In this document: positions 1 to 64,000 of the stretch, in pieces
Layout: each line of letters begins with the position of its first letter
Numbering within the stretch: the first letter of the stretch is position 1
Source of the DNA: Selaginella moellendorffii
Lineage: Eukaryota; Plantae; Lycopodiophyta
DNA: 64,000 nt
Reading direction: 5' to 3'
Assembly: GCF_000143415.4 (NCBI RefSeq)
Contig: NW_003314269.1
Location: 1,681,544 to 1,745,543 of the forward strand
The notes under the pieces: generated by a model
Database searches by the model: none
Seen by the model: the letters and a program-made list of their open reading frames with translations, nothing else
Told to the model about the DNA's origin: nothing
Program-made: the position numbers and the translations under genes

Positions 1-2
1 TG

Positions 3-251
3 ACGTATCCTCCTCCACAGCGGCCGCCGCCCATGACCCCGGGGGTGATCCGGCCGGGGATGGCGCCGTTTGGGCAGCGGCCGATGGCTCCTCCGCCGAT
101 GATGCGGCCCGGGGGTCCGCCGCCAGCCATGGGAGCGCCGCCGCGGCCCGGGATGCCGCCGCCCAATTTCGCTGGAGGTGCGCCGCCCAGGCCTGGAGGG
201 CCGCCGGTGTTCCCTGGGAGGCCGCCGGTTATGCAGCCTCCACCGCAGTGA
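3..251 (+). CDS. 3' end of a Pro/Gly/Met-rich protein, possibly the snRNP core protein SmB C-terminus (partial)
   Basis: Open frame from the window edge (TYPPPQRPPPMTPG...PPRPGMPPP...QPPPQ*). PPPMMR/PGMPPP repeats are typical of the SmB tail but not diagnostic. Confidence 0.45.
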   Translation, partial: TYPPPQRPPPMTPGVIRPGMAPFGQRPMAPPPMMRPGGPPPAMGAPPRPGMPPPNFAGGAPPRPGGPPVFPGRPPVMQPPPQ

Positions 252-524
252 GAGGAAGGATTGGACGTGGAATGGATTGGAGTGGCAGTGGCGATCACTT
301 GAGGATGATTGTAAGTTTTTTCTTGTTCTTCTCTTGGGCTGGACGGTGTTTGATGGTACTCTTGTTTAAGGCAGAGCTATGTAGCTAAAGAAAAAAGAAA
401 ATTCACTTCTCGACTAATGCAAGACTATAGCTTCAAGTAAGTTTCACTATTTTGTCACAAGTTATAACTTCTCTCTTTTCTTTCAGCGAGGAACAGCCGA
501 GTTACAGAGTTAAGTTCTTCTCGA

Positions 525-706
525 AGAGCTCCTTACTAGTGTATCAATGGATCGATGTTTTGTTTCTCTTGTTTCTCTTTACTACGACGCAGAGCTCCTC
601 TTGTTCTTCCTATCCTAATGTATCAATGGTTTCACTAAGTTCTTCTAGATCTCTGGAGTTCTCTAAGAGCTCCTCTTGTTCGTACTAATGTATCAATCGA
701 TCGATG
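525..706. repeat. Three degenerate copies of a ~35-bp motif (agagctcct...taatgtatcaat(g/c)gatcgatg) at ~70-bp spacing
   Basis: Copies start near 525, 591 and 665, between two convergent 3' ends. Confidence 0.7.
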
Positions 707-2846
707 CTTCGACCGGTGTTCCTGGAGTTAGATAACAAGATCTAACGCGCTCTAGAAGCCTGGCCTCTTCCTCCGCCATCCCGGCGCTCCCATAGACGTT
801 CGCCATCAACACGTACGCCGCTGGCCCGTCCGGATCAATCCCCAGCAGCGACTCAAACGCCACGCTCGCGACGTCCAAGTTCTTCCACTTGACGCAGGTG
901 CTCAGCACGGTCGTCCAAGTCACGGAGCTCGGCCTGTGCGGCATTGCCGCCACCTCCGCCAAGGCTTCCTCGAGCCGGTTCGCCCTCCCCAGCATGTCCA
1001 CCAGGCAGTGGTAGTGCTCGATGCCCGCCTCTATCCGGTAACTCTCCACCATAGCGGCGAAGGCCCGGCGTCCATGGTCGACCAGCCCGGCATGGCCGTA
1101 GGCCGCGAGAAGCGCCAGGAAAGTGATACCGTCGGGTTCCAGGCCTTGGTCCTTGATCGCCCACAAGAGATCCACCACAAGGCGGTAGCTCCCCTGACGG
1201 CTAAACCCCGCGGCCAGCGCGTTCCAGGTCACAACGTCGACGCTCGCCAGGGACTGGAAGACGAGCTCGGCGTCGGCCATCCTGCCAGACTTGCCGTAGA
1301 AGTCGACGAGCGCGTTGTGGACGAAGGCGTCAGTCTCCAGCCCGGCCTTGCAGAGTCGCCAGTGGATGTCTCGCGCGGCTCCCAGAGACGCGAGCCCGGC
1401 ACAGGCCGCGAGGGCCGAGGCGTACGAGGCTGGATCCGGCGAGCAGCCTCGGCGGTCCATCTCGAGGAAGAGCTGCAGCGCTCGCTCGTCCAGGCCGTTG
1501 TCCAGGTGCCCCGCTATCAAGGCGTTCCACGAGACGAGATCATGCTCCGCCATCCTGTCGAAAGCTCTCGTCGCGTCCTGGAGGCTGCCGCACTTGGAGT
1601 AGAAATCCACCAGCGTGTTCCCCACGAACATGTCCGTGACGTCGTATCGTTCCTTGGCGGCCTGCGAGTGGAGCTCCATTCCTCTCTCCAGGCTCGCAAG
1701 CTTGATCGCCATCCTTGTACCATCCGGGAGTATTTCCAACCGAGCTTCTTCTTTGGCTGCCAAGTTGGTGCACGCCATCAGTCCCGCCACGAAAGTTCTT
1801 GCATTGGGCTCGCAGCCCCGTGCTCTCATCGATCCAAGGAGCTCGAGGGCAGTCTCCGCTCGATCGCCCTCCACCGCTCCGAGCATCAGTGCCGTGAACG
1901 AGACAACGTCGTGGCGTGGCATCCGATCGAAGACGCGGCGAGCATCCAGCAAGCTCCCGGATTTGGAGTAGGCATCCACCAGCGTGTTGCTCAGGCACAC
2001 GTCGAAGTTCTTCCCGGAGGTAGCGGCCTGGGAGTGGATCTCCATCACCTTTCGCAAGCTCTCGAGCTTCACCACCATCGCTGGATGAGCTTCTGGCACT
2101 AGGATTCTTTTGCCAGTTTCTTTCCCAGCGACGATCGAGCATGCCGTGAGAGCAGCAGTGAAGCACAGGCGATCCGGAGCACAGCCTTGCGATCTCATCC
2201 GCGAGAAGAGCTCGAGAACAAGCTCCCCCTCGCCGGCGGCCGCGTAGCCGAGCATCAGTGACGTCCATGCCACCACGTCTCGGTGTGGCATTCGATCGAA
2301 AGCCTTGGCAGCGTCGGCCATGCTTCCAAACTTCGCGTACATGTCCACCAGCGTGTTCCCGACAAATCTATCCGTGTCGAAGCCGCGCTGGGCCGCCTGC
2401 TCGTGAACCCATCGCCCCTTCTCGATCGCCATGGGTCGGTCCACCGCTGCCATGCTCGAGCACGCCAGGATCACCGCTACAAACGTCCTGGCGTTTGGAT
2501 CACAGCCACTGCGCCGCATTGCATAGAAGAGATCGAGCGCCACATGGCCGCGGCCATTGTCGGCGTAGCCAAGGATGAGCGCTGTCCAGCTGACCACGTC
2601 GTGGGAGCGCATCGCCTGGAAGATCGCGTGAGCGCTGCCCATGGCGCCGCATTTGGCGTACATGTGGAGGAGCGCTGTGGCGACGAGAGTGTTCGAGGCA
2701 TAGCCGGAGTCGAGCGCGCGAGAGTGGAGGATCTTCCCTCGCTCCAAGTCCCTGGAGCTGCCGCAGGATTTCAATGCGCTGAGCAGCGAGGAGAGGGATA
2801 CCTTCCCGGCGCCTGGCGACGCCATCGCCTGGCTGGATCGTAGCAT
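693..2846 (-). CDS. PLS-class PPR protein with E domain, no DYW (717 aa)
   Basis: Intronless ORF with P-L-S triplets (DVVSWTALILGYA / TFVAVILACS / FVGNTLVDMYAKFG) and an E region (HYHCLVDMLGRANRLEEA...YVLMANVY). Confidence 0.95.
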   Translation of the reverse strand: MLRSSQAMASPGAGKVSLSSLLSALKSCGSSRDLERGKILHSRALDSGYASNTLVATALLHMYAKCGAMGSAHAIFQAMRSHDVVSWTALILGYADNGRGHVALDLFYAMRRSGCDPNARTFVAVILACSSMAAVDRPMAIEKGRWVHEQAAQRGFDTDRFVGNTLVDMYAKFGSMADAAKAFDRMPHRDVVAWTSLMLGYAAAGEGELVLELFSRMRSQGCAPDRLCFTAALTACSIVAGKETGKRILVPEAHPAMVVKLESLRKVMEIHSQAATSGKNFDVCLSNTLVDAYSKSGSLLDARRVFDRMPRHDVVSFTALMLGAVEGDRAETALELLGSMRARGCEPNARTFVAGLMACTNLAAKEEARLEILPDGTRMAIKLASLERGMELHSQAAKERYDVTDMFVGNTLVDFYSKCGSLQDATRAFDRMAEHDLVSWNALIAGHLDNGLDERALQLFLEMDRRGCSPDPASYASALAACAGLASLGAARDIHWRLCKAGLETDAFVHNALVDFYGKSGRMADAELVFQSLASVDVVTWNALAAGFSRQGSYRLVVDLLWAIKDQGLEPDGITFLALLAAYGHAGLVDHGRRAFAAMVESYRIEAGIEHYHCLVDMLGRANRLEEALAEVAAMPHRPSSVTWTTVLSTCVKWKNLDVASVAFESLLGIDPDGPAAYVLMANVYGSAGMAEEEARLLERVRSCYLTPGTPVEASID

Positions 2847-3032
2847 TCTCCATCGCCAAAAGCCCTAGCCCAGAGTTCCCGCCTTTGCGAAGAACCCTAA
2901 GTTACGAAGCTATGCATTTGCAATATCGCCCCCTTGTGTCGTCTTCGCTCGCATCGCGCCATGAATCCCAAGGCTTGACAGCGAGTCCTCTTGCCCTGGA
3001 TGATTCTCACGCTTCAAGGGATCAATCTCGCC

Positions 3033-4529
3033 ATGGATCGGCTGGTGGTCGTCGATCCCACAGAGGTAAGGCTCCATCTCGAGGACCACATCGATGGATC
3101 TTCGTCCCACACGGCCACTGTCCACCTCCACAGCGTCCTCCACACCATGCCCGTGGCATTCAAGATCCAGCCCATGGTCGCCAGCAAATACAGCGTCAAG
3201 CCCTCGCTGGGGATGATCCCGCCGCTGGGAGGCGTCAATCTGGAAATCTCGCTCCTCCCTAGCTCCTCCTCGTCGCGGTTCTTCAGCGTGGATGGATTCG
3301 AGGTGAAATCCGTGGTGGTCGCCGGCGCTGGGAAATCCAAGGAGTGGTTCACACCCCAGAAGCGCGTCGTCTACACCGATATCAGCCTCAAGGTCCGGAT
3401 TATCGGCGGGATCGTGCTGCGCGATGCGATAATCCGCGGCGCCATGGACGACGCCCGCCAGGTTCTTGAGAGCGGCACGAATCCGGATACCTGGAACACG
3501 CAGGGATTGACGGCGCTCCACCTCGCGATCCAGAGCCGGCGCCCCGACATGGTCCAGCTCCTGCTGGGATTCGGCGCTCGCGTGGATTCCAAGACGATGA
3601 ACGCCGACGGCCACACCCCGCTCCACTGCGCGGCGATGGTCGGCCACACCGTAATATTGGAGATGCTGCTCGCGCGCGGCGCCGATCCGGAGCGCGCGGA
3701 TTCCAGCGGCTGGCGCCCGATCCATCACGCCGCGAGCAGTGGATCCCTGGAGCCGCTAGGGGTGCTGAGCAAGATCTGCGACGTGAATGCCCCAATCGGC
3801 GACGGGAGAACAGCGCTGCATCTAGCGGCGATCGGCGGCAACGCCGATAGCGTCCAGATCCTGGCACAGAGCGGCGCCGATGTGAGCGCTAGAACGGTGG
3901 ACGGGAAGACGGCGCTCCACCTCGCGGCGACGCAGGGCAACAACGTCGCCATAGCCAAGCTCCTCATCAAATGTGGCGCCGATCGGGGAGCCGTCGATTG
4001 GAATGGACGGACGGCCTACGATGAGGCCGTTGAGTTAGGGCAGGAAAGTTTGTTTGCCCTACTCCAGGTTCCAGAGAATGTGGCCTCGCCGGCGCCGCTA
4101 GGGGATGATCTCGAAGAGCTCCTCCGCAACGCCGCCTGGTCGGGCGATTTGCGGGGCGTGAGGAGATGTCTCAAGCGTGGCGCCGCTGTGAATGCTTGCG
4201 ATCGGTATGGATGGACTGCTCTCCACTGCGCGGCATTCAAAGGCCATGCTGAGATCGTCAAGCGGCTGCTGGAGAGCTGCCAGAGCAAGGAGGAGGCGTG
4301 CGCGATCGATGAGCAGGGTTACAGTGCGCTGCATTGCGCGGTGGAATCCGGGCACCGGGAAGTGGTGAAGATCTTGGTAGGCTGCGAGATGATCGAGATC
4401 AATGGTGTGACGCGGGAGGGATTGAGCGCGCTGGATATGGCGCTGGCGCTGGAGCACGGCGGGATGGTGCGCACGCTCGTCAATGCTGGGGCTCGGGCCT
4501 GTGTGGCCAATTTGATAATCGATGAGTGA
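3033..4529 (+). CDS. VPY: VAPYRIN (MSP/VAP domain plus ankyrin repeats)
   Basis: First ATG gives MDRLVVVDP...TMPVAFKIQP...YSVKPSLGMIPPL, then WFTPQKRVVYTD...GAMDDARQVLE, followed by multiple G(R/W/H)T(A/P)LH ankyrin repeats. Confidence 0.88.
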   Translation: MDRLVVVDPTEVRLHLEDHIDGSSSHTATVHLHSVLHTMPVAFKIQPMVASKYSVKPSLGMIPPLGGVNLEISLLPSSSSSRFFSVDGFEVKSVVVAGAGKSKEWFTPQKRVVYTDISLKVRIIGGIVLRDAIIRGAMDDARQVLESGTNPDTWNTQGLTALHLAIQSRRPDMVQLLLGFGARVDSKTMNADGHTPLHCAAMVGHTVILEMLLARGADPERADSSGWRPIHHAASSGSLEPLGVLSKICDVNAPIGDGRTALHLAAIGGNADSVQILAQSGADVSARTVDGKTALHLAATQGNNVAIAKLLIKCGADRGAVDWNGRTAYDEAVELGQESLFALLQVPENVASPAPLGDDLEELLRNAAWSGDLRGVRRCLKRGAAVNACDRYGWTALHCAAFKGHAEIVKRLLESCQSKEEACAIDEQGYSALHCAVESGHREVVKILVGCEMIEINGVTREGLSALDMALALEHGGMVRTLVNAGARACVANLIIDE

Positions 4530-4639
4530 CATGGGCTTCGATTGATCGATCTTGTTTTGATAATTGATTGGTAAGAGTGTTTCCAATGAAACGAACTCCA
4601 GAGAACTCGTCGATCAGTGAGAAATTCGAGCGAGCGCCC

Positions 4640-6943
4640 TCAAGAACAATCGAATGCTTCCAGCGGGTCGTGATCATCAATCTTGGAAACCAGCTCCCCG
4701 CGGCTAGCGATTCCACTCGCGAATGCGTTGGAGAGCAAGACGTAGGACGATCCACTCCTGGGCGCCAGGCGCGAGACCATCTCCGCGGCTCGCAAGCTCC
4801 CCTGTGTGTCACTGTGCTGCTTACACGCCGTCAGCAAGGCCGTCCACGCCACCGCGTCCGGGACGAAAGGCATGGTATCGATCAGCTCCCGCGCTTGATC
4901 CAGCAGCTTGAGACGCCCCAGCATGTCCACCACGCTCGAGTAGTGCTCCCGGTTCGGATCGTGGAAGAAATCCCCGACCATCCTCCGGAAGAACTCTCCC
5001 CCCCTGGAGAGCTCCCCGAGATGGCTGCAACCCGCGAGGATCGAGAGGAAAGTCACGTCGTCGGGAGAGATCCCTGCCAGGAGCATGTAGCTCAGGAGCT
5101 CCAGCCCCTGCTCGAGGTAGCCATTGTGAGCGCACGCCGCGATCGCCACTGTCCAGGAGACCTCGTCGTGCTCGGGCATGGCGGAGAAGATCGCGCGGGC
5201 CTCGCGGACGTGACCATTGCGAGCGTAGGACACCACCATGCAGTTCCAGGCGATCACGTCCCTCTGCGGCATTCGATCGAAGAAGCTCTTGGCGGAGGCG
5301 GTATGCCCCGACTGGGCATAGCCGCCCAGCATCGTCGACCAGGAGGCGAGCGTCCTCTCGGGCATCCGGTCGAAGAGCGATCGCGTCTCGGGCATCCGAT
5401 CGGCGCCGGCGAAGGAGGCCATCACCGTGTTGCAGCACACGGCATTGGTGGCGGGCATCCGATCGAAGACGCGCTTGGCCTCCGCGAGCTGCTGGTTCTG
5501 GAGGTAGCCGGCAACGAGCGCCGCCCAGGAGATCACGTCCTTCTGCGGCATCGTGTCGAAGACAGCCTTGGCTCTATCGAGCTGCCCGTCGCTGGCGTTC
5601 GCGGAGAGCATCGAGGTGGAGCACTGGAGGTCGATGGCTTGATCCGGGATGGCGGCGAATTCCCTCCTGGCGGCGTCGATCTCGCCCGCCACCGTGCACG
5701 CCACGATCACGTTCGTCCAGGAGATGAGATTCCACATTGGCATCCTCTCAAACAGCCCCCGGGACTGCTTGATCCGGCCGCTCGCCGAGTAGCCCGTGAT
5801 CATCACGTTCCAGGAGACGACGTTCCTCTGCGGCGCCCTGTCGAAGATCTCCTTCGCTTGATCCATGCTGGGCTGCCCCTCCTGGGCATACGACTGGATC
5901 ATCGTCGCCCAGGATACCACGTCGCGCTGGGGCATTCGATCGAAGGCCGCTCTCGCGAGGAAGATCTGGCTGGTCTGCGCGTAGGCCGTGATGATCGCGT
6001 TCCAAGACACGAAGTCGTGCTCGGGCGCTCGATCGAAGCGCTCCTTGGCGTCCTCCACCAGGAGATTGTCCGCGAACGCCTGGATCATCACGTTCCAAGA
6101 GACGATGTTCAAGGCTGGCATCTTGGAGAGGAGAGCTCGCGCTTCCTCCAATCGCCCGCTCTGGCTATATGTTGCTACCATCGCCGTCCATGACACCACC
6201 TCTCGCTGGGGCATCGAATCGAACACCTTCTTGGCGAGCGCTTCATCCTGGCCCTGCGCGCATCCGTCGATGATCGCGTTCCAGGAGACGAAGTTCCTGG
6301 CCGGCATCCGGAAAAACATCGCCTGCGCTACCTGGAGATTCCCATTCTGGGCATATGCGGTGATCATCGCGTTCCAGGCGACCAGATCTCTCTCCGGCAT
6401 CGTCAAGAACATCGCTCTGGCGTCCTCGGGCTTGCCACGCTTCGCCAGCGCCACAAGAATCGCCGTGGATGTGACGACGGTCCAGCGCGGGAGGAGATCG
6501 AAAACGTGCCTTGCGTGCTCAAGATCCCCGATCTTGACAAATGCGCCGATGAGGCAACTCCACGCCACGGAATCTCTGCCGCCGGGGATGCGATCGAAGA
6601 GATTCTTGGCGTCCCAGGGCCTGCCGTTGTGCGCGTAGACGGTGAGCATCGTGATCCAGGAGAACCTGTTCTTGCTGTGATCGTCCATGCCGTCGAAGAT
6701 CTCCCGCGCCTCGCGGACGCTGCCGCATTCGCCATACATGTGGAGCAGCGCATTGCATAGGAAGACGTCGGTGGAGAGGCCATGGCTCCAGATCTGGGCG
6801 TGCACGCGCCGCCCGCGCGAAATATCCCTGGAAGCGGTGCAAGAACGCACTAGCTGGACGAATTCTTGCTCCTGCCGCAATGCGATCGAGCTCTTGCTCC
6901 TGGTGGCGATCAATCGGCAGGACAAGCGCTGGCATTGCCGCAT
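4640..6943 (-). CDS. PLS-class PPR protein rich in 31-aa S-type motifs, E domain, no DYW (767 aa)
   Basis: Intronless ORF with a long run of (F)DRMPxR(D/N)VVSW motifs and an E domain (HYSSVVDMLGRLKLL...YVLLSNAF). Confidence 0.95.
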   Translation of the reverse strand: MRQCQRLSCRLIATRSKSSIALRQEQEFVQLVRSCTASRDISRGRRVHAQIWSHGLSTDVFLCNALLHMYGECGSVREAREIFDGMDDHSKNRFSWITMLTVYAHNGRPWDAKNLFDRIPGGRDSVAWSCLIGAFVKIGDLEHARHVFDLLPRWTVVTSTAILVALAKRGKPEDARAMFLTMPERDLVAWNAMITAYAQNGNLQVAQAMFFRMPARNFVSWNAIIDGCAQGQDEALAKKVFDSMPQREVVSWTAMVATYSQSGRLEEARALLSKMPALNIVSWNVMIQAFADNLLVEDAKERFDRAPEHDFVSWNAIITAYAQTSQIFLARAAFDRMPQRDVVSWATMIQSYAQEGQPSMDQAKEIFDRAPQRNVVSWNVMITGYSASGRIKQSRGLFERMPMWNLISWTNVIVACTVAGEIDAARREFAAIPDQAIDLQCSTSMLSANASDGQLDRAKAVFDTMPQKDVISWAALVAGYLQNQQLAEAKRVFDRMPATNAVCCNTVMASFAGADRMPETRSLFDRMPERTLASWSTMLGGYAQSGHTASAKSFFDRMPQRDVIAWNCMVVSYARNGHVREARAIFSAMPEHDEVSWTVAIAACAHNGYLEQGLELLSYMLLAGISPDDVTFLSILAGCSHLGELSRGGEFFRRMVGDFFHDPNREHYSSVVDMLGRLKLLDQARELIDTMPFVPDAVAWTALLTACKQHSDTQGSLRAAEMVSRLAPRSGSSYVLLSNAFASGIASRGELVSKIDDHDPLEAFDCS

Positions 6944-7002
6944 ACACTAGCCCAAAATCCTCTTACCTCTCGCTAGGGTTCTTCATTTTTAACGTTTGGC
7001 TT

Positions 7003-8252
7003 TGGAGGAAATTTGGCGAGGGACGACTTCCGGGAGATGAAAGCTCGAAGTAAGCCTTCTGGCAGGTTTCTCCAGGGATTCTGCGGCCATAACCAGCATT
7101 TGAGCGATGGAATAGCCACTGGCGGTGTCGAGCATCTTAAGGTGAGGATTTTCGTGTTCTAGAGTAGCTTTTCTTTGATTGTTTTTTCTTAACTTGTTCT
7201 TCGTTATAGAGAGAGTATCATGTTGCCGATATTAAGGATCTCACTGCAGGTTCCTATACGCGTGAAAGGCTCAACCGAGAAACCTCCTCTCGCTTCTCTG
7301 GAATCCGAAATCTCTGTGGTATCATATTTTCTTCGTGTACTTTCTTTTTGTTTTGTAACAGTTATCGTACTCAACCACTGTCTGGAGAAGCTTCGAACCA
7401 TTGGTATTTGTTTTTATAGAGAAAGATACACTTCTTTTATTCCTGTTTCTATGCAGCGAGGTGAACTTTGTAGAACCAGACTACCAAAAATATCCACGCT
7501 TTAGAGATGCATCAAAACACAGTCGGACAGTACTGCTCTAGCCATAGACTTTTGGTGGGCGTCTACACAATCTTGCGCATATTACTTGCGGAGGATTTTA
7601 ATGAGGTAAGCAAATGCTGCTCTTGACTTTTTCACAGTTTCTCTTTTGTTTTCCAGTCTTTTGGACGCCGAAAAGGTCAACACGCAACAATTGTCGATGC
7701 AATTTACTTATATTGTTCTACAGAGATCGATGCTTGGATGGAATCGTCACGTGGATGTAGAAGGTGATCTTGATGACGTACAAGGAATACAAGATCTTAC
7801 CGTGAACAGTTTGAGTCCACTAGAAACAAAACAACTTCACGTCATACTATCCTGCGTAGCGGTCGCAGTGAACAATGGCAATTGTGAGGACGATCCTGTC
7901 GCAAGTGTGTTTCTAAATACGAGCCCTCGAAGCCTTCGTCGAATCTTTCTTACCATGGTGGTAAGTGCAGGCACTGTATGCTATGTTTGTCACTAACAAT
8001 TCGTGCATTTTCAGACTACATTTCCTCGTTCACTACAAGCACTCGTATTGCATGCTCTCATTCCTGTCGCTGCAGAACGTTTGAACTCGATTCCTTCTGA
8101 AGCATCACAGTATGGTGTTGATTTAACGTTGTTGCGGCTTTGGTTTTTCACAGAGCAGAGTTCTACAAGCGCTCCTCGATAGGAAGCGCGTCAAAGGTAA
8201 AGATTCTGAAGCTATTTCGATGCTGTTAAACGGTGGTTTTGTCTCCAGTGTC
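7003..8252 (+). pseudogene. Deletion-riddled copy of the JmjC (JMJ31-like) gene
   Basis: Matches 11443-13350, but the start ATG reads TTG. The HYD exon and the PEGWFHQ segment are deleted. Confidence 0.88.
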
Positions 8253-9110
8253 ATGCAAGGCGGCCACTCCATCCGGGGCTTTGTCATTTCGACAAGCCAT
8301 TATCGCGGCCCCCACGCTATGGAAGAAAGCACTTTTTGTGATCCACAGAAGCTGGCTTACATTCTCTGAACTGTGTTTGGCACAAACTGACCAATTGAAC
8401 TTTAGGTAGCGGTGCATGCGATTGGCGATGCAGCAAACGACGACGTACTTGCAATTTACGCTGATGCTATTTCTAAACATCCCCATCAAGGACATCGATT
8501 GAGAGTAACGATGAACAAATCTACGTTTGTATCGCTTGACTCGTGGGATTGCAGGTAGAGCATGCACAACACCTTTCGCCTGGACCACACCCCAAATTTG
8601 GGAAGTTCATATCTGTGTCGATGCAAGTAAGCAGATGAATGCATGATGCCTCCATTGCCCTGGATTTTTGCACAGCCAGAGCAACTTTTAGATGATGCTT
8701 ACTACGCTGTGAAGAAACTTGGCGAGAAGCGCTCGCGCGGCGAGAAGCGCTCGCGCGGATCTTATAACTTCCGCTCCCTCCTCGGAAATGGTAGCGTGAT
8801 TGCTCTAGGATCCCACTGAAGTCTGTCAAGTACTTTTTCTTCGGCATTACGTGAATGGTTTTGTCTCAAGGTGGTAGCAGCGAATCGACTTGAAGGGATC
8901 CGCACACTTGTGGAGAGAACACCTTCAGGCTGGAGTCATCCCTGGATTCCCGAGGAAAGGATTTCGGCTTGGGACGCAGTGGCAGGGTAAGAGAAAAATG
9001 ATGAGAAACTGAAATGTAGTCCTTGTTTTTGAATTCACAGGTACACATCCTCGGCAGTTTTTCCTCGAGTAGTTTCTACTTTCGTTGGTGGAAATGCATT
9101 CCTTTCTTAA
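8253..9110 (+). pseudogene. 3' remnant of the LAF3-type amidohydrolase gene
   Basis: Matches 15100-15905 (VAVHAIGDAAND, EHAQHL). The 5' half is missing, there are frameshifting deletions, and there is an 18-bp tandem duplication at ~8722-8758. Confidence 0.87.
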
Positions 9111-9237
9111 GCGTTATACTATTTGAGAAAACACAGCGCATCGTCGCCGTCGATCAAACGCCATCTCAGCCATGTAGTTAAATTCGGTAGAAGAAGCTAG
9201 GGTTTTTTGTCTTAAGCTTGTGAAAGAGAGAAGAACG

Positions 9238-10173
9238 ATGGCAGTGGTGAGTGAGTTTAGGGAGGAAGATTGTGAAAAGCTTCTTAGCATTCATATGTTG
9301 GGGCAGCGAGGTTTCAAGAAAGGTAGGACGCTGGGGTGTGGCGGCCAGGGGCATGTATTCGTGCTCCAGAATCTGGACGGTCACAAGTCATATGCAGCCA
9401 AGGCATTTCGATCAGGGAGCGACGCTGAGAGAGAAGTTGGGATCATGGCCAAGCTCCGGGGCTGCCCTGGAGTTGTCTCCTTCAGAGATTTCATCAAGGA
9501 GAGAGATGGAGGACAGTGTTTTGGGAGTATTATTATGGAACTATGTGGATCTAGTCTTGCTGATCGCTTGCGCGTTTCCGGGCAGATGAGCGAAGAAGAA
9601 GCAGCTCAGATTATCAAGCAGCTGGCAGAGACCCTCAAGGAGATGCATTCGAGAGGCATAGTTCACCGGGATCTCAAGCCGGGCAACATCCTTTTCAAGC
9701 TAGACGCGCGCGACAAAGTGGTGATTAGTGACTTTGGTTTGGCCACAGACGACCCTGAGGAGATGTCGCAGTACTGTGGCACGGGGAAGTACATGGCACC
9801 CGAGGTGGCAGAGAACAAGGATGGGAGCTTCTACACAGCAGCTATCGACGTGTGGGGGCTTGGAGCGATTTTATACGAGATGCTGGGAAAGAGAGGATAT
9901 CAGCCGAGTGAAGCATTTGATCGTGTGCGACAGGGGGCATCCCCGGTTGGTCCTTTCTCGTTTGTAGCGGAGGATCTCCTTGAGAAGATGCTGGCTGTGG
10001 ATCCGAAACAAAGGCTGACAGTCGATCAGGTTCTACAACACCCATGGATTGTCAAGCTTTGCAGAAGCAGCAGCAGTAGGATCTACAGGACGTGGAGGAG
10101 GCCCTGTGGTGCGAAAAGGAGTGCTCCTGGCCTCGACAAGGACTTGGTCGTGAAGAAAGTTCGAGCGGCTTAA
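9238..10173 (+). CDS. Intronless Ser/Thr protein kinase (CAMK-group-like)
   Basis: LGCGGQGHV, YAAK, HRDLKPGN, DFG, CGTGKYMAPE, DVWGLG, QHPW motifs. Confidence 0.92.
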   Translation: MAVVSEFREEDCEKLLSIHMLGQRGFKKGRTLGCGGQGHVFVLQNLDGHKSYAAKAFRSGSDAEREVGIMAKLRGCPGVVSFRDFIKERDGGQCFGSIIMELCGSSLADRLRVSGQMSEEEAAQIIKQLAETLKEMHSRGIVHRDLKPGNILFKLDARDKVVISDFGLATDDPEEMSQYCGTGKYMAPEVAENKDGSFYTAAIDVWGLGAILYEMLGKRGYQPSEAFDRVRQGASPVGPFSFVAEDLLEKMLAVDPKQRLTVDQVLQHPWIVKLCRSSSSRIYRTWRRPCGAKRSAPGLDKDLVVKKVRAA

Positions 10174-10566
10174 AAGTGGCAGCAGTCAGTCCGGTAAGCA
10201 CACTTGCCATTTCCTCTTTCTCCTATTCGCAGTTACTAACTTCATTTGCTTGGGTTCGTTTTTGTATCCTCCGGACATCATCGACATCTCTCGTGTCTCT
10301 GTGTGGAAATACCTTTTTGGTGGCTGCCGAGAACAATCATGGAACAAAAACGAGATCCAAGCAAATGCCGAGATAGATGCAAACGAGATAGCTGTTACAC
10401 ACAAAACTATGCCGCTCTTCTTTAAGAAACAAGGGAAGTCTTCCCTCAAGAAAGAATTGAAAAAAAGTCTATCCATATATAAATCGAGATTGGCTAACTA
10501 ATCTAATAATCTAACAATTTCTTGAAATCATTGCATATCTTGAGATCATTCGGGAAGGAAGAGTCC

Positions 10567-11383
10567 GCTTGATCCATGCTTTTGCATACGACTGGCAGGA
10601 CACCACATCGCGCTGGGGAATTCTATCGACGGCTGCTCTCGCGAGGAAGATCTGGCTGGTCTGCGAGTAGGCCGTGCATGACACGAAGTCGTGCTCGCTG
10701 GATGGAAGCGCTCCTTGGATTCGTCCACCAGGAGATTGTCCGCGAACGCCTGGATCATCACGTTCCACCAGACGATGTTCGAGGCCGGCAGCTCGCGCTT
10801 CCTCCAAACGCCCGCTCATGTCCATGACACCACCTCTCGCTGGGGCATCGAATCGAACACCTTCTTGACCAGCGCTTCATGGACATCCATCGATGATCGT
10901 GGTCCAGGAGACGAAGTTCCTGGCCAGCATCCGGAAAAACATCGCCTCCGCTACCTGGAGATTCCCATTCTGGGCATATGCGGTGATCATCGCGTTCCAG
11001 GCGACGAGATCTCTTTCCGGCATCGCCAAGAACATCGCTCTGGCGTCCTCAGCCTTGCCACGCTTCGCCAGCGCCACGAGAATCGCCGTGGATGTGACGA
11101 CGGTCCAGCGCGGGAGGAGATCGAAGACGTGCCTTGCATGCTCAAGATCCCCGATCTTGACAAATGCGCCGATGAAGCAACTCCACGCCAAGGAATCTCT
11201 GCCACCGGGGATGCGATCGAAGAGATTCTTGGAGTCCAAGGGCCTGCCGTTGTGCGCGTAGACGGTGAGCATCGCGATGCAGGAGAACCTGTTCTTGCTG
11301 TGATCGTCCATGCCGTCGAAGATCTCGCGCGCCTCGCCGACGCTGCCGCATTCGCCATAGCGATCGGAGTGGCATTGCCGCAT
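10567..11383 (-). pseudogene. Truncated, frameshifted copy of PPR 4640-6943
   Basis: Same start (MRQC) and the same NRFS..MLTVYAHNGRP motifs, with a ~150-bp 5' deletion, frameshifts and loss of the 3' half. Confidence 0.9.
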
Positions 11384-11442
11384 ACACTAGCCCAAAATCC
11401 ACTTACGTCCTAGCTAGGGTTCTTCATTTTTAACGTTTGGCT

Positions 11443-13383
11443 ATGGCGGAAAATTGGCGCCCACCGTCGAGGGACGAATTCCGGGAGATGGAAGCTCGAA
11501 ACATTCCCGTGGTAAGAGGCGCGTCGATTTGTTTCGATTGTTAGAGCTTCTGGCAGGTTTTTCCAGGGATTCTGCGGCAATGGCCCGCATTTGAGCGGTG
11601 GAATCCAGCCACTGGCGGTGTCGAGCATCTTAAGGTGAGGATTTTCGTGTCCTAGAGCAGGGATTAGACCGCTTCTCAAGGAAATCGTAGGAGAACCTCT
11701 AGTGCAAGCAATGGTCAGCAGCGATGGCTCTACGTTCTTCGGTGATATTAGAAGCCATGAAAGAGTTTGTATTTTTTCTTTGATTCCTCCTCTTTTGTTC
11801 TTAAACTGGTTCCTAGGTAGCGTTGCCTTTCAGAGAATATCTAGACATGGTTTTGTCACCTGGAGAGCACAACGATCACTTTTATCTGGCACAGGTTAAG
11901 ATTTACTCTTGTTGTCCGTGTTGCGGATATTAAGAATATCACTGCAGGTTCCTATACGCGTGAAAGACTCAACCGAGAAACCTCCGCTCGCTTCTCTGGA
12001 ATCCGAGATATCCCTGGTATCATATATTCTTCGTCTACTTTTTTCTTTTTTTGTGAAACTTATCATGCTCAGCCAGAGTTCCTGGACGAGGATGCGGTCT
12101 CAAACATCAACCTTTGGATGAGTTCGACGTCTTCTCGGTCAAGCATACATTATGATCCATACCACAATGTTCTTGGAGTCGTGACGGGTCAGAAGAAAGG
12201 TAGAGCTTTTTCATGCGTGGCATTTTTCAGTGTTGTATTTGTTGCAGTTACTCTGTGGCCTCCTGATGCGGCGCCATATCTGTACCCCAAGCCACTGTAT
12301 GGAGAAGCTTCGAACCATAGGTATTTGTTTTTATAGAAAAAGAGACACTTCTTTTATTCCTGTTTCTATGCAGCGAGGTGAACTTTGTAGAACCAGACTA
12401 CCAAAAATATCCACGCTTTAGAGATGCATCAAAACACAGTCGGGTTCTGGTAGTCGATGCTGGCAGTGCAGTTTTTATACCAGAGGGCTGGTTCCACCAA
12501 GTGGACAGTGCTGCTCTAACCATTGCTGTAAACTTTTGGTGGGCGTCTAAACAATCTTGCGCATTCGACTCGCCCATGGATGCATATTATTTGCGGAGGA
12601 TTTTAGTGAGGTTAGCAAATGTTGCTCTTGGCTTTTTAACAGCTTCTTTTGTTTTCCAGTCTTTTGGACGCCGAAAAGGTCAACAAGCAACAATTGCCAA
12701 TGCAATTTACTTATATTGTTCTACAGAGATCGATGCTCGGATGGAATCCTCACGTGGATGTAGAAATTGATCTTGATGACGTGCAAGGAGCAGAAGATCT
12801 TACCGTGAACAGCTTGAGTCCACTAGAAACAAAACAACTTCACGTCATACTATCCTGCGTAGCGGTCGCAGTGAACAATGGCAATTGTGAGGACGATCCT
12901 ATCGCAAGTGTGTTTCTAAATACGAGCCCTCGGAGCCTTCGTCGAATCTTTCTTACCATGGTGGTAAGTGCAGGCACTGTATGCTATGTTTGTCGCTAAC
13001 AAGTTGTGCATTTGCAGACTACATTTCCTCGTTCACTAGAAGCACTCGTATTGCATGCTCTCAGTCCTGTCGCTGCAGAACTTTTGACAAAACAGTTTGA
13101 AGAGATGGACTCGATTGCTTCTGAAGCATCACAGTAAGCAAGTTTTAGGATGCTGTTGATTTTACGTGGTTATGGCTTTGGTTTTAACAGAGCAGAGTTC
13201 TACAAGCGCTTTTATAGTGTTTTTGACGACTCCAGTGTCGCAATGGCTGCGCTCCTCGATAGGAAGGAAGCGTTCGCATCAAAGGTAAAGATTCTGAAGC
13301 TATTTCGCTGCTGTTAAACGGTGCTTTTGTCTCAGGCTTTGGACAGTGTCATGGAGAAATTTCTGGGATGTAAGCTTCACTGA
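11443..13383 (+). CDS. JMJ31: JmjC-domain 2OG/Fe(II) oxygenase, JMJ31-like (multi-exon)
   Basis: Spliced reading: NLWMSS..SSIHYDPYHNVLGVVTGQKK|VTLWPP..LYPKPLYGEASNHS..VFIPEGWFHQVDS..AVNFWW, with the HxD...H triad and GT-AG introns. Confidence 0.88.
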
Positions 13384-13532
13384 CAATGGGCTTTTGTAAA
13401 TCAATTTTTAAACAAGGCGCTTCTCAGGTATTCTTTCGAGTACATTTTATCGAATCGGGTCTCCTTTGCATGCAGATAAAAGCAGCTAGTGTGTATTTAA
13501 ATGTTAAAGCTAACTGGCCCTAGACAGTCGTG

Positions 13533-15905
13533 ATGGGTTCGTTAGCAACTTCACTTGGGATAGTGCTGCTGTCCCTAGCCGTAGCAGCTCTTCTATCTTG
13601 GAAACGAAATCCAGGAGCACCGGCTGATTTTGTCATCACGAACTGCAGTATCTGGACTGCAGACAAGGATGTTCCATGGGCAGAATCGATGGCCGTGAGA
13701 CGGGGAAGAATCCTTCGCGTGGGTTCTCTCTCATTTGTCAAGGTAAGCGTTTGTTTTCTTCGTTACAGATATTTTTCACAAAATTTCATGCTTGTAGGAG
13801 GTTGCCGGTTCTGATACCGAATTCCGTGATCTCGAGGGGCAGTTTGTGGTGCCTGGTTTCATTGATTCTCATGTTCACTTTATTCCTGGAGGCCTGCAGG
13901 TATGTTAAGTTTAAACAACAAGGGAAATTAACGTCTTACCTGCAGCTAGTAAGATTGGATCTTCATGATGTACACACACGTCTAGAGTTCACACAAAAAG
14001 TTCAACATGCTGCTCATGGTGCTCTTGAATTTGTTTTCTTCATGAGTGTATAATATTCATCGCTTCTTTTGAAGGGCTCGAGCCAAATGAGTGGCTTCAA
14101 GGATTTGGATGGAGCAACGAACACTGGGGAGGTGAGTGGCCAGATTCGTCCTGGATTGATAGTGTCACAGAAAACAATCCGGTGAGGTTTTTGTTGTAGT
14201 TCTGAGGTTCTAAAAACCTGACGTTCATAGTATCACACAGGTGTGGCTCAGCAGGATGGACGGTCACATGGGCCTTGCAAATAAAGTTGCCATGGATATT
14301 TGTGATTTGAAGAGCGTTAAAGAAGATCCAACTGGTGGGAGCATTGTAAGAGATGCAGATGGTGGTCAGTTTTTATTCTCCTATCTGAATTATAGAGAAG
14401 TTGGTTCTAACATCCTTCTTTGTAGTTCCAACTGGTTTACTCGTTGATGCTGCTATGATATTGTTAACTTCTTGTGTTCCTAAACCGTCATTGGAGCAAC
14501 GTAGAGAAGCTCTGGCAAGAGCAAGCCATTATGCTGTCTCTAAAGGCGTCACCTCAGTAGTTGATTTCGGGTCATACTTTCCTGGTGGATCAATCAAAGA
14601 ATCATGGAACGATTTTGAAGGTAATTCCATTTTAAACATCATGTCCCTCGTCTAAATTCTTCCTCTAGAGGTATACACATGGATGGACTCACTCGGGAAT
14701 ATGACTGTGAGGTCTGCACTTTTCTTCCCACTCGAGACTTGGCCACGAGTCGCTGTAAGTTCTGATTTTCATTCTACTATACGATACTTGAATTTGTTCT
14801 TCAGGCTCTGATAAAAGAGCGAGGACGGCATATAAGTGACTGGGTTCACATNNNNNNNNNNNNNNNNNNNNNNNNNNNNNNNNNNNNNNNNNNNNNNNNN
14901 NNNNNNNNNNNNNNNNNNNNNNNNNNNNNNNNNNNNNNNNNNNNNNNNNNNNNNNNNNNNNNNNNNNNNNNNNNNNNNNNNNNNNNNNNNNNNNNNNNNN
15001 NNNNNNNNNNNNNNNNNNNNNNNNNNNNNNNNNNNNNNNNNNNNNNNNNNNNNNNNNNNNNNNNNNNNNNNNNNNNNNNNNNNNNNNNNNNNNNNNNNNC
15101 TTCAGGTAGCAGTACATGCGATTGGCGATGCAGCAAACGATGATGTGCTTGGAATTTACGCTGACGCTATTTCTAAACATCCTCGTCAAGGACATCGATT
15201 GAGAGTAACGATGAACAAATCTACGTTTGTATCACTGAACTCGTGGGATTGCAGGTAGAGCATGCACAGCACCTTTCACCTGGAGCGCACCTTAAATTTG
15301 GGACGTTCTCAATATCTGCGTCGATGCAAGTAAGCAGATGAATGCATGCTGCCTCCATTACCCTGGATTTTTGCACAGCCAGAGCAACTTCTAGATGATG
15401 CTTACTACGCCGTGAAGAAACTTGGTGAGAAGCGCTCACGTGGATCTTATAACCTCCGCTCCCTCCTCGGAAACGGTAGCGTGGTTGCTCTAGGATCCGA
15501 CTGGCCTGTAAGTCTGTCAAATACTTTTTCTTCGGCGTTACGTGAATGATTTCCCTCAAGGTTGTAGCAGTGAATCCACTTGGAGGGATCCGCGCAGCCG
15601 TGGAGAGAACACCTTCAGGCTGGAGTCATCCCTGGATTCCCGAGGAAAGGATTTCTGCATGGGACGCAGTGGCGGGGTAAGAGAAAACAGATGAGAAACT
15701 GAAATGCAGTCCTTGTTTCTGGATTCACAGGTACACATCCTTGGCTGCGTATGCAGCTGCATTGGAGGATCTGGTTGGGTCACTGACTCCAGGAAAGTTT
15801 GCCGACTTTGTGGTGTTGTCCGAGTCTCCCTTTGCCCAGGGCACGGGCATTTTTCCTCGAGTGGTTGCTACGTTCGTTGGTGGAAATATTGCCTTCCTTT
15901 CTTAA
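13533..15905 (+). CDS. LAF3: Amidohydrolase family 3 protein (LAF3/YtcJ-like), multi-exon, spans an N-gap
   Basis: N-terminal TM segment, PGFIDSHVH, WLSRMDGHMGLAN, VAVHAIGDAAND, EHAQHL, ALGSDWP, GSLTPGKFADFVVL. Confidence 0.88.
14852..15099. other. Assembly gap (N run)
   Basis: Run of n. Confidence 1.
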
Positions 15906-15959
15906 GGCTTTATTCCAAACTTGGTAAATTATTTCGTGGTCTTTTTAAATATTGCATAT

Positions 15960-16506
15960 TTGCGAGAAGATGGTTGAAGAGAAAGCAGCCAGAATCATCA
16001 AGCAGCTGGTAAAGACCCTCAAAAGAGATGCATTTGAGGGGCGTGGTTCACCAGGATCTCAAGCATTCTTTCCAAGTGAAATGTGTGCAATAAAGTGGTG
16101 ATCAGCAACTTTGGCATTGCCACAGATAACCCCGAGGAGATATCACAGAACTATTGCACAGTGAAGTACATGGTGGAGAACAGGGATTGGAGCTCTACAT
16201 GGCAGCCATCGACGTGTGGGGGCTAGGAGCAATTTTATACAAGATGCTAAGGGAGAGGGAGGATACCAGCCGATGGAAGCATTTGATCTCGTATGACAGG
16301 GGGCGACCTCTGTTTCAGATCCACTGCCAACATCTTAGAAATGAGATCCTCCGCTGCAAACAAGCAAGGACCAGTCAGGTTCTACATCACCCATGGATTT
16401 GTCAAAAATTGCAGCAGTAAGATCGACAAGCTGTGAAGGAGTGGTGTGAAAAGGAGTGCTCCCGGCCTTGAGAACGACTTGGTCATGAAGAAAGTTGTGC
16501 GGCTTA
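15960..16506 (+). pseudogene. Decayed copy of kinase 9238-10173
   Basis: Retains gttcaccaggatctcaag (HQDLK), AAIDVWGLGAILY and HHPW. The N-lobe is missing and there are stops and frameshifts. Confidence 0.88.
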
Positions 16507-16862
16507 AAAGCAAATGCCAACAGTAAGCATTACTTGCTAGTTCCTATTTCCTTTTCACCATTACTAACTTCATTTGCTTGCGTTTTTCTTTTTTGTATTC
16601 TCCGGACATCAACATCTCTTATGTCTATGGCTCGAAAACATTTTTGGTGGCTGCTGAAAACAACTGCGGAACGAAAACAAGTTGGGAAGAAAAGGCAAAC
16701 GAGGGAATTGAAATGTAAAGAAAGAATTGTAAAACGCTTATTGATATATAAACAAAGATCAACGTTGAATCGAGAATGGCTGGTTGCCAACGTCCCATCT
16801 TTCACTAATCATCCAAGCAGAAATGACTATGTGTCAATGAAGGCGAATATTCTTTAGTTGCC

Positions 16863-18109
16863 CTAAACTATGAGCCCAGGATCTCTGCGAACGACATCCA
16901 TTTGATCGCGCTCAAGCATCGTGTTGACGACAAGTCGATCGTTTCCCTCGATCTCGGGAAAGATGATGGCCACTCCAGCCCACACAATTCCCATGGTTCC
17001 AGCGAATACCGGCTTGCCGCTTCCGAAATCCGCGCCAGCCATCTCCAATCGCTGCCAGCTCGAGATCACGAGATCCGAGGGGTTGAAGGAGAGCGAAATC
17101 TCTAGCGGGCTGTGGATAGCATGTGTTGGTGCGTGATCCTGCGCTTGGCTTCTTGGATGAGATTCACAGCGCCGTCGATCGATCCTGCCAGAAGCTGCTC
17201 GACGCTGGAGGATGCGATTGCAAGAAAGACCGCATTGCCCAGAAATCCATCGGGAATTGGAGGATTGAAACGTTTTCTCCCATTCACCGCGAAGCCTAGC
17301 CTCGTTTCCTCATGCGGTTGAAGAAGCGAGAGCTCGGTTCTGGCGCGGGTGATCGCGATCCAGAGGTGAGCCGCCAGTATTTCGAATCGAGTCGCGGTGG
17401 TGTCGCTCTTTAGCAGCGACCGAATGCCGCTGCTCGTGAAGGAGAGGATTGAGCGCTCCACATTGCTGGTGTCGGGGAAGGGCGGAGGCTCAATCTGGTA
17501 CTCCGCTGGAGTGGATTCCGGTGGAATTGCGTCAGGTTGCAGGAGCAGGGATCGTTCCAAGTGTGGCGGATTGACGCGATGCTCCTGGCCGGAGGAAATC
17601 AGCGCCCAGGATTTCACGAAATCGGCCGTGGCAACTCCATCGGCTGCGCTGTGGTGAGTCGCTACCTGGAGGCAAGCGCCGCCACACAGGAACCGAGTGA
17701 GCTTGATTGAGACAAGAGGAAGTTCCGTGGTTTCTTGTGTTGGGAAGGCCTCGCGCGACGCTAGGCTGTCGAGGCTGGGATTAAACTCGTGGAAGCTGCC
17801 AAGTTCTTCTTCTAGAGATTTGCTGGCGAGCGCTTCGAAGAACTCGATGCCAGAGTCGCAACACTGGATCTCGAGGGCCTGATTGGGAAGAAGCTTGTAG
17901 CGGCCGGCTAGCGGGTAGAATAGGGAGAGCGTCTTGGAGAGGGATAGCTTGAGCTGGTTGGAAGGGATGAATCGTGCGAAGAAGTAGAGGAAAGGCATGT
18001 AGACCCGAGGAGCAATCTGGTCGAGGCAGCTGAGAAGTATGGACGGTCGTGGTGGTGGAGAGGAGTTTGCAGGCTTGATGAGCTCTCGGACATTGGAAGC
18101 TACTTCCAT
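16863..18109 (-). pseudogene. BAHD acyltransferase with one frameshift near 17105 (pseudogene or sequence error)
   Basis: FYPLAGR and HHSAADG (HxxxD) are in ORF 17102-18109. The DFGWG-like motif ADFGSGKP lies in a different frame (16863-17069). Confidence 0.85.
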
Positions 18110-18148
18110 TGGGATCTGGATTGGCTTGGATGGTGGTGGACGAAGGAT

Positions 18149-18574
18149 NNNNNNNNNNNNNNNNNNNNNNNNNNNNNNNNNNNNNNNNNNNNNNNNNNNN
18201 NNNNNNNNNNNNNNNNNNNNNNNNNNNNNNNNNNNNNNNNNNNNNNNNNNNNNNNNNNNNNNNNNNNNNNNNNNNNNNNNNNNNNNNNNNNNNNNNNNNN
18301 NNNNNNNNNNNNNNNNNNNNNNNNNNNNNNNNNNNNNNNNNNNNNNNNNNNNNNNNNNNNNNNNNNNNNNNNNNNNNNNNNNNNNNNNNNNNNNNNNNNN
18401 NNNNNNNNNNNNNNNNNNNNNNNNNNNNNNNNNNNNNNNNNNNNNNNNNNNNNNNNNNNNNNNNNNNNNNNNNNNNNNNNNNNNNNNNNNNNNNNNNNNN
18501 NNNNNNNNNNNNNNNNNNNNNNNNNNNNNNNNNNNNNNNNNNNNNNNNNNNNNNNNNNNNNNNNNNNNNNNNNN
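18149..18574. other. Assembly gap (N run)
   Basis: Run of n. Confidence 1.
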
Positions 18575-18942
18575 CTGCCTATCCTTGTCAAAACGTTAGC
18601 TTTACCATATGATGTTGATCTTCTCCAATCTATTCGTCATACTCTTGACCTTTCTCCATTGAAATGCTTCCATGGATGGAAGAAAACTTGTTAGCAATGA
18701 ATTAATTAATTTGTTTTCACATTTTGGGGAGCTAAGCGAGCAAAGATTCACGTCGGATTTTGCTGAGCGTCACATAGTAGCAATGCCGTTTCACTCTAAT
18801 CAATGCTTACATGAACAAGCATGACAAATTCTCCACAACTTTTTACTTCAGTTTTATTTGGAATTCAACTGGACAAATCCTCTCCTAGGATTAATTTCTT
18901 GCCAGCTAAACTCGTCTTAAACAACAATCAGATTATAATACA

Positions 18943-21243
18943 TTATATTAAACGTTTAAGCAGTGCCTCCCATCTCTTACTGAAGAAAACTGCGAAGGTC
19001 CACAGGATGCATGAAACACCACCACCAACAATGGCAGCCAGAATCGTTTGATCGCCATGACCGTCATCATCGTTTTCATCTTTGTGATCATCATGAAAAG
19101 GATCATGCAAACTAGCACACTCTGCAAGGGGGAAGCCACAAAGGCCTGGGTTTCCTTCATAGCTGCTCACCGGGAATAATGCAAGTTGAGCACTCTGTGG
19201 AACCCTTCCGAAAAGCTTGTTGTTCGAGATGTTTAAGTAATTCAGGAAGGTGAGGTTGCCAAGCGAGTCCGGGATGTTTGATTCAAGCCAGTTCTGTGAT
19301 AAATCTAGCCACTCCAGGTTCTTGAGGTTTCCAATTGTGGAAGGAATGGCCCCCGTAAGTAAGTTGTGTGCGAGATTTAGCACATTTAAGTCTCGCATGC
19401 CACCGAATTCCTCTGGGATTGTTCCAGTGAAGCTGTTGTGCGAGAGATCAATAGCCAAAGGACTGTTTACCAGAGTATATATTGTTAAGTTGAAACCAGG
19501 AGGTGCCAGAAAGAACCATCTTCTGCATCTGGTTGCAAACGGAAGTTGCTCAAAGTCATCCAAGCGGATCCCTTGCAGTATGAAAACCTCCTCATAAGCT
19601 TTGCAGATGGATGCCTCTATGTTGATTGCAAACACCATCAGAAACGGGAAGGTTACTTCGGTTATTTTATCCTCTTCCACTTCTGATGAGCGGCCGATCC
19701 AGCCTGGAATTTGTCCTGTCAACTGATTGTCGTTCACTAAAAACAAAGTTAGACCCTTGTTGTTTCTAAGCTCACTTGGTAGACCACCCTGAAGCATGTT
19801 GTGACCCAGTACGAGAGATCGAAGGCTCAACATACTTCCAATAGATGCGGGGATTGCTCCAGATATCATGTTGTTGCTCAGAAGCAGCAACCAGAGTTTC
19901 TTCAGCCCAGATATCTGCTGAGGAATGACACCTGTGAGATTGTTAAAACTGAGATTTAGTGTCACCAGCTCACTGCAGTTGCTGATTGTAGCGGGTATGC
20001 TGCCTTCAAGATTGTTCCCCCAAAGAAGAAGATGTTGAAGCTTCGGAAGTCTGCTGCACATATCCACTGGAATGGGCCCTGCTAGAGAATTGATGCTGAT
20101 ATCAAGCATTTCCAGGTTACCACAGTTCATGGCTGAGTTCAGAACCCGACCATGCAACCTGTTATATACCAGCAGCAAAGACTTAAGTGAGGACCTTGCA
20201 GGGCAGATGTTTGGGTTGCCAGTGCTGAACAAGTTGCAGCTCAGGTCTAGAACATTAAGACTTGGAGGAACTGTAGGGAGTTCACCTATAAAGTTGTTGT
20301 GGTCGGCTTGGAGAACTTTAAGAGACTTGAAAACCGTAGCTAAACTTCGATTGGCAAATACCGAGAGGAATGGGCCAGATAAGTGATTGTCTGATAGATT
20401 GAGCATCTTCAAAGCAGCACAATCCTTCCAAAAAACTGTCCCAGAAATGTTGTTAAAAGAGAGATCTAGCTCCTCCAGAGTAGGACAGTGCTTGATCTGA
20501 AATGTTGTGAAGAAGTTGGTAGACAGGTTGAGCTTCTGAAGACTGTTGGATGAACGTAGACCAGAAAGTTCCCCTGTCAAATTATTCGACGACAGTGAAA
20601 GCTCTTGTAAGCTTCTGCAGTTTATAAACATATCTTCAGGCACCCCTCCAACCAGCTGATTGCTCGATATGTCTAGAAACCGCAAGCTCTTACACAATGT
20701 GAAAAAGGAAGCAGGTATCGAGCCACTGATTCTGTTGTGAGATAAATCAACCGAAACCATAACATGCCCGATTGTTCCCTTCAGCGAAATTTTTCTTAGC
20801 TTGTTGTGTGAGAGGTTCAAGTACCTGATGTCTTTGCAAGTAACCAAAAGAATATCTAGAAAATCACTAGTGAAATCGTTGCTTGACAAATTGAGGACCT
20901 CCAAAGAGCATTTCTGCGGTGATATTTTGATCCCAGTGAAGTTGTTCCCAGAAGCACTCAAGGTGCGTAGTTGAGGCAGGGCTTGGATGGTAGAAAATGG
21001 AAGAAGGCCCGAAAGTGACAGAGAATCAAGCTGTATGCCAGTGATGCGGCCTACCGAGGAACAACTTACACCAATCCATTGGCAAACGTCTGTGCCTGCC
21101 TTCCAGTTATTCAGTGCCACCAGAGGATCATCCACAGAATTTTTAAAGCTCAAGAGTGCTTCCAACTCTGAATCTTCAGCATCTCCATGAAAAACAAGTC
21201 TGACAACAAGCAGGACAAGAGCAAATAGCCTACATAGCTCCAT
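18943..21243 (-). CDS. LRR receptor-like protein: signal peptide, LRRNT, LRR array, island domain + 4 LRRs, TM, short tail, no kinase
   Basis: MELCRLFALVLLVV signal peptide, CQWIGVSC cap, LxxLxLSxNxLSGxIP repeats, GNPGLCG C-cap, acidic juxtamembrane region, TM ILAAIVGGGVSCILWTFAVFF, and a stop 11 aa later. Confidence 0.93.
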   Translation of the reverse strand: MELCRLFALVLLVVRLVFHGDAEDSELEALLSFKNSVDDPLVALNNWKAGTDVCQWIGVSCSSVGRITGIQLDSLSLSGLLPFSTIQALPQLRTLSASGNNFTGIKISPQKCSLEVLNLSSNDFTSDFLDILLVTCKDIRYLNLSHNKLRKISLKGTIGHVMVSVDLSHNRISGSIPASFFTLCKSLRFLDISSNQLVGGVPEDMFINCRSLQELSLSSNNLTGELSGLRSSNSLQKLNLSTNFFTTFQIKHCPTLEELDLSFNNISGTVFWKDCAALKMLNLSDNHLSGPFLSVFANRSLATVFKSLKVLQADHNNFIGELPTVPPSLNVLDLSCNLFSTGNPNICPARSSLKSLLLVYNRLHGRVLNSAMNCGNLEMLDISINSLAGPIPVDMCSRLPKLQHLLLWGNNLEGSIPATISNCSELVTLNLSFNNLTGVIPQQISGLKKLWLLLLSNNMISGAIPASIGSMLSLRSLVLGHNMLQGGLPSELRNNKGLTLFLVNDNQLTGQIPGWIGRSSEVEEDKITEVTFPFLMVFAINIEASICKAYEEVFILQGIRLDDFEQLPFATRCRRWFFLAPPGFNLTIYTLVNSPLAIDLSHNSFTGTIPEEFGGMRDLNVLNLAHNLLTGAIPSTIGNLKNLEWLDLSQNWLESNIPDSLGNLTFLNYLNISNNKLFGRVPQSAQLALFPVSSYEGNPGLCGFPLAECASLHDPFHDDHKDENDDDGHGDQTILAAIVGGGVSCILWTFAVFFSKRWEALLKRLI

Positions 21244-21592
21244 TAGAATGCAACAACAATAAAATAAATGAATGGTGCGAGTCCTTGTGATCATATAAAG
21301 GCAACCAAGCATCAGTCAAATCTGGAGAGTATTCACACATGACTTTGACTGGCTGGTTCTTGAGAAATGAAATTGAACACGGCATACGAAGAGACAAAAG
21401 AAAAGAAGTTTCCCATGTAACATCTCCACCGTCGATCAAGGCGGATCGATATAGACGGGTACGATCGTAGCACCATCAAGATTGTTCTCTTTAGACGCGC
21501 TCTATCTTTTAAAAGTCAATGGAGCTGAATATGCTTCAGTTGCCCTCTCCATTCATGCCGAGTCGTTTCCGCACTACTATTGGTCTATGATC

Positions 21593-21646
21593 TTGCGCTT
21601 GGCTTCTTAACAGCGCGGTCGATCGATCCTGCCAGTAGCTGCTCAG
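21593..21646 (-). pseudogene. Small remnant of the BAHD gene
   Basis: tgcgcttggcttctt...gtcgatcgatcctgccagtagctgctc matches 17140-17200 (EQLLAGSID). Confidence 0.75.
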
Positions 21647-21949
21647 ACGGTGGAGAAAGCGCTTGACCAAGTGCAAATGCCATCTTGAGTACAAAGATAC
21701 ATCTCAAGTTCATAAAGCACTCTTTACAATACATAAAAACACTGGATCCTTTTATAAACTCGTTTTTAAACAAGTGGCCTATCCCCAGATCAGGACCATG
21801 TGAGCTGAGAGGTCCTGCTTGACTGTTTTCTATGGGTTGGAAGGTCTTCTGAAAGCAACAAACTTTCAGAAGGTCTAGGACGCAGGGAACAGAGCTTGCT
21901 GTGAGAACCACAAAACCTTTATTACCAAATAATGAATTTATACTAAAAC

Positions 21950-23632
21950 GAAAGCCCAGCGCTTACTGAAGAAAACTACATAGTAGGAATGAAGCACCAC
22001 CACTAATAATGGCAACCAGAATCATTTGACCATCACCACCATCACCTTGATCATCATCTTGCAAAGGAATAAGCAAACCAGCACACTCAGCAAGGGGTAA
22101 GCCACAAAGTCCTGGGTTTCCTTCATAGCTGCTCACCGGGAATGTTGCAAACTGAGCACCGGTGGAACCCTTCCGAGAAGCTTGTTCTACAAGATGTTTA
22201 AGTGTTTCAGGAAGGTGAAGTTGCCAAGCGAGTCCGGGATGTGTGATTCAAGCCAGTTCTGTGATAAATCTAGCCACTCCAGGTTCTTGAGGTTTCGAAG
22301 GAATGGCCCCTGTAAGTAAGTTGTGTGCGAGAAATAGCACATATAAGTCTCGCATATCAGTGAGTTAATTCCTGTGAAGGTGTTGTGCGAGAGATCAAGA
22401 ATCAAAAGACTGTTGACGTTAGTATCTGTTGTTAAGTTGGAACTAGGAGGTACCAGGAAGAGCCATCTTTGTGCTCAAAGTCATCCAAGCGGATCCCCTG
22501 CAGTATGAAAACCTCCTCGTAAGCTTTGCAGATGGATAGCTCTTTGTTGATCACATACACGATCAGTAACGGGAAGGTTATTTCGGTTATTTCATCCTCT
22601 TCCACTTCCGATGAGCCCGATCCAGCTTGGAATTTGTCCTGTCAACTGATTGTCGTTCACTAAAAACAAATGTTGTTTCTAACCTCACTTGATAGACCGT
22701 CCTGAAGCTTGTTGTGACCCAGTACGAGAAATCGAAGGCTCAGTACTTCCAATAGATGCGGGGATTGCTCCAGATATCATGTTGTTGCTCAGAAACAGCA
22801 AGAAGAGTTTCTTCAGCCAAGATATCTGCTGAGGAATAACACCTGTGATATTGTTAAAACTGACAATCCTTCCGAAAAACTGTCCCAGAAATGTTGTTAA
22901 AAGAGAGATCCAGCTCCTCCAGAGTAGGACACTGCTCGATCTGAAATGATGTGAAAACGTTGGTAGACAGGTTGAGCTTCTGAAGGCTGTTGGATGAACG
23001 TAGACCAGAAAGTTCCCCTGTCAAATTATTCGACGACAGTGAAAGCTCTTGTAAGCTTCTGCAGTTTATACACATATCTTCAGGCACCCCTCCAACCAGC
23101 TGATTGCTCGATATTTCTAGAGCTCTTGCACGATGCGAAAATGGAAGCAGCTATCGAGCCACTGATTCTGTTGTGAGATAAATCAACCGAAACCATAGCA
23201 TGCCCAATTGATCCCTTCAGCAAAAAATTTCTTATGAGAGGTTCAAGTGCCTGATGCCTTTGCACGTAACCAAAAGAATATCTAGAAAATCACTAGTGAA
23301 ATTGTTGCTTGACAAGTCGAGGACCTCCAAAGAGCATTTCTGTGGTGATATGTGGATCTCAGTGAAGTTGTTCCTCGAAGCAGACAAGTTGCCTTGGATT
23401 GTGCCCGAAAGTGACAGAGAATCAATCTGTATGCCAGTGATCCGCCCAACTTACAACTTACACCAATCCAGTGGCAAACGTTTGTGCCTGCCTTCCAGTC
23501 ATTCAGTGCCGCAAGAGGATCATCCACAGAAATTTTAAAGTTTAAGAGTGCTCTCACCTCTGAATCTTCAGCACCTGCATGAAAAACAATTCTGACAAGC
23601 AGGACAAGAGCAAGTAGCCTACATGGATCCAT
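21950..23632 (-). pseudogene. Decayed tandem copy of the LRR-RLP
   Basis: Co-linear with 18943-21243 (MDPCRLLALVLLV start, island ICKAYEEVFILQGIR, GNPGLCG). It has a large internal LRR deletion near 22860 and many frameshifts. Confidence 0.92.
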
Positions 23633-23700
23633 TAGAATGGGTTCGAACACGGAGTCAGAAGAGAAAGTCCAACCGAAATTTATCATTCTACTAATAGATA

Positions 23701-24282
23701 TTAGGCTGGTTTGAACTTCATGGAGAGCTTGACTTTGCCTTGGATTATCCCGGCCGGGAGGATTACGTCGTACGCGTTGGGACCGTCGACTTTGCTGGCG
23801 AGAACTTGTCCCAGAGGAACTCTGCTTGAAAGAAATGTTAGTACTCTCTCTAGAAAACAAAGTCTGAGAAGAAAAAAACAAAGCTTTCCTGACGGTCCCA
23901 ATGAAATCATCGCTGCCAACGACGTGATCCTTGTCGAACAGCTTCACAAACATGGTCTCGTCTTCCAGAGGAACGTCGCTCTCACCCTCGAGGCTAAACA
24001 CGAATTTTTCGTTCCACTTCGGTGTGGAGCCCTGCCCTGGATAATGGAAGACAAGGTCTAGATAAGAGAAAAACTATGAGAGCTTTACCTTTGGCCGTGC
24101 TGCTCTGGAAACTCTGGCCTTTGAACTTGAGGATCGCATAGGGGTCCGATTTCCCTAGAAGAAGAAGAAGCAAAAGAGGATGAAGAAGAATCAGAGAATG
24201 GAAGAAAACTCGTACACAAGATGTCACAGTTCTTGATGTCGGTAGCGCCGATGAGAAAAACCTCTAGCGTCCCAGCCGACAT
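23701..24282 (-). CDS. Small C2-domain Ca2+/lipid-binding protein (elicitor-responsive type), 4 exons
   Basis: MSAGTLEVFLIGA..|SDPYAILK..|PKWNEKFVF..KLFDKD..SDDFIG|VPL..GKVKLSMKF. Confidence 0.9.
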
Positions 24283-24547
24283 TTCTATTCGCTCTTAAAT
24301 CAAGAGATTTGGCCTCGAAGGCTTTTAAAGAGGAGATTTTCCAAGTCAGTGCTTCTGGACCACCACGTTGCTAGTGGGATTGTCTTTTGTTTGTCTCAAC
24401 TCGATTGGAAGATCAGAGAAAAGCTGTTTTATTACTAGTTGGGTAAGCAAACTCTAATTCCTCACAGTTCCAAGGAAAATAAATAGCTTAACGAATGAAA
24501 CTCGCCGGATGGAGATGGGAAACGATGGAAGTTGCTGTTTTCAGCGC

Positions 24548-25802
<1,255 letters not shown>

Positions 25803-25902
25803 GTTTGGCTTGCAAGCGGCAAAGCAGCAAGCAACACTACGCATCCGCCCTAAAATAAAAGGAGAGAGATTTCCTTTGTAACTGGAACACGAGAGATTAA
25901 AC

Positions 25903-25950
25903 CGCCACGTAGTAGAGACGCACGGTTTAGCCAAAGAGACGCCACGTGTA
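25903..25950. promoter_or_regulatory. Paired G-box/ABRE-like elements upstream of TPI
   Basis: gccacgtag (~25904) and gccacgtgt (~25941), 100-150 bp upstream of the ATG. Confidence 0.4.
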
Positions 25951-26020
25951 CAGGCCCCTCGTCAGCTTTGACGCGCGAACATTTTAAAATTTCGAACTCG
26001 AAAGTTAGGGTTTATGGCCA

Positions 26021-27595
26021 CTAGGGCTTCTTGGCTTGCTCGAGCGCGGCGCCGATCTTGAGGAGGCCATTGCCGATGTTGGCGAGCGCGGCGTTGTACT
26101 GCTGGCCCAGCTGCACCACCGCGTCCAGCCGCGCGCGCTCGAACTGGAGCCGCTCGCCGTCGAGGCGCTGCCGCTGGTCCTCGAGCGCGTACTGCTTCTT
26201 GGCCAGCCCCACGTCCACGGCGTGCCGCCGGTTCCTCCCGCTCTCCGCCTCCAGCAGCACCTCCACGATCCGGCTGTTGTTCTTCTGCAAGATGCCGCCC
26301 AGGCTCTCGCTGCTTCCTCTCCCTGCCCCTGCTGCTCCTGCTGGCGAGGATGACGATGGATGGTGGTGGTGTTGATGGCCTGCTGCCGCTGCTGCTTTCC
26401 TCTTGCGATTCATCTCCGCTGCTGCTGCTGCGGCCGCCGCGGATGATCCGTGTAGCTCCGGCCCGTCTAGTCCTCCTCCCTGATCTCCTGCATCACCTTC
26501 CACAGCACCAGCTTTAGCACCTGGATTGATGAAAGGCGAGAGTTTTAAACTCAAGCTTGTCATCTCAAGGGAGAGTGCGATCACCCCCCGGTGGCTCTTG
26601 TTCAAACACACAAGCTCCAAGCAACTTTGATCGATCACACTCCAATTCAAGCTCAAAATCAAAGAGAGAACCAAGAACACGAGAAAACATAGAAAACCAG
26701 AAAGAGAAAGGAAACAAACAGGACGAAAAGAGAGAACTCACAGACAGAGAGAAAGAGAGAGGGTCTGTGATCTTACCGAAGCCCCAGAGGTTGTCGGGAA
26801 GAACAGTCAAGCCGGTGATGGCGGCGTCGGAGCTCTCCCATCGGCTCTCGGCCGTCTTGTGAGCCTCGGACTTGGCGTGCGTGTTGAGAGCGCTGAGCTG
26901 AATGGTGCTACACCCTTCCTTGGCGAACACATTGTCCATGTTGTAAGTGGTGCACCACTGGCACTTGAGCCGCAGCTCGCCGCTCTCCTTGTTCACCGGA
27001 TACACCCACTTGTGCTGGAGCTTCCATTCCTCCCGCCACGACCTCTTGATCTCCTTCTTCTTCCGGACGAGGAACTCGTCTTCCTCCGCGCAATCCAAGT
27101 TTTGCTGCTGCTGCTGCGATGGTTGCTGCGGGGGCTGTGATTGCTGCTGGGACTGCGATTGCTGCTGCTGGGAATGCTGGTGTTGGTGGTGATGGGGATG
27201 AGGGTGGTGGTGGTGGACTTCTTCGTCAACTTCTTCTTCCTCGTCGTCGTCTTCGTGGTGGATTCGTAGCTGCTGGTGGAAGATGGTTTGCTGGCTTGCG
27301 TGTTGATCGTCTTGCTGCTGGGAATGCTGCTGCTGTTGCTGAGAATGCTGCTGCTGCTGCTGCTGCTGTGTGAGATTCGAGGACGTAGCGAAAGGCACTA
27401 AACCTGGAGCAACGACGACGGATCTTCCCGCTGTGGTTGCCGCCGCATCTTTTCTGGGCCGCCCTCGAGGCCTGGAACCTGGAGCCGGGCCCGACATCCC
27501 CTCGAAGTTCTTCACGAGAGACTCCGTCCAGCTGAGAAAGAAAGGAATGAATTTTTTTCGCTTACAGCTTTCTTATTTTGGTGATACCTGATCAT
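26021..27595 (-). CDS. AT-hook + polyQ/H + TTF-type zinc finger + C-terminal coiled-coil protein (3 coding exons predicted)
   Basis: MIS|WTESL..RPRGRPRK; CAG-rich tract; RSWREEWKLQHKWV..LKCQWC..NVFAKEG..LNTHAKSEAH; intron ~26775-26521; NRKRK NLS-like motif and a heptad C-terminus. Confidence 0.75.
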
Positions 27596-28086
27596 ATAGC
27601 TTTGCGGATGGAGGAGGTGTGAATCGATTCAACCTGGATCTGGAAGAACACACAATGTTAATCCAGCTAATGACCACTAGTCACACTACCAAGCCCTGAT
27701 GCCCCCACATTCCACCCCGGCGCGGCGATCCAAGGCGCAGCATTCCCGCGGCGCCTCGCCATCGCCGCGCCGGCGGGGGATTGGGGCGCCATGGCGCGGC
27801 AGCGATGGATCGAGCACGAAGACCCCAATGAAATTAAGAGAAAGAAGGGGGGAAGAGAAGGGCATTGAAAAGTGATGAAGAAATGGCAAAGCCGTCACTG
27901 ACCATTGCGATGCTGCCCGTCGTCCTCCCCAGCCACGGGCCGTCTCCCTCTTCAAAGTTGAAGAAGCCCTTCAACGTGTTAGGGCTTGACAAGAGCGAAT
28001 CGCGGCCGTCCAACCCCGCCCACAAATCCAACGGTGGAGGTGGAAATCCCGTGTTCATGTATTAACAAAAATTCCCTCTCTTTTCT

Positions 28087-31000
28087 CTAAGTGAGGCGAG
28101 GAGCTTGCAGCGATGACTGGAAGTAAAGATCGTCCATGGAGAGCTGCTCGAGCGCGTCATAGTCCACACGGATTTGCTCCACTGCGCTCTCGGATCGCGG
28201 GCACTGCGCTTTGGGCCAGATACACGAATCCTTGACGTCTCCCTGCGCTTCCTTCTTCACGGCTTGTCTCGCCGATATGTCGATGCCGGACACCACCGAG
28301 ACCGAGATCACGTCCGGGGCTTTGTTGGTGGCGGCGGAGCTTTGATCCTGTTGTTCCTGGCGATGGCGATGTTGCCGCTGATGGTAGAGTTGAGTTTCTA
28401 GCATGCCAAGGTCCTCTGCACTGGGAAAACTTATCTCGCAACCAAGCGTTTCCACGGCGTGCTTGATGAATGCCGTCTCCTTGCGTGCCCGGATTGCGTC
28501 GGCCACTGCCAGGGCTCGAGCTCGCTTCTCGCCCTCCAGCTCGTCGTGGAGAGCGTCGATAATGCTCATGAGGTTCTGGACCTTGTTCTCGGCCTGGTTC
28601 TTGCCCTGCGCGTATTGAGAGTACAACAAGAAAATACTAGTGCGTTTTACCTGCTCTGAAGAAGATGCGCGTTGAAACATCCCACGTATTTCGTCTTGGA
28701 TGTGATCCTGGAGCGAATACCCCGAGCTGATGCAAAAACCAAAGTCCATCTGAGAAAACGCGATGCAAATCATGCTTACCTCTTTTCAGGATGGAAATTC
28801 CAGCGTAAATAATACTCTGGCCACAGAGACGGAGCTAGCGCAGCTGGCGAAGGTAACAATCTTGACGCAGGAATATAGAAGCAATTGTTGTACTTGCTTT
28901 CCACAGATTGCAATCTTCTGAAGTGAGTCCAAATGCAAGCACTCTCGGCGATCCGAGCTTGGACCCTTTCCTTCTCACTGAAACACCAAGTGTTTTAGTG
29001 AGTTGAAGCCCAAGAAAAAGCACCAATTACCTGTTGCATAAGAAGTTCCCGAAACGACAAGATAGAACGGAGTCCATAAATTCGACAAGAAACGCCTACA
29101 CAAAATCCGTCAGTGATCCGCAATAGCCGCACCTACAAGATTTACCCCAGAGAATTCAAATGCCCGATGGTATAGTCGAACAAGTTGAGACACGCAATCG
29201 AACCACTGTAACATGATAGAATGAGACAAGTACAAAATATTTTCCGGCGAACCTGTAAAAATATTGGTGAAGTGTCATATGTTGTTCCCGACGTAGTGTT
29301 CGGATTGGGATGTGGCCGTGCAGGAGCTGCTGGCGTGGAACGTACAGACTCACTACTGGCCATTGAAGGCGTTCCCAAGCGATCCGCAAACGGGTGTCCA
29401 AATGCCAGCCAATCTTTTTCAATCAATGCCTACAAAACATGCCGTAAGAACCAACATAAAAGAAAACAGGAAAGCTTACTTGAAATCCCGCAAAGGTCCG
29501 GTAGTACGGGTCAAGCATAAGTTGCGCTAGTGACACAAGCTGAGTCGTTCTATCCCAGCCATCACTGCGGGGAGAGACAAGTCAACACATAGTTAAGCTG
29601 AACATATTGCTTGCCTGCAATGCACAAGAACAGATGCGCCCTCGACAGCAATACGAGCGGCAATCCAAGCAGCACCAGCAAGAAGATTGTGAATATGCGT
29701 AAGCCAACCACTATCGCCAAGAGCCGACACAGCCGCTGCTGTGCTACTGAAATTGCCACCTCCCCATATTGACCCACCACCTCTCTGAAAGTCGTGTTTG
29801 ATTATGTATTTGCTTCAAAAAAATCTCATACCAATAGTGATGAGGAACCATCGGAGGATGACGCGCCAAAAGTGTCCAAGTAATCACGCAAGCGTCCTAA
29901 ACTATCGCGCATCGCATGTATGTTATCAATTCCTAAGAATACCACCTGCACAGGAGAAACACAAGTAAAGACTTTAGATTGTAGAGCAGCAGCTCACCTC
30001 GCAGTGAGAGTAGTTCGCAGAAGATTCCGACCCGCCACCCATGGCCCCATTGGCTAGAGCATTTTTCCTTGGTCGTGCATCAACTATATACAATTTTCTG
30101 TTGGATCACAACTGAGCGTTCGGTAATAAGAAAATGGCGTCAGCAAGATTTTACCTTCGGCGCCCACAAAGAGCTGCAACTAGTTTCTCATCCGCAATAC
30201 TACACACAAATCGATTATTATATCACACAATGTCTAGCAGAAAAAATATACCTGCGGGAGTTCATCATGATCCCAACAAGAGGTTGCGACGATCGAGCAA
30301 GCACAGCGCCATTATCTAAATTACAAACTTCTTGTAAGAAAACGAGGAGCAATGTGCAACTCACCAACCTGGATGCTGCCAGCTCAACGTAGGCAGCCTT
30401 CCACGGGCACGAAAATCTGCTCCTTGCTGAAACTCTTCATTACTAGCCGATGGAAATTGTTTAGAACATTGATTGAAGGCAAAGCAGCTAGAGAAGAGCG
30501 TTACCTCAGTGACTTTGGCATCACAAGAAGTGAAGGATACGTTGCACAGAGCATGTAGTCGGAGTTCACATCACTTAAGGTCCAGTAGCTTTTGTGATGC
30601 GAAATGATGCGCTCGTATTCGCTTTGAAGACGTACCCGGGGATCCGAGTCGAATCCCAGACAAGATTTGGCCCATTCCGCTGAAAAAGCATACAGGTCCC
30701 ACAACCTTGCTGGCCTTGTTAATCTTTGAAGAGCATCAAAGATGATCCTTCTCTGCATTTAAAAGAGAAAAAAGAGTTACGATAATGCCAGCATTCTCGG
30801 ACTACTACTTACATGCTTCACATGAGGAGAAAATCCGAACACAATGGTCCTCAAGTCCTTCCCAACAATTTGCAAGAGCCGACGCGGAGAAATAGAGCTC
30901 CGAGGTCCAGGAGGACGAACTGCTTGCTATACCAAACCTTAGTTGCATTAGCCCTGAATATATTGCATAGAAAACGAAAAAAAAAGGAAAACAGTTCTAC

Positions 31001-31433
31001 CTGCTTTGAGAACTTCTCGATTGTCGCCAAAGGTATGGTTCCCATATTGCACACCTGTTCTCCATGCTGGAAAGAAAACGCTATGAGAAAGAAAATACTC
31101 TGAGAAACAAGTACCAGAAACACTAGACGAAAGCTTGTAAGCAGTAGCGTCCCTGGTCGATCGATATTCACAAGAAGAACACCCGAGCTCTGGGAAAAAA
31201 AATCACAGCAACCTCTTTAATTCAACAAACGCGGCGTAGCTCGAAATTTCTACCTCGGCGATGGCATCCTCGCCGGGCAGCAGCAATCCATAGCCGTGCT
31301 TGCTGACGGTAGGACCGGCCTGGACAACCTGCTTAGCCTGTTTCATCGGACATAGCTGGGAACCAAATCTCACGCGCGAATCCGAGAGAATTACCTCCAC
31401 TGTCGTCCAATCGTGCCAGCACGCTTCTTCCAT
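28087..31433 (-). CDS. MTM1: Myotubularin (PI3P/PI(3,5)P2 phosphatase), multi-exon
   Basis: GRAM region ([12 protein letters not shown]), [11 protein letters not shown], catalytic VHCS|[24 protein letters not shown] and a coiled-coil C-terminus. Confidence 0.93.
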
Positions 31434-31662
31434 CGGCAAGAATGGATCGAGACTACATTCGCCAAGCGCTCGCACTCGCACTCGCGCTCGCGCTCGCCAT
31501 CACACCGCCCTAAAACCACGAGCCCTAAACTCGGACCTTCCACTTGTACTTCAAATCCCGGCCGTTGGATTCGACAAAACCTCTTTCCTAAAGTAGAATT
31601 CCGAGCAGCAATACTTAGCATTCTTTGGATTTACAAAGCAAAGACTCCACTCTCTTTCTCTT

Positions 31663-32263
31663 TCACATTATCGTGCAAAGAGACTCTTCTTCTTCTTCCT
31701 CGTCTTCGTTGGCGGCTCCTACGTGATGGGAATGAGCAGCAGAGATCTCAGAGCTACTGGCCTCTCGTTTAGAATCTCCTCCAATCTTCCACAGCTCCAC
31801 GCGCTTCCCAGTCCTCTGGACTGTGCGAAGAACTCGCTTGGTGCTCACTTTGCCGGTCACAGTGACCTTTTGTCGCAGCTTGTCAACATCCACTCGATCC
31901 ACTCCTGTTCTCCAAAACAAAGAATCGATTGAAAGAGCTAAGCCCAAGAGAAGAAAAAGAGTGGAGTTACCTGGCATAGCCCAGAGAGCGTCTCCTACGA
32001 TCCTCTTGCACTCCTCGCAATGGATCCCAACCTTCAGCACAACGACATTCTGCCCAAGGATTCACTAGTGAGCAAAGCGAAACGAGAAGAGACTAAGAAG
32101 ACGGAAGAACCTCAGAGTACTGGCTGCTCGTGTCGTCCGAGTCCTTGAGCCGATCCTCCATTTCATCGTCGCCATCGTCATACGGCTCCTCCTTCCACAC
32201 TCTGTTATACCACCACTCCCTCGCGGAAGCAACTGGAGACTGGAAAAACTGGAAGTGATCCAT
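31663..32263 (-). CDS. Heavy-metal-associated isoprenylated plant protein (HIPP), 3 exons
   Basis: VVLKVGIHCEECKR HMA motif, KVTVTG..KRVELW and C-terminal CaaX CTIM. The start is inferred from an in-phase upstream exon. Confidence 0.88.
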
Positions 32264-32945
32264 CAAAACTTCTCAGCCGGAGTAGAGTGTGTGATCGCCG
32301 TGCCTGAAGTTCTCACCACACAAGCCCACTGCCCTGATCCACCACCGAGCTCGGCTTTTAAACAGCGCGGAGTTCTACGCTAGCGCTACTACCACTACCA
32401 CCATGCCACGGGGTTACGATGCTCCTCCTGTCTCTGCCTAGTCTATCTCACTCTAGCCTCCGCTCCTCTCGTGAGCCGAGGGTCGGTCGGATACTCGTGA
32501 CCAAATCCCAGAGCATCTCCTTCAACGGTAACACCACGGTGCGCAATCCACTGCCGCTGGCTCCTTACTGCACGCTGTTCTTCAACCAATGAGTCACACT
32601 GGCTTGAATGTTTTCAGCGCCCCTCCCTCTCTGCCTGTTGTGTTGTCCTTGGTATCTTTTAAATCTTGGGAAAAGTGAGACGGTGACTCTGCTCTCTTTC
32701 TTAATTCTTCGGCTGCAAAAACCAAAGTAAAGAGGAGTAAATAAATGGAAAAGAAAAAGAGGGAAAAAAAAGCGGACTGACTGATACCACAAGCTGCAGA
32801 GCATGATCGTGATCCGCGGCACTTTGTTCCCGATCATGTCCAAGCTCGATCGATCCACCTGAAAAAGCCACTGGTCAGCAGCTTTTGGATCGAGAGTAAA
32901 GCAAGCATTACCTTTGAACTTTGAAGCCCACCGTTCCACGGCAAT

Positions 32946-35827
32946 TCAAGTGTTTGTCTGTTGCAGCTCGCCTTCCCACTGAAACATGTCTTCTCGATAT
33001 TGCGTTAGCTGCCAGTAACCATCAGCTAGTTCCTCCCGTAACTGCAGTGGAGTCCACCCGCAATGCCCCGCTACAAACTTGAACTCCGACGCTGGCAGCT
33101 TGTTGGCTTCAATAATTTCGAAGACTTTCTCGGTTGCAGAGGGACCACCCGCAGAGAGGCCATACGAAACTGTACCGAAGCCTTCCAGGTTCTGGAGCCT
33201 AGTGAAGGTGAATATGTACTTGGGACGCGTGTACAGAGGTCCCCCGTAGCCAATCTTCACGTTGTGCCGCTGATCAACAGCTAAAAGTTCCTCCTTCGGC
33301 ATGTCCTTGTTCATAACCAGCCCCACAACGTAGTCGTCTGTCACGGAAACAATGACGACTGCCGAGTTTGCGAAGTTTGGAGAGTTGGCCGAAAGTTTCT
33401 CGGTGGCTAAAAGGACGTGACCAATTCCGATGCGTTCTCCCTCTTGTGAAGTCTCGTCGAGGTTTTGCTGGATTGTTATCGTCGAGGGTGGCTGAACGGT
33501 CGAGGTCCCGTGCTTTGCGATAAAATGTAGGATGCCGCTTACCGTCGGGGCACCTTTGTATACGGAGACTTTGTCTTTGTCTTCTGAAGGAAATAATAGA
33601 AGAGATGGAAACTCTTGATTCTACAAAAGAAAAAAAAAACGTTATAAACAGGAGTGTCTATGAGCAATGAATTTGTGCATTACCTCCACAACATTTGCTA
33701 GTATATGGCTACAATCGTTGCTTCCACAGTCCATCTGATAGAAGCTGGGAACTATTAGCTCCACGCTTTTTGAATCTGCAAATCAAGGAAAGGTTAACTT
33801 CTTGAGTAGCTGATCCAAATCTTACCGTCTTTACCCTGGATCAAGAAGTATTTGTATACTTCATGCATAGCAAGCTCCATTCTCTTGCAGAACCCGCACC
33901 ATGGGAGCGTAAACATAACCAAGGAAGTCGAACTGCTTTTAGAAGAATTTGTCCGGCCTTTTCTAAATCCCATCACCAGTTCTGGAAACGTCTCGAGTGA
34001 CACGCTAGGAACGGGATGAGTTCGGTGAAAATCTCGATTCACGAATGGAGGTGTGACTGCTTTTCGTGAAACAACTGGAGCTTGAGTTGATTTCAGCGTA
34101 GCCAGGACAGCACCGGATAGAGTTCCATCGAGGAATTCCACAAGGCCTTCAAAACTTAGAGGAATGTCGTCTGGATAGACATATCGTGCGTTCCTGTCGG
34201 GAAAAACTGCTACCAATGACGGCCTGCTGTTGCTTGTTCCAGTTAGAAATTCTTGCAGTGCATACGCACTATCAAAGAAGCCAAAGTTGAACCTCCACTC
34301 GTCTACGTCTTCTTGAGACTTCATATCCTCGTGCTCTTGCATGGCTTCGTTAGTTCCTTCTGTCGATATCTCCATGGTAACATCCTGATCTTTTCCATGG
34401 GCCACCTTGCTGTTTTCCTGCCCCTGCATTCCTTCATCTTCTCCATTCCCTTGAGATTCTGCAGCAAAGTCCCCTTGGCTGGTTTCATGAGCAGATTCTG
34501 CTGTTATATCTTGCGAAGTTCCTTTGTCAACGACCGCAGTAGTTTCTGGATCATCTTTGCCACCTGTGCCTTGGAGCAAAAGCTGCAAGATCCTTGCTAT
34601 GCCTGCTCCTAAATCTTTCTGGCCGAGTGTGATGGTCTGACCATTTTTCACGACGACACCACGAAACATTACCGGCTGGTCCTGCTCAATAACCACGGGG
34701 ACTACTTTGGAATCGTTACGAGAGGTCTTCCACTGGTGCGATCTTTCATAGTACCTGGCAACTTCGCGGACGATACGCAATGCCTCGATGCTTTCACCTC
34801 TAAGTTCCGGTGAGAAAGATAAGAAGAGAAATACCGACGGCCTGTCGCGAGGGATTTCTTGTGTGTCCTGGTCCACCTAAAAGACGAATATAACGAGTGA
34901 GCTCCACTATCCAAGCGAGAAAAACTTGCCTCGAAACGTACCTCATCCACAACTACACCAGTGTTCTCCAAAAAGTCGTCGAGCAAAGCCGGATCATCCA
35001 AAACTCGCCAAGAGCGAGAGATGTCTTCGGTGCGTCTCAAGAGAAACCATGGCTTGCCGTCTGGAATCTCAAGCCCTGCATCTTCGAGCACCTGAGCCAG
35101 CGTGATAACTCCAAACCTCGCTGATAGCGGTGTAAGAAAGCTCGCGCTTGCAGCCTCCGTGAGGTTGCCATAGAAGGAACTAAAGACGAGCTCATCACGT
35201 CGAGAGCCACACGAAGAAGTCTCGTTCGCTGTCTCATATAGTACGCTCTCGGGCTGTCCAAACTTTGGCTCGTTGTTCTCGTAGTCTTCCACAATCCTGC
35301 CAGTCTCTAGCGTCCACCCACAGAGATCCACCAAGACAAAAGCTCTGTCCGTGGAGCCAATGAATTCCTGTAAATCGCCCACTGTGTGGAGAGGCTGGAA
35401 TAGCTCCGATACCAAGGCGTGATCTACCGCAGCTAGCACTCGCTCGGCCGAGAGCTTGCCCCTATACTGGAAAGTTTCTCCCGACTTGTGCAGTGTGAGG
35501 GACATCCAAGTTCTTTGTTCGTCCCTGTGTGTGTGCGCGATGCGCAGTTCCAGATTTCCAGCGCATTCTGGCCTCTCGCGGCTCAGGAGCTCGAGAAACT
35601 CGCGCATGAAGCTCTTGGCCTCGCCATTCCCTGGATCCATCCAAATTCCAGTTCATCTCGAGAAATCTAAGAGTGGAAGACTTACATGGAAAAGTAGCGA
35701 GACAGAGGATTAGATCGTGGTCCTGGAGCTCGCCCCAGCTCTGGAGCGGCTTCCATTGTAGCTCCGCGGCACCGGCAATGGAGCGCAGCAGCACGATCGC
35801 TCCTAGCAACACCGCGAGGAACTCCAT
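32946..35827 (-). CDS. Secretory thioredoxin-fold protein with C-terminal DUF179 (YqgE/AlgH) domain
   Basis: Signal peptide MEFLAVLLGAIVLL; FTLPWCGFCKRMEL; VGLVMNK..YGGP..GHCGWTPLQLREELADGYW. Confidence 0.85.
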
Positions 35828-36544
35828 GAACCCTAAACGACATATATAAATCCGGACAGAGAGTATGTGTGACTGTTGAAGTAACAGACTCCTTATATCC
35901 CCAATGTTTTTCAGTAACTGGTGAGTCATCATTTGTCCAGGAAAATCATCTCTGGTATGACAGACATCAACTTGGGCTGATGCACAAAACACTCTTTAGT
36001 TTCTAGAGCTGGTTCCTTAACAATAGGCTTTCAAAATTTTGCTTGAAACGGATAACCTCATGGTGTTCAAGATTGATAACAAATCGGTTTTTAGCATTCC
36101 TTGTTAATGCAATCATCCCGTGCTCTCTTTATATGTTTACATATGATGAGAGTTTAAAATGTAATTATCAGCAGATGATGTTAACTTTCTGGCTGCTAGA
36201 TACACAATTATATAGGACAAATTAGATGCTTATACTTTCTGTCATATATATGAATTGATTATTACAAGTTTGGATTGCAGTAGCTTGTGAGTCATTCATT
36301 ACCTATGAAGGGGTACAAATTGTTATGAAGAACACTAGCACTTGCCCAGCATATGCTGCCTAGTTGGCAAAATACTGTTTTGATAATTATAATTTTGTTA
36401 TATTAAAAACTAAAATTGGAATAGTATCAAAAAATAAATATTATATTCTACTTTGAAAGAAGAATTGAAGGAATTATACCCAACAAATGTTAGGTGAACA
36501 CAAAAATCAATTCTTGTAAACTTGATAATATAAATATTTAGAAC

Positions 36545-36719
36545 TGTGAGTGCATGGAATATGGAAAGGAAATACAGAAATGTGCATATTCAATTAGCCC
36601 AAAAACCCTAGCTTATATACAGGAGCGAGTGGTCCGGATTGAAACCAATCTGACGGCTACCAAAATCCACTACGCTAATATTAGTATACGGCATCGTAGC
36701 CGTACACTTGGCCCTCACA
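36545..36719 (-). repeat. 3' LTR (175 bp)
   Basis: Direct repeat of 41382-41557, with 4 substitutions and 1 indel by eye. Confidence 0.96.
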
Positions 36720-36734
36720 TCATCCCCTCCTCTC
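36720..36734 (-). other. Polypurine tract
   Basis: Minus strand GAGAGGAGGGGATGA immediately before the 3' LTR. Confidence 0.85.
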
Positions 36735-36751
36735 GGAATAATGGAAGGCTG

Positions 36752-39700
36752 TCAGGGTTCTCTTGTAGATGGGCCGGGATCTGGAGGAACGTCAGGAGGA
36801 GGCATTGGTGGATCTGTAGACGGTATTAACTGCTCCTGATCCCTTTGTATGAAGCGTTTTAACCGCTGCACATGCACAATCTCCGGAGGATTGGCCTGCT
36901 GAACGTCATGCCGAACCTCATAAACTTGTGGTCCAACTTGCCGCAACACCCGATACGGTCCTTTCCACTGCGCAAGGAGCCCCTTAGATAAACCACGTAC
37001 CGTAAGATGGGGAAAACGGACTAACACCAAATCATCCACTTTGTACTCCGCAGGTGGACGATGATGGGAATTGTAGCGCCGTTGTTGTCCCACTTGTACG
37101 CGGCCTAAGTGTTCAGCAGACTCTGCTCGGACAAGTGGAAGAATGCTTGTCAAATATTGATCCCATGACCTAGCATCAGGAGCTCGTGGCAATCGCAAAG
37201 GTAAACCCAGCTCTGTTGGTAATATTGGATCATGACTATATAGAAGTTTATATGGTGAAGCACCAACAGAACTCTGCACCCCTGTGACATAGGCATACCG
37301 AAGAGACGGCAAATAACCATCCCAATCCGAATGTTGAAAGTTCACATACTTCGCAATCATCCCTTTGAATGTCCGAACGAGCCGTTCCACCAGACCGTCT
37401 GATTGTGGATGATAAGCACTCGTAAAAGTGTGGCGTATCCCCAACCGAGATGTCAAAACATGAAATACCTCAGCCATAAATGTAGGACCATTATCCGAAA
37501 GAATCCGCTCTGGACAAGAATGCTGGAACACCACTCGATTGAGGAGGAAGTATCCAACAGCAGTTGCAGAGGCACTAGCAAGAGCACCAACTTCCACCCA
37601 ACGAGTCAAGTAGTCAGAAGCAATAATAACATACTCATTGCTAGCAGTCGATCGTGGAAAAGGTCCCATAAGATCAAACGCCACCAACTCAAACGGTCGG
37701 GAAACTGCAATTGACTCCAACCGTCCTTCCGCAGCACAAGGAGGAGTATTACGAGCTTGGCACCAAACGCAGCTACGCACATACCGGATAATATCACGTC
37801 GCATCTCTGGCCAATAGAAAGACCTGCGTAGCTTCTCGGTGACACGACAGTGTCCCATATGCCCACCTAGAACAGGAGAATCATGGTAGGCATGGAGAAA
37901 CCGCGGAATAAACACTGAAGGCACCACCAGCCGTAAATGATCAGCAGGATCTGTCCCCACAAAATAAAGAAGGCCATCTTCAAGGCGATATTGAGAATGT
38001 AAATGCCGAAAAGGCAAGTCATCAGCAAGTGATGCAGGATTCTCAAACCCATCTCGAAGCCTTCGAATCCACGGCTCAATCTTTTGAGCCTCGCGAACCT
38101 CATCAAGAGAAGGTAGATCTTGCTCTACGCCCTGTGGACACTGAACGTCAAGGACAGCAACCGCCGACGGCACAGAATCCTCATCTAGAAAATCCACAAA
38201 TGCTGGAACAACAGGTTCGTCAGAAACATGAGAAGTGAGTGGAGAAGGAAGAGGAGCTCGAGAAAAAGCATCAGCATCAGCCATAGAACTCCCTGGGCGA
38301 TGAACAACATCAAAATCATATATCTGAAGCTTCAAAGCCCATCGAGCCGTACGACCAACCAGGTTCTTCCGCTTCAATAATGAAGTAACAGCAGCATGGT
38401 CACCTTCAAGTAACGTCCGAGAACCATGTAGATATGCATGAAGTTTCTCGAAACCCCAGACTGCTGCTAAACACTCCTTCTCCGTCGTGGAGTAGTTCAT
38501 CTCCGCTGGTTGTAATGTACGGCTGATGTATGCAATGGGATGGTGCTGACCAGGCACACTGGAGCTCTCTTGCATCAACACACCTCCAAGACCAATATCA
38601 GAAGCATCCACGCGCAAAATAAAAGGTCGAGTGTAGTCAGGATATGCCAAAACCGGAGGAGTCGTCAATAGCTCTTTGAGATTCATGAACGCCCGCTCAC
38701 AATCGGGAGACCAGATGAAAGATGACGTTGATGACTTCAGCAACGCTCGCAATGGTGTAGTGCGATCGGAAAGATGATCCACAAAACGACCGAGATACTG
38801 CACCTTACCCAAAAAGCGCTGCACATCATTCACACACTTTGGAGTAGGGAACTTTAGAACAGCCACAAGTTTGTCAGGATCAACTTGCAAACCCTCACGA
38901 GAAATACGGTACCCAAGATAAGTTGTGTCCTTGGACCCAAACACGCACTTCGACCGCTTCAGCTTTAAACTAACGTCGCGTAGCCGATCCAACACTTTAC
39001 AAACATCACGAACATGCTCCTCCCACGTCCCCTCCGAGTGGATCAAGACATCATCAATGAAGTCAGCCGTCACCTCCGGCATATCGCAAAGAACCTCGTC
39101 CATCATCCGCTGAAAAGTTGTTGGAGCATTGTTCAAACCAAACGGCATCACCAAAAACTCGTACAAACCAAATGGTGTACGAAAAGCAGTCTTAAGAATA
39201 TCTTCTTCAGCCATCGGTACTTGCCAATACCCAAAAGCAAGATCTAGCTTGGTGAACCAACGACTTCACCCCAGACGATCCAAGATATCAGCAGTGTGAG
39301 GAAGAGGGTACACGTCCGGGATCATCACTTCATTTAACGGACGATAGTCGATGTAGAAATGAATACTCCCATCAGACTTCGTCACAAGATGAGGTTCACA
39401 TGCCCAAGGACTCCGCGACTTCCGAATAACACCCTTCTCCAACATCTCCTTGACGTTTGCACGTAAAATCTTGATCTCCTTGGGTGACCGACGACGAACA
39501 TGAACCTTGATTGGACGAGCATCCCCGGTTAGAATGGGATGACGTGTGGCAATCTTGGCCCCAGACGATAGGTCAAACTCAAAGAGATCAGAATACTCCT
39601 TCATGAGTTGGTCAACAGCTGCAACACAAAGATCATCGGAGGGATCGGAAAAGGGAAGAGCAGAACAAGATGGAAACACAAGAGGAAATAGTGGGGGAAC

Positions 39701-40239
39701 AAAAGTAATGGAAGCAGAGGTAGAAGTAGAGGGACGAAGAGGTACGGAAGTGAGAGGAATGGATGAAACATAAGGAAGTATGAGACAAGGGGGAGAAGCC
39801 TCAAAGTCACACTTGGCATGATTGTGCTGCAACCAATCCATACCAAGAATGAGGTCAAAAGCTTGACTCAGCACCACCCGCAACGACTGCAACTCAAGCT
39901 CGAGATCGCCCACACGCACAACCAGGTCCGCCTCATCTCGTGCACATGCATGTGTACGGCCGTTGCCATAAAGAATGAAAACTGGATCCGCCGCACGACG
40001 CAAGTGTAGACGACAACGTGTGGCAACAGGTCGAGCAATAGAAGATAAACTCGAACCTGTATCAACCAACACGGAGAGAAGAATAGGAGACCTCTTGTTA
40101 TAAAAACGAGCTTGGAAAGTAAACACTGGATGAACCGGTGCCGAGTGAACCCCTTGATGATACTCCCGAAATAAAGATAGAGGGGTCACTAACTTATTCG
40201 TGCAAGGTCCCTCCATTACTCGCGCGACTCCTCGTTTCC
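36752..40239 (-). pseudogene. pol: pol (protease, RT, RNase H, integrase) with an in-frame TGA at 39266-39268
   Basis: LVDTGS..ILGMDWL; MPFGL, FIDD; DASD..EKECLA; H-H-C-C zinc finger, DNG, PQSDGLVER and a GPY motif; no chromodomain. Confidence 0.95.
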
Positions 40240-41148
40240 CGAATGCACCTCGGTATCCAAACCTTCCACCGCAGCAGCACCAACGGGACGTTGCTGACGC
40301 CAAGGTCTCCACCCAGGAAATGGAGGTCGCCAATCCGGAAAGCGCCGACAACGCCGATAAATATGACCAACTTCATCACACGCCCAGCAACGAACGTCAC
40401 GGCCACGACCACGTCCTCGCCCTTGTCCTTGGACTCGAGTAGCAGCAGCATCAACCTCCATGGGAACAGGACCATCACTCATAGGAAGTGGAGTTGAATG
40501 ACGTGTAGCAAGAAGTGGAAGAGGCGACGTCTCATAACGTTGTGCCAAGCGAAGAGCATCGTCAAGAGTGGCAGGAGCAAGTGCATGCACAAGTCCGACA
40601 AGATCTTGACGAAGTGCTAGCCACAGCATTCCTAGCTTGATCCGCTCCGACATATTTGGCTCCGCACGAAGCAAAAGACTTCGGAAACGAACGCCAAATT
40701 GCATCACCGACTCAGATGGCCCTTGGCGAAGACGATGCAATTGTTGGAAGGCATCATCACAATCGTCGACGTGTCCGAAGGCGCGTTTGAAGACGTCCGG
40801 AAGAACACTCCAATCACCACGAGTAGCTGCGCTCAATCCATTGTACCACTGCAATGCCGTCCCTTGGAGACATGTGGGGAACTCACGCAAACGTCAAGCA
40901 TCATTCCAAGAATGATATGTGGCAATCACCGTGAAGTGATCGAACCAATGGTACACATCATCTCCAGGATTCCCACGAAAGAACTCCGGCCGAACGCGAG
41001 GATTGGCACCAAAAGCAGGAGGAGTTGTACCATGTGCCGTGAACGCCGCCATCAACTGAGTTTGGTTGTTCAATTGCAAGCGCATAGCATCAAGCAATTG
41101 AACCACCTACTGCTCTAGAGTCAAAGGAGGAGATTGCGAATCGGCCAT
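40216..41148 (-). pseudogene. gag: gag with in-frame stops at 41107-41109 and 40894-40896
   Basis: ATG at 41148; LQGTALQWY, LRQGPSESV, PVPMEVD and a CWACDEVGHIYRRC zinc knuckle. Confidence 0.9.
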
Positions 41149-41212
41149 GAAAATGAATGAAAAAGAAAGAGCAAAAGAAGAGAAATGACAAAAAGCTGGA
41201 AAGAAATGGCGG

Positions 41213-41330
41213 ATCTAGACAATGCAAAAAGCTAGATCTAAACCAAAATCCTGAAAGGAAAGAACAAAAGAAAGGAAATGGAAAAAGCTAGATCTAGACA
41301 ATGCAAAAGCTAAATCTAAACCGAAATCCC
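41213..41330. repeat. ~40-bp direct repeat in the retroelement 5' leader
   Basis: atctagacaatgcaaaa(a)gcta(g/a)atctaaacc(a/g)aaatcc at ~41213 and ~41292. Confidence 0.8.
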
Positions 41331-41364
41331 AAATCCAAGCACTCCCCAGGGACAATCAAAGGTG

Positions 41365-41380
41365 CCCCTCACCTCCACCA
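41365..41380 (-). other. Primer-binding site, probably tRNA-Ala
   Basis: Minus strand TGGTGGAGGTGAGGGG, 1 nt after the 5' LTR. It is complementary to a ...CCCCxCACCUCCACCA 3' end typical of tRNA-Ala. Confidence 0.75.
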
Positions 41381-41381
41381 A

Positions 41382-41557
41382 TGTGAGTGCATGGAATATG
41401 GAAAGGGAATACAGAAATGTGCATATATCAATTAGCCCAAAAACCCTAGCTTATATATAGGAGCGAGTGGTCCGGATTGAAACCAATCCGACGGCTACCA
41501 AAATCCACTACGCTAATATTAGTATACGGCATCGTAGCCATACACTTGGCCCTCACA
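41382..41557 (-). repeat. 5' LTR (176 bp)
   Basis: Direct repeat of 36545-36719. Confidence 0.96.
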
Positions 41558-41756
41558 GAACAAAATATATTCCTAGGCATAAGTAAGAATAAATATTCAT
41601 TAATAAAAATATTTGATACAAATTATTATTTAAAAATATGAATATATTTAGAAAAATACCGGACAAAAAAAATAAACAGGAAATTTCTATTATTAATAAT
41701 ATGTTATATGTAAACTACATCTTCTTCCTTGATGTTCTTCCTTAAATTATTCGTGG

Positions 41757-41839
41757 GTGAAGAGTCCTGATGGAGATATTATCGACTGCGTTCCCAGCCG
41801 GCATTCGATCATCCATTGCTGCAAGGCTCCAAGCTACAG
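41757..41839 (+). pseudogene. Neprosin (DUF4409 pro-peptide) exon fragment
   Basis: VKSPDGDIIDCVP, a frameshifting deletion, then QPAFDHPLLQGSKLQ followed by a GT donor. Confidence 0.75.
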
Positions 41840-42392
41840 GTTCTCATATAAATTCTCACTTCCTTAGAAATCTCCTCTAACTTTCATGCCTGCTTGTTTG
41901 ATCGGTGGTAAACTTGGTTCCCACGTTTGCGTGTTTTCCTTCGAGCATTCGTATAGTTACGTGATTCTTCTTGTTCTACCATTTTGCTCGAGGCATTGGT
42001 GTGACTGATCGAGCGAATTTTTTGCTATCAACTTTACAGATCTCGCCATCAAATTCCTCGTTTCTTCTGGCCTCCAAGAGTGGCACCAAGCCGGCCAGCG
42101 TTGTCCCAAAGGCAGCATTCCAGTCCGCCGGACGCTCGAGCTGGACGTGGAGAGAATCGCTCAGCAGCGCAAAAATCACTCGATCGATTCCTTTGCTCGC
42201 AAATCCCAGGGCCCTCCACACGTAGACAGCCACAACAGCCCTACGTCAACTCGAAACACCTGGTTCCTACAAACAGAGTTGATCCCGAGCATGTGCTGAA
42301 ACAAAAATCCCTCACCAGGCCCAGCAGCAAAGGATTTCTCGAGAGAATCCGGGGATGAAGAGGGAGTGTCCTTGATAATTGCTTTCCTGTAG

Positions 42393-42566
42393 GCCAAAGA
42401 GCTCGTGAGGCAGTGGCGAACAGGGATCATACCAAAGGCTGCCGCAAATGGGAGGATTTCCTCACACCAGAATGGCCGCCATTCAAGAACACGTCTGGAT
42501 GGAAGCTCGACGAAATATTTCGACTTCTTGGTGATTGGGAGCAGTGTTGCTGGCCTTCGGTATACG
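42393..42566 (+). pseudogene. L-aspartate oxidase N-terminal exon fragment
   Basis: After the acceptor ttcctgtag the frame reads ...RLDGSSTKYFDFLVIGSSVAGLRY (GSGVAG FAD motif with G>S). Similarity then stops. Confidence 0.7.
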
Positions 42567-43609
42567 CAATGTTGCCAGGTTGCGTCCGGTGGGGCGTCTT
42601 CTCCGACCTCATGAGCTCGGCTTGGCATAGGGCCTGGTAAGCCAGCATCTCCTGCTTCGCCTGGGCCTCGTTGATCCTACCATTCTACTCGCCCCTGTTA
42701 CTTACCACGCACAGGCTCTCACGGGAATGCCCACACAACCGTGTCCGACCAGAGTAGCCATGGAGCCCTAGGAGTGCATGGCATAACACTTGTCACCACG
42801 CCCTCTTCCCTTCCCGGCCACGCGTGCATCTTGCCCATTGGCCGCCACAACATTGAGCCGATATTCCCGCTAACCATGGCCACCGGCCCTGGCCCGAGCC
42901 TGGGCTGGCCTCCCCTTGCCGAGAACCATGGCTTCCGAGGCTGCCCCGGGCCTGGGATCGGACGGCTGCGGGGGTGTGGGTTCTTCGTTCTTATTATTAT
43001 AGATGTTGGAGATAGTCCACCACTATTAGCTATGGAATCTTAAAGTGGCATAGCATAAGCAAAGGCATAAGAGACAAGTTAAAGAAGGCTACTATACAAC
43101 ATTGCAATTTTTAGCCAGTAAAGAATCTCAGGTGCACTAGACACTTTGAAAGTTAACACCTTAGTTCCAATTTCACAGTGTTTTTGTCCTCCATAAAACT
43201 TGTAGATAGTTTTTGTCGCTACAAACAGGTACTCGAGGGCACTGCTACTGCTGCTGCCTTGCTCTTCCCCAACTTCCTCACCCCCTTCTGTTCTACTGGT
43301 TTCTTTCCTTTAGCCATTCTTTACCTCAAAAACTTTGATCCGAGGTATAGCTTACGTTTTCCTGCTCTTCAAAGTGGTGTTTTGTTTTCTCCTTATTGTT
43401 TTGCAGGAATCTGCTGTTCAAGCACGTGGAATCCTCAAACCACTATGCTCTTAAGCAAAAGTAAAACAATCACAGGAATAAAACAGGCACGTACAAAGAA
43501 TTAAAAGAGAGAAAAGATAGGTACGATTGATTCTCCCATGGACTAACTAATTTTATAGTGAAGTATTCAACTCAATCAGCAACTCCTTTATATATATCCC
43601 AAGGGAGCC

Positions 43610-43795
43610 TGCAGTAATGTCTCAAATTCCAGAGCCAAAAGACACCGTGGCCAGCAGGAGTGTGCCTTCGGGAACGATCATCACGTCTCCTTGCTGGAGG
43701 GTGGGCAAACAGGATGTTGCTTGAGTTGACAAACTTGAGATCCACGAGTCCTATGATGAAATGCTCGCGGTGGTAGTGCAACGTTGAAGGCATGG
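43610..43795 (-). pseudogene. Germin-like/cupin fragment
   Basis: LHYHR..LKFVNSSNILFAH, a frameshift, then LQQGDVMIVPEG, resembling germin HxHPR..GFV..NxLF..LxxGDVxVxPxG. Confidence 0.55.
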
Positions 43796-44289
43796 TGTAT
43801 AAGAATATTAACATTAAAATTTAATTAGAGAAAGTTTAAATCTTTGAATATGTTTGAATATTCTTAAATATTTTAAGTATATCCCTTCCCTTTTAAAGGT
43901 GCTTGGCCATCTACCAAAAATGTTGAGAATTTGTGAGAAAAAAGAAGAAGCAAGCAAACAATGTTAGTAATGCTCTTCAAAAAGCTTAGGAGAAAAGTAG
44001 ACTGCTGCTAGAATTGCTACTAGAATTTCTTTTAGGATGGAAGAAATGTTCCTCTTACTTCATTTACTTTAGAAAACCTAACTTGGCGAAAAAAGCTATG
44101 CCACTCTTCTTTGACAATGAAAGGAAGTAGCGTGGTAAAGATCATTCGAAGAAACGAAGGAAGAGGAATGTTGCTTCCTTTCACAAAAGAACTGTAAAAA
44201 GTTTATCGATATATAAGCAAAGATAAACAAAGCTCAGTGGATCACAACTTTGAGTTCAAATTGATTACTAGATTAGTAGACTGCACAAG

Positions 44290-44900
44290 ATAATCAGCAA
44301 GTCCAAAAGCTTTCGTGGCATCCAAGTGTGCATTACATCCACGCCAAAGGGTCGGGCTCCCAAGGCATGCCACCGATCAACTGCTTGGCCTCCCCAAAAA
44401 CACGATGGCACCGCTTGGTAATCCCCGCCATGATCGCAAACACCTCCACGCTCTCCTTGACCCGTAAACGTGAAGTTGTCTGTGGCATAGCCCTCCAAGC
44501 TATGCCCGTGGATGGCAAATGCTGCAATAAGACTGTTCCAGCTGATAAGTTTTTCTCCACACTCGCAACCGGAGATTGAGGCGAGCTCATATATACTCGA
44601 GTATGGACTCTTCTCTCTTAGGACGTACCTGGTTTGCATGGATGCCTCGTGGTCGAGCGCTCCTTACAGTGCGTTTTGGGCATATGCGGCCATCATAGCA
44701 GACCACGAGACAGTATCCAAGAACTGCAGCTGGGAAGTAAAAATCCTATCGTGCTTTTCTTTTCTCTGCGGGCAGTAACAAAAGTCACCCTAACTTTCTC
44801 AAATCGTGGCACAGTTAGCTTGCTGTGGTCTTCAATCTTTTAAAAAAGATCCAGCTTTCGATAAATTGCCCGGCATGGGTATGTGTTGCATTCATAGGAT
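44290..44900 (-). pseudogene. PLS-PPR remnant
   Basis: TVSWSAMMAAYAQN, ISWNSLIAAFAIHG and EAKQLIGGMPWEPDPLAW lie in shifting frames. Confidence 0.75.
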
Positions 44901-45261
44901 TTCACGACACAACATTTGGTTACGTGCAATACATTCTCACGCGATCGATCAATCCGCAGCTGGCGTACATCAGCAGCTAATTTACCACCGCGATGTTGCT
45001 GGAGAAGCTGCCGCTGGTCGCAGCACGAGATTTCTAGGCTATAAAACCCTTTTTACCGTGAAAATTTTAATGGCTACCCAAGGGAGCCCTTGGCTATACC
45101 GCAATCGATAAGATCTGTCCCGTTGCTAGGGTTGGGGGTTCGAATACTATCCCGTGTGAGCCAGAGAAATTCGTAACAAGGTATATACTAGCGGTTAGCC
45201 TAAGGGTTTATTTTTATTTATTTATTTAAGTTCTCATACATGAGACTTTACATTTGCGAAT

Positions 45262-47621
<2,360 letters not shown>

Positions 47622-47774
47622 CTATCTTCGTGTCATTCTTTGGAGCCACAAAGACGAGACCGACCCTTGCTGGCCAGGGAACTTTTAAGCCGCGAGATTA
47701 GTTTCGACATTAGATTATCTTGCTCGTCCTAAGTAAATACGATGCTTGTTCTCGCGAAGAACCCTAAATAAATT

Positions 47775-48533
47775 ATGAGAGGGGGAGCGATGGAAGGCGC
47801 GGTGGCAGCTGCGGATCAATCGCTCGATCCTGCCGCTGTTCCATCGGCCTACTCTTCCTTCTCGAATCTGCCGCTGGTAGCAGCCTTCGTTTCGTTCGTG
47901 GCCGCGCAATCGCTCAAGATCGTCACCACCTGGTAGGGATTTCTGGGGTTTTCGATCCCTAGGATCAATGCGCTCGGTGCTAGGTCCGCAGGTACAAGGA
48001 GAAGCGGTGGGATTTGAAGAGAATGGCTGGATCGGGGGGAATGCCGTCGTCGCATTCCGCCACTGTGATCGGGCTCACTGTTGCGATTGGGCTCCGGGAC
48101 GGCACTGGAGGATCTCTCTTTGCGATTGCGCTGGTCTTGGCGAGCATAGTAAGTTTCTTCCTCGTTGACGTCGAGAAATATGTGAACTTTCTCTTCTTTT
48201 TTATTTTTCTCCCAGGTTATGTACGATGCGTCTAGTGTCAGGTTTCATGCTGGGAGGCAAGCCGAGGTAAAAGTGCGAGTCACTTCTTCGCTCATTCCGA
48301 AAGAGTTTTGCGTGATCCAGGTGTTGAACCAGATAGTGTTTGAGCTACCACCGGAGCATCCTTTGGCAGACTCTAGACCCTTGAGAGAGCCTCTTGGACA
48401 CACTCCACCACAGGTAACGTTGTGTACTTCTCGTTTCTTCTGCATCGATTTTCTGTTCCAGGTTGCTGCCGGTGCTGCTCTTGGGTGCTTCATCGCCTAC
48501 ATCTTGTACTTGATATCCTTACTGGGAGTTTGA
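47775..48533 (+). CDS. DUF212 acid phosphatase/vanadium-dependent haloperoxidase-related protein
   Basis: AQSLK..W|YKEKRWD..SGGMPSSHSA..|VMYDASSVRFHAGRQAE|VLNQIV..LGHTPPQ|VAAGA. Confidence 0.93.
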
Positions 48534-48836
48534 TTGGTGGTATATATTGTTAAGCTTCTGATTACGAGTGGATCTGTGCTAACGTGATACCAATTTTCAC
48601 GTAGCGAGGTCTGCGAGAATCTCAGCTGATTCAGGTACTTGTAAAACGATTGCCTTTTAATGGATCTGCGTGTTTTATTTTCGAAGGCTCGACAAGATCT
48701 TTTTAACTATAATCTACTCGAACGTTTTATTTGAAACTCAATGAAAGAAAAACTGCGATCGCAAATACGAGGGCAACGGCAGGCAAGTTATGTATAAGCT
48801 GGAAGAAAAGCTGACTGTTGAAGAGGAAGAATAAAC

Positions 48837-50595
48837 TTACATGATTGAACAGGCATTGGGATTTTCTTCACTGAACATAGTACTGAATCCAGTGTTGGCA
48901 GGAGGAACGCGGTCGTGGTACGCGTAGCTGTAACCTGGGTGGTAGCTCTGCTCGGTGGTATAGAACTTTTGCTCATGTCCGCGGTCCTGATTTCGGTAAT
49001 TTCCTTCAGGTTGTTGTCGATACCTTGGCTGCTCGTAGTCATCCTCGAACGAGACATACTTCGGAGCTACCTGCGACTTTTGCTTCTTCTGGTTGCTATT
49101 GGACTTTCGATCACCGTCGAAGCGAGAGGTATCCATGTACGGTGATTTGTTGTGCTCATTGCTGTAAGTGGAGCCTGATGACTTGTGCTCATTGTTGTAG
49201 GTGGAGGCGCCATATCCCGACTTTTTAAACTCGTGGCCGGACTGCTTATGATGATTACCGTAAAGTCCAGTGGAATTCTCGTCATCGTAGCCTGAACGGA
49301 TGTTGGGCTTCTTGACACTGTCGCTGAAGTCACTGTCGTCTTCCGAGCCAGAATGTGAGAGATCATCGTACTCGGACCGGGTATCGACCTTGTAGTTGGC
49401 CTTCTTTTCCTTCGCCGACTTGAAACCTTCGGACTTTTGGCTCTTCGGGGACTTGAATTCGCCATAGTGATCAAACTTCTCGTTCTTGGGGGACTTGGAA
49501 TCGCCATAGAAGTCGGACTTCTGCTGGTGCTTTTGAGGCTTGACATCGCCATAGAAGTCGGACATTTGCTGGTTCTTTTGAGGCTTGACATCGCCATAGA
49601 AGTCGGACTTCTGCTGGTTCTTTTGAGGCTTGATATCATCGTAGAAGTCGGACTTCTGCTGGTTCTTTTGAGGCTTGGCATCGCTGTAGAAGTCGGACTT
49701 TTGGTTCTTGGAGGACTTGAAGCTGCCAAAGAACGAGTCAGACTTCTGGTTCTTTTGGTTCTTCTGGGGCTTGGCATCGGTGTGGAAGTCGGAGGACTTT
49801 TGGCCCTTGGGGGACTTGAAATCACCGTAGCCGCCGGAATTCTGGTTCTTCTGAGGCTTGAGGTCGCCGTAGAAGTCGGACTTCTGGTTCTTTTGAGGCT
49901 TGAGATCGCCGAAGTAGTCGGTCTTCTGACTTTTCTGGGGCTTGAGATCGCTGTAGAAGTCGGACATCTGGTTTTTGGGGGACTTGAAATCGCCATACAA
50001 GTCGGACTTGCCTCCGTCCTTGCCGTAAAACTGCATTTTGGGTGAATGCTCGTAGTCGGAGGCTTCAGACAAGTATTCGGGCTGAGGATGGAAGGAACGG
50101 TCGTGTTCGTTCGACTTGTTGCTGCTTTGGAAGCTTTTGTTACCGTTGTTTCCCTTCGGACCTCCTTTCGAAGCTTTGCTCGGGGTGGTCATGACAGGCT
50201 GAGATCCATACAGGTTCTTGTTGCCGTTGCCGTTTGGATAGTTCCACAGCTCCACAGGCTTCCCAGTTTTCTTCACCGCTTTCAAGAGCTTCGACGGATC
50301 GACAAATCCGGTTACTTTGATCCATTCTCTGTTTTTATCTACATCAACTGAGGCGGTGCCTGGACGAAGAAAGCAATGTGTGAGGAGGCCACACTGAAGA
50401 TCACTCGCTATAGCTCACCTTTGACGTTAAACAGTGCCTTCTTCACTCTCCGCTCGCAGCCTTCGCAGTGCAGTCCGACTTTGAGTATCACGGTCTGCAA
50501 GTTTTCAAGCTGAGTCAGGAAAGCGAGTTCGAGGACGACCTGCTTCTTCTTACCTGCATGCTGGTGGTGGTGGTGGTGGCTATGGTGTTGGTCAT
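48837..50595 (-). CDS. HIPP with a long K/Q/S/D-rich repeat insert, 3 exons
   Basis: TVILKVGLHCEGCERRV, IKVTGFVDP..VELW and C-terminal FSEENPNACSIM (CaaX). The start MTNTIATTTTTSMQ is inferred from intron phase. Confidence 0.9.
49440..50010 (-). repeat. Coding minisatellite, 39/42-bp units (SDFYGDxKPQKNQ(Q)K), about 13-14 copies
   Basis: Repeated agaagtcggacttct...ttttgaggctt units. Confidence 0.9.
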
Positions 50596-53042
50596 TGTAG
50601 AAGATGCAACACATAGATTGCAAGGCAGATTCTGGATTTGAAGACGACTATCAAAGCCGAGCGGGATGCGTTTCCTGTGCGACTCAGGAAGCAACTGTCG
50701 TACAGACACGATATGTTTTATAGAATGGAGGCGCTAGAGCAAGAGCCTTGGAAGAAAAGCCATGAGTATATATCAGAGCGCAGGAGGCAGGCACACTCTG
50801 GGAAGGAGCTTCACATCGACAACCTGGAAAGGAGAAAAAGCAATGCGGCCACAGTGCACTAGCTGGAGCTCCTCCTGGAAGCTACGCAAGGACCGAGCAA
50901 AACCGAGGAAAGAGGAAGAGTAGAATAAGGGGCTGATCTCACTCAAAGTTAGTCGTTTCCTCCTACTGCTGCAAGAGCCTAGCAAGCGATCAGGGAGAAG
51001 CTGTATTTTGATGGTCGACAGTCCGTGCTTCCAGGCGTGCTTTTGGGACTGAGCGGAGCTGAGGTAGCCGTGAAAGCAAAGAAAGAGTGGCAATTCCAGG
51101 AGCTGAGCAGCAGCAGCAGCAGCAGTGCAGGGAACTGGAGTGGTGGCGAGCAGCGAGTGGATGAGCGGCTGGCTCGTGACGCTAGAAAAAGAGAGTAGCA
51201 GAAACGCGGGGGCGGAGGAAGGGAAGACGAGAAGAAGCAGCGAGCAAGTCACCAAAATATCATGTCATTCCGGGCTGGCTTTTTTCTGCTCCGTATACCA
51301 CACCGAGAGGTACTCATTGGCCTTTCCAGGCTGCCACCGGCAAGCGAATCCCAAATGCAGGAGGAATGAATCTCAACAAGCTCGCGTCAAAGGCTAGCGC
51401 ATCAACGCGGAGGTAAGGCTAAGGCTATACATATAGTTAGTGATGACTTACTGAACTTTTGTGGTGATTTTAGCTCTTTACTGGAGCACTAAACGAGGTA
51501 AGTGCTTGCTTTTTTATCTCCTTTTACATTGATTGAGGTGGCTGCTCTACTTTTTCAGGTTTCTACTACCAAGGACGTTGTTTAGAGTCCCGGCAGTGGG
51601 GTGGTTGCATTGGTACGTACGTTTTTTTATTTTTCTAGAGCGCGTCTCCTCCTAGATCTGATTGTCTTAGCTATTAGCTAATTCTTGGCACGTTTATCTA
51701 CTCAGAGCAAACGTGGAGAAAACAAAAGGCGTACGGCATGCCCGTTCTGCCAGCCACTCGTACGCGTGCAAGCCACGAGATCTGATTGCTACTACCAGCC
51801 AGCCAAGATAAAAAAAATGAAGAAAATGGGGTACACACGAGGTTTCTTTCTTGCAATTGCTTCCCCAACGTTCTACTTACACAGGCGGTCTTTATTTTAT
51901 AGAGCGGGCTCACATGGTTTGCGCCTAGGAAACCTCAAACGTTGTTTTCGGGGGTCCGGAGCCCAGCAGCAACATCCAAAGGCTAATACTTTAGCTTTCT
52001 TGCCTTGTGTCTTCAGCTCACTGAGGACGATTCCACAAATCAAGCTGCCGCCTCAAGCAGGGACCACTTTGTCGATCGTATAATTCTAAGCGGAGAACCA
52101 ACCGGTAAGCAAAGGCTTTTGCGAGAAAGCTTTGTGTCTTATCTTACGTTTTTTCTTGTGCTTTCGGACACTTGCTTTTTGTGCTTCGTCCCAGCAGCGG
52201 CAGCCAGCGGTGGGACACAGCATTCCTGGGAATTAAAGCTCAAAGGTTTAAAAAAAAGGAAGGAAAGAGAAAGACACTCTGCGTACCTCCGGAGTGGCAG
52301 AGGTGGCCTAGAAAATCTTTAAGGGGCGGAGATGGACACGAACGACGCCGACCCGAGCCGAGAGTAAAGTATCTGGGGCTGCTTCTCGCTCGGCTTTGAT
52401 GTTCTTGTTGACTAAGTGAACACTTCGAAAAACTCTACGCAGCTTTTGTCGCATTCACTGTTGTGTGTGGGATCATGGGAGCCTCGCAGCGCAAACTGGT
52501 CCCGGACAGAACTTTGGAAGCCGAGTGCCGGGTAAGCTTGGCTTTGTGCTTGTTGGCTTTGTTTCCAGCCGCTAAAGACACATACTCGTCTTCTTCTCCG
52601 ATGGTTCTTGCAGCAGCGCTATTTGCCGGCCAAATACGTCGCCATCGATTGTTACGCTTGGAGGGGTGCGCTGTGCTGGGAGGAGAAAGAATCCAGCGGC
52701 TATGATTTTTATTCCCGACGCGAGACGTCCACCACTGCGGGTACACAATGTCCCTCTTACGCAAGCAGCACCAAGAAAAAGGTTCGCTTTCTGGCGTAGA
52801 AAAAGAAGGATGAAATCTCTTCTAGCAGGATTTTTGCAGAGATTTGGCCGACGCTAGCTCCAGATTACTAGGATATGGACCCCGGAACAATCATCAGAGA
52901 CAAGGCGGAAACGAAAATATCCATGCTTTTATCCGAGACTTGTATCAAAGTTACGTTCCATTACATCAATCACTGTGTTCGCTACCTGGTTCGTTCTGGA
53001 TGGACAGACTTTGGATTTTTTTTTTGGTTTGGCTCGATCGAG

Positions 53043-56000
53043 TCAGCTTACTCGCAGGTTCTCAAATCTCTCCTGTAAAGTTTTGTCTCCTCCACTGGAA
53101 AACAAGCTGCCCAGCGCTTGAGCTGCTTGGAGAGCCTGCGTTTGCTTCGTACTCACTCTTTCGAGTCCTTCTAAGTTTGGTGCCGGCGATCTCAGCAAGG
53201 AATGTAGCCAGCCGTGTAGAAACGCCGCACGCTAGACACAAAAAGAAGCACTAAGTTTGCGAGCTGTAAGTTGTGGAAAAAGCTCACCTTGTGTAAGAAG
53301 TCCTTGAGCGAGCAGTAGTCCTCAGGGCTTGCATATGAAAGGATTTGGAGGAGTGTTGTGTCTAGCTGTAAAATCGGCAATCAAAAGTTGATGGGAAAGA
53401 AAGAGAGGTTAAAAAGGAGAAAGAAAGACCTGCTCTGATAGTGTTGACATGTATTTAAAACTCGATGGCGCAGTTTTGCCAGAGTCTAGTGACTCGAGCG
53501 CATGGACTAGCCCGTGAAGGACATCACCAAAGGATTCCCCGAAGTCTACATCCATACCAAAGTCTTAGTAATTGATAAAACACATGGAGATTTCACATTA
53601 CCATCCCGACAGCTGGGAACAGCCAATGCAGATGCCGCGTGTATACGGATTTTGAAGTTTCCGGAATCGCGTAAAAGCAGCAGCAAGATGCTAAACACCG
53701 AAGAAGACCTGTTGAGGAAGACAACACTGGTTATGGTACTGTAGTGAAAACGAAACCAAGAAACTCACCATGGCATCTCTGGTAGAGAAATGGTTCTGTT
53801 GAGAAATAAATTACCGAGTGCGTGGCACACATTCCATTGAACCTGAAAAAAGCACGTGACTGGCACAATTGAGGCAATAAACGCTGGTCAAAATACCTTC
53901 ACGTTGCCTGTTGTGATGCACGACACCAGCGTCTGGACCATGCGCCCCAGCCATAAAAGTGGTGGACTCCGGTTTTCGTCGGTCGCAACGCCGTCAGAGA
54001 AGTCTGCAAACTTCGCAAGGTTGCCCAATGCTCTGACGGCGTTTGCGCGGACCTGGAAAGACCTCAGAGTTTGTCTGCATAGACAAACCACCTACCTTAT
54101 CTCCATCTTTAGCTGCCTTCAGTGCAACCTCTGCCAAAGTAGTCAATAATTTCGAGTCACGGGCAATAGCTGTTATAAAAGCAGCATAAGAAGCATCAAT
54201 ACATTAACATGGACATACGTACGTGGGAATCCATTTTCAAAGCTTTTGCAGAAGGCGTCACAGATATTTGCTAAAGCCCAGCAAGACGTGATTCGTACCT
54301 GCATCATTTTCAGCTAGTTACAGCTGTGGAGTTAATCACGGGCAAAAAGAAACTAACCGATAAGGCAGCATCTGAGATAGCAGCCTGGATAGTGGCAACG
54401 ACGGAGTTTAATCTTTGATTCCTGGACGGAACTTGTTAGCAGAATAACTAAGCAAGCAGCTAGACCACCTTTCAACGATCTCACTACAGCCCACTAAAAC
54501 TCCAATTGCTCTGGAAGCTGCCGAGCGTACAGATGCTGTATCATCTCTAATAGCCGCATTTATCTGAAAAGAACAAGAATCAGACAAAGACGCCCGGAAT
54601 TTTCAGAGTTTGCTTACGACAGTGGACAGTATGTACTCCTGGTGTTTCTCTGATAAGTTAGAGTAGACGCCTGGTGTTAGACCGGCAAAACAGGTTAATG
54701 CAGCTGCTCGGACCTGTAAGCCCTGGTGAGCACGAGGACAAAAAACACGGCAACAACTAACCATAGGGGTACCGTGGTACAGTACTAGTGGAAGAAACTT
54801 ATTCATGACTTCAAGCCACTGAGATGCTGCAGGATCGAGCTTATCGGGGACATTCTGAACAGTTCTTCCAGTAGCAGTTAGCAGCTTTATTGGTTGAGGC
54901 ACCAAAGACGGACTCGGCGATGTTGTTGGAAAGTCGAACATATCGTCTGCACCGTTGAAACCAGATAACACTCGCAGCAACTCGTCTAAAAGCTGCCATT
55001 TTCCAATGATCACAAACCCGAAAACCAAATGCTTCCCGTGTACCTTTAGCGAATGATATACAGTTTTTTCATCCACGGCCCGAAAATTCCCGACTGGAAA
55101 TGGAACCTCAGTAATATGTGTAGCGCTTTCATGCTCTATGACTTCGTGAACCACCTCCGCTAGTTCATTCCAGTAAAGAGAAGCCAAAGTAGAGTGACTG
55201 TGGACAGCAGCCTTCAATGCCTACACAGTTTTAGACGTGAGGCAACATGCATGAGCACAGAAAACCTTTTACCTGGAGAGCTTCGATACGAACACCTGAA
55301 AATGGTGACGCTCTTGCAAGATAGATTAAATTTGCTAGTACTGACTTTTTAGAAACTGCAAGTACTAGTATTAGAAAATGGCTAACTACAAATAATCAAG
55401 CCTCACCTTGATTCTGCTCGAGTATAGAGCTCAAGACTTGTGACGATCCTGAAGAAGCCGCCAAAGCTACAGATAAACAGCTAAGTCCTGGAACCTGCTC
55501 ATTGAAAAAGAATCAGTCATGTTGACAACTGCAGACTTCCTCACCAAAAGTGTCTGATCGGAAGAGGGTGTAAGCTCAAATATTCTTTTGTGTACAGTGT
55601 TGATAACGTCATTCAGTACTCCTATTGGAAGACGATCGAATCTGTCAAATTTTGTAGCAAAAGAAAAACAATATTTTGAGAAGATAACTATGAAACAAAG
55701 AAAGCTTACGGGCTAGAAGATACGAGTAGTGACAAGGCTTTTAATATCGCAACAAGAACGCCAGATTGAGACTCATTTGAAACCGAATGAAGCAGTCCTA
55801 AGAAATGACGATCCAGTAAGCCCCATTTTAAAGTCAAATCCTGAGCATGTACCTGTATAAAGTTGGACAATGATCTGCCCAAGGGATGTGGACAATGTTG
55901 TAAACGAGCCGGCTTTTCCCGAGTCCTTGTACTCTGCTACTTGGAGAAAAGCTTTGGCTGGACCTTCCAATAAAGCAGAAATCGTAGACGCTGCAGCAAG

Positions 56001-57726
56001 ACGGGTCTACACTACGCGCTAGTTCAATTTCAAACGTAAGAAAAACCAATATGTACCTTTGAAACTGGATCAAAAATTAGAGTTGTTACCAATGTTGGTT
56101 GATACAGACTGCATTATCCACGATGAAACTGAGTTACAAACCTGTTTATTAATCAAAAATAAGATTTTAAGTCGATTAACTTACCGTGGATGTAAAACGT
56201 TATGAGTTGGTAGCAGTAACGTCCAATGTGCATGCAGAGATTTCGGGTCAGCTCGAGCTATGGCCTGCATAAGCACAAAAAAAAAAAAGAAAAAAAAAAA
56301 AAACAAGAAATCAAAACAACATAAAAGAATAGCTGCGTACTTGGATACAAAGAATTGCGTTTGTCCGAGCCTTCGAGCTTCTGAATTGGTCAGTCTCTTG
56401 CGAATTATCGTTATCACTTTGTTCCGAATCTGAAAATAGCGTTCGTTTGTCTGAGTCCAAGCTTGGACTGCTAGACTCTCCACCATCTTGCATCCGAGAA
56501 CGCAAATGTGGAGGCCTGTACAAACTGCTGCCTTTGCCTTTCAAAACTTCTTGAGGTGCTGTCTGTGAACTTCGAGGTGATGGAACTGTTGCATCGGGGA
56601 AAGCTCGAGTGCGATTTCCGGGAAGACCGTATGACACAAACATCCGCAGCACGGCCACAAAACCACCGATCTGCTAAAAAATCAGTACGAAAACCAAAAC
56701 CTGGCTTTGAATACTCACGTTGTCATCAAGGGGAGCTTTAGCATCAGAGAAAACAATATGCAGGGCACGTAAGATTGCGGCGTAATACCTGCACATAATT
56801 GTGAATCAGGTTAGAAAGACACCGTACTTAGTTCACAAACCTGGAAGCCGCGGTCTCTTCTAAAAGTTCCACTCCAACCTGGTCCAGCACTTTGCGAAAA
56901 GCCTGGCGATGACACGAGTGGTTACCTACAAATTTTCTACTGATCAAGGCTAACCTGCACGACTTTTTGCCAGGTATCTTTGGTAACAAGAGATCCAGCC
57001 CGAGTAAAGACATTCGCAATAGCAGTGTAAATGCTGGAATCAAATCGCCCTCCTTTACGTGCTCTGACTGAGTTGCGCGTGGACGCCACCAACGGCACAA
57101 GTCCGAGCACAAGAGCGTTTGCTTCGTCGGATGATAGATGCTGTCCATGACCGTGAACGAAGAACCTGAAACAAAAAAGCTTTAAAACGGAAAAACGAAA
57201 TGCGAAAGAACCTACGCAAGAGCGTTGACAGTCTCAAAGACGTGATCGCAAGGATGGTTCTCGAGGCCAGCCTTCTGGATGCTCGACACTCCCTGCTCAA
57301 TCGCTCCGCGAAGAAAACTAAAAACCTGAGCAGCCGACTCCTTGCGAAATTCGAGCTGGGCGGAGGATATCAAATCCACCACCTGGAAGAAAGGGAAACA
57401 TCGCACCAAAGGAAACAAGAACACGAAGAAACTAGATTACCAGAATGGAAGCTTTCCTGAGGGCCACATTGTCACTCACGAACTTGGACGCCGCGTCTAA
57501 CAGCGCCAAGATGTCTCCCAGCGCCTGAGAAAGATCGAACAGGGGACAATGTAGACGATCTATAATCCAATACACACACCTCTTGCGATGGAATCTCGAG
57601 AGACGAGCGCGCTAGCGCCGGCGCCTGGCCCAGAATCTCCTGCACAGCAGCGGCCTCGTCGAATCCGCGACGTAGGCCTCCAAATGCGCTCCGCCATGCC
57701 CTAATCCTCGCGCTGGGGAAGGCCAT
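53043..57726 (-). CDS. HEATR6: HEAT-repeat protein 6-like (DUF4042), many exons
   Basis: AWRSAF, SSKARTNAILCIQ|AIARADPKSLHAHWTLLLP, SFTTLSTSLG, VRANAVRALGNL, GNVK|VQWNVCHAL, NFKIRIHAASAL. Confidence 0.87.
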
Positions 57727-57993
57727 TGCCACCGTCGCAGCGCCTCAGCCATGCTCCATAATATAAACCCTAATTCCATGGCACATATAGAGATGAAAGA
57801 AAGAGAGCTATCGAGGAGAAGCTTGGCAATGGCATGATCAAGGCGCTCTCTTCCATATTTCCAGCGACCATCAAACACTACTCTTCTAGTGATCGTACTC
57901 GGCCAGAACCAACGGCTAGGATTGGCCCATACAAACGAGCGCTCCTGATTGCCCTATTTTGTTTGAGCGCAAGGAAAGATTTGAACTAAGGCT

Positions 57994-60385
57994 ATGGCGG
58001 ACGACGCCACCGTCGCGGCTGTGGCGAGTCGCGCCGATCGATTCAGCCGGATTGCCAAGGTTGTAAGGAGGGATTTGGATTGCTACGCTGAGGCTGATGG
58101 ATTATCGGCGCTGGTGGTGAGGGGAGGTACTTGCGCTTCTTCGTCTTCCTCCCTCCAGACGCTGGAGCCGCCATGGATCGCGCGGCGGCGGCGGAGGGAG
58201 ATGGCGGCTCTGGATCAGGAGAGGAGGGAGAGCGAGCATCAGGCGAGCGTGAGGCAAGTGGTGGAAATGGCGGTGGGGATGGGAGAACAGGTTGATGCCA
58301 TGAGGAGGCAATTGGAGGAGCAAAATCGGCAGCTCAAGGCGCTCACAGTGGGTCACTGTGCTCAGGTAAATCTTCGTTTCTTCCCGATAGCAAAGCTCTC
58401 GATTTTTTTTCTTGCTTGATTGAATGGCTTTCTTCTTCTACCTTGTCTTGGAAGTTTTCTTTTTACGCGTGAAAATGCTGTGCTTGGCGATTTGTCGCTC
58501 TTTTTCTTGATGATCATCACGTATGCAGTATCCAATGCTTTCGATTGTTTCTTGAGCGTATGGTTTCTTCTTCTACCTTGTCTGGGAGTACTAGTCTGTG
58601 TTGTTCGTGAAAGTTTACGCGTGAAATGCTGTGTTTGGCACTATGTTGCTCTTTTTCTTGATGTCATCAGGTATCTCAATACTTACAACATTTTCGCTTC
58701 GATTCGTTAAAACCTTTGGAGCTGATTGTGGTGTTTCTTCTCTTTTTTTGATCTTCCAGACAAGCATCCAGCAGCAGCTACTAGACATGCTCGCCACGGT
58801 GCAAACAAAACAGCAGCGTTCCAAGTCTCCCCCCAGGCCCGCTTATATTCACACAACACACGGGCAAACGCCGCAAGAGTATCACACGCTTACATGGCTT
58901 CACAACAATCACAGACAAGCTGGTAAGCATTATAGGCATCCGGCTCACGGTTTTCGTCCGTTAAGAAGATCATCTATCCACAGTGACCTGCACAAGTATG
59001 ACTCGGGAAGTGACAGGACCAGGACAACTTTTGGAGGAACGCGTAGGCGTGGCCACAGAAGAAGTCCGCCAGTGTCCGTTCCAACCGAGCCTGCGCCAGA
59101 GTCTGCTAGAAGTGTAGAGAAAGCAAGAAAACCTTCTCCCAAAAAGACCAAGAAGGTGCCTCTCGTTGCGCTCCTCTATGCAAAATGTAAGCGAAGGTGG
59201 CAAAAGCAATCCGCACGAAAACGGGAGAAGACTGCTCGTCAAGGTCGGTTTTCTTTGGTTTTCTATCTTCGTTAAATTCTTTTTTACTTTCTTCGCAGCT
59301 GCAACCACATCTTCAGCCGCAACTCAGCCGAAACATAACAATGCTAAGTGTCATCGTCATCGCAGCCGCACCGAGCATCATCGGTAAGTAATCTCTTTCA
59401 GAGTCTTTCAGACATTTTCGTTCTAACGCCTTTCTTAGACCGATAATCGAAGAGAGGCATGAAGTACTGGATCTTAGAAATGACAACGCGAAGCAGCTTG
59501 AGGATAAAATTTTAGACTCGATGCTAGAAGTGCTAAAACATGTAAGTGAAGTTTGCCGAGTTCTAAACTCAGTTTTCCTTTCTTCCCCTCCCAGGAAGAC
59601 GAGTTGAAGCAACGGTGGCTTGTATCCGACCAAGACGAAGGGAAGGACATTGGAAAATCTATACTCGATGAATTGATGAATGAAATGGCTCCAAGGTTGG
59701 ACGAGCTTTTACTCTTTCTTTAAAAGGTTCTAAGACTTTCTATACAGAAATCCTGAGAAGACCATGGAAACCATCTCGTAAGTTTTTAACCATCCCTTGC
59801 ATGGTTCTCGCTCAAAGTGAAATTGGCTGCAGTCAAACGAAAGAGTTTCCAGCAAGGCATCACAGTACACTGGCGTAAGTTTTGAGTTTTCACGATCTCT
59901 GCTCACATAAACTCTCAGGCAAACAAAAGAGGATCTAACAATGCACCGAAGCATTGATAATTTAGTGGTGACCGAGTTGTAAGTTTGAATTTTTCACCAT
60001 TCGCGATCTGAGCTCACAAAAATCTCGCAGGCAAACAAAGCAGGAACCAACAAAGATTGACAGTATAATGACCGAGATGTAAGTTGGTTTTTCACTATTC
60101 GCGATCTCAGCTCACAGAAATCTCGCAGAGAGGAACCGACAAGGCATCGAAGCATTGGCAGCACAGTGGGGAACGACTTGTAAGTTTTGAGTTTTCCTAT
60201 TTGACACTCACAGAAAATATCGCAGGCAAACAAGGGAGAAGCCAAGGAATGAAAAGCACGAAAAACTACTTGCCATGATCATGGACGAACAAGTGGAAGA
60301 AATCTCTGCCGAGCTCTTGCTCTTCTGCGACGACTTTGTAGAGGATATATACTCGTCGGAGTTTGCATACGCGGATGATAAGTAA
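57994..60385 (+). CDS. Multi-exon coiled-coil protein, putative KIAA0753/Moonraker-like
   Basis: Consistent GT-AG exon chain from ATG 57994 to TAA 60385. Terminal motifs DRFSRIAKVVRRDL and EISAELLLFCDDFVEDIYSSEF. The gene is well supported; the identity is tentative. Confidence 0.65.
58406..58680. repeat. Tandem ~135-bp duplication inside intron 1
   Basis: atgg(c)tttcttcttctaccttgtct..tttacgcgtgaaa..gctctttttcttgatg occurs twice (~58424 and ~58560). Confidence 0.8.
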
Positions 60386-60450
60386 CCAGCAAGCTCGTCT
60401 TTTATTACCGAGAACACACCTCCACAACCAGCACACTGCGGGTAGTATCA

Positions 60451-62702
60451 CTACTGCAACAAAGTCTTGATAATCGACTTGACATTGAGCCTCCTCAAGT
60501 CATGGTAACTCTGACCGCATCCAAGAAACATGATCGGTGCGCCAGAAACATAGACCATGGACAATGCCGCTCCCACCTGCGACACACAAACACACGTTGA
60601 TAAGAGAAGCTCGCAAGCAAGCATGAAAGATAGAACTGAGACCTTGTCATCGATGGTATCGAACTTGGTGAGAAGTATCCCGTCAATCGGCTTTCGCTTC
60701 GCCGTTGCCGAGAGATCAGCCAAAGTCTGCAAGGGGAAACTCTCATCAGAGGAAGAAACCAGAAAAAAAGAAAAAGCCACCGACTTGATTGAATTTGGAG
60801 AGCTGGTCCACAGCCTCGTTGCCCACAAGCGCTTCTCCGACAAAGAGCACCAGATCTGGCTTGTTTACGTTGATCAGATTCGCAAGGGCCCTCATAAGAG
60901 GCTCGTTATCCTGGAAGAAAAAAACATATGTATTGTAAGAACGCAAAGAAAACAACGAGAAGCAAAGCTTTGAAAAACTTGCCTGCATTCGACCTGCAGT
61001 ATCAACCAGCACAACGTCGTGCTTAGTTTTAGCAGCTGTGGCAATTGCCTCCCGGGCCACATTTGCTGGATCTTTTTCGTATCCTTTCTCGTACAGCGTA
61101 GTTTGGAGCCTTTTGGCGTGCGTACGGAGCTGCTCCACAGCTCCCGAACGAAATGTGTCGCATGCGGCTATCAAGACACTCAGTTCGTGGCTTTTAAGCC
61201 AATAAGCCACCTGGTAACGAGCAAGCATTAGTCAAGTAGCAAATACAACAATGGCAGAACCTTGGCAAGACTTGTAGATTTCCCCACTCCATTAACTCCC
61301 ACAAATACGATCACATAGGGGCGACCTTCGTCCTTTGCCGACTTTACATCTCTCAGGATGTCAATGGAACGCTTTGGAGTTAGTATTCGCAGTAAAGCGT
61401 CTCCCATCGCCTCCTGAGTAAACAAACAAAGTTAAAGCGCTCGATGGAGCCAAGACTTGCAACGCAAACGCACCTTTACAGCAGATGATACTCGAGTAAA
61501 CGTTCCAAGCTTCTTGCCGAGAAGACTTGCAGCAACAGACTCGCATATCTTTTCAGCAATCTCTTCAGCCTGCCAAAGCAAAGTTGGCGAGTATACAACC
61601 CAAGAACGTAAACCATACGTACCACATTCTTGGTCATTAGACGATCTTTCAGCGCCTTCATCGCGGGCACCAAATCCGCCTTCTCAAGAGCCGCCTTCCC
61701 AGTGACGCTGCGCAAGAAAAACAAAAATCGAGAGAAACATAAAGTCTCTAGCCAAACTAAAGAAAAGTACCTCTGGAAAACGCTCGAAAACCATCCTTTC
61801 TTGGCAGGAGCCTTCTCGTCCTTCGCCTCCTCGTCATCGGACTCCTCGTCCTCCTCGTAGTCCACCAAACTTTTCCCGTGAACCTCCACAACCTCCTCGT
61901 CGTTGGTGTCACGAACAGGCTCGGAGTAGTCCAGCTTCCCAGTCGCTGGAGCGTCCCACGGCTTTCTATCCTGCTTCACTTTCTTCTTGGGATCCTCCTT
62001 CTCCTTCTTCACAGCGTTGGTCTTCTTTCCCCCCTTCGCTTTCAGCTTCTGGAGCTTGCTCCGATCGAAGGCCACCTCCACCGGCTTGGACTCCTCATCG
62101 CTGCTGCTCAATTTCCCATTTGTCACTCCATTCTCGTGGCCAGCCTTGTCCACAACAGCGGCAGGCTTGTGATCAGCAGCACTGTCATCCTCTTTCCCAT
62201 CCTTTTGCCCCTTTGTCCCTGCCGATCCCTTGACCGATCCGCGAAGCACAGTTCCCCCTCGCAGATCGGTGTTCTTGCTGCTTCCATCCTCGATCTTCCT
62301 GTTTGCCTTGTTAAGTCCCTTGTTGGCCTCGCCGCGAGCCAGCGCCTCCTTCTCGAGCTGCCGATACACCTCATCGAAATCCCGATACGAGGCCTTCCGG
62401 GGAGAATACACCGCCGAGAAGTCGCGCTTCACCATGGCCAGCAGCTCGTCAACATAGAGGAGCTGCAAGAATTGCTGGTAGACGGCCACGAACACGAGCC
62501 CCAGCTCGTTCTGGAACGTCCACTTGAGCGTGTAGGACGCACCTGGGGCATCGTAGCGGAAGGATCGATCGCCGCTGCGCTCCTCGAGCAGGCACGACCG
62601 GATCAGCGTGTCGATCGGCGATCCCTTGAGCGCGTTGCCGATCTCCTTGCAGCTCCACAGGATGAGGCCGCCGCGCGTGAAGATCAAGAGCTGTTCCAAC
62701 AT
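60451..62702 (-). CDS. SRPRA: Signal recognition particle receptor alpha subunit
   Basis: [19 protein letters not shown] domain, [38 protein letters not shown]. Confidence 0.96.
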
Positions 62703-62855
62703 CCTGTCCTTGCCCAAGAACCCTAGAAATATTCCACGCAAGAAAATGGGACCCTTTTATTATCGACCCAAGAACCCTAGAGAATATACCATTACACACG
62801 GGAAGAATCTTTCTTTTCTTTCACACACATTTATTTGTAACACACAGGCAAACTT

Positions 62856-64000
62856 TCACGCGGCGATTTGGACGATCCAGTTGGAGAAGCTTGACACGGC
62901 TCCTTGGAGGCGGCAAAGCTGGACGTCTTCGGGACTTCCAGCCTCCATCGCGACGCTCTGGATTTCCATCTCCACTGACGCATCCACGCGCTTAACTTTG
63001 CTCTCACTCACCAGGAGCGCCGCCACTTCATCGGCCATCCTCGTCAACGCAAGCCTGCTAACAAGATCGATTAGTCTCACTCGAAGAGAAGAAAAACAAA
63101 ATCTACACGAACTATACCTCAGTAGCTTCGAAGCTTTAGCTTCCCACAATCGTTGCGACTCCTTGAGCCTCTCGAAGAAGTCCTTGCACGCACACATCTT
63201 GGCTTCCACAGGAGATTCCTACAAAACGAGGGAAATACCAGCCTTTAGAATGTGGAACCGAGATTGGTTTTAGAAAGAACGTACCAGCTCTGTATCATAA
63301 GCCTCGCTGTTCTCGAAGGACCCCAGGAGAGTAAAGAAGTCTATGTACAAGCCGGAGCCAATGTCCCAGTTCTCGATCTCCATTTTATGCGCATCCATCT
63401 GGCTCGCGTAGCTCCAAATCTCTTCCTTTTTCCCTGTGTTCAAGTGGTGATGACCATAGCTTACCAAAAACCAATTGCTTACCATTTAGCAGCAAAGATG
63501 CGGACACCTTGGTCATAAACACGACGTGAGCCTCTTGCCACATGAAGCTTTTGAGGTAATGCACAAGGCTCTTCTCAAAGTCTCCCCGGTACAGCCAGTA
63601 GATAGCCTGAAAAACATCCTAAGAGTCAGAAGAACACGCACTGAGCGCACATCGCTTACCAAAGTCTCGTGCAGCCACTCCGGTGGAATACCGAGTTCGT
63701 CCTCTATAAACTTCTGCTGAACCTCCGAGTTGCTCCAAACTTCACAGTACTGGCTCAGTATATCCTTGATCACCTTCTCGTGCAAACCTGTAGTTTCCGG
63801 GCACACTGGCATATGGAGTACCACGTAAACTGCCCAATGTATCAACTTGGCGGCAAGAAGCTGGGAGATAAAACTCATGTCCAGCGCGTAGGAATCCGAC
63901 TGATTCAAAACGCCAATTGCCTGGAGAACTTCCTTCTGATGCCAAGCGGCCCGGTGATCCAGACGATCAAATGTAGATGCCGAGGAGGAAAACATCTTGT
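62856..64000 (-). CDS. NUP96: Nucleoporin Nup96 (MOS3/SAR3-like), 3' part
   Basis: AWHQKEVLQAIG, HWAVYVVLHMP, ILSQYCEVW, LGIPPEWLHE, IENWDIGSGLYIDF. Confidence 0.9.

What the first reader, a model, noticed from the sequence alone, without database searches (positions are those of the whole stretch)
19440..19700. Kinase-less receptor-like protein with a BRI1/BRL-type island domain
Seen: the island reads FAINIEASICKAYEEVFILQGIRLDDFEQLPFATRC...LTIYTLVNSPLAIDLS. It is followed by four LRRs, QLALFPVSSYEGNPGLCGFPL, a TM helix and a stop, with no kinase. From memory, the BRL1/BRL3 island is [36 protein letters not shown]...TMYTF..NGSMI..D.S and the cap is QLTTFPVSRY.NNSGLCGVPL. The N-x5-C-x10-GIR-x6-LP-x4-C spacing aligns without gaps, including both island cysteines. 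Canonical BR receptors are generally described from seed plants, while this sequence appears to be lycophyte. Inference: this is a BRL-ectodomain-derived RLP that could sense a steroid or other small ligand with SOBIR1/SERK partners, act as a decoy, or record the RLP/RLK-Xb shared ancestry.
Basis: partly seen in the sequence, partly recalled or inferred. Interest (0 to 1): 0.88.

Follow-up and report, generated by a model that had tools for sequence, protein, structure and literature searches.

The report
Kinase-less BRI1-like receptor in Selaginella
This spikemoss (Selaginella moellendorffii) gene encodes an intact cell-surface protein whose outer part is related to the plant steroid-receptor (BRI1-like) family. 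It has no kinase and lacks the residues that family uses to hold the steroid, so it is probably a receptor or regulator for some other signal.

Summary
Window 21312..18943 (minus strand) is one unspliced 789-codon ORF: signal peptide, about 20 LRRs, a 78-residue island (19692..19459), four LRRs, cap, acidic juxtamembrane stretch, TM helix, 11-residue tail, stop.

There is no kinase here, and none at three paralogous loci, including a gap-free syntenic copy.

The island is BRL-type:
- Its profile singly matches only BRI1, BRL1, BRL2 and BRL3 among solved structures.
- Island-only hhalign against BRL islands gives 92.9% (E 3.7e-7), against canonical RLP islands 0.07%.
- Trees join the Selaginella clades with BRL kinases (100/98). 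Union with canonical RLPs is rejected (AU p 0.0012).

The steroid reading is not supported. Trp564, Tyr642, Gly611 and Gly613 are invariant in 45 BRL kinases; Trp564, Tyr642 and Gly613 are replaced in every Selaginella clade and Gly611 in the window's own clade. Pfam's Island model is not reached.

The family is under purifying selection (dN/dS about 0.3). Its juxtamembrane and tail are RLP-like.

RNA reads come from the 94.6%-identical paralog, not clearly from this copy.

Published work says Selaginella has no BRL homolog. The scan already noted this family on other DNA of this genome (s1-351387, s1-408288).

Verdict: a real lineage-specific BRL-related RLP with an unknown ligand; moderate interest.

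The parts
18943..21312 (-). Whole ORF, 789 codons plus TAA stop, with no intron
   Evidence: ORF list; sequence. RNA reads of the close paralog cross the whole body without joints.
21181..21243 (-). Probable true start (Met24, MELCRLF...) and signal peptide
   Evidence: Database model P0004 starts here. Paralogs L001 and L002 start at the equivalent Met.
21058..21174 (-). N-terminal cap (LRRNT_2), residues 47-85
   Evidence: Pfam PF08263, E 1.4e-12.
19693..21057 (-). About 19-20 plant-type LRRs before the island, residues 86-540
   Evidence: Pfam LRR families; repeat count. The best colinear matches of this half are BRL kinases.
19459..19692 (-). Island domain, residues 541-618. The core N-x5-C-x10-GIR-x6-LP-x4-C is kept; the pocket loop is diverged.
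   Evidence: AF2 pLDDT is 57-80 in this stretch.
19165..19458 (-). Four LRRs after the island (C3 region), residues 619-716
19117..19164 (-). C-terminal cap ...YEGNPGLCGFPLAEC, residues 717-732
19048..19116 (-). Acidic outer juxtamembrane stretch. Net charge from cap to TM is -9.
18979..19047 (-). TM helix, residues 756-778. It has four small-xxx-small motifs and no strict GxxxG.
18943..18978 (-). Eleven-residue basic tail KRWEALLKRLI and the stop
   Evidence: The tail pattern is kept in paralogs only 62-65% identical.
21944..23638 (-). Decayed tandem copy upstream, 40-70% identical in pieces and broken by stops and frame changes
18149..18574 (.). Assembly gap (426 N) between the stop and the next gene
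   Evidence: The gap-free syntenic locus L001 has about 1.1 kb here with no kinase-like sequence.

Best explanation
The gene is an intact member of a small Selaginella moellendorffii family of kinase-less LRR receptor-like proteins. At least three clades exist, called here A, B and C; the window copy is in clade A. The entire ectodomain is related to the BRI1-like (BRL) receptor kinases. It keeps the BRL architecture of about 20 LRRs, island and 4 LRRs, and the island scaffold (both cysteines, GIR, LP). The residues that line the brassinosteroid pocket are replaced. Behind the cap it carries what canonical RLPs carry: an acidic outer juxtamembrane stretch, a TM helix with small-xxx-small motifs and a short basic tail. 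Inferred mechanism: it sits in the plasma membrane, binds a ligand that is probably not a classical brassinosteroid in the groove between island and LRRs, and signals or regulates signalling by pairing with kinase-bearing partners. The likely partners are a SERK on the last four LRRs and a SOBIR1-like adaptor through the juxtamembrane and TM region. Shown here: anatomy, absence of a kinase, relatedness to BRLs, purifying selection, transcription of a close paralog. Inferred: ligand, partners, output.
For: Anatomy and stop. No kinase in the window, in the gap-free syntenic locus L001 or at loci L002 and L003. All four ORFs stop 11-17 residues after the TM, with a conserved tail. No splice joints in RNA reads. 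The next gene, a BAHD Transferase, starts at 18109. BRL relatedness: sequence; island-only profiles; Sm+BRL 100/98; Sm+RLP rejected, p 0.0012; still SH-aLRT 99 with island columns removed; N-terminal half. Structure; the model is pLDDT 86.8, and BRL3 and BRI1 give Z 43 with 345 of 353 residues aligned at 1.9-2.1 A, while other LRR receptors reach Z 34 or less with 304 or fewer aligned. Selection: dN/dS 0.28-0.33 between clades A and B in every region, including island, TM and tail. RLP-like rear end: net charge -9 against 0 to +6 in most BRL kinases (four of 23 reach -1 to -3) and -7 to +2 (mostly negative) in canonical RLPs. Pocket loss: with PMC13481262.
Against: Pfam Island PF20141 is not reached: no hit for the window, and 12.3 bits against a cut-off of 23.6 for a paralog. 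The AF2 island is only moderately confident, and the alignment used to build it held BRLs, so the fold match is not independent. The TM has no strict GxxxG, and the last-LRR motif is AQLAL rather than QxxT/S in clade A, so pairing with SOBIR1 or SERK is not assured. In three RNA runs all reads carry the L001 allele at 27 of 27 variant sites. Transcription of this exact copy therefore rests only on contigs of one run of uncertain kind. No PSKR, PSY1R, EMS1 or bryophyte BRL was in the tree.
Confidence: 0.7

Rival explanations
1. Non-canonical brassinosteroid sensor: the family still binds a Selaginella brassinosteroid or precursor in a remodelled pocket, and relays through partner kinases. This would fill the gap left by the missing BRI1/BRL kinase.
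For: Selaginella responds to brassinosteroid and to a biosynthesis inhibitor but has no reported receptor (PMC3862569; PMC7084555). The island scaffold, Gly644 and aromatic residues near positions 597/599 are kept, and the island core is strongly conserved between clades. The BR pocket is described as structurally plastic (PMC13481262).
Against: Trp564 is invariant in 45 of 45 BRL kinases and is Leu, Gln, His or Val here. In BRI1 the change to His cuts binding about 100-fold and gives a null phenotype. Tyr642 and Gly613 are also lost in all clades and Gly611 in clade A. The C-terminal part of the island, which carries the 642-647 loop, does not align in hhalign.
Confidence: 0.08
2. Decoy or negative regulator: with no output domain of its own, it titrates a ligand or a SERK co-receptor away from signalling receptors.
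For: There is no kinase and only an 11-residue tail. The four-LRR co-receptor platform is kept. The family is under purifying selection.
Against: The acidic juxtamembrane stretch and small-xxx-small TM resemble features linked in canonical RLPs to recruiting an adaptor kinase, that is, to signalling (PMC10834447). Nothing here distinguishes a decoy from a receptor.
Confidence: 0.12
3. This particular copy is a silent or decaying duplicate; only its paralogs work.
For: RNA reads of three runs all carry the L001 allele, 27 of 27 sites. A dead tandem copy lies directly upstream. dN/dS against L001 is 0.46, higher than between clades.
Against: The ORF is intact over 789 codons. Contigs of run X1 match this allele with 0-2 differences and cover only 19032-21248, which is the coding body. 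The RNA runs may come from a plant lacking this allele.
Confidence: 0.2
4. Assembly or annotation artefact: a kinase exon is hidden in the 426-N gap or is reached by splicing from the donor-like CA|GTAAGA at 18979.
For: A gap lies 370 bp after the stop, and a donor-like site lies at the end of the TM codons.
Against: The gap-free syntenic locus L001 has no kinase-like sequence between the stop and the BAHD gene. The tail after the would-be donor is conserved as protein in four loci, with dN/dS 0.06-0.47. No joints or loose ends appear there, though depth at that end is very low. The next gene starts 40 bp beyond the gap.
Confidence: 0.02

Closest known systems
Arabidopsis BRL3, BRL1 and BRI1 ectodomains (PDB 9S90, 4J0M, 3RIZ)
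   Same: Island followed by four LRRs and the cap. Island core with both cysteines and GIR. 38-40% identity over the last 350 residues. Model superposes at Z 43, rmsd 1.9-2.1 A, about 345 residues.
   Different: No kinase. Trp564, Tyr642, Gly611 and Gly613 equivalents replaced in this copy. Four-residue insertion at the start of the island and a remodelled 642-647 loop. Acidic instead of neutral or basic juxtamembrane stretch.
Diphasiastrum complanatum BRL receptor kinase KAJ7298915.1 (P0185)
   Same: Lycophyte. It is the best island-spanning match outside Selaginella (48.6 bits) and shares CKG...GIR...QLP...C.
   Different: It has a kinase domain, reaches Pfam Island (34.7 bits) and keeps Trp564 and Tyr642.
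LRR-RLPs inside the BRI1/BRL ectodomain clade noted by Ngou et al. 2024 (PMC10834447)
   Same: Kinase-less proteins with BRL-like ectodomains. Their function is unexplored.
   Different: Those are described as highly similar to BRL1/BRL3 and as keeping the BR-binding residues. The Selaginella family is old (three clades, dS about 0.65 between two of them), has lost those residues, and occurs in a plant reported to lack BRL kinases. Selaginella is not discussed in that text.
Canonical ID+4LRR receptor-like proteins (RLP23, RXEG1, EIX, Cf type)
   Same: No kinase, island before the last four LRRs, acidic outer juxtamembrane stretch, short basic tail.
   Different: The island is unrelated (hhalign 0.07%) and has no Yx8KG or Kx5Y motif. 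No strict GxxxG. A clade with them is rejected, AU p 0.0012.

Membership tests
BRI1/BRL receptor kinases (LRR-RLK Xb, BRI1 clade) | Island domain inserted before the last four LRRs of a long LRR ectodomain | tested here: met
   About 20 LRRs, a 78-residue island and 4 LRRs; colinear with BRL3.
BRI1/BRL receptor kinases (LRR-RLK Xb, BRI1 clade) | Island reaches Pfam PF20141 (Brassinosteroid receptor island domain), cut-off 23.6 bits | tested here: not met
   No hit for the window protein; a paralog scores 12.3 bits. BRL3 scores 106.8, BRL2 74.9 and the Diphasiastrum BRL 34.7.
BRI1/BRL receptor kinases (LRR-RLK Xb, BRI1 clade) | Island homologous to BRL islands by profile comparison | tested here: met
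   hhalign 92.9%, E 3.7e-7 over 39 core columns; control against RLP islands 0.07%. In the PDB only BRI1 and BRL1-3 match singly.
BRI1/BRL receptor kinases (LRR-RLK Xb, BRI1 clade) | Cytoplasmic Xb-type protein kinase domain | tested here: not met
   Stop 11 residues after the TM. No kinase in Pfam or by tblastn in the window or in three paralogous loci.
BRI1/BRL receptor kinases (LRR-RLK Xb, BRI1 clade) | Steroid-pocket residues Trp564, Tyr642, Gly611, Gly613 (BRI1 numbering) | tested here: not met
   Each is 45 of 45 in BRL kinases. In the window copy they are Leu, not aligned to Tyr, Ala and Glu. Their importance is described in PMC13481262.
BRI1/BRL receptor kinases (LRR-RLK Xb, BRI1 clade) | Falls inside the clade of BRL kinases in a tree | tested here: inconclusive
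   Sister to all 23 BRL kinases (96/93). Sm+BRL is supported at 100/98. A clade with the lycophyte BRL is not rejected, p 0.198.
Canonical ID+4LRR LRR-RLPs | TM-anchored LRR ectodomain with a short tail and no kinase | tested here: met
Canonical ID+4LRR LRR-RLPs | Negatively charged outer juxtamembrane stretch | tested here: met
   Net charge -9, and -7 in the last 15 residues. Criterion from PMC10834447.
Canonical ID+4LRR LRR-RLPs | GxxxG motif in the TM helix | tested here: not met
   No GxxxG; four small-xxx-small motifs.
Canonical ID+4LRR LRR-RLPs | Island with Yx8KG or Kx5Y motifs, and relatedness to RLP islands | tested here: not met
   Motifs are absent from the island text. hhalign against 13 RLP islands gives 0.07%. 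A clade with RLPs is rejected.
PSKR/PSY1R receptors | PSKR-type island | tested here: not met
   PSKR1 chains match only the LRR flank (profile positions 98-125) and no stretch passes singly. Structure match is Z 30 or less with 288 or fewer residues aligned. No PSKR was in the tree.

The most novel reading that the evidence does not exclude
These kinase-less BRL-related proteins are the long-sought brassinosteroid (or sterol-precursor) sensors of Selaginella. They would bind the hormone in a remodelled island pocket and signal through adaptor kinases. Steroid perception would then have been rebuilt on an RLP chassis in one lycophyte lineage.
Probability: 0.07. Interest if true: 0.9.

Novelty: new variant of a known kind. 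Interest (0 to 1): 0.5.

Why it matters
Papers on brassinosteroid evolution state that Selaginella has no BRI1/BRL homolog and no receptor with a BRI1-type island, although the plant responds to the hormone (PMC3862569, PMC9223546, PMC7084555). This gene and its relatives show that descendants or sisters of the BRL ectodomain are present, conserved and transcribed, but as kinase-less proteins with a changed pocket.

Three things follow. It gives concrete candidates to test for hormone binding. It gives a natural example of a BRL ectodomain joined to an RLP-type membrane region, which bears on the proposed common origin of RLPs and RLK-Xb. And it corrects database names such as 'receptor-like protein kinase BRI1-like 3' for proteins that have no kinase.

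Tried and rejected
1. The exhaustive representative search with the island-plus-flank profile was swamped by very long LRR proteins that add up many weak repeat matches. Its ranking is useless. Only re-scoring single stretches locally was informative.

2. Pfam Island was expected to settle membership but is not reached.

3. A kinase exon hidden in the 426-N gap, or splicing from the donor-like CA|GTAAGA at 18979, was considered and rejected.

4. A chimeric origin, with a BRL island placed in an RLP backbone, was rejected. The tree without island columns and the N-terminal half both point to BRLs.

5. An island-only word search for relatives in other species found only S. moellendorffii proteins. 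This may reflect database coverage and the word filter, because even clade B was missed.

6. P0034 could not be located on a contig.

7. The supplementary tables of Ngou et al. list Selaginella only in species counts.

8. RNA evidence for this exact copy failed, because the reads belong to the paralog.
Full report
**What is there.** The window is Selaginella moellendorffii. The ORF product is 98% identical over its last 270 residues to SELMODRAFT_75440 and to a RefSeq protein named 'receptor-like protein kinase BRI1-like 3'. On the minus strand, 21312..18943 is one open frame of 789 codons ending in TAA. A database model and the paralogs begin at the Met at 21243 (MELCRLF...), which opens a signal peptide. 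Pfam finds an LRRNT_2 cap and LRR families only. Counting repeats gives about 19-20 LRRs, then a 78-residue non-LRR stretch (residues 541-618, window 19692..19459), then four LRRs and the cap ...YEGNPGLCGFPLAEC. Behind the cap come a very acidic stretch, a 23-residue TM helix, the tail KRWEALLKRLI and the stop.

**Is the kinase really absent?** The 370 bases after the stop are AT-rich and closed in all frames. Then comes a 426-N gap (18149-18574). Forty bases beyond it a separate BAHD acyltransferase gene starts on the same strand. A syntenic locus from the public assembly (L001, GL377573.1) is 94.6% identical over the gene and has the same neighbours. It has no gap and no kinase-like sequence between the stop and the BAHD gene. 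Two more diverged loci (L002, L003) also have no kinase within 8 kb on either side. All four ORFs stop 11-17 residues after the TM, and the tail pattern VFF[SN]K[RS]WE..L[KQ]R is kept at 62-65% overall identity. A donor-like CA|GTAAGA lies at 18979, but the codons after it are conserved as protein. Stranded RNA reads show no joint anywhere in the gene, although depth at that end is very low. The only kinase-like sequence in the window is at 9136-9930 on the other strand and is unrelated.

**Is the island BRL-type?**
- By sequence, the best solved structures are BRL3 (3.6e-117) and BRL1, with one alignment running through the island.
- Whole-protein scores are inflated by LRRs; GSO1 scores the same as BRL3. 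I therefore built a profile of the island plus one LRR on each side from five family members (A1).
- In the PDB only BRI1, BRL1, BRL2 and BRL3 have a stretch that passes on its own, and it spans profile positions 1-125. PSKR1, RXEG1, FLS2 and the rest match only an LRR flank.
- Among 409 fetched proteins, island-spanning stretches of 22-49 bits occur only in proteins carrying Pfam Island PF20141 and in one further Selaginella cluster (P0215/P0267). All other RLPs and RLKs score 18 bits or less.
- The best match outside Selaginella is a Diphasiastrum complanatum protein with a kinase domain and a Pfam-recognised island.
- Island-only profile comparison gives 92.9% probability and E 3.7e-7 over the 39-column core. 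The control against 13 canonical RLP islands gives 0.07%.
- Pfam's own Island model is nevertheless not reached, so the island is a strongly diverged relative.

**Phylogeny.** I aligned the last 353 ectodomain residues of 52 proteins: six Selaginella, 23 BRL kinases from lycophyte to angiosperm, 16 RLPs and 7 other RLKs. RGI4 (P0049) and a Diphasiastrum RLK (P0085) were left out because no cap motif could be found.
- The Selaginella sequences form one group (99/94) with three clades.
- The group joins the BRL kinases at 100/98, and the BRL kinases form its sister at 96/93.
- Forcing Selaginella together with the RLPs is rejected (AU p 0.0012).
- Forcing it together with the Diphasiastrum BRL is not rejected (p 0.198).
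- With the island columns removed, Selaginella+BRL still has SH-aLRT 99.
- The N-terminal half finds BRLs as its best colinear matches.

The whole ectodomain is therefore BRL-related and is not a chimera. Whether the kinase was lost in the Selaginella lineage or the family is an older sister line stays open. PSKR, PSY1R, EMS1 and bryophyte BRLs were not available for the tree.

**Pocket.** The BRI1 numbering used here comes from my own recollection of the sequence. It is checked against the equivalence Ser647 = Met632 of BRL1/3 given in PMC13481262 and against a cotton BRI1 island. In 45 BRL kinases, Trp564, Asn602, Cys609, Gly611, Gly613 and Tyr642 are invariant. The family compares as follows.
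- Kept in clades A and B: both cysteines, GIR, the LP, Asn602 and Gly644.
- Trp564 is Leu in clade A (the window), Gln or His in clade B, and Val in clade C.
- Gly613 is Glu or Asn.
- Gly611 is Ala in clade A.
- The 642-647 loop is rebuilt as ...WFFLAPPGFN..., with no aligned Tyr.

PMC13481262 reports that Trp564-to-His lowers brassinolide binding about 100-fold and phenocopies a null. Classical brassinosteroid binding is therefore unlikely, though not excluded given the pocket's reported plasticity.

**Structure.** An AF2 model of residues 382-745 has mean pLDDT 86.8, but 57-80 in the island.
- Foldseek's top 21 hits are all BRI1-family ectodomains; BRL3 gives TM 0.87 and rmsd 2.8 A.
- VIA-align gives Z 41-43 with 343-347 residues aligned for most BRI1, BRL1 and BRL3 chains. 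Other LRR receptors reach Z 34 or less with 304 or fewer residues aligned, which is the solenoid without the island.
- The input alignment contained BRLs, so this shows compatibility and is not independent proof.

**Is it functional?** Between clades A and B, dN/dS is 0.28-0.33 overall and 0.17-0.37 in the island, with similar values in the TM and tail. The island core is nearly invariant across clades. Stranded RNA reads from three runs cover 19000-21100 in the sense orientation. At 27 of 27 variant sites they carry the L001 allele, so they show expression of the paralog and not of this copy. Contigs of run X1, whose kind is uncertain, match this allele with 0-2 differences and cover only the coding body. 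A dead tandem copy lies upstream at 23638..21944.

**How it probably works.** The rear end differs from BRL kinases and resembles canonical RLPs. Net juxtamembrane charge is -9; in most BRL kinases it is 0 to +6 (four of 23 reach -1 to -3), and in canonical RLPs -7 to +2, mostly negative. The TM has four small-xxx-small motifs but no strict GxxxG, and the tail is 11 residues. In Arabidopsis RLP23 the TM with its GxxxG motifs is needed for constitutive SOBIR1 binding and the outer juxtamembrane stretch for BAK1 recruitment, and the last four LRRs bind SERKs (PMC10834447). The most likely mechanism is therefore a ligand-binding surface protein that works through partner kinases. A decoy role is the main alternative.

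**Novelty.** Cheon 2013, Zheng 2022 and a 2020 review state that Selaginella lacks BRI1/BRL homologs or island-bearing receptors. Ngou 2024 mention RLPs in the BRI1/BRL clade that keep the BR-binding residues, without discussing Selaginella. I found no paper describing this family. Earlier notes of this scan on other pieces of the same genome reached a similar reading. I re-derived each point here.

Noticed in passing
window 21944-23638 (-): A decayed tandem copy of the same gene. The N-terminal 300 residues are 68-70% identical; the C-terminal part is 40-44% identical and broken by stops and frame changes. It seems to lack most of the middle LRRs.
   Followed up: partly
window 20413-20479: A 66-base stretch inside the gene collects many RNA reads in the opposite library orientation (depth 7-13). 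The same loose ends appear on both sides in all three runs. They come from another, more highly expressed transcript that shares this short piece; its identity is unknown.
   Followed up: no
window 17102-18109 (-): BAHD acyltransferase ORF of 335 residues (Pfam Transferase, E 2.8e-51) covering profile positions 2-342 of 434. The last quarter is missing from the ORF, through an intron or a truncation. RNA reads cover it.
   Followed up: partly
P0001, P0002, P0003, P0008, P0009 (public gene models of the family): Several database models are fusions. P0002 joins parts of two tandem copies. P0003 carries an upstream fragment that looks C2-domain-like by eye (not confirmed by Pfam). P0008 and P0009 run on into what looks by eye like a GDSL-lipase gene (not tested). 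All are named '...kinase BRI1-like' although none has a kinase domain.
   Followed up: partly
P0185 / P0266 (Diphasiastrum complanatum KAJ7298915.1, KAJ7569966.1): A lycophyte BRL receptor kinase with a Pfam-recognised island that keeps Trp564 and Tyr642. Island-bearing BRL kinases therefore exist in Lycopodiaceae, contrary to older statements that islands occur only in seed plants.
   Followed up: partly
P0215 / P0267 (XP_024541288.1, XP_024521174.1): A third, more diverged Selaginella clade of kinase-less BRL-related proteins (models of 510-564 residues, probably cut at the N-terminus) with its own island variant and tail.
   Followed up: partly
window 9136-9930 (+): A protein-kinase-like coding region, 28-33% identical to BRL kinase domains. 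It lies 9 kb away on the other strand and is unrelated to the finding.
   Followed up: no

Follow-up and report, generated by a model that had tools for sequence, protein, structure and literature searches.

Spikemoss sperm-forming cells build centrioles de novo, and a gene on the forward strand of Selaginella moellendorffii, at 57994-60385 of the 64,000-nucleotide stretch of DNA that we analysed (the window; all positions below, other than those of the vertebrate reference gene, refer to it), raises the question of whether a plant can carry a relative of the animal centriolar protein Moonraker (MNR; KIAA0753/OFIP). MNR binds microtubules and recruits OFD1, FOPNL and CEP90 (PMC9484695). The OFD1-FOPNL-CEP90 module positions distal appendages and is conserved from ciliates to mammals, while the MNR tether has been functionally established only in mammalian cells (PMC9484695, PMC13358043), and tethering of the module outside mammals is described as unclear (PMC9484695). 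The family to which MNR belongs, PF15718, is regarded as Metazoa-specific (PMC13358043), although Paramecium is said to have a conserved OFIP (PMC5374602). The original prediction called the spikemoss gene a putative homologue of MNR from three motifs; of these, the C-terminal one proved to lie in register with the end of PF15718, and the N-terminal and central ones gained no support.

The locus has the form of a plant-type gene with short introns, in which 11 exons joined at GT-AG borders give 1536 nt free of stops, or 511 codons. GTAAG-like donors and the first AG past each pyrimidine tract were taken for the splice model, and this first choice closed the frame without adjustment. Exon 1 (57994-58365, 124 codons) opens with the start ATG, which an in-frame stop precedes by four codons, and is followed by exons 2 (58760-59243), 3 (59299-59383), 4 (59439-59541) and 5 (59595-59695, of which 59595-59693 is in frame), by mini exons 6 (59748-59777, 30 nt), 7 (59833-59874, 42 nt), 8 (59919-59978, 60 nt), 9 (60031-60078, 48 nt) and 10 (60129-60179, 51 nt), and by the last exon, 11 (60226-60385), with 53 codons plus the stop. 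All ten introns are GT-AG; nine measure 44-55 nt and one 394 nt, and they are T-rich, with a G+C content of 0.33-0.45 against 0.40-0.62 in most exons (0.51 for the exons overall). The five mini exons, 30-60 nt long, all have lengths divisible by three and lie in phase 2, and since the chance of five in-phase lengths is about 0.4%, this argues for constraint on the reading frame. Together with their introns (59748-60225) they form a tandem duplication of an exon-plus-intron unit of about 100 bp, which encodes a degenerate QTKE...R-H-R-S-I peptide repeat. So far as sequence alone can show, the locus is confirmed as a genuine gene.

On its 3' side lies, tail to tail on the minus strand, a gene for the alpha subunit of the SRP receptor (SRP-alpha_N and SRP54 domains), with Nup96 beyond it, and upstream are a repeat-rich ORF and an FtsH gene. 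Approximately 260 bp ahead of the ATG is the apparent start of a multi-exon gene on the minus strand, so this divergent gene and the 511-codon gene may have a short promoter in common. None of the neighbouring genes is related to cilia, and no Rfam family was found on 56500-61500.

The predicted product of 511 residues has a pI of 9.2, calculated from the composition of the joined model, and falls into regions of very different character. Residues 1-124 (exon 1, 57994-58365) have a predicted helix at 4-34, from which a disordered linker leads to a long, confidently modelled helix of coiled-coil-like character at 60-123; AlphaFold2, run on exon 1 alone as a single sequence, returned both helices with a mean pLDDT of 81. 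Residues 125-313 (exons 2 and 3, 58760-59383) are very basic (pI 10.9-11.6), rich in Ser, Pro, Arg, Lys and His and probably disordered, and they are a candidate microtubule- or nucleic-acid-binding part; the exon-by-exon Pfam scan (E up to 10) found no family here. Residues 314-382 (exons 4 and 5, 59439-59695) are acidic, helical by composition, and contain the central motif of the original prediction, and residues 383-458 (59748-60225) are the mini-exon repeat. The remaining residues, 459-511 (exon 11, 60226-60385), are acidic (pI 4.3), and AlphaFold2 models them as one helix over exon residues 4-43, with pLDDT >90 in its core, the final S-S-E-F-A-Y-A-D-D-K stretch being non-helical. Within this exon lies the MNR-type motif (60266-60364), a 33-residue acidic helix that corresponds to PF15718 profile positions 934-964 and ends in S-E-F six residues before the stop.

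The Pfam scan took all exons of at least 20 residues one by one, with E up to 10, and PF15718, whose gathering score is 27 bits, was touched by the last exon only, at 11.2 bits and E 0.093, with exon residues 16-46 on profile positions 934-964 of 964. Scanned alone, the tail gave 11 bits and E of about 0.1 on positions 936-964. The significant profile match that had been expected for the terminal motifs was thus not seen, as the 11 bits of the tail fall below the gathering score and the N-terminus matched nothing, an outcome that formally counts against the original prediction; two unrelated families, Mre11_C_bact and TFIID_20kDa, scored equal to or above PF15718 on the last exon. By our own calculation, HMMER charges about 19 bits for a local start in a model of 964 columns, which puts the raw resemblance of the tail near 30 bits, in agreement with the pairwise figures below.

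For these pairwise comparisons a vertebrate MNR gene was used as reference. Residues common to the spikemoss tail and the human 28-residue tail quoted in the original prediction, which is a true MNR motif (PF15718, 50.9 bits, profile 937-964), were turned into a degenerate DNA pattern of about 47 bits, and the whole metagenome collection was scanned with it. Only two stretches matched (L001 and L002), which have the same sequence and are both the true MNR gene. A human origin was set aside: neither of the two conserved Alu segments sought was found in the 14.5 kb of L002, its G+C content is 35-39% and its tail differs from the quoted human tail at five positions, so we take it for the gene of a non-primate vertebrate host. 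Matches to PF15718 run along L002 at 812-1096 (profile 296-372, 131.4 bits), 2189-2731 (369-441, 62.6 bits), 3786-4013 (445-515, 52.7 bits), 5030-5551 (516-573, 66.5 bits), 6218-6424 (670-704, 36.9 bits), 6850-7020 (727-788, 43.1 bits), 8023-8163 (788-815, 35.5 bits), 10337-10720 (856-934, 106.7 bits) and, in the last exon, 12880-12993 (932-964, 54.7 bits).

Spikemoss 60266-60364 aligns with L002 12880-12978 over 33 residues without a gap, 11 of them identical and 23 similar, and each segment has a net charge of -10. Read position by position, the alignment keeps all hydrophobic positions and has in common an A-E-L, a Cys-acidic-Asp-aromatic core and the final S-E-F, after which the stop follows six residues on in spikemoss and five in the vertebrate. 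In both genes the tail is encoded by the last exon. A tblastn search of the spikemoss tail against the 14.5-kb locus gave 30 bits (E 1.5e-5 within that locus), and the Smith-Waterman score against the last exon of L002 was 66, with z 10.3 against shuffles, where every other pair of exons stayed at or below z 4.3. Against the quoted human 28-residue tail, in the six-frame translation of the window, the spikemoss tail scored 65 and the runner-up 28-mer 24. Exact convolution puts the probability of the tail match per register between 2e-11 (general composition) and 7e-9 (the motif's own composition). For a proteome of 25,000 proteins, and with MNR fixed as the family, this corresponds to between 2e-4 and 0.07 matches by chance at any position, and to between 5e-6 and 2e-3 where they have to lie at the C-terminal end. 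Provided that the family is fixed, the C-terminal motif therefore goes beyond chance, and this part of the original prediction stood.

If the family is left unfixed beforehand, the tail match is, as a sequence comparison, at noise level. With phmmer, exon 11 matched the concatenated vertebrate MNR exons (a partial protein) with 14.5 bits, or E 0.36 for a search space as large as the PDB set, and its best chance matches in the PDB sequence set reached 14.2 and 13.1 bits. As the tail match is on a par with such chance scores, its significance rests on the anchoring of one C-terminal end to the other and on biological plausibility. Our own Karlin-Altschul arithmetic gives E near 0.6 for the whole protein against one vertebrate proteome, and about 2e-4 per gene when both segments have to lie at the C-terminal end. 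With a whole genome set against 20,000 possible partners, chance should yield a few pairs anchored in this way, and far fewer than one with a centriole protein that has no known plant relative. Set against each other, the chance level for an unfixed family and this centriole-specific rarity leave the overall odds near even, not high.

The remainder of the protein adds little to the case for MNR. Neither the N-terminal part (the first 40 residues), where the quoted human string was too short to be confirmed, nor the central motif matched PF15718 in the Pfam scan at E up to 10. Exon 4, which holds the central motif, aligned in colinear order with the L002 exon for profile 727-788 at z 4.0 (1 in 300 shuffles), a value at noise level among 81 comparisons, and pairs that are not colinear score alike, as do exon 10 against profile 296-372 and exon 3 against profile 856-934; the central motif was dropped as evidence for MNR. 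An intron position seemingly common to both genes beside this motif was likewise dropped, as the local alignment is ambiguous and the best whole-length path puts the motif elsewhere. The block at profile 856-934, MNR's best-conserved, stands out with a score far above those of the adjoining blocks over the final third of the vertebrate gene and has no colinear counterpart among the spikemoss exons: its only match is exon 3 (z 4.0), out of order and resting on low-complexity residues, and its place is occupied in spikemoss by the mini-exon repeat. A long colinear local alignment of the joined model with the L002 exons for profile 296-934, the tails of both proteins removed, scored 73, against 52 +/- 9 for window shuffles, with a marginal p of about 0.02-0.035; the result is unremarkable under stricter gap costs, and permutation of block order gives p 0.07. 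We read this similarity as a probable likeness in the order of compositional regions and not as established homology. Because the score lies below the profile threshold and the search for block 856-934 came back without a colinear counterpart, the protein is, on these comparisons, not filed as a member of the MNR family.

Relatives were sought in several collections. Word searches with exon 1, the open stretch of exon 2 and exon 11, which cover proteins of 0.55-1.75 times the query length and so leave the full-length product outside, were blank, as was an Atlas feature search with exons 11 and 1. An exhaustive comparison of exon 11 with 1.84 billion representative proteins returned none at E 0.001, the gene's own product and angiosperm proteins included, which suggests that the locus is unannotated or that its annotated product does without exon 11; a query of 52 residues is weak in a collection of this size, where vertebrate MNR itself would score E of about 100 or worse. 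The metagenome scan with exon 11 (tblastn) revealed no relative, and the PDB sequence search with exon 11 and the C-terminal exons of vertebrate MNR gave only matches at chance level and no MNR structure. An exact look-up of a neighbouring 451-residue ORF likewise came back empty.

From the gene structure and the tail resemblance, which are in hand, we infer the binding, localisation and tissue of the protein. The reading that we favour, at a probability of roughly 0.45, is that of a candidate adaptor with a tail related to that of MNR, which is predicted to dock a protein of the FOP family. Such a 511-residue adaptor, mostly helical and disordered, would run from a coiled-coil helix through a basic stretch, an acidic helical middle and a repeat array to an acidic final helix. 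This final helix may correspond in kind to the helix at the C-terminus of animal MNR/KIAA0753/OFIP and would form the docking site for the TOF-LisH dimer of the partner. FOP-family proteins have a common N-terminal TOF-LisH pair, and one of them, TONNEAU1, is kept in land plants (PMC6070722); for binding of FOPNL, the C-terminus of KIAA0753 is reported to be both necessary and sufficient (PMC13507227, citing Chevrier 2016). Where the animal partner is FOPNL/FOR20, the candidate partner in spikemoss would be a FOR20-like protein, OFD1 or TONNEAU1, which the basic region would carry to the wall of the centriole or to microtubules, the most plausible setting being the sperm-forming cells with their de novo centrioles.

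Compared with MNR, which acts at the centriole wall and satellites within the MNR-OFD1-FOPNL-CEP90 (DISCO) module, the spikemoss protein is alike in its acidic terminal helix, which spans about 33 residues in the same hydrophobic register, and both have a basic Ser/Pro/Lys-rich middle with helical flanks. However, at 511 residues it has about half the length of the profile (some 964 columns), remains below the family threshold, carries a lineage-specific mini-exon repeat instead of block 856-934, and shows no similarity in its N-terminal and central parts that the Pfam scan detects. Possibly it is a relative of MNR that has diverged strongly and retained the partner-binding tail alone. The stronger proposal, that it is the land-plant orthologue of Moonraker, tethering an OFD1-FOR20/TON1-CEP90 module to de novo centrioles in sperm-forming cells, we hold to be rather unlikely, and orthology to MNR is less likely than relatedness to its tail. 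Land-plant basal-body proteins are fast-evolving (bioRxiv 10.1101/2021.07.25.453666), and one of them, BLD10/CEP135, a divergent protein of spermatogenesis that is unrelated to ours and an analogy for detectability only, has diverged so far that standard searches miss it, its Selaginella model having been rebuilt manually (bioRxiv 10.1101/2021.07.25.453666).

The possibility to be taken most seriously against the adaptor is that the resemblance arose by chance, in a disordered and helical protein that evolves fast, is specific to its lineage and, to judge from its basic clusters, may be nuclear, and whose acidic C-terminal helix merely looks like that of MNR; we judge it quite possible, if short of our preferred reading. 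The marginal PF15718 value and the equally weak hits to Mre11_C_bact and TFIID_20kDa fit this, and so do the accidental matches of 12-14 bits that acidic helices produce in the PDB set, the level at which phmmer puts the MNR match. By our estimate, with about 20,000 partner families some matches this strong between C-terminal ends are expected at some place in a genome, and in this protein no other part matches MNR and no relative came up in the protein, PDB, Atlas and metagenome searches. Yet the match is anchored at both C-terminal ends and keeps the register of those terminal profile columns that are most conserved, the organism builds centrioles and its lineage has the partner family of MNR, and the pattern of shared residues otherwise occurs only in true MNR genes across a very large DNA collection. 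Improbable by comparison is a tail that represents a variant of the TON1-recruiting M2 motif of plant TRM proteins, with which the protein would bring TONNEAU1 to cortical microtubules in ordinary cells and have no centriole role. The exons have no match to DUF4378, VARLMGL or DUF3741, which we take to be the Pfam families covering the TRM motifs (M2 being presumably linked to DUF4378), even at E up to 10, whereas MNR was matched; judged by these families, none of the remaining TRM motifs is present in the protein, and the last exon drew no angiosperm protein at E 0.001. The layout of a basic region followed by a C-terminal partner-binding helix does fit a TRM: an M2 motif that binds TON1/FOP stands at the end of the plant TRM proteins and of human CEP350 (PMC4357431, PMC6300067, PMC12197291), all 34 Arabidopsis TRMs carry a C-terminal TON1-binding M2 and the typical TRM is microtubule-associated (PMC6300067, PMC12197291), and the M2 of CEP350 recruits FOP and binds plant TON1 in yeast (PMC4357431). 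TRMs and CEP350 (CAP350) are, like our protein as predicted, microtubule-associated and largely disordered, with a short terminal helix for a TOF-LisH protein (PMC4357431, PMC6300067), the binding in spikemoss being a prediction.

Least probable, and in our view very unlikely, is a non-working gene, at a locus that is decaying or goes unexpressed and in which the open frame is left over. The blank word searches, the missing match to the last exon among 1.84 billion representatives, own product included, and a locus that seems to be unannotated or otherwise annotated, with no transcript-derived protein on record, would be in keeping with it; however, selection is very probably needed to keep open a frame of 1536 nt that spans 11 exons, five of them in-phase mini exons, and is interrupted by ten canonical introns, and the sperm-specific genes of Selaginella moellendorffii are known to be poorly sampled, its sperm-tissue RNA data being described as insufficient (bioRxiv 10.1101/2021.07.25.453666). 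As between descent from MNR and TRM-likeness, the Pfam comparison favours MNR over the TRM-associated families.

If the adaptor with an MNR-type tail is real, it would be the first candidate from a plant for the protein that tethers the distal-centriole module, within a family that Pfam-based work regards as restricted to animals (PMC13358043), and a concrete candidate in plants that build their sperm centrioles from nothing. It would also point to a common docking principle, a C-terminal helix with a TOF-LisH dimer, in the pairs MNR-FOPNL, CEP350-FOP and TRM-TON1. The locus seems to be absent from public protein sets, and it may exemplify sperm-specific plant genes that annotation has overlooked. 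Should the orthologue reading hold, the MNR tether would be ancestral to eukaryotes, as opposed to an addition made in animals, and of its parts only the partner-binding tail would have lasted.

The five mini exons of the Moonraker-like gene (exons 6-10), together with their introns, form a tandem array with a repeat unit of about 100 bp (window 59748-60225). Between one pair of array copies the introns agree at 93% over 41 nt in their 3' parts, as against approximately 75% for the exons. All mini-exon copies have stayed in phase 2, with lengths that are multiples of three. A search of 1.84 billion representatives with the last exon of the gene (window 57994-60385) returned no protein matches, the gene's own product included, and the locus appears to be either unannotated in public protein sets or annotated without this exon.

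The vertebrate Moonraker gene used for comparison is present in two separate metagenome assemblies, on contigs Ga0065711_1005330 and Ga0181612_163171 (L001 and L002), and the exons of L002 cover positions 296-964 of the Pfam profile. This DNA was not taken to be human, since no Alu heads were found and its G+C content is 35-39%; it is presumably host DNA.

Among the neighbours of the Selaginella gene, SRP-receptor alpha (SRP-alpha_N, SRP54 GTPase), Nup96 and an FtsH-type AAA protease (window 60451-63995 and 46308-47588, both minus strand) are housekeeping genes, none of which has a connection to cilia. A further minus-strand open frame of 482 residues (window 48837-50285) consists mostly of degenerate K-P-Q-K-N-Q-K-S-D-F-Y-G-D repeats and matched no Pfam family, and an exact record look-up of its form from the first ATG was empty. 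Upstream, exon-like ORFs at 54603-55217 (the single exon scanned, without a Pfam match), 56181-56658, 56828-57148 and 57472-57732 belong to a multi-exon gene on the minus strand. Its start seems to lie approximately 260 bp away from the start codon of the Moonraker-like gene (window 57472-57994), which suggests a short divergent promoter between the two.
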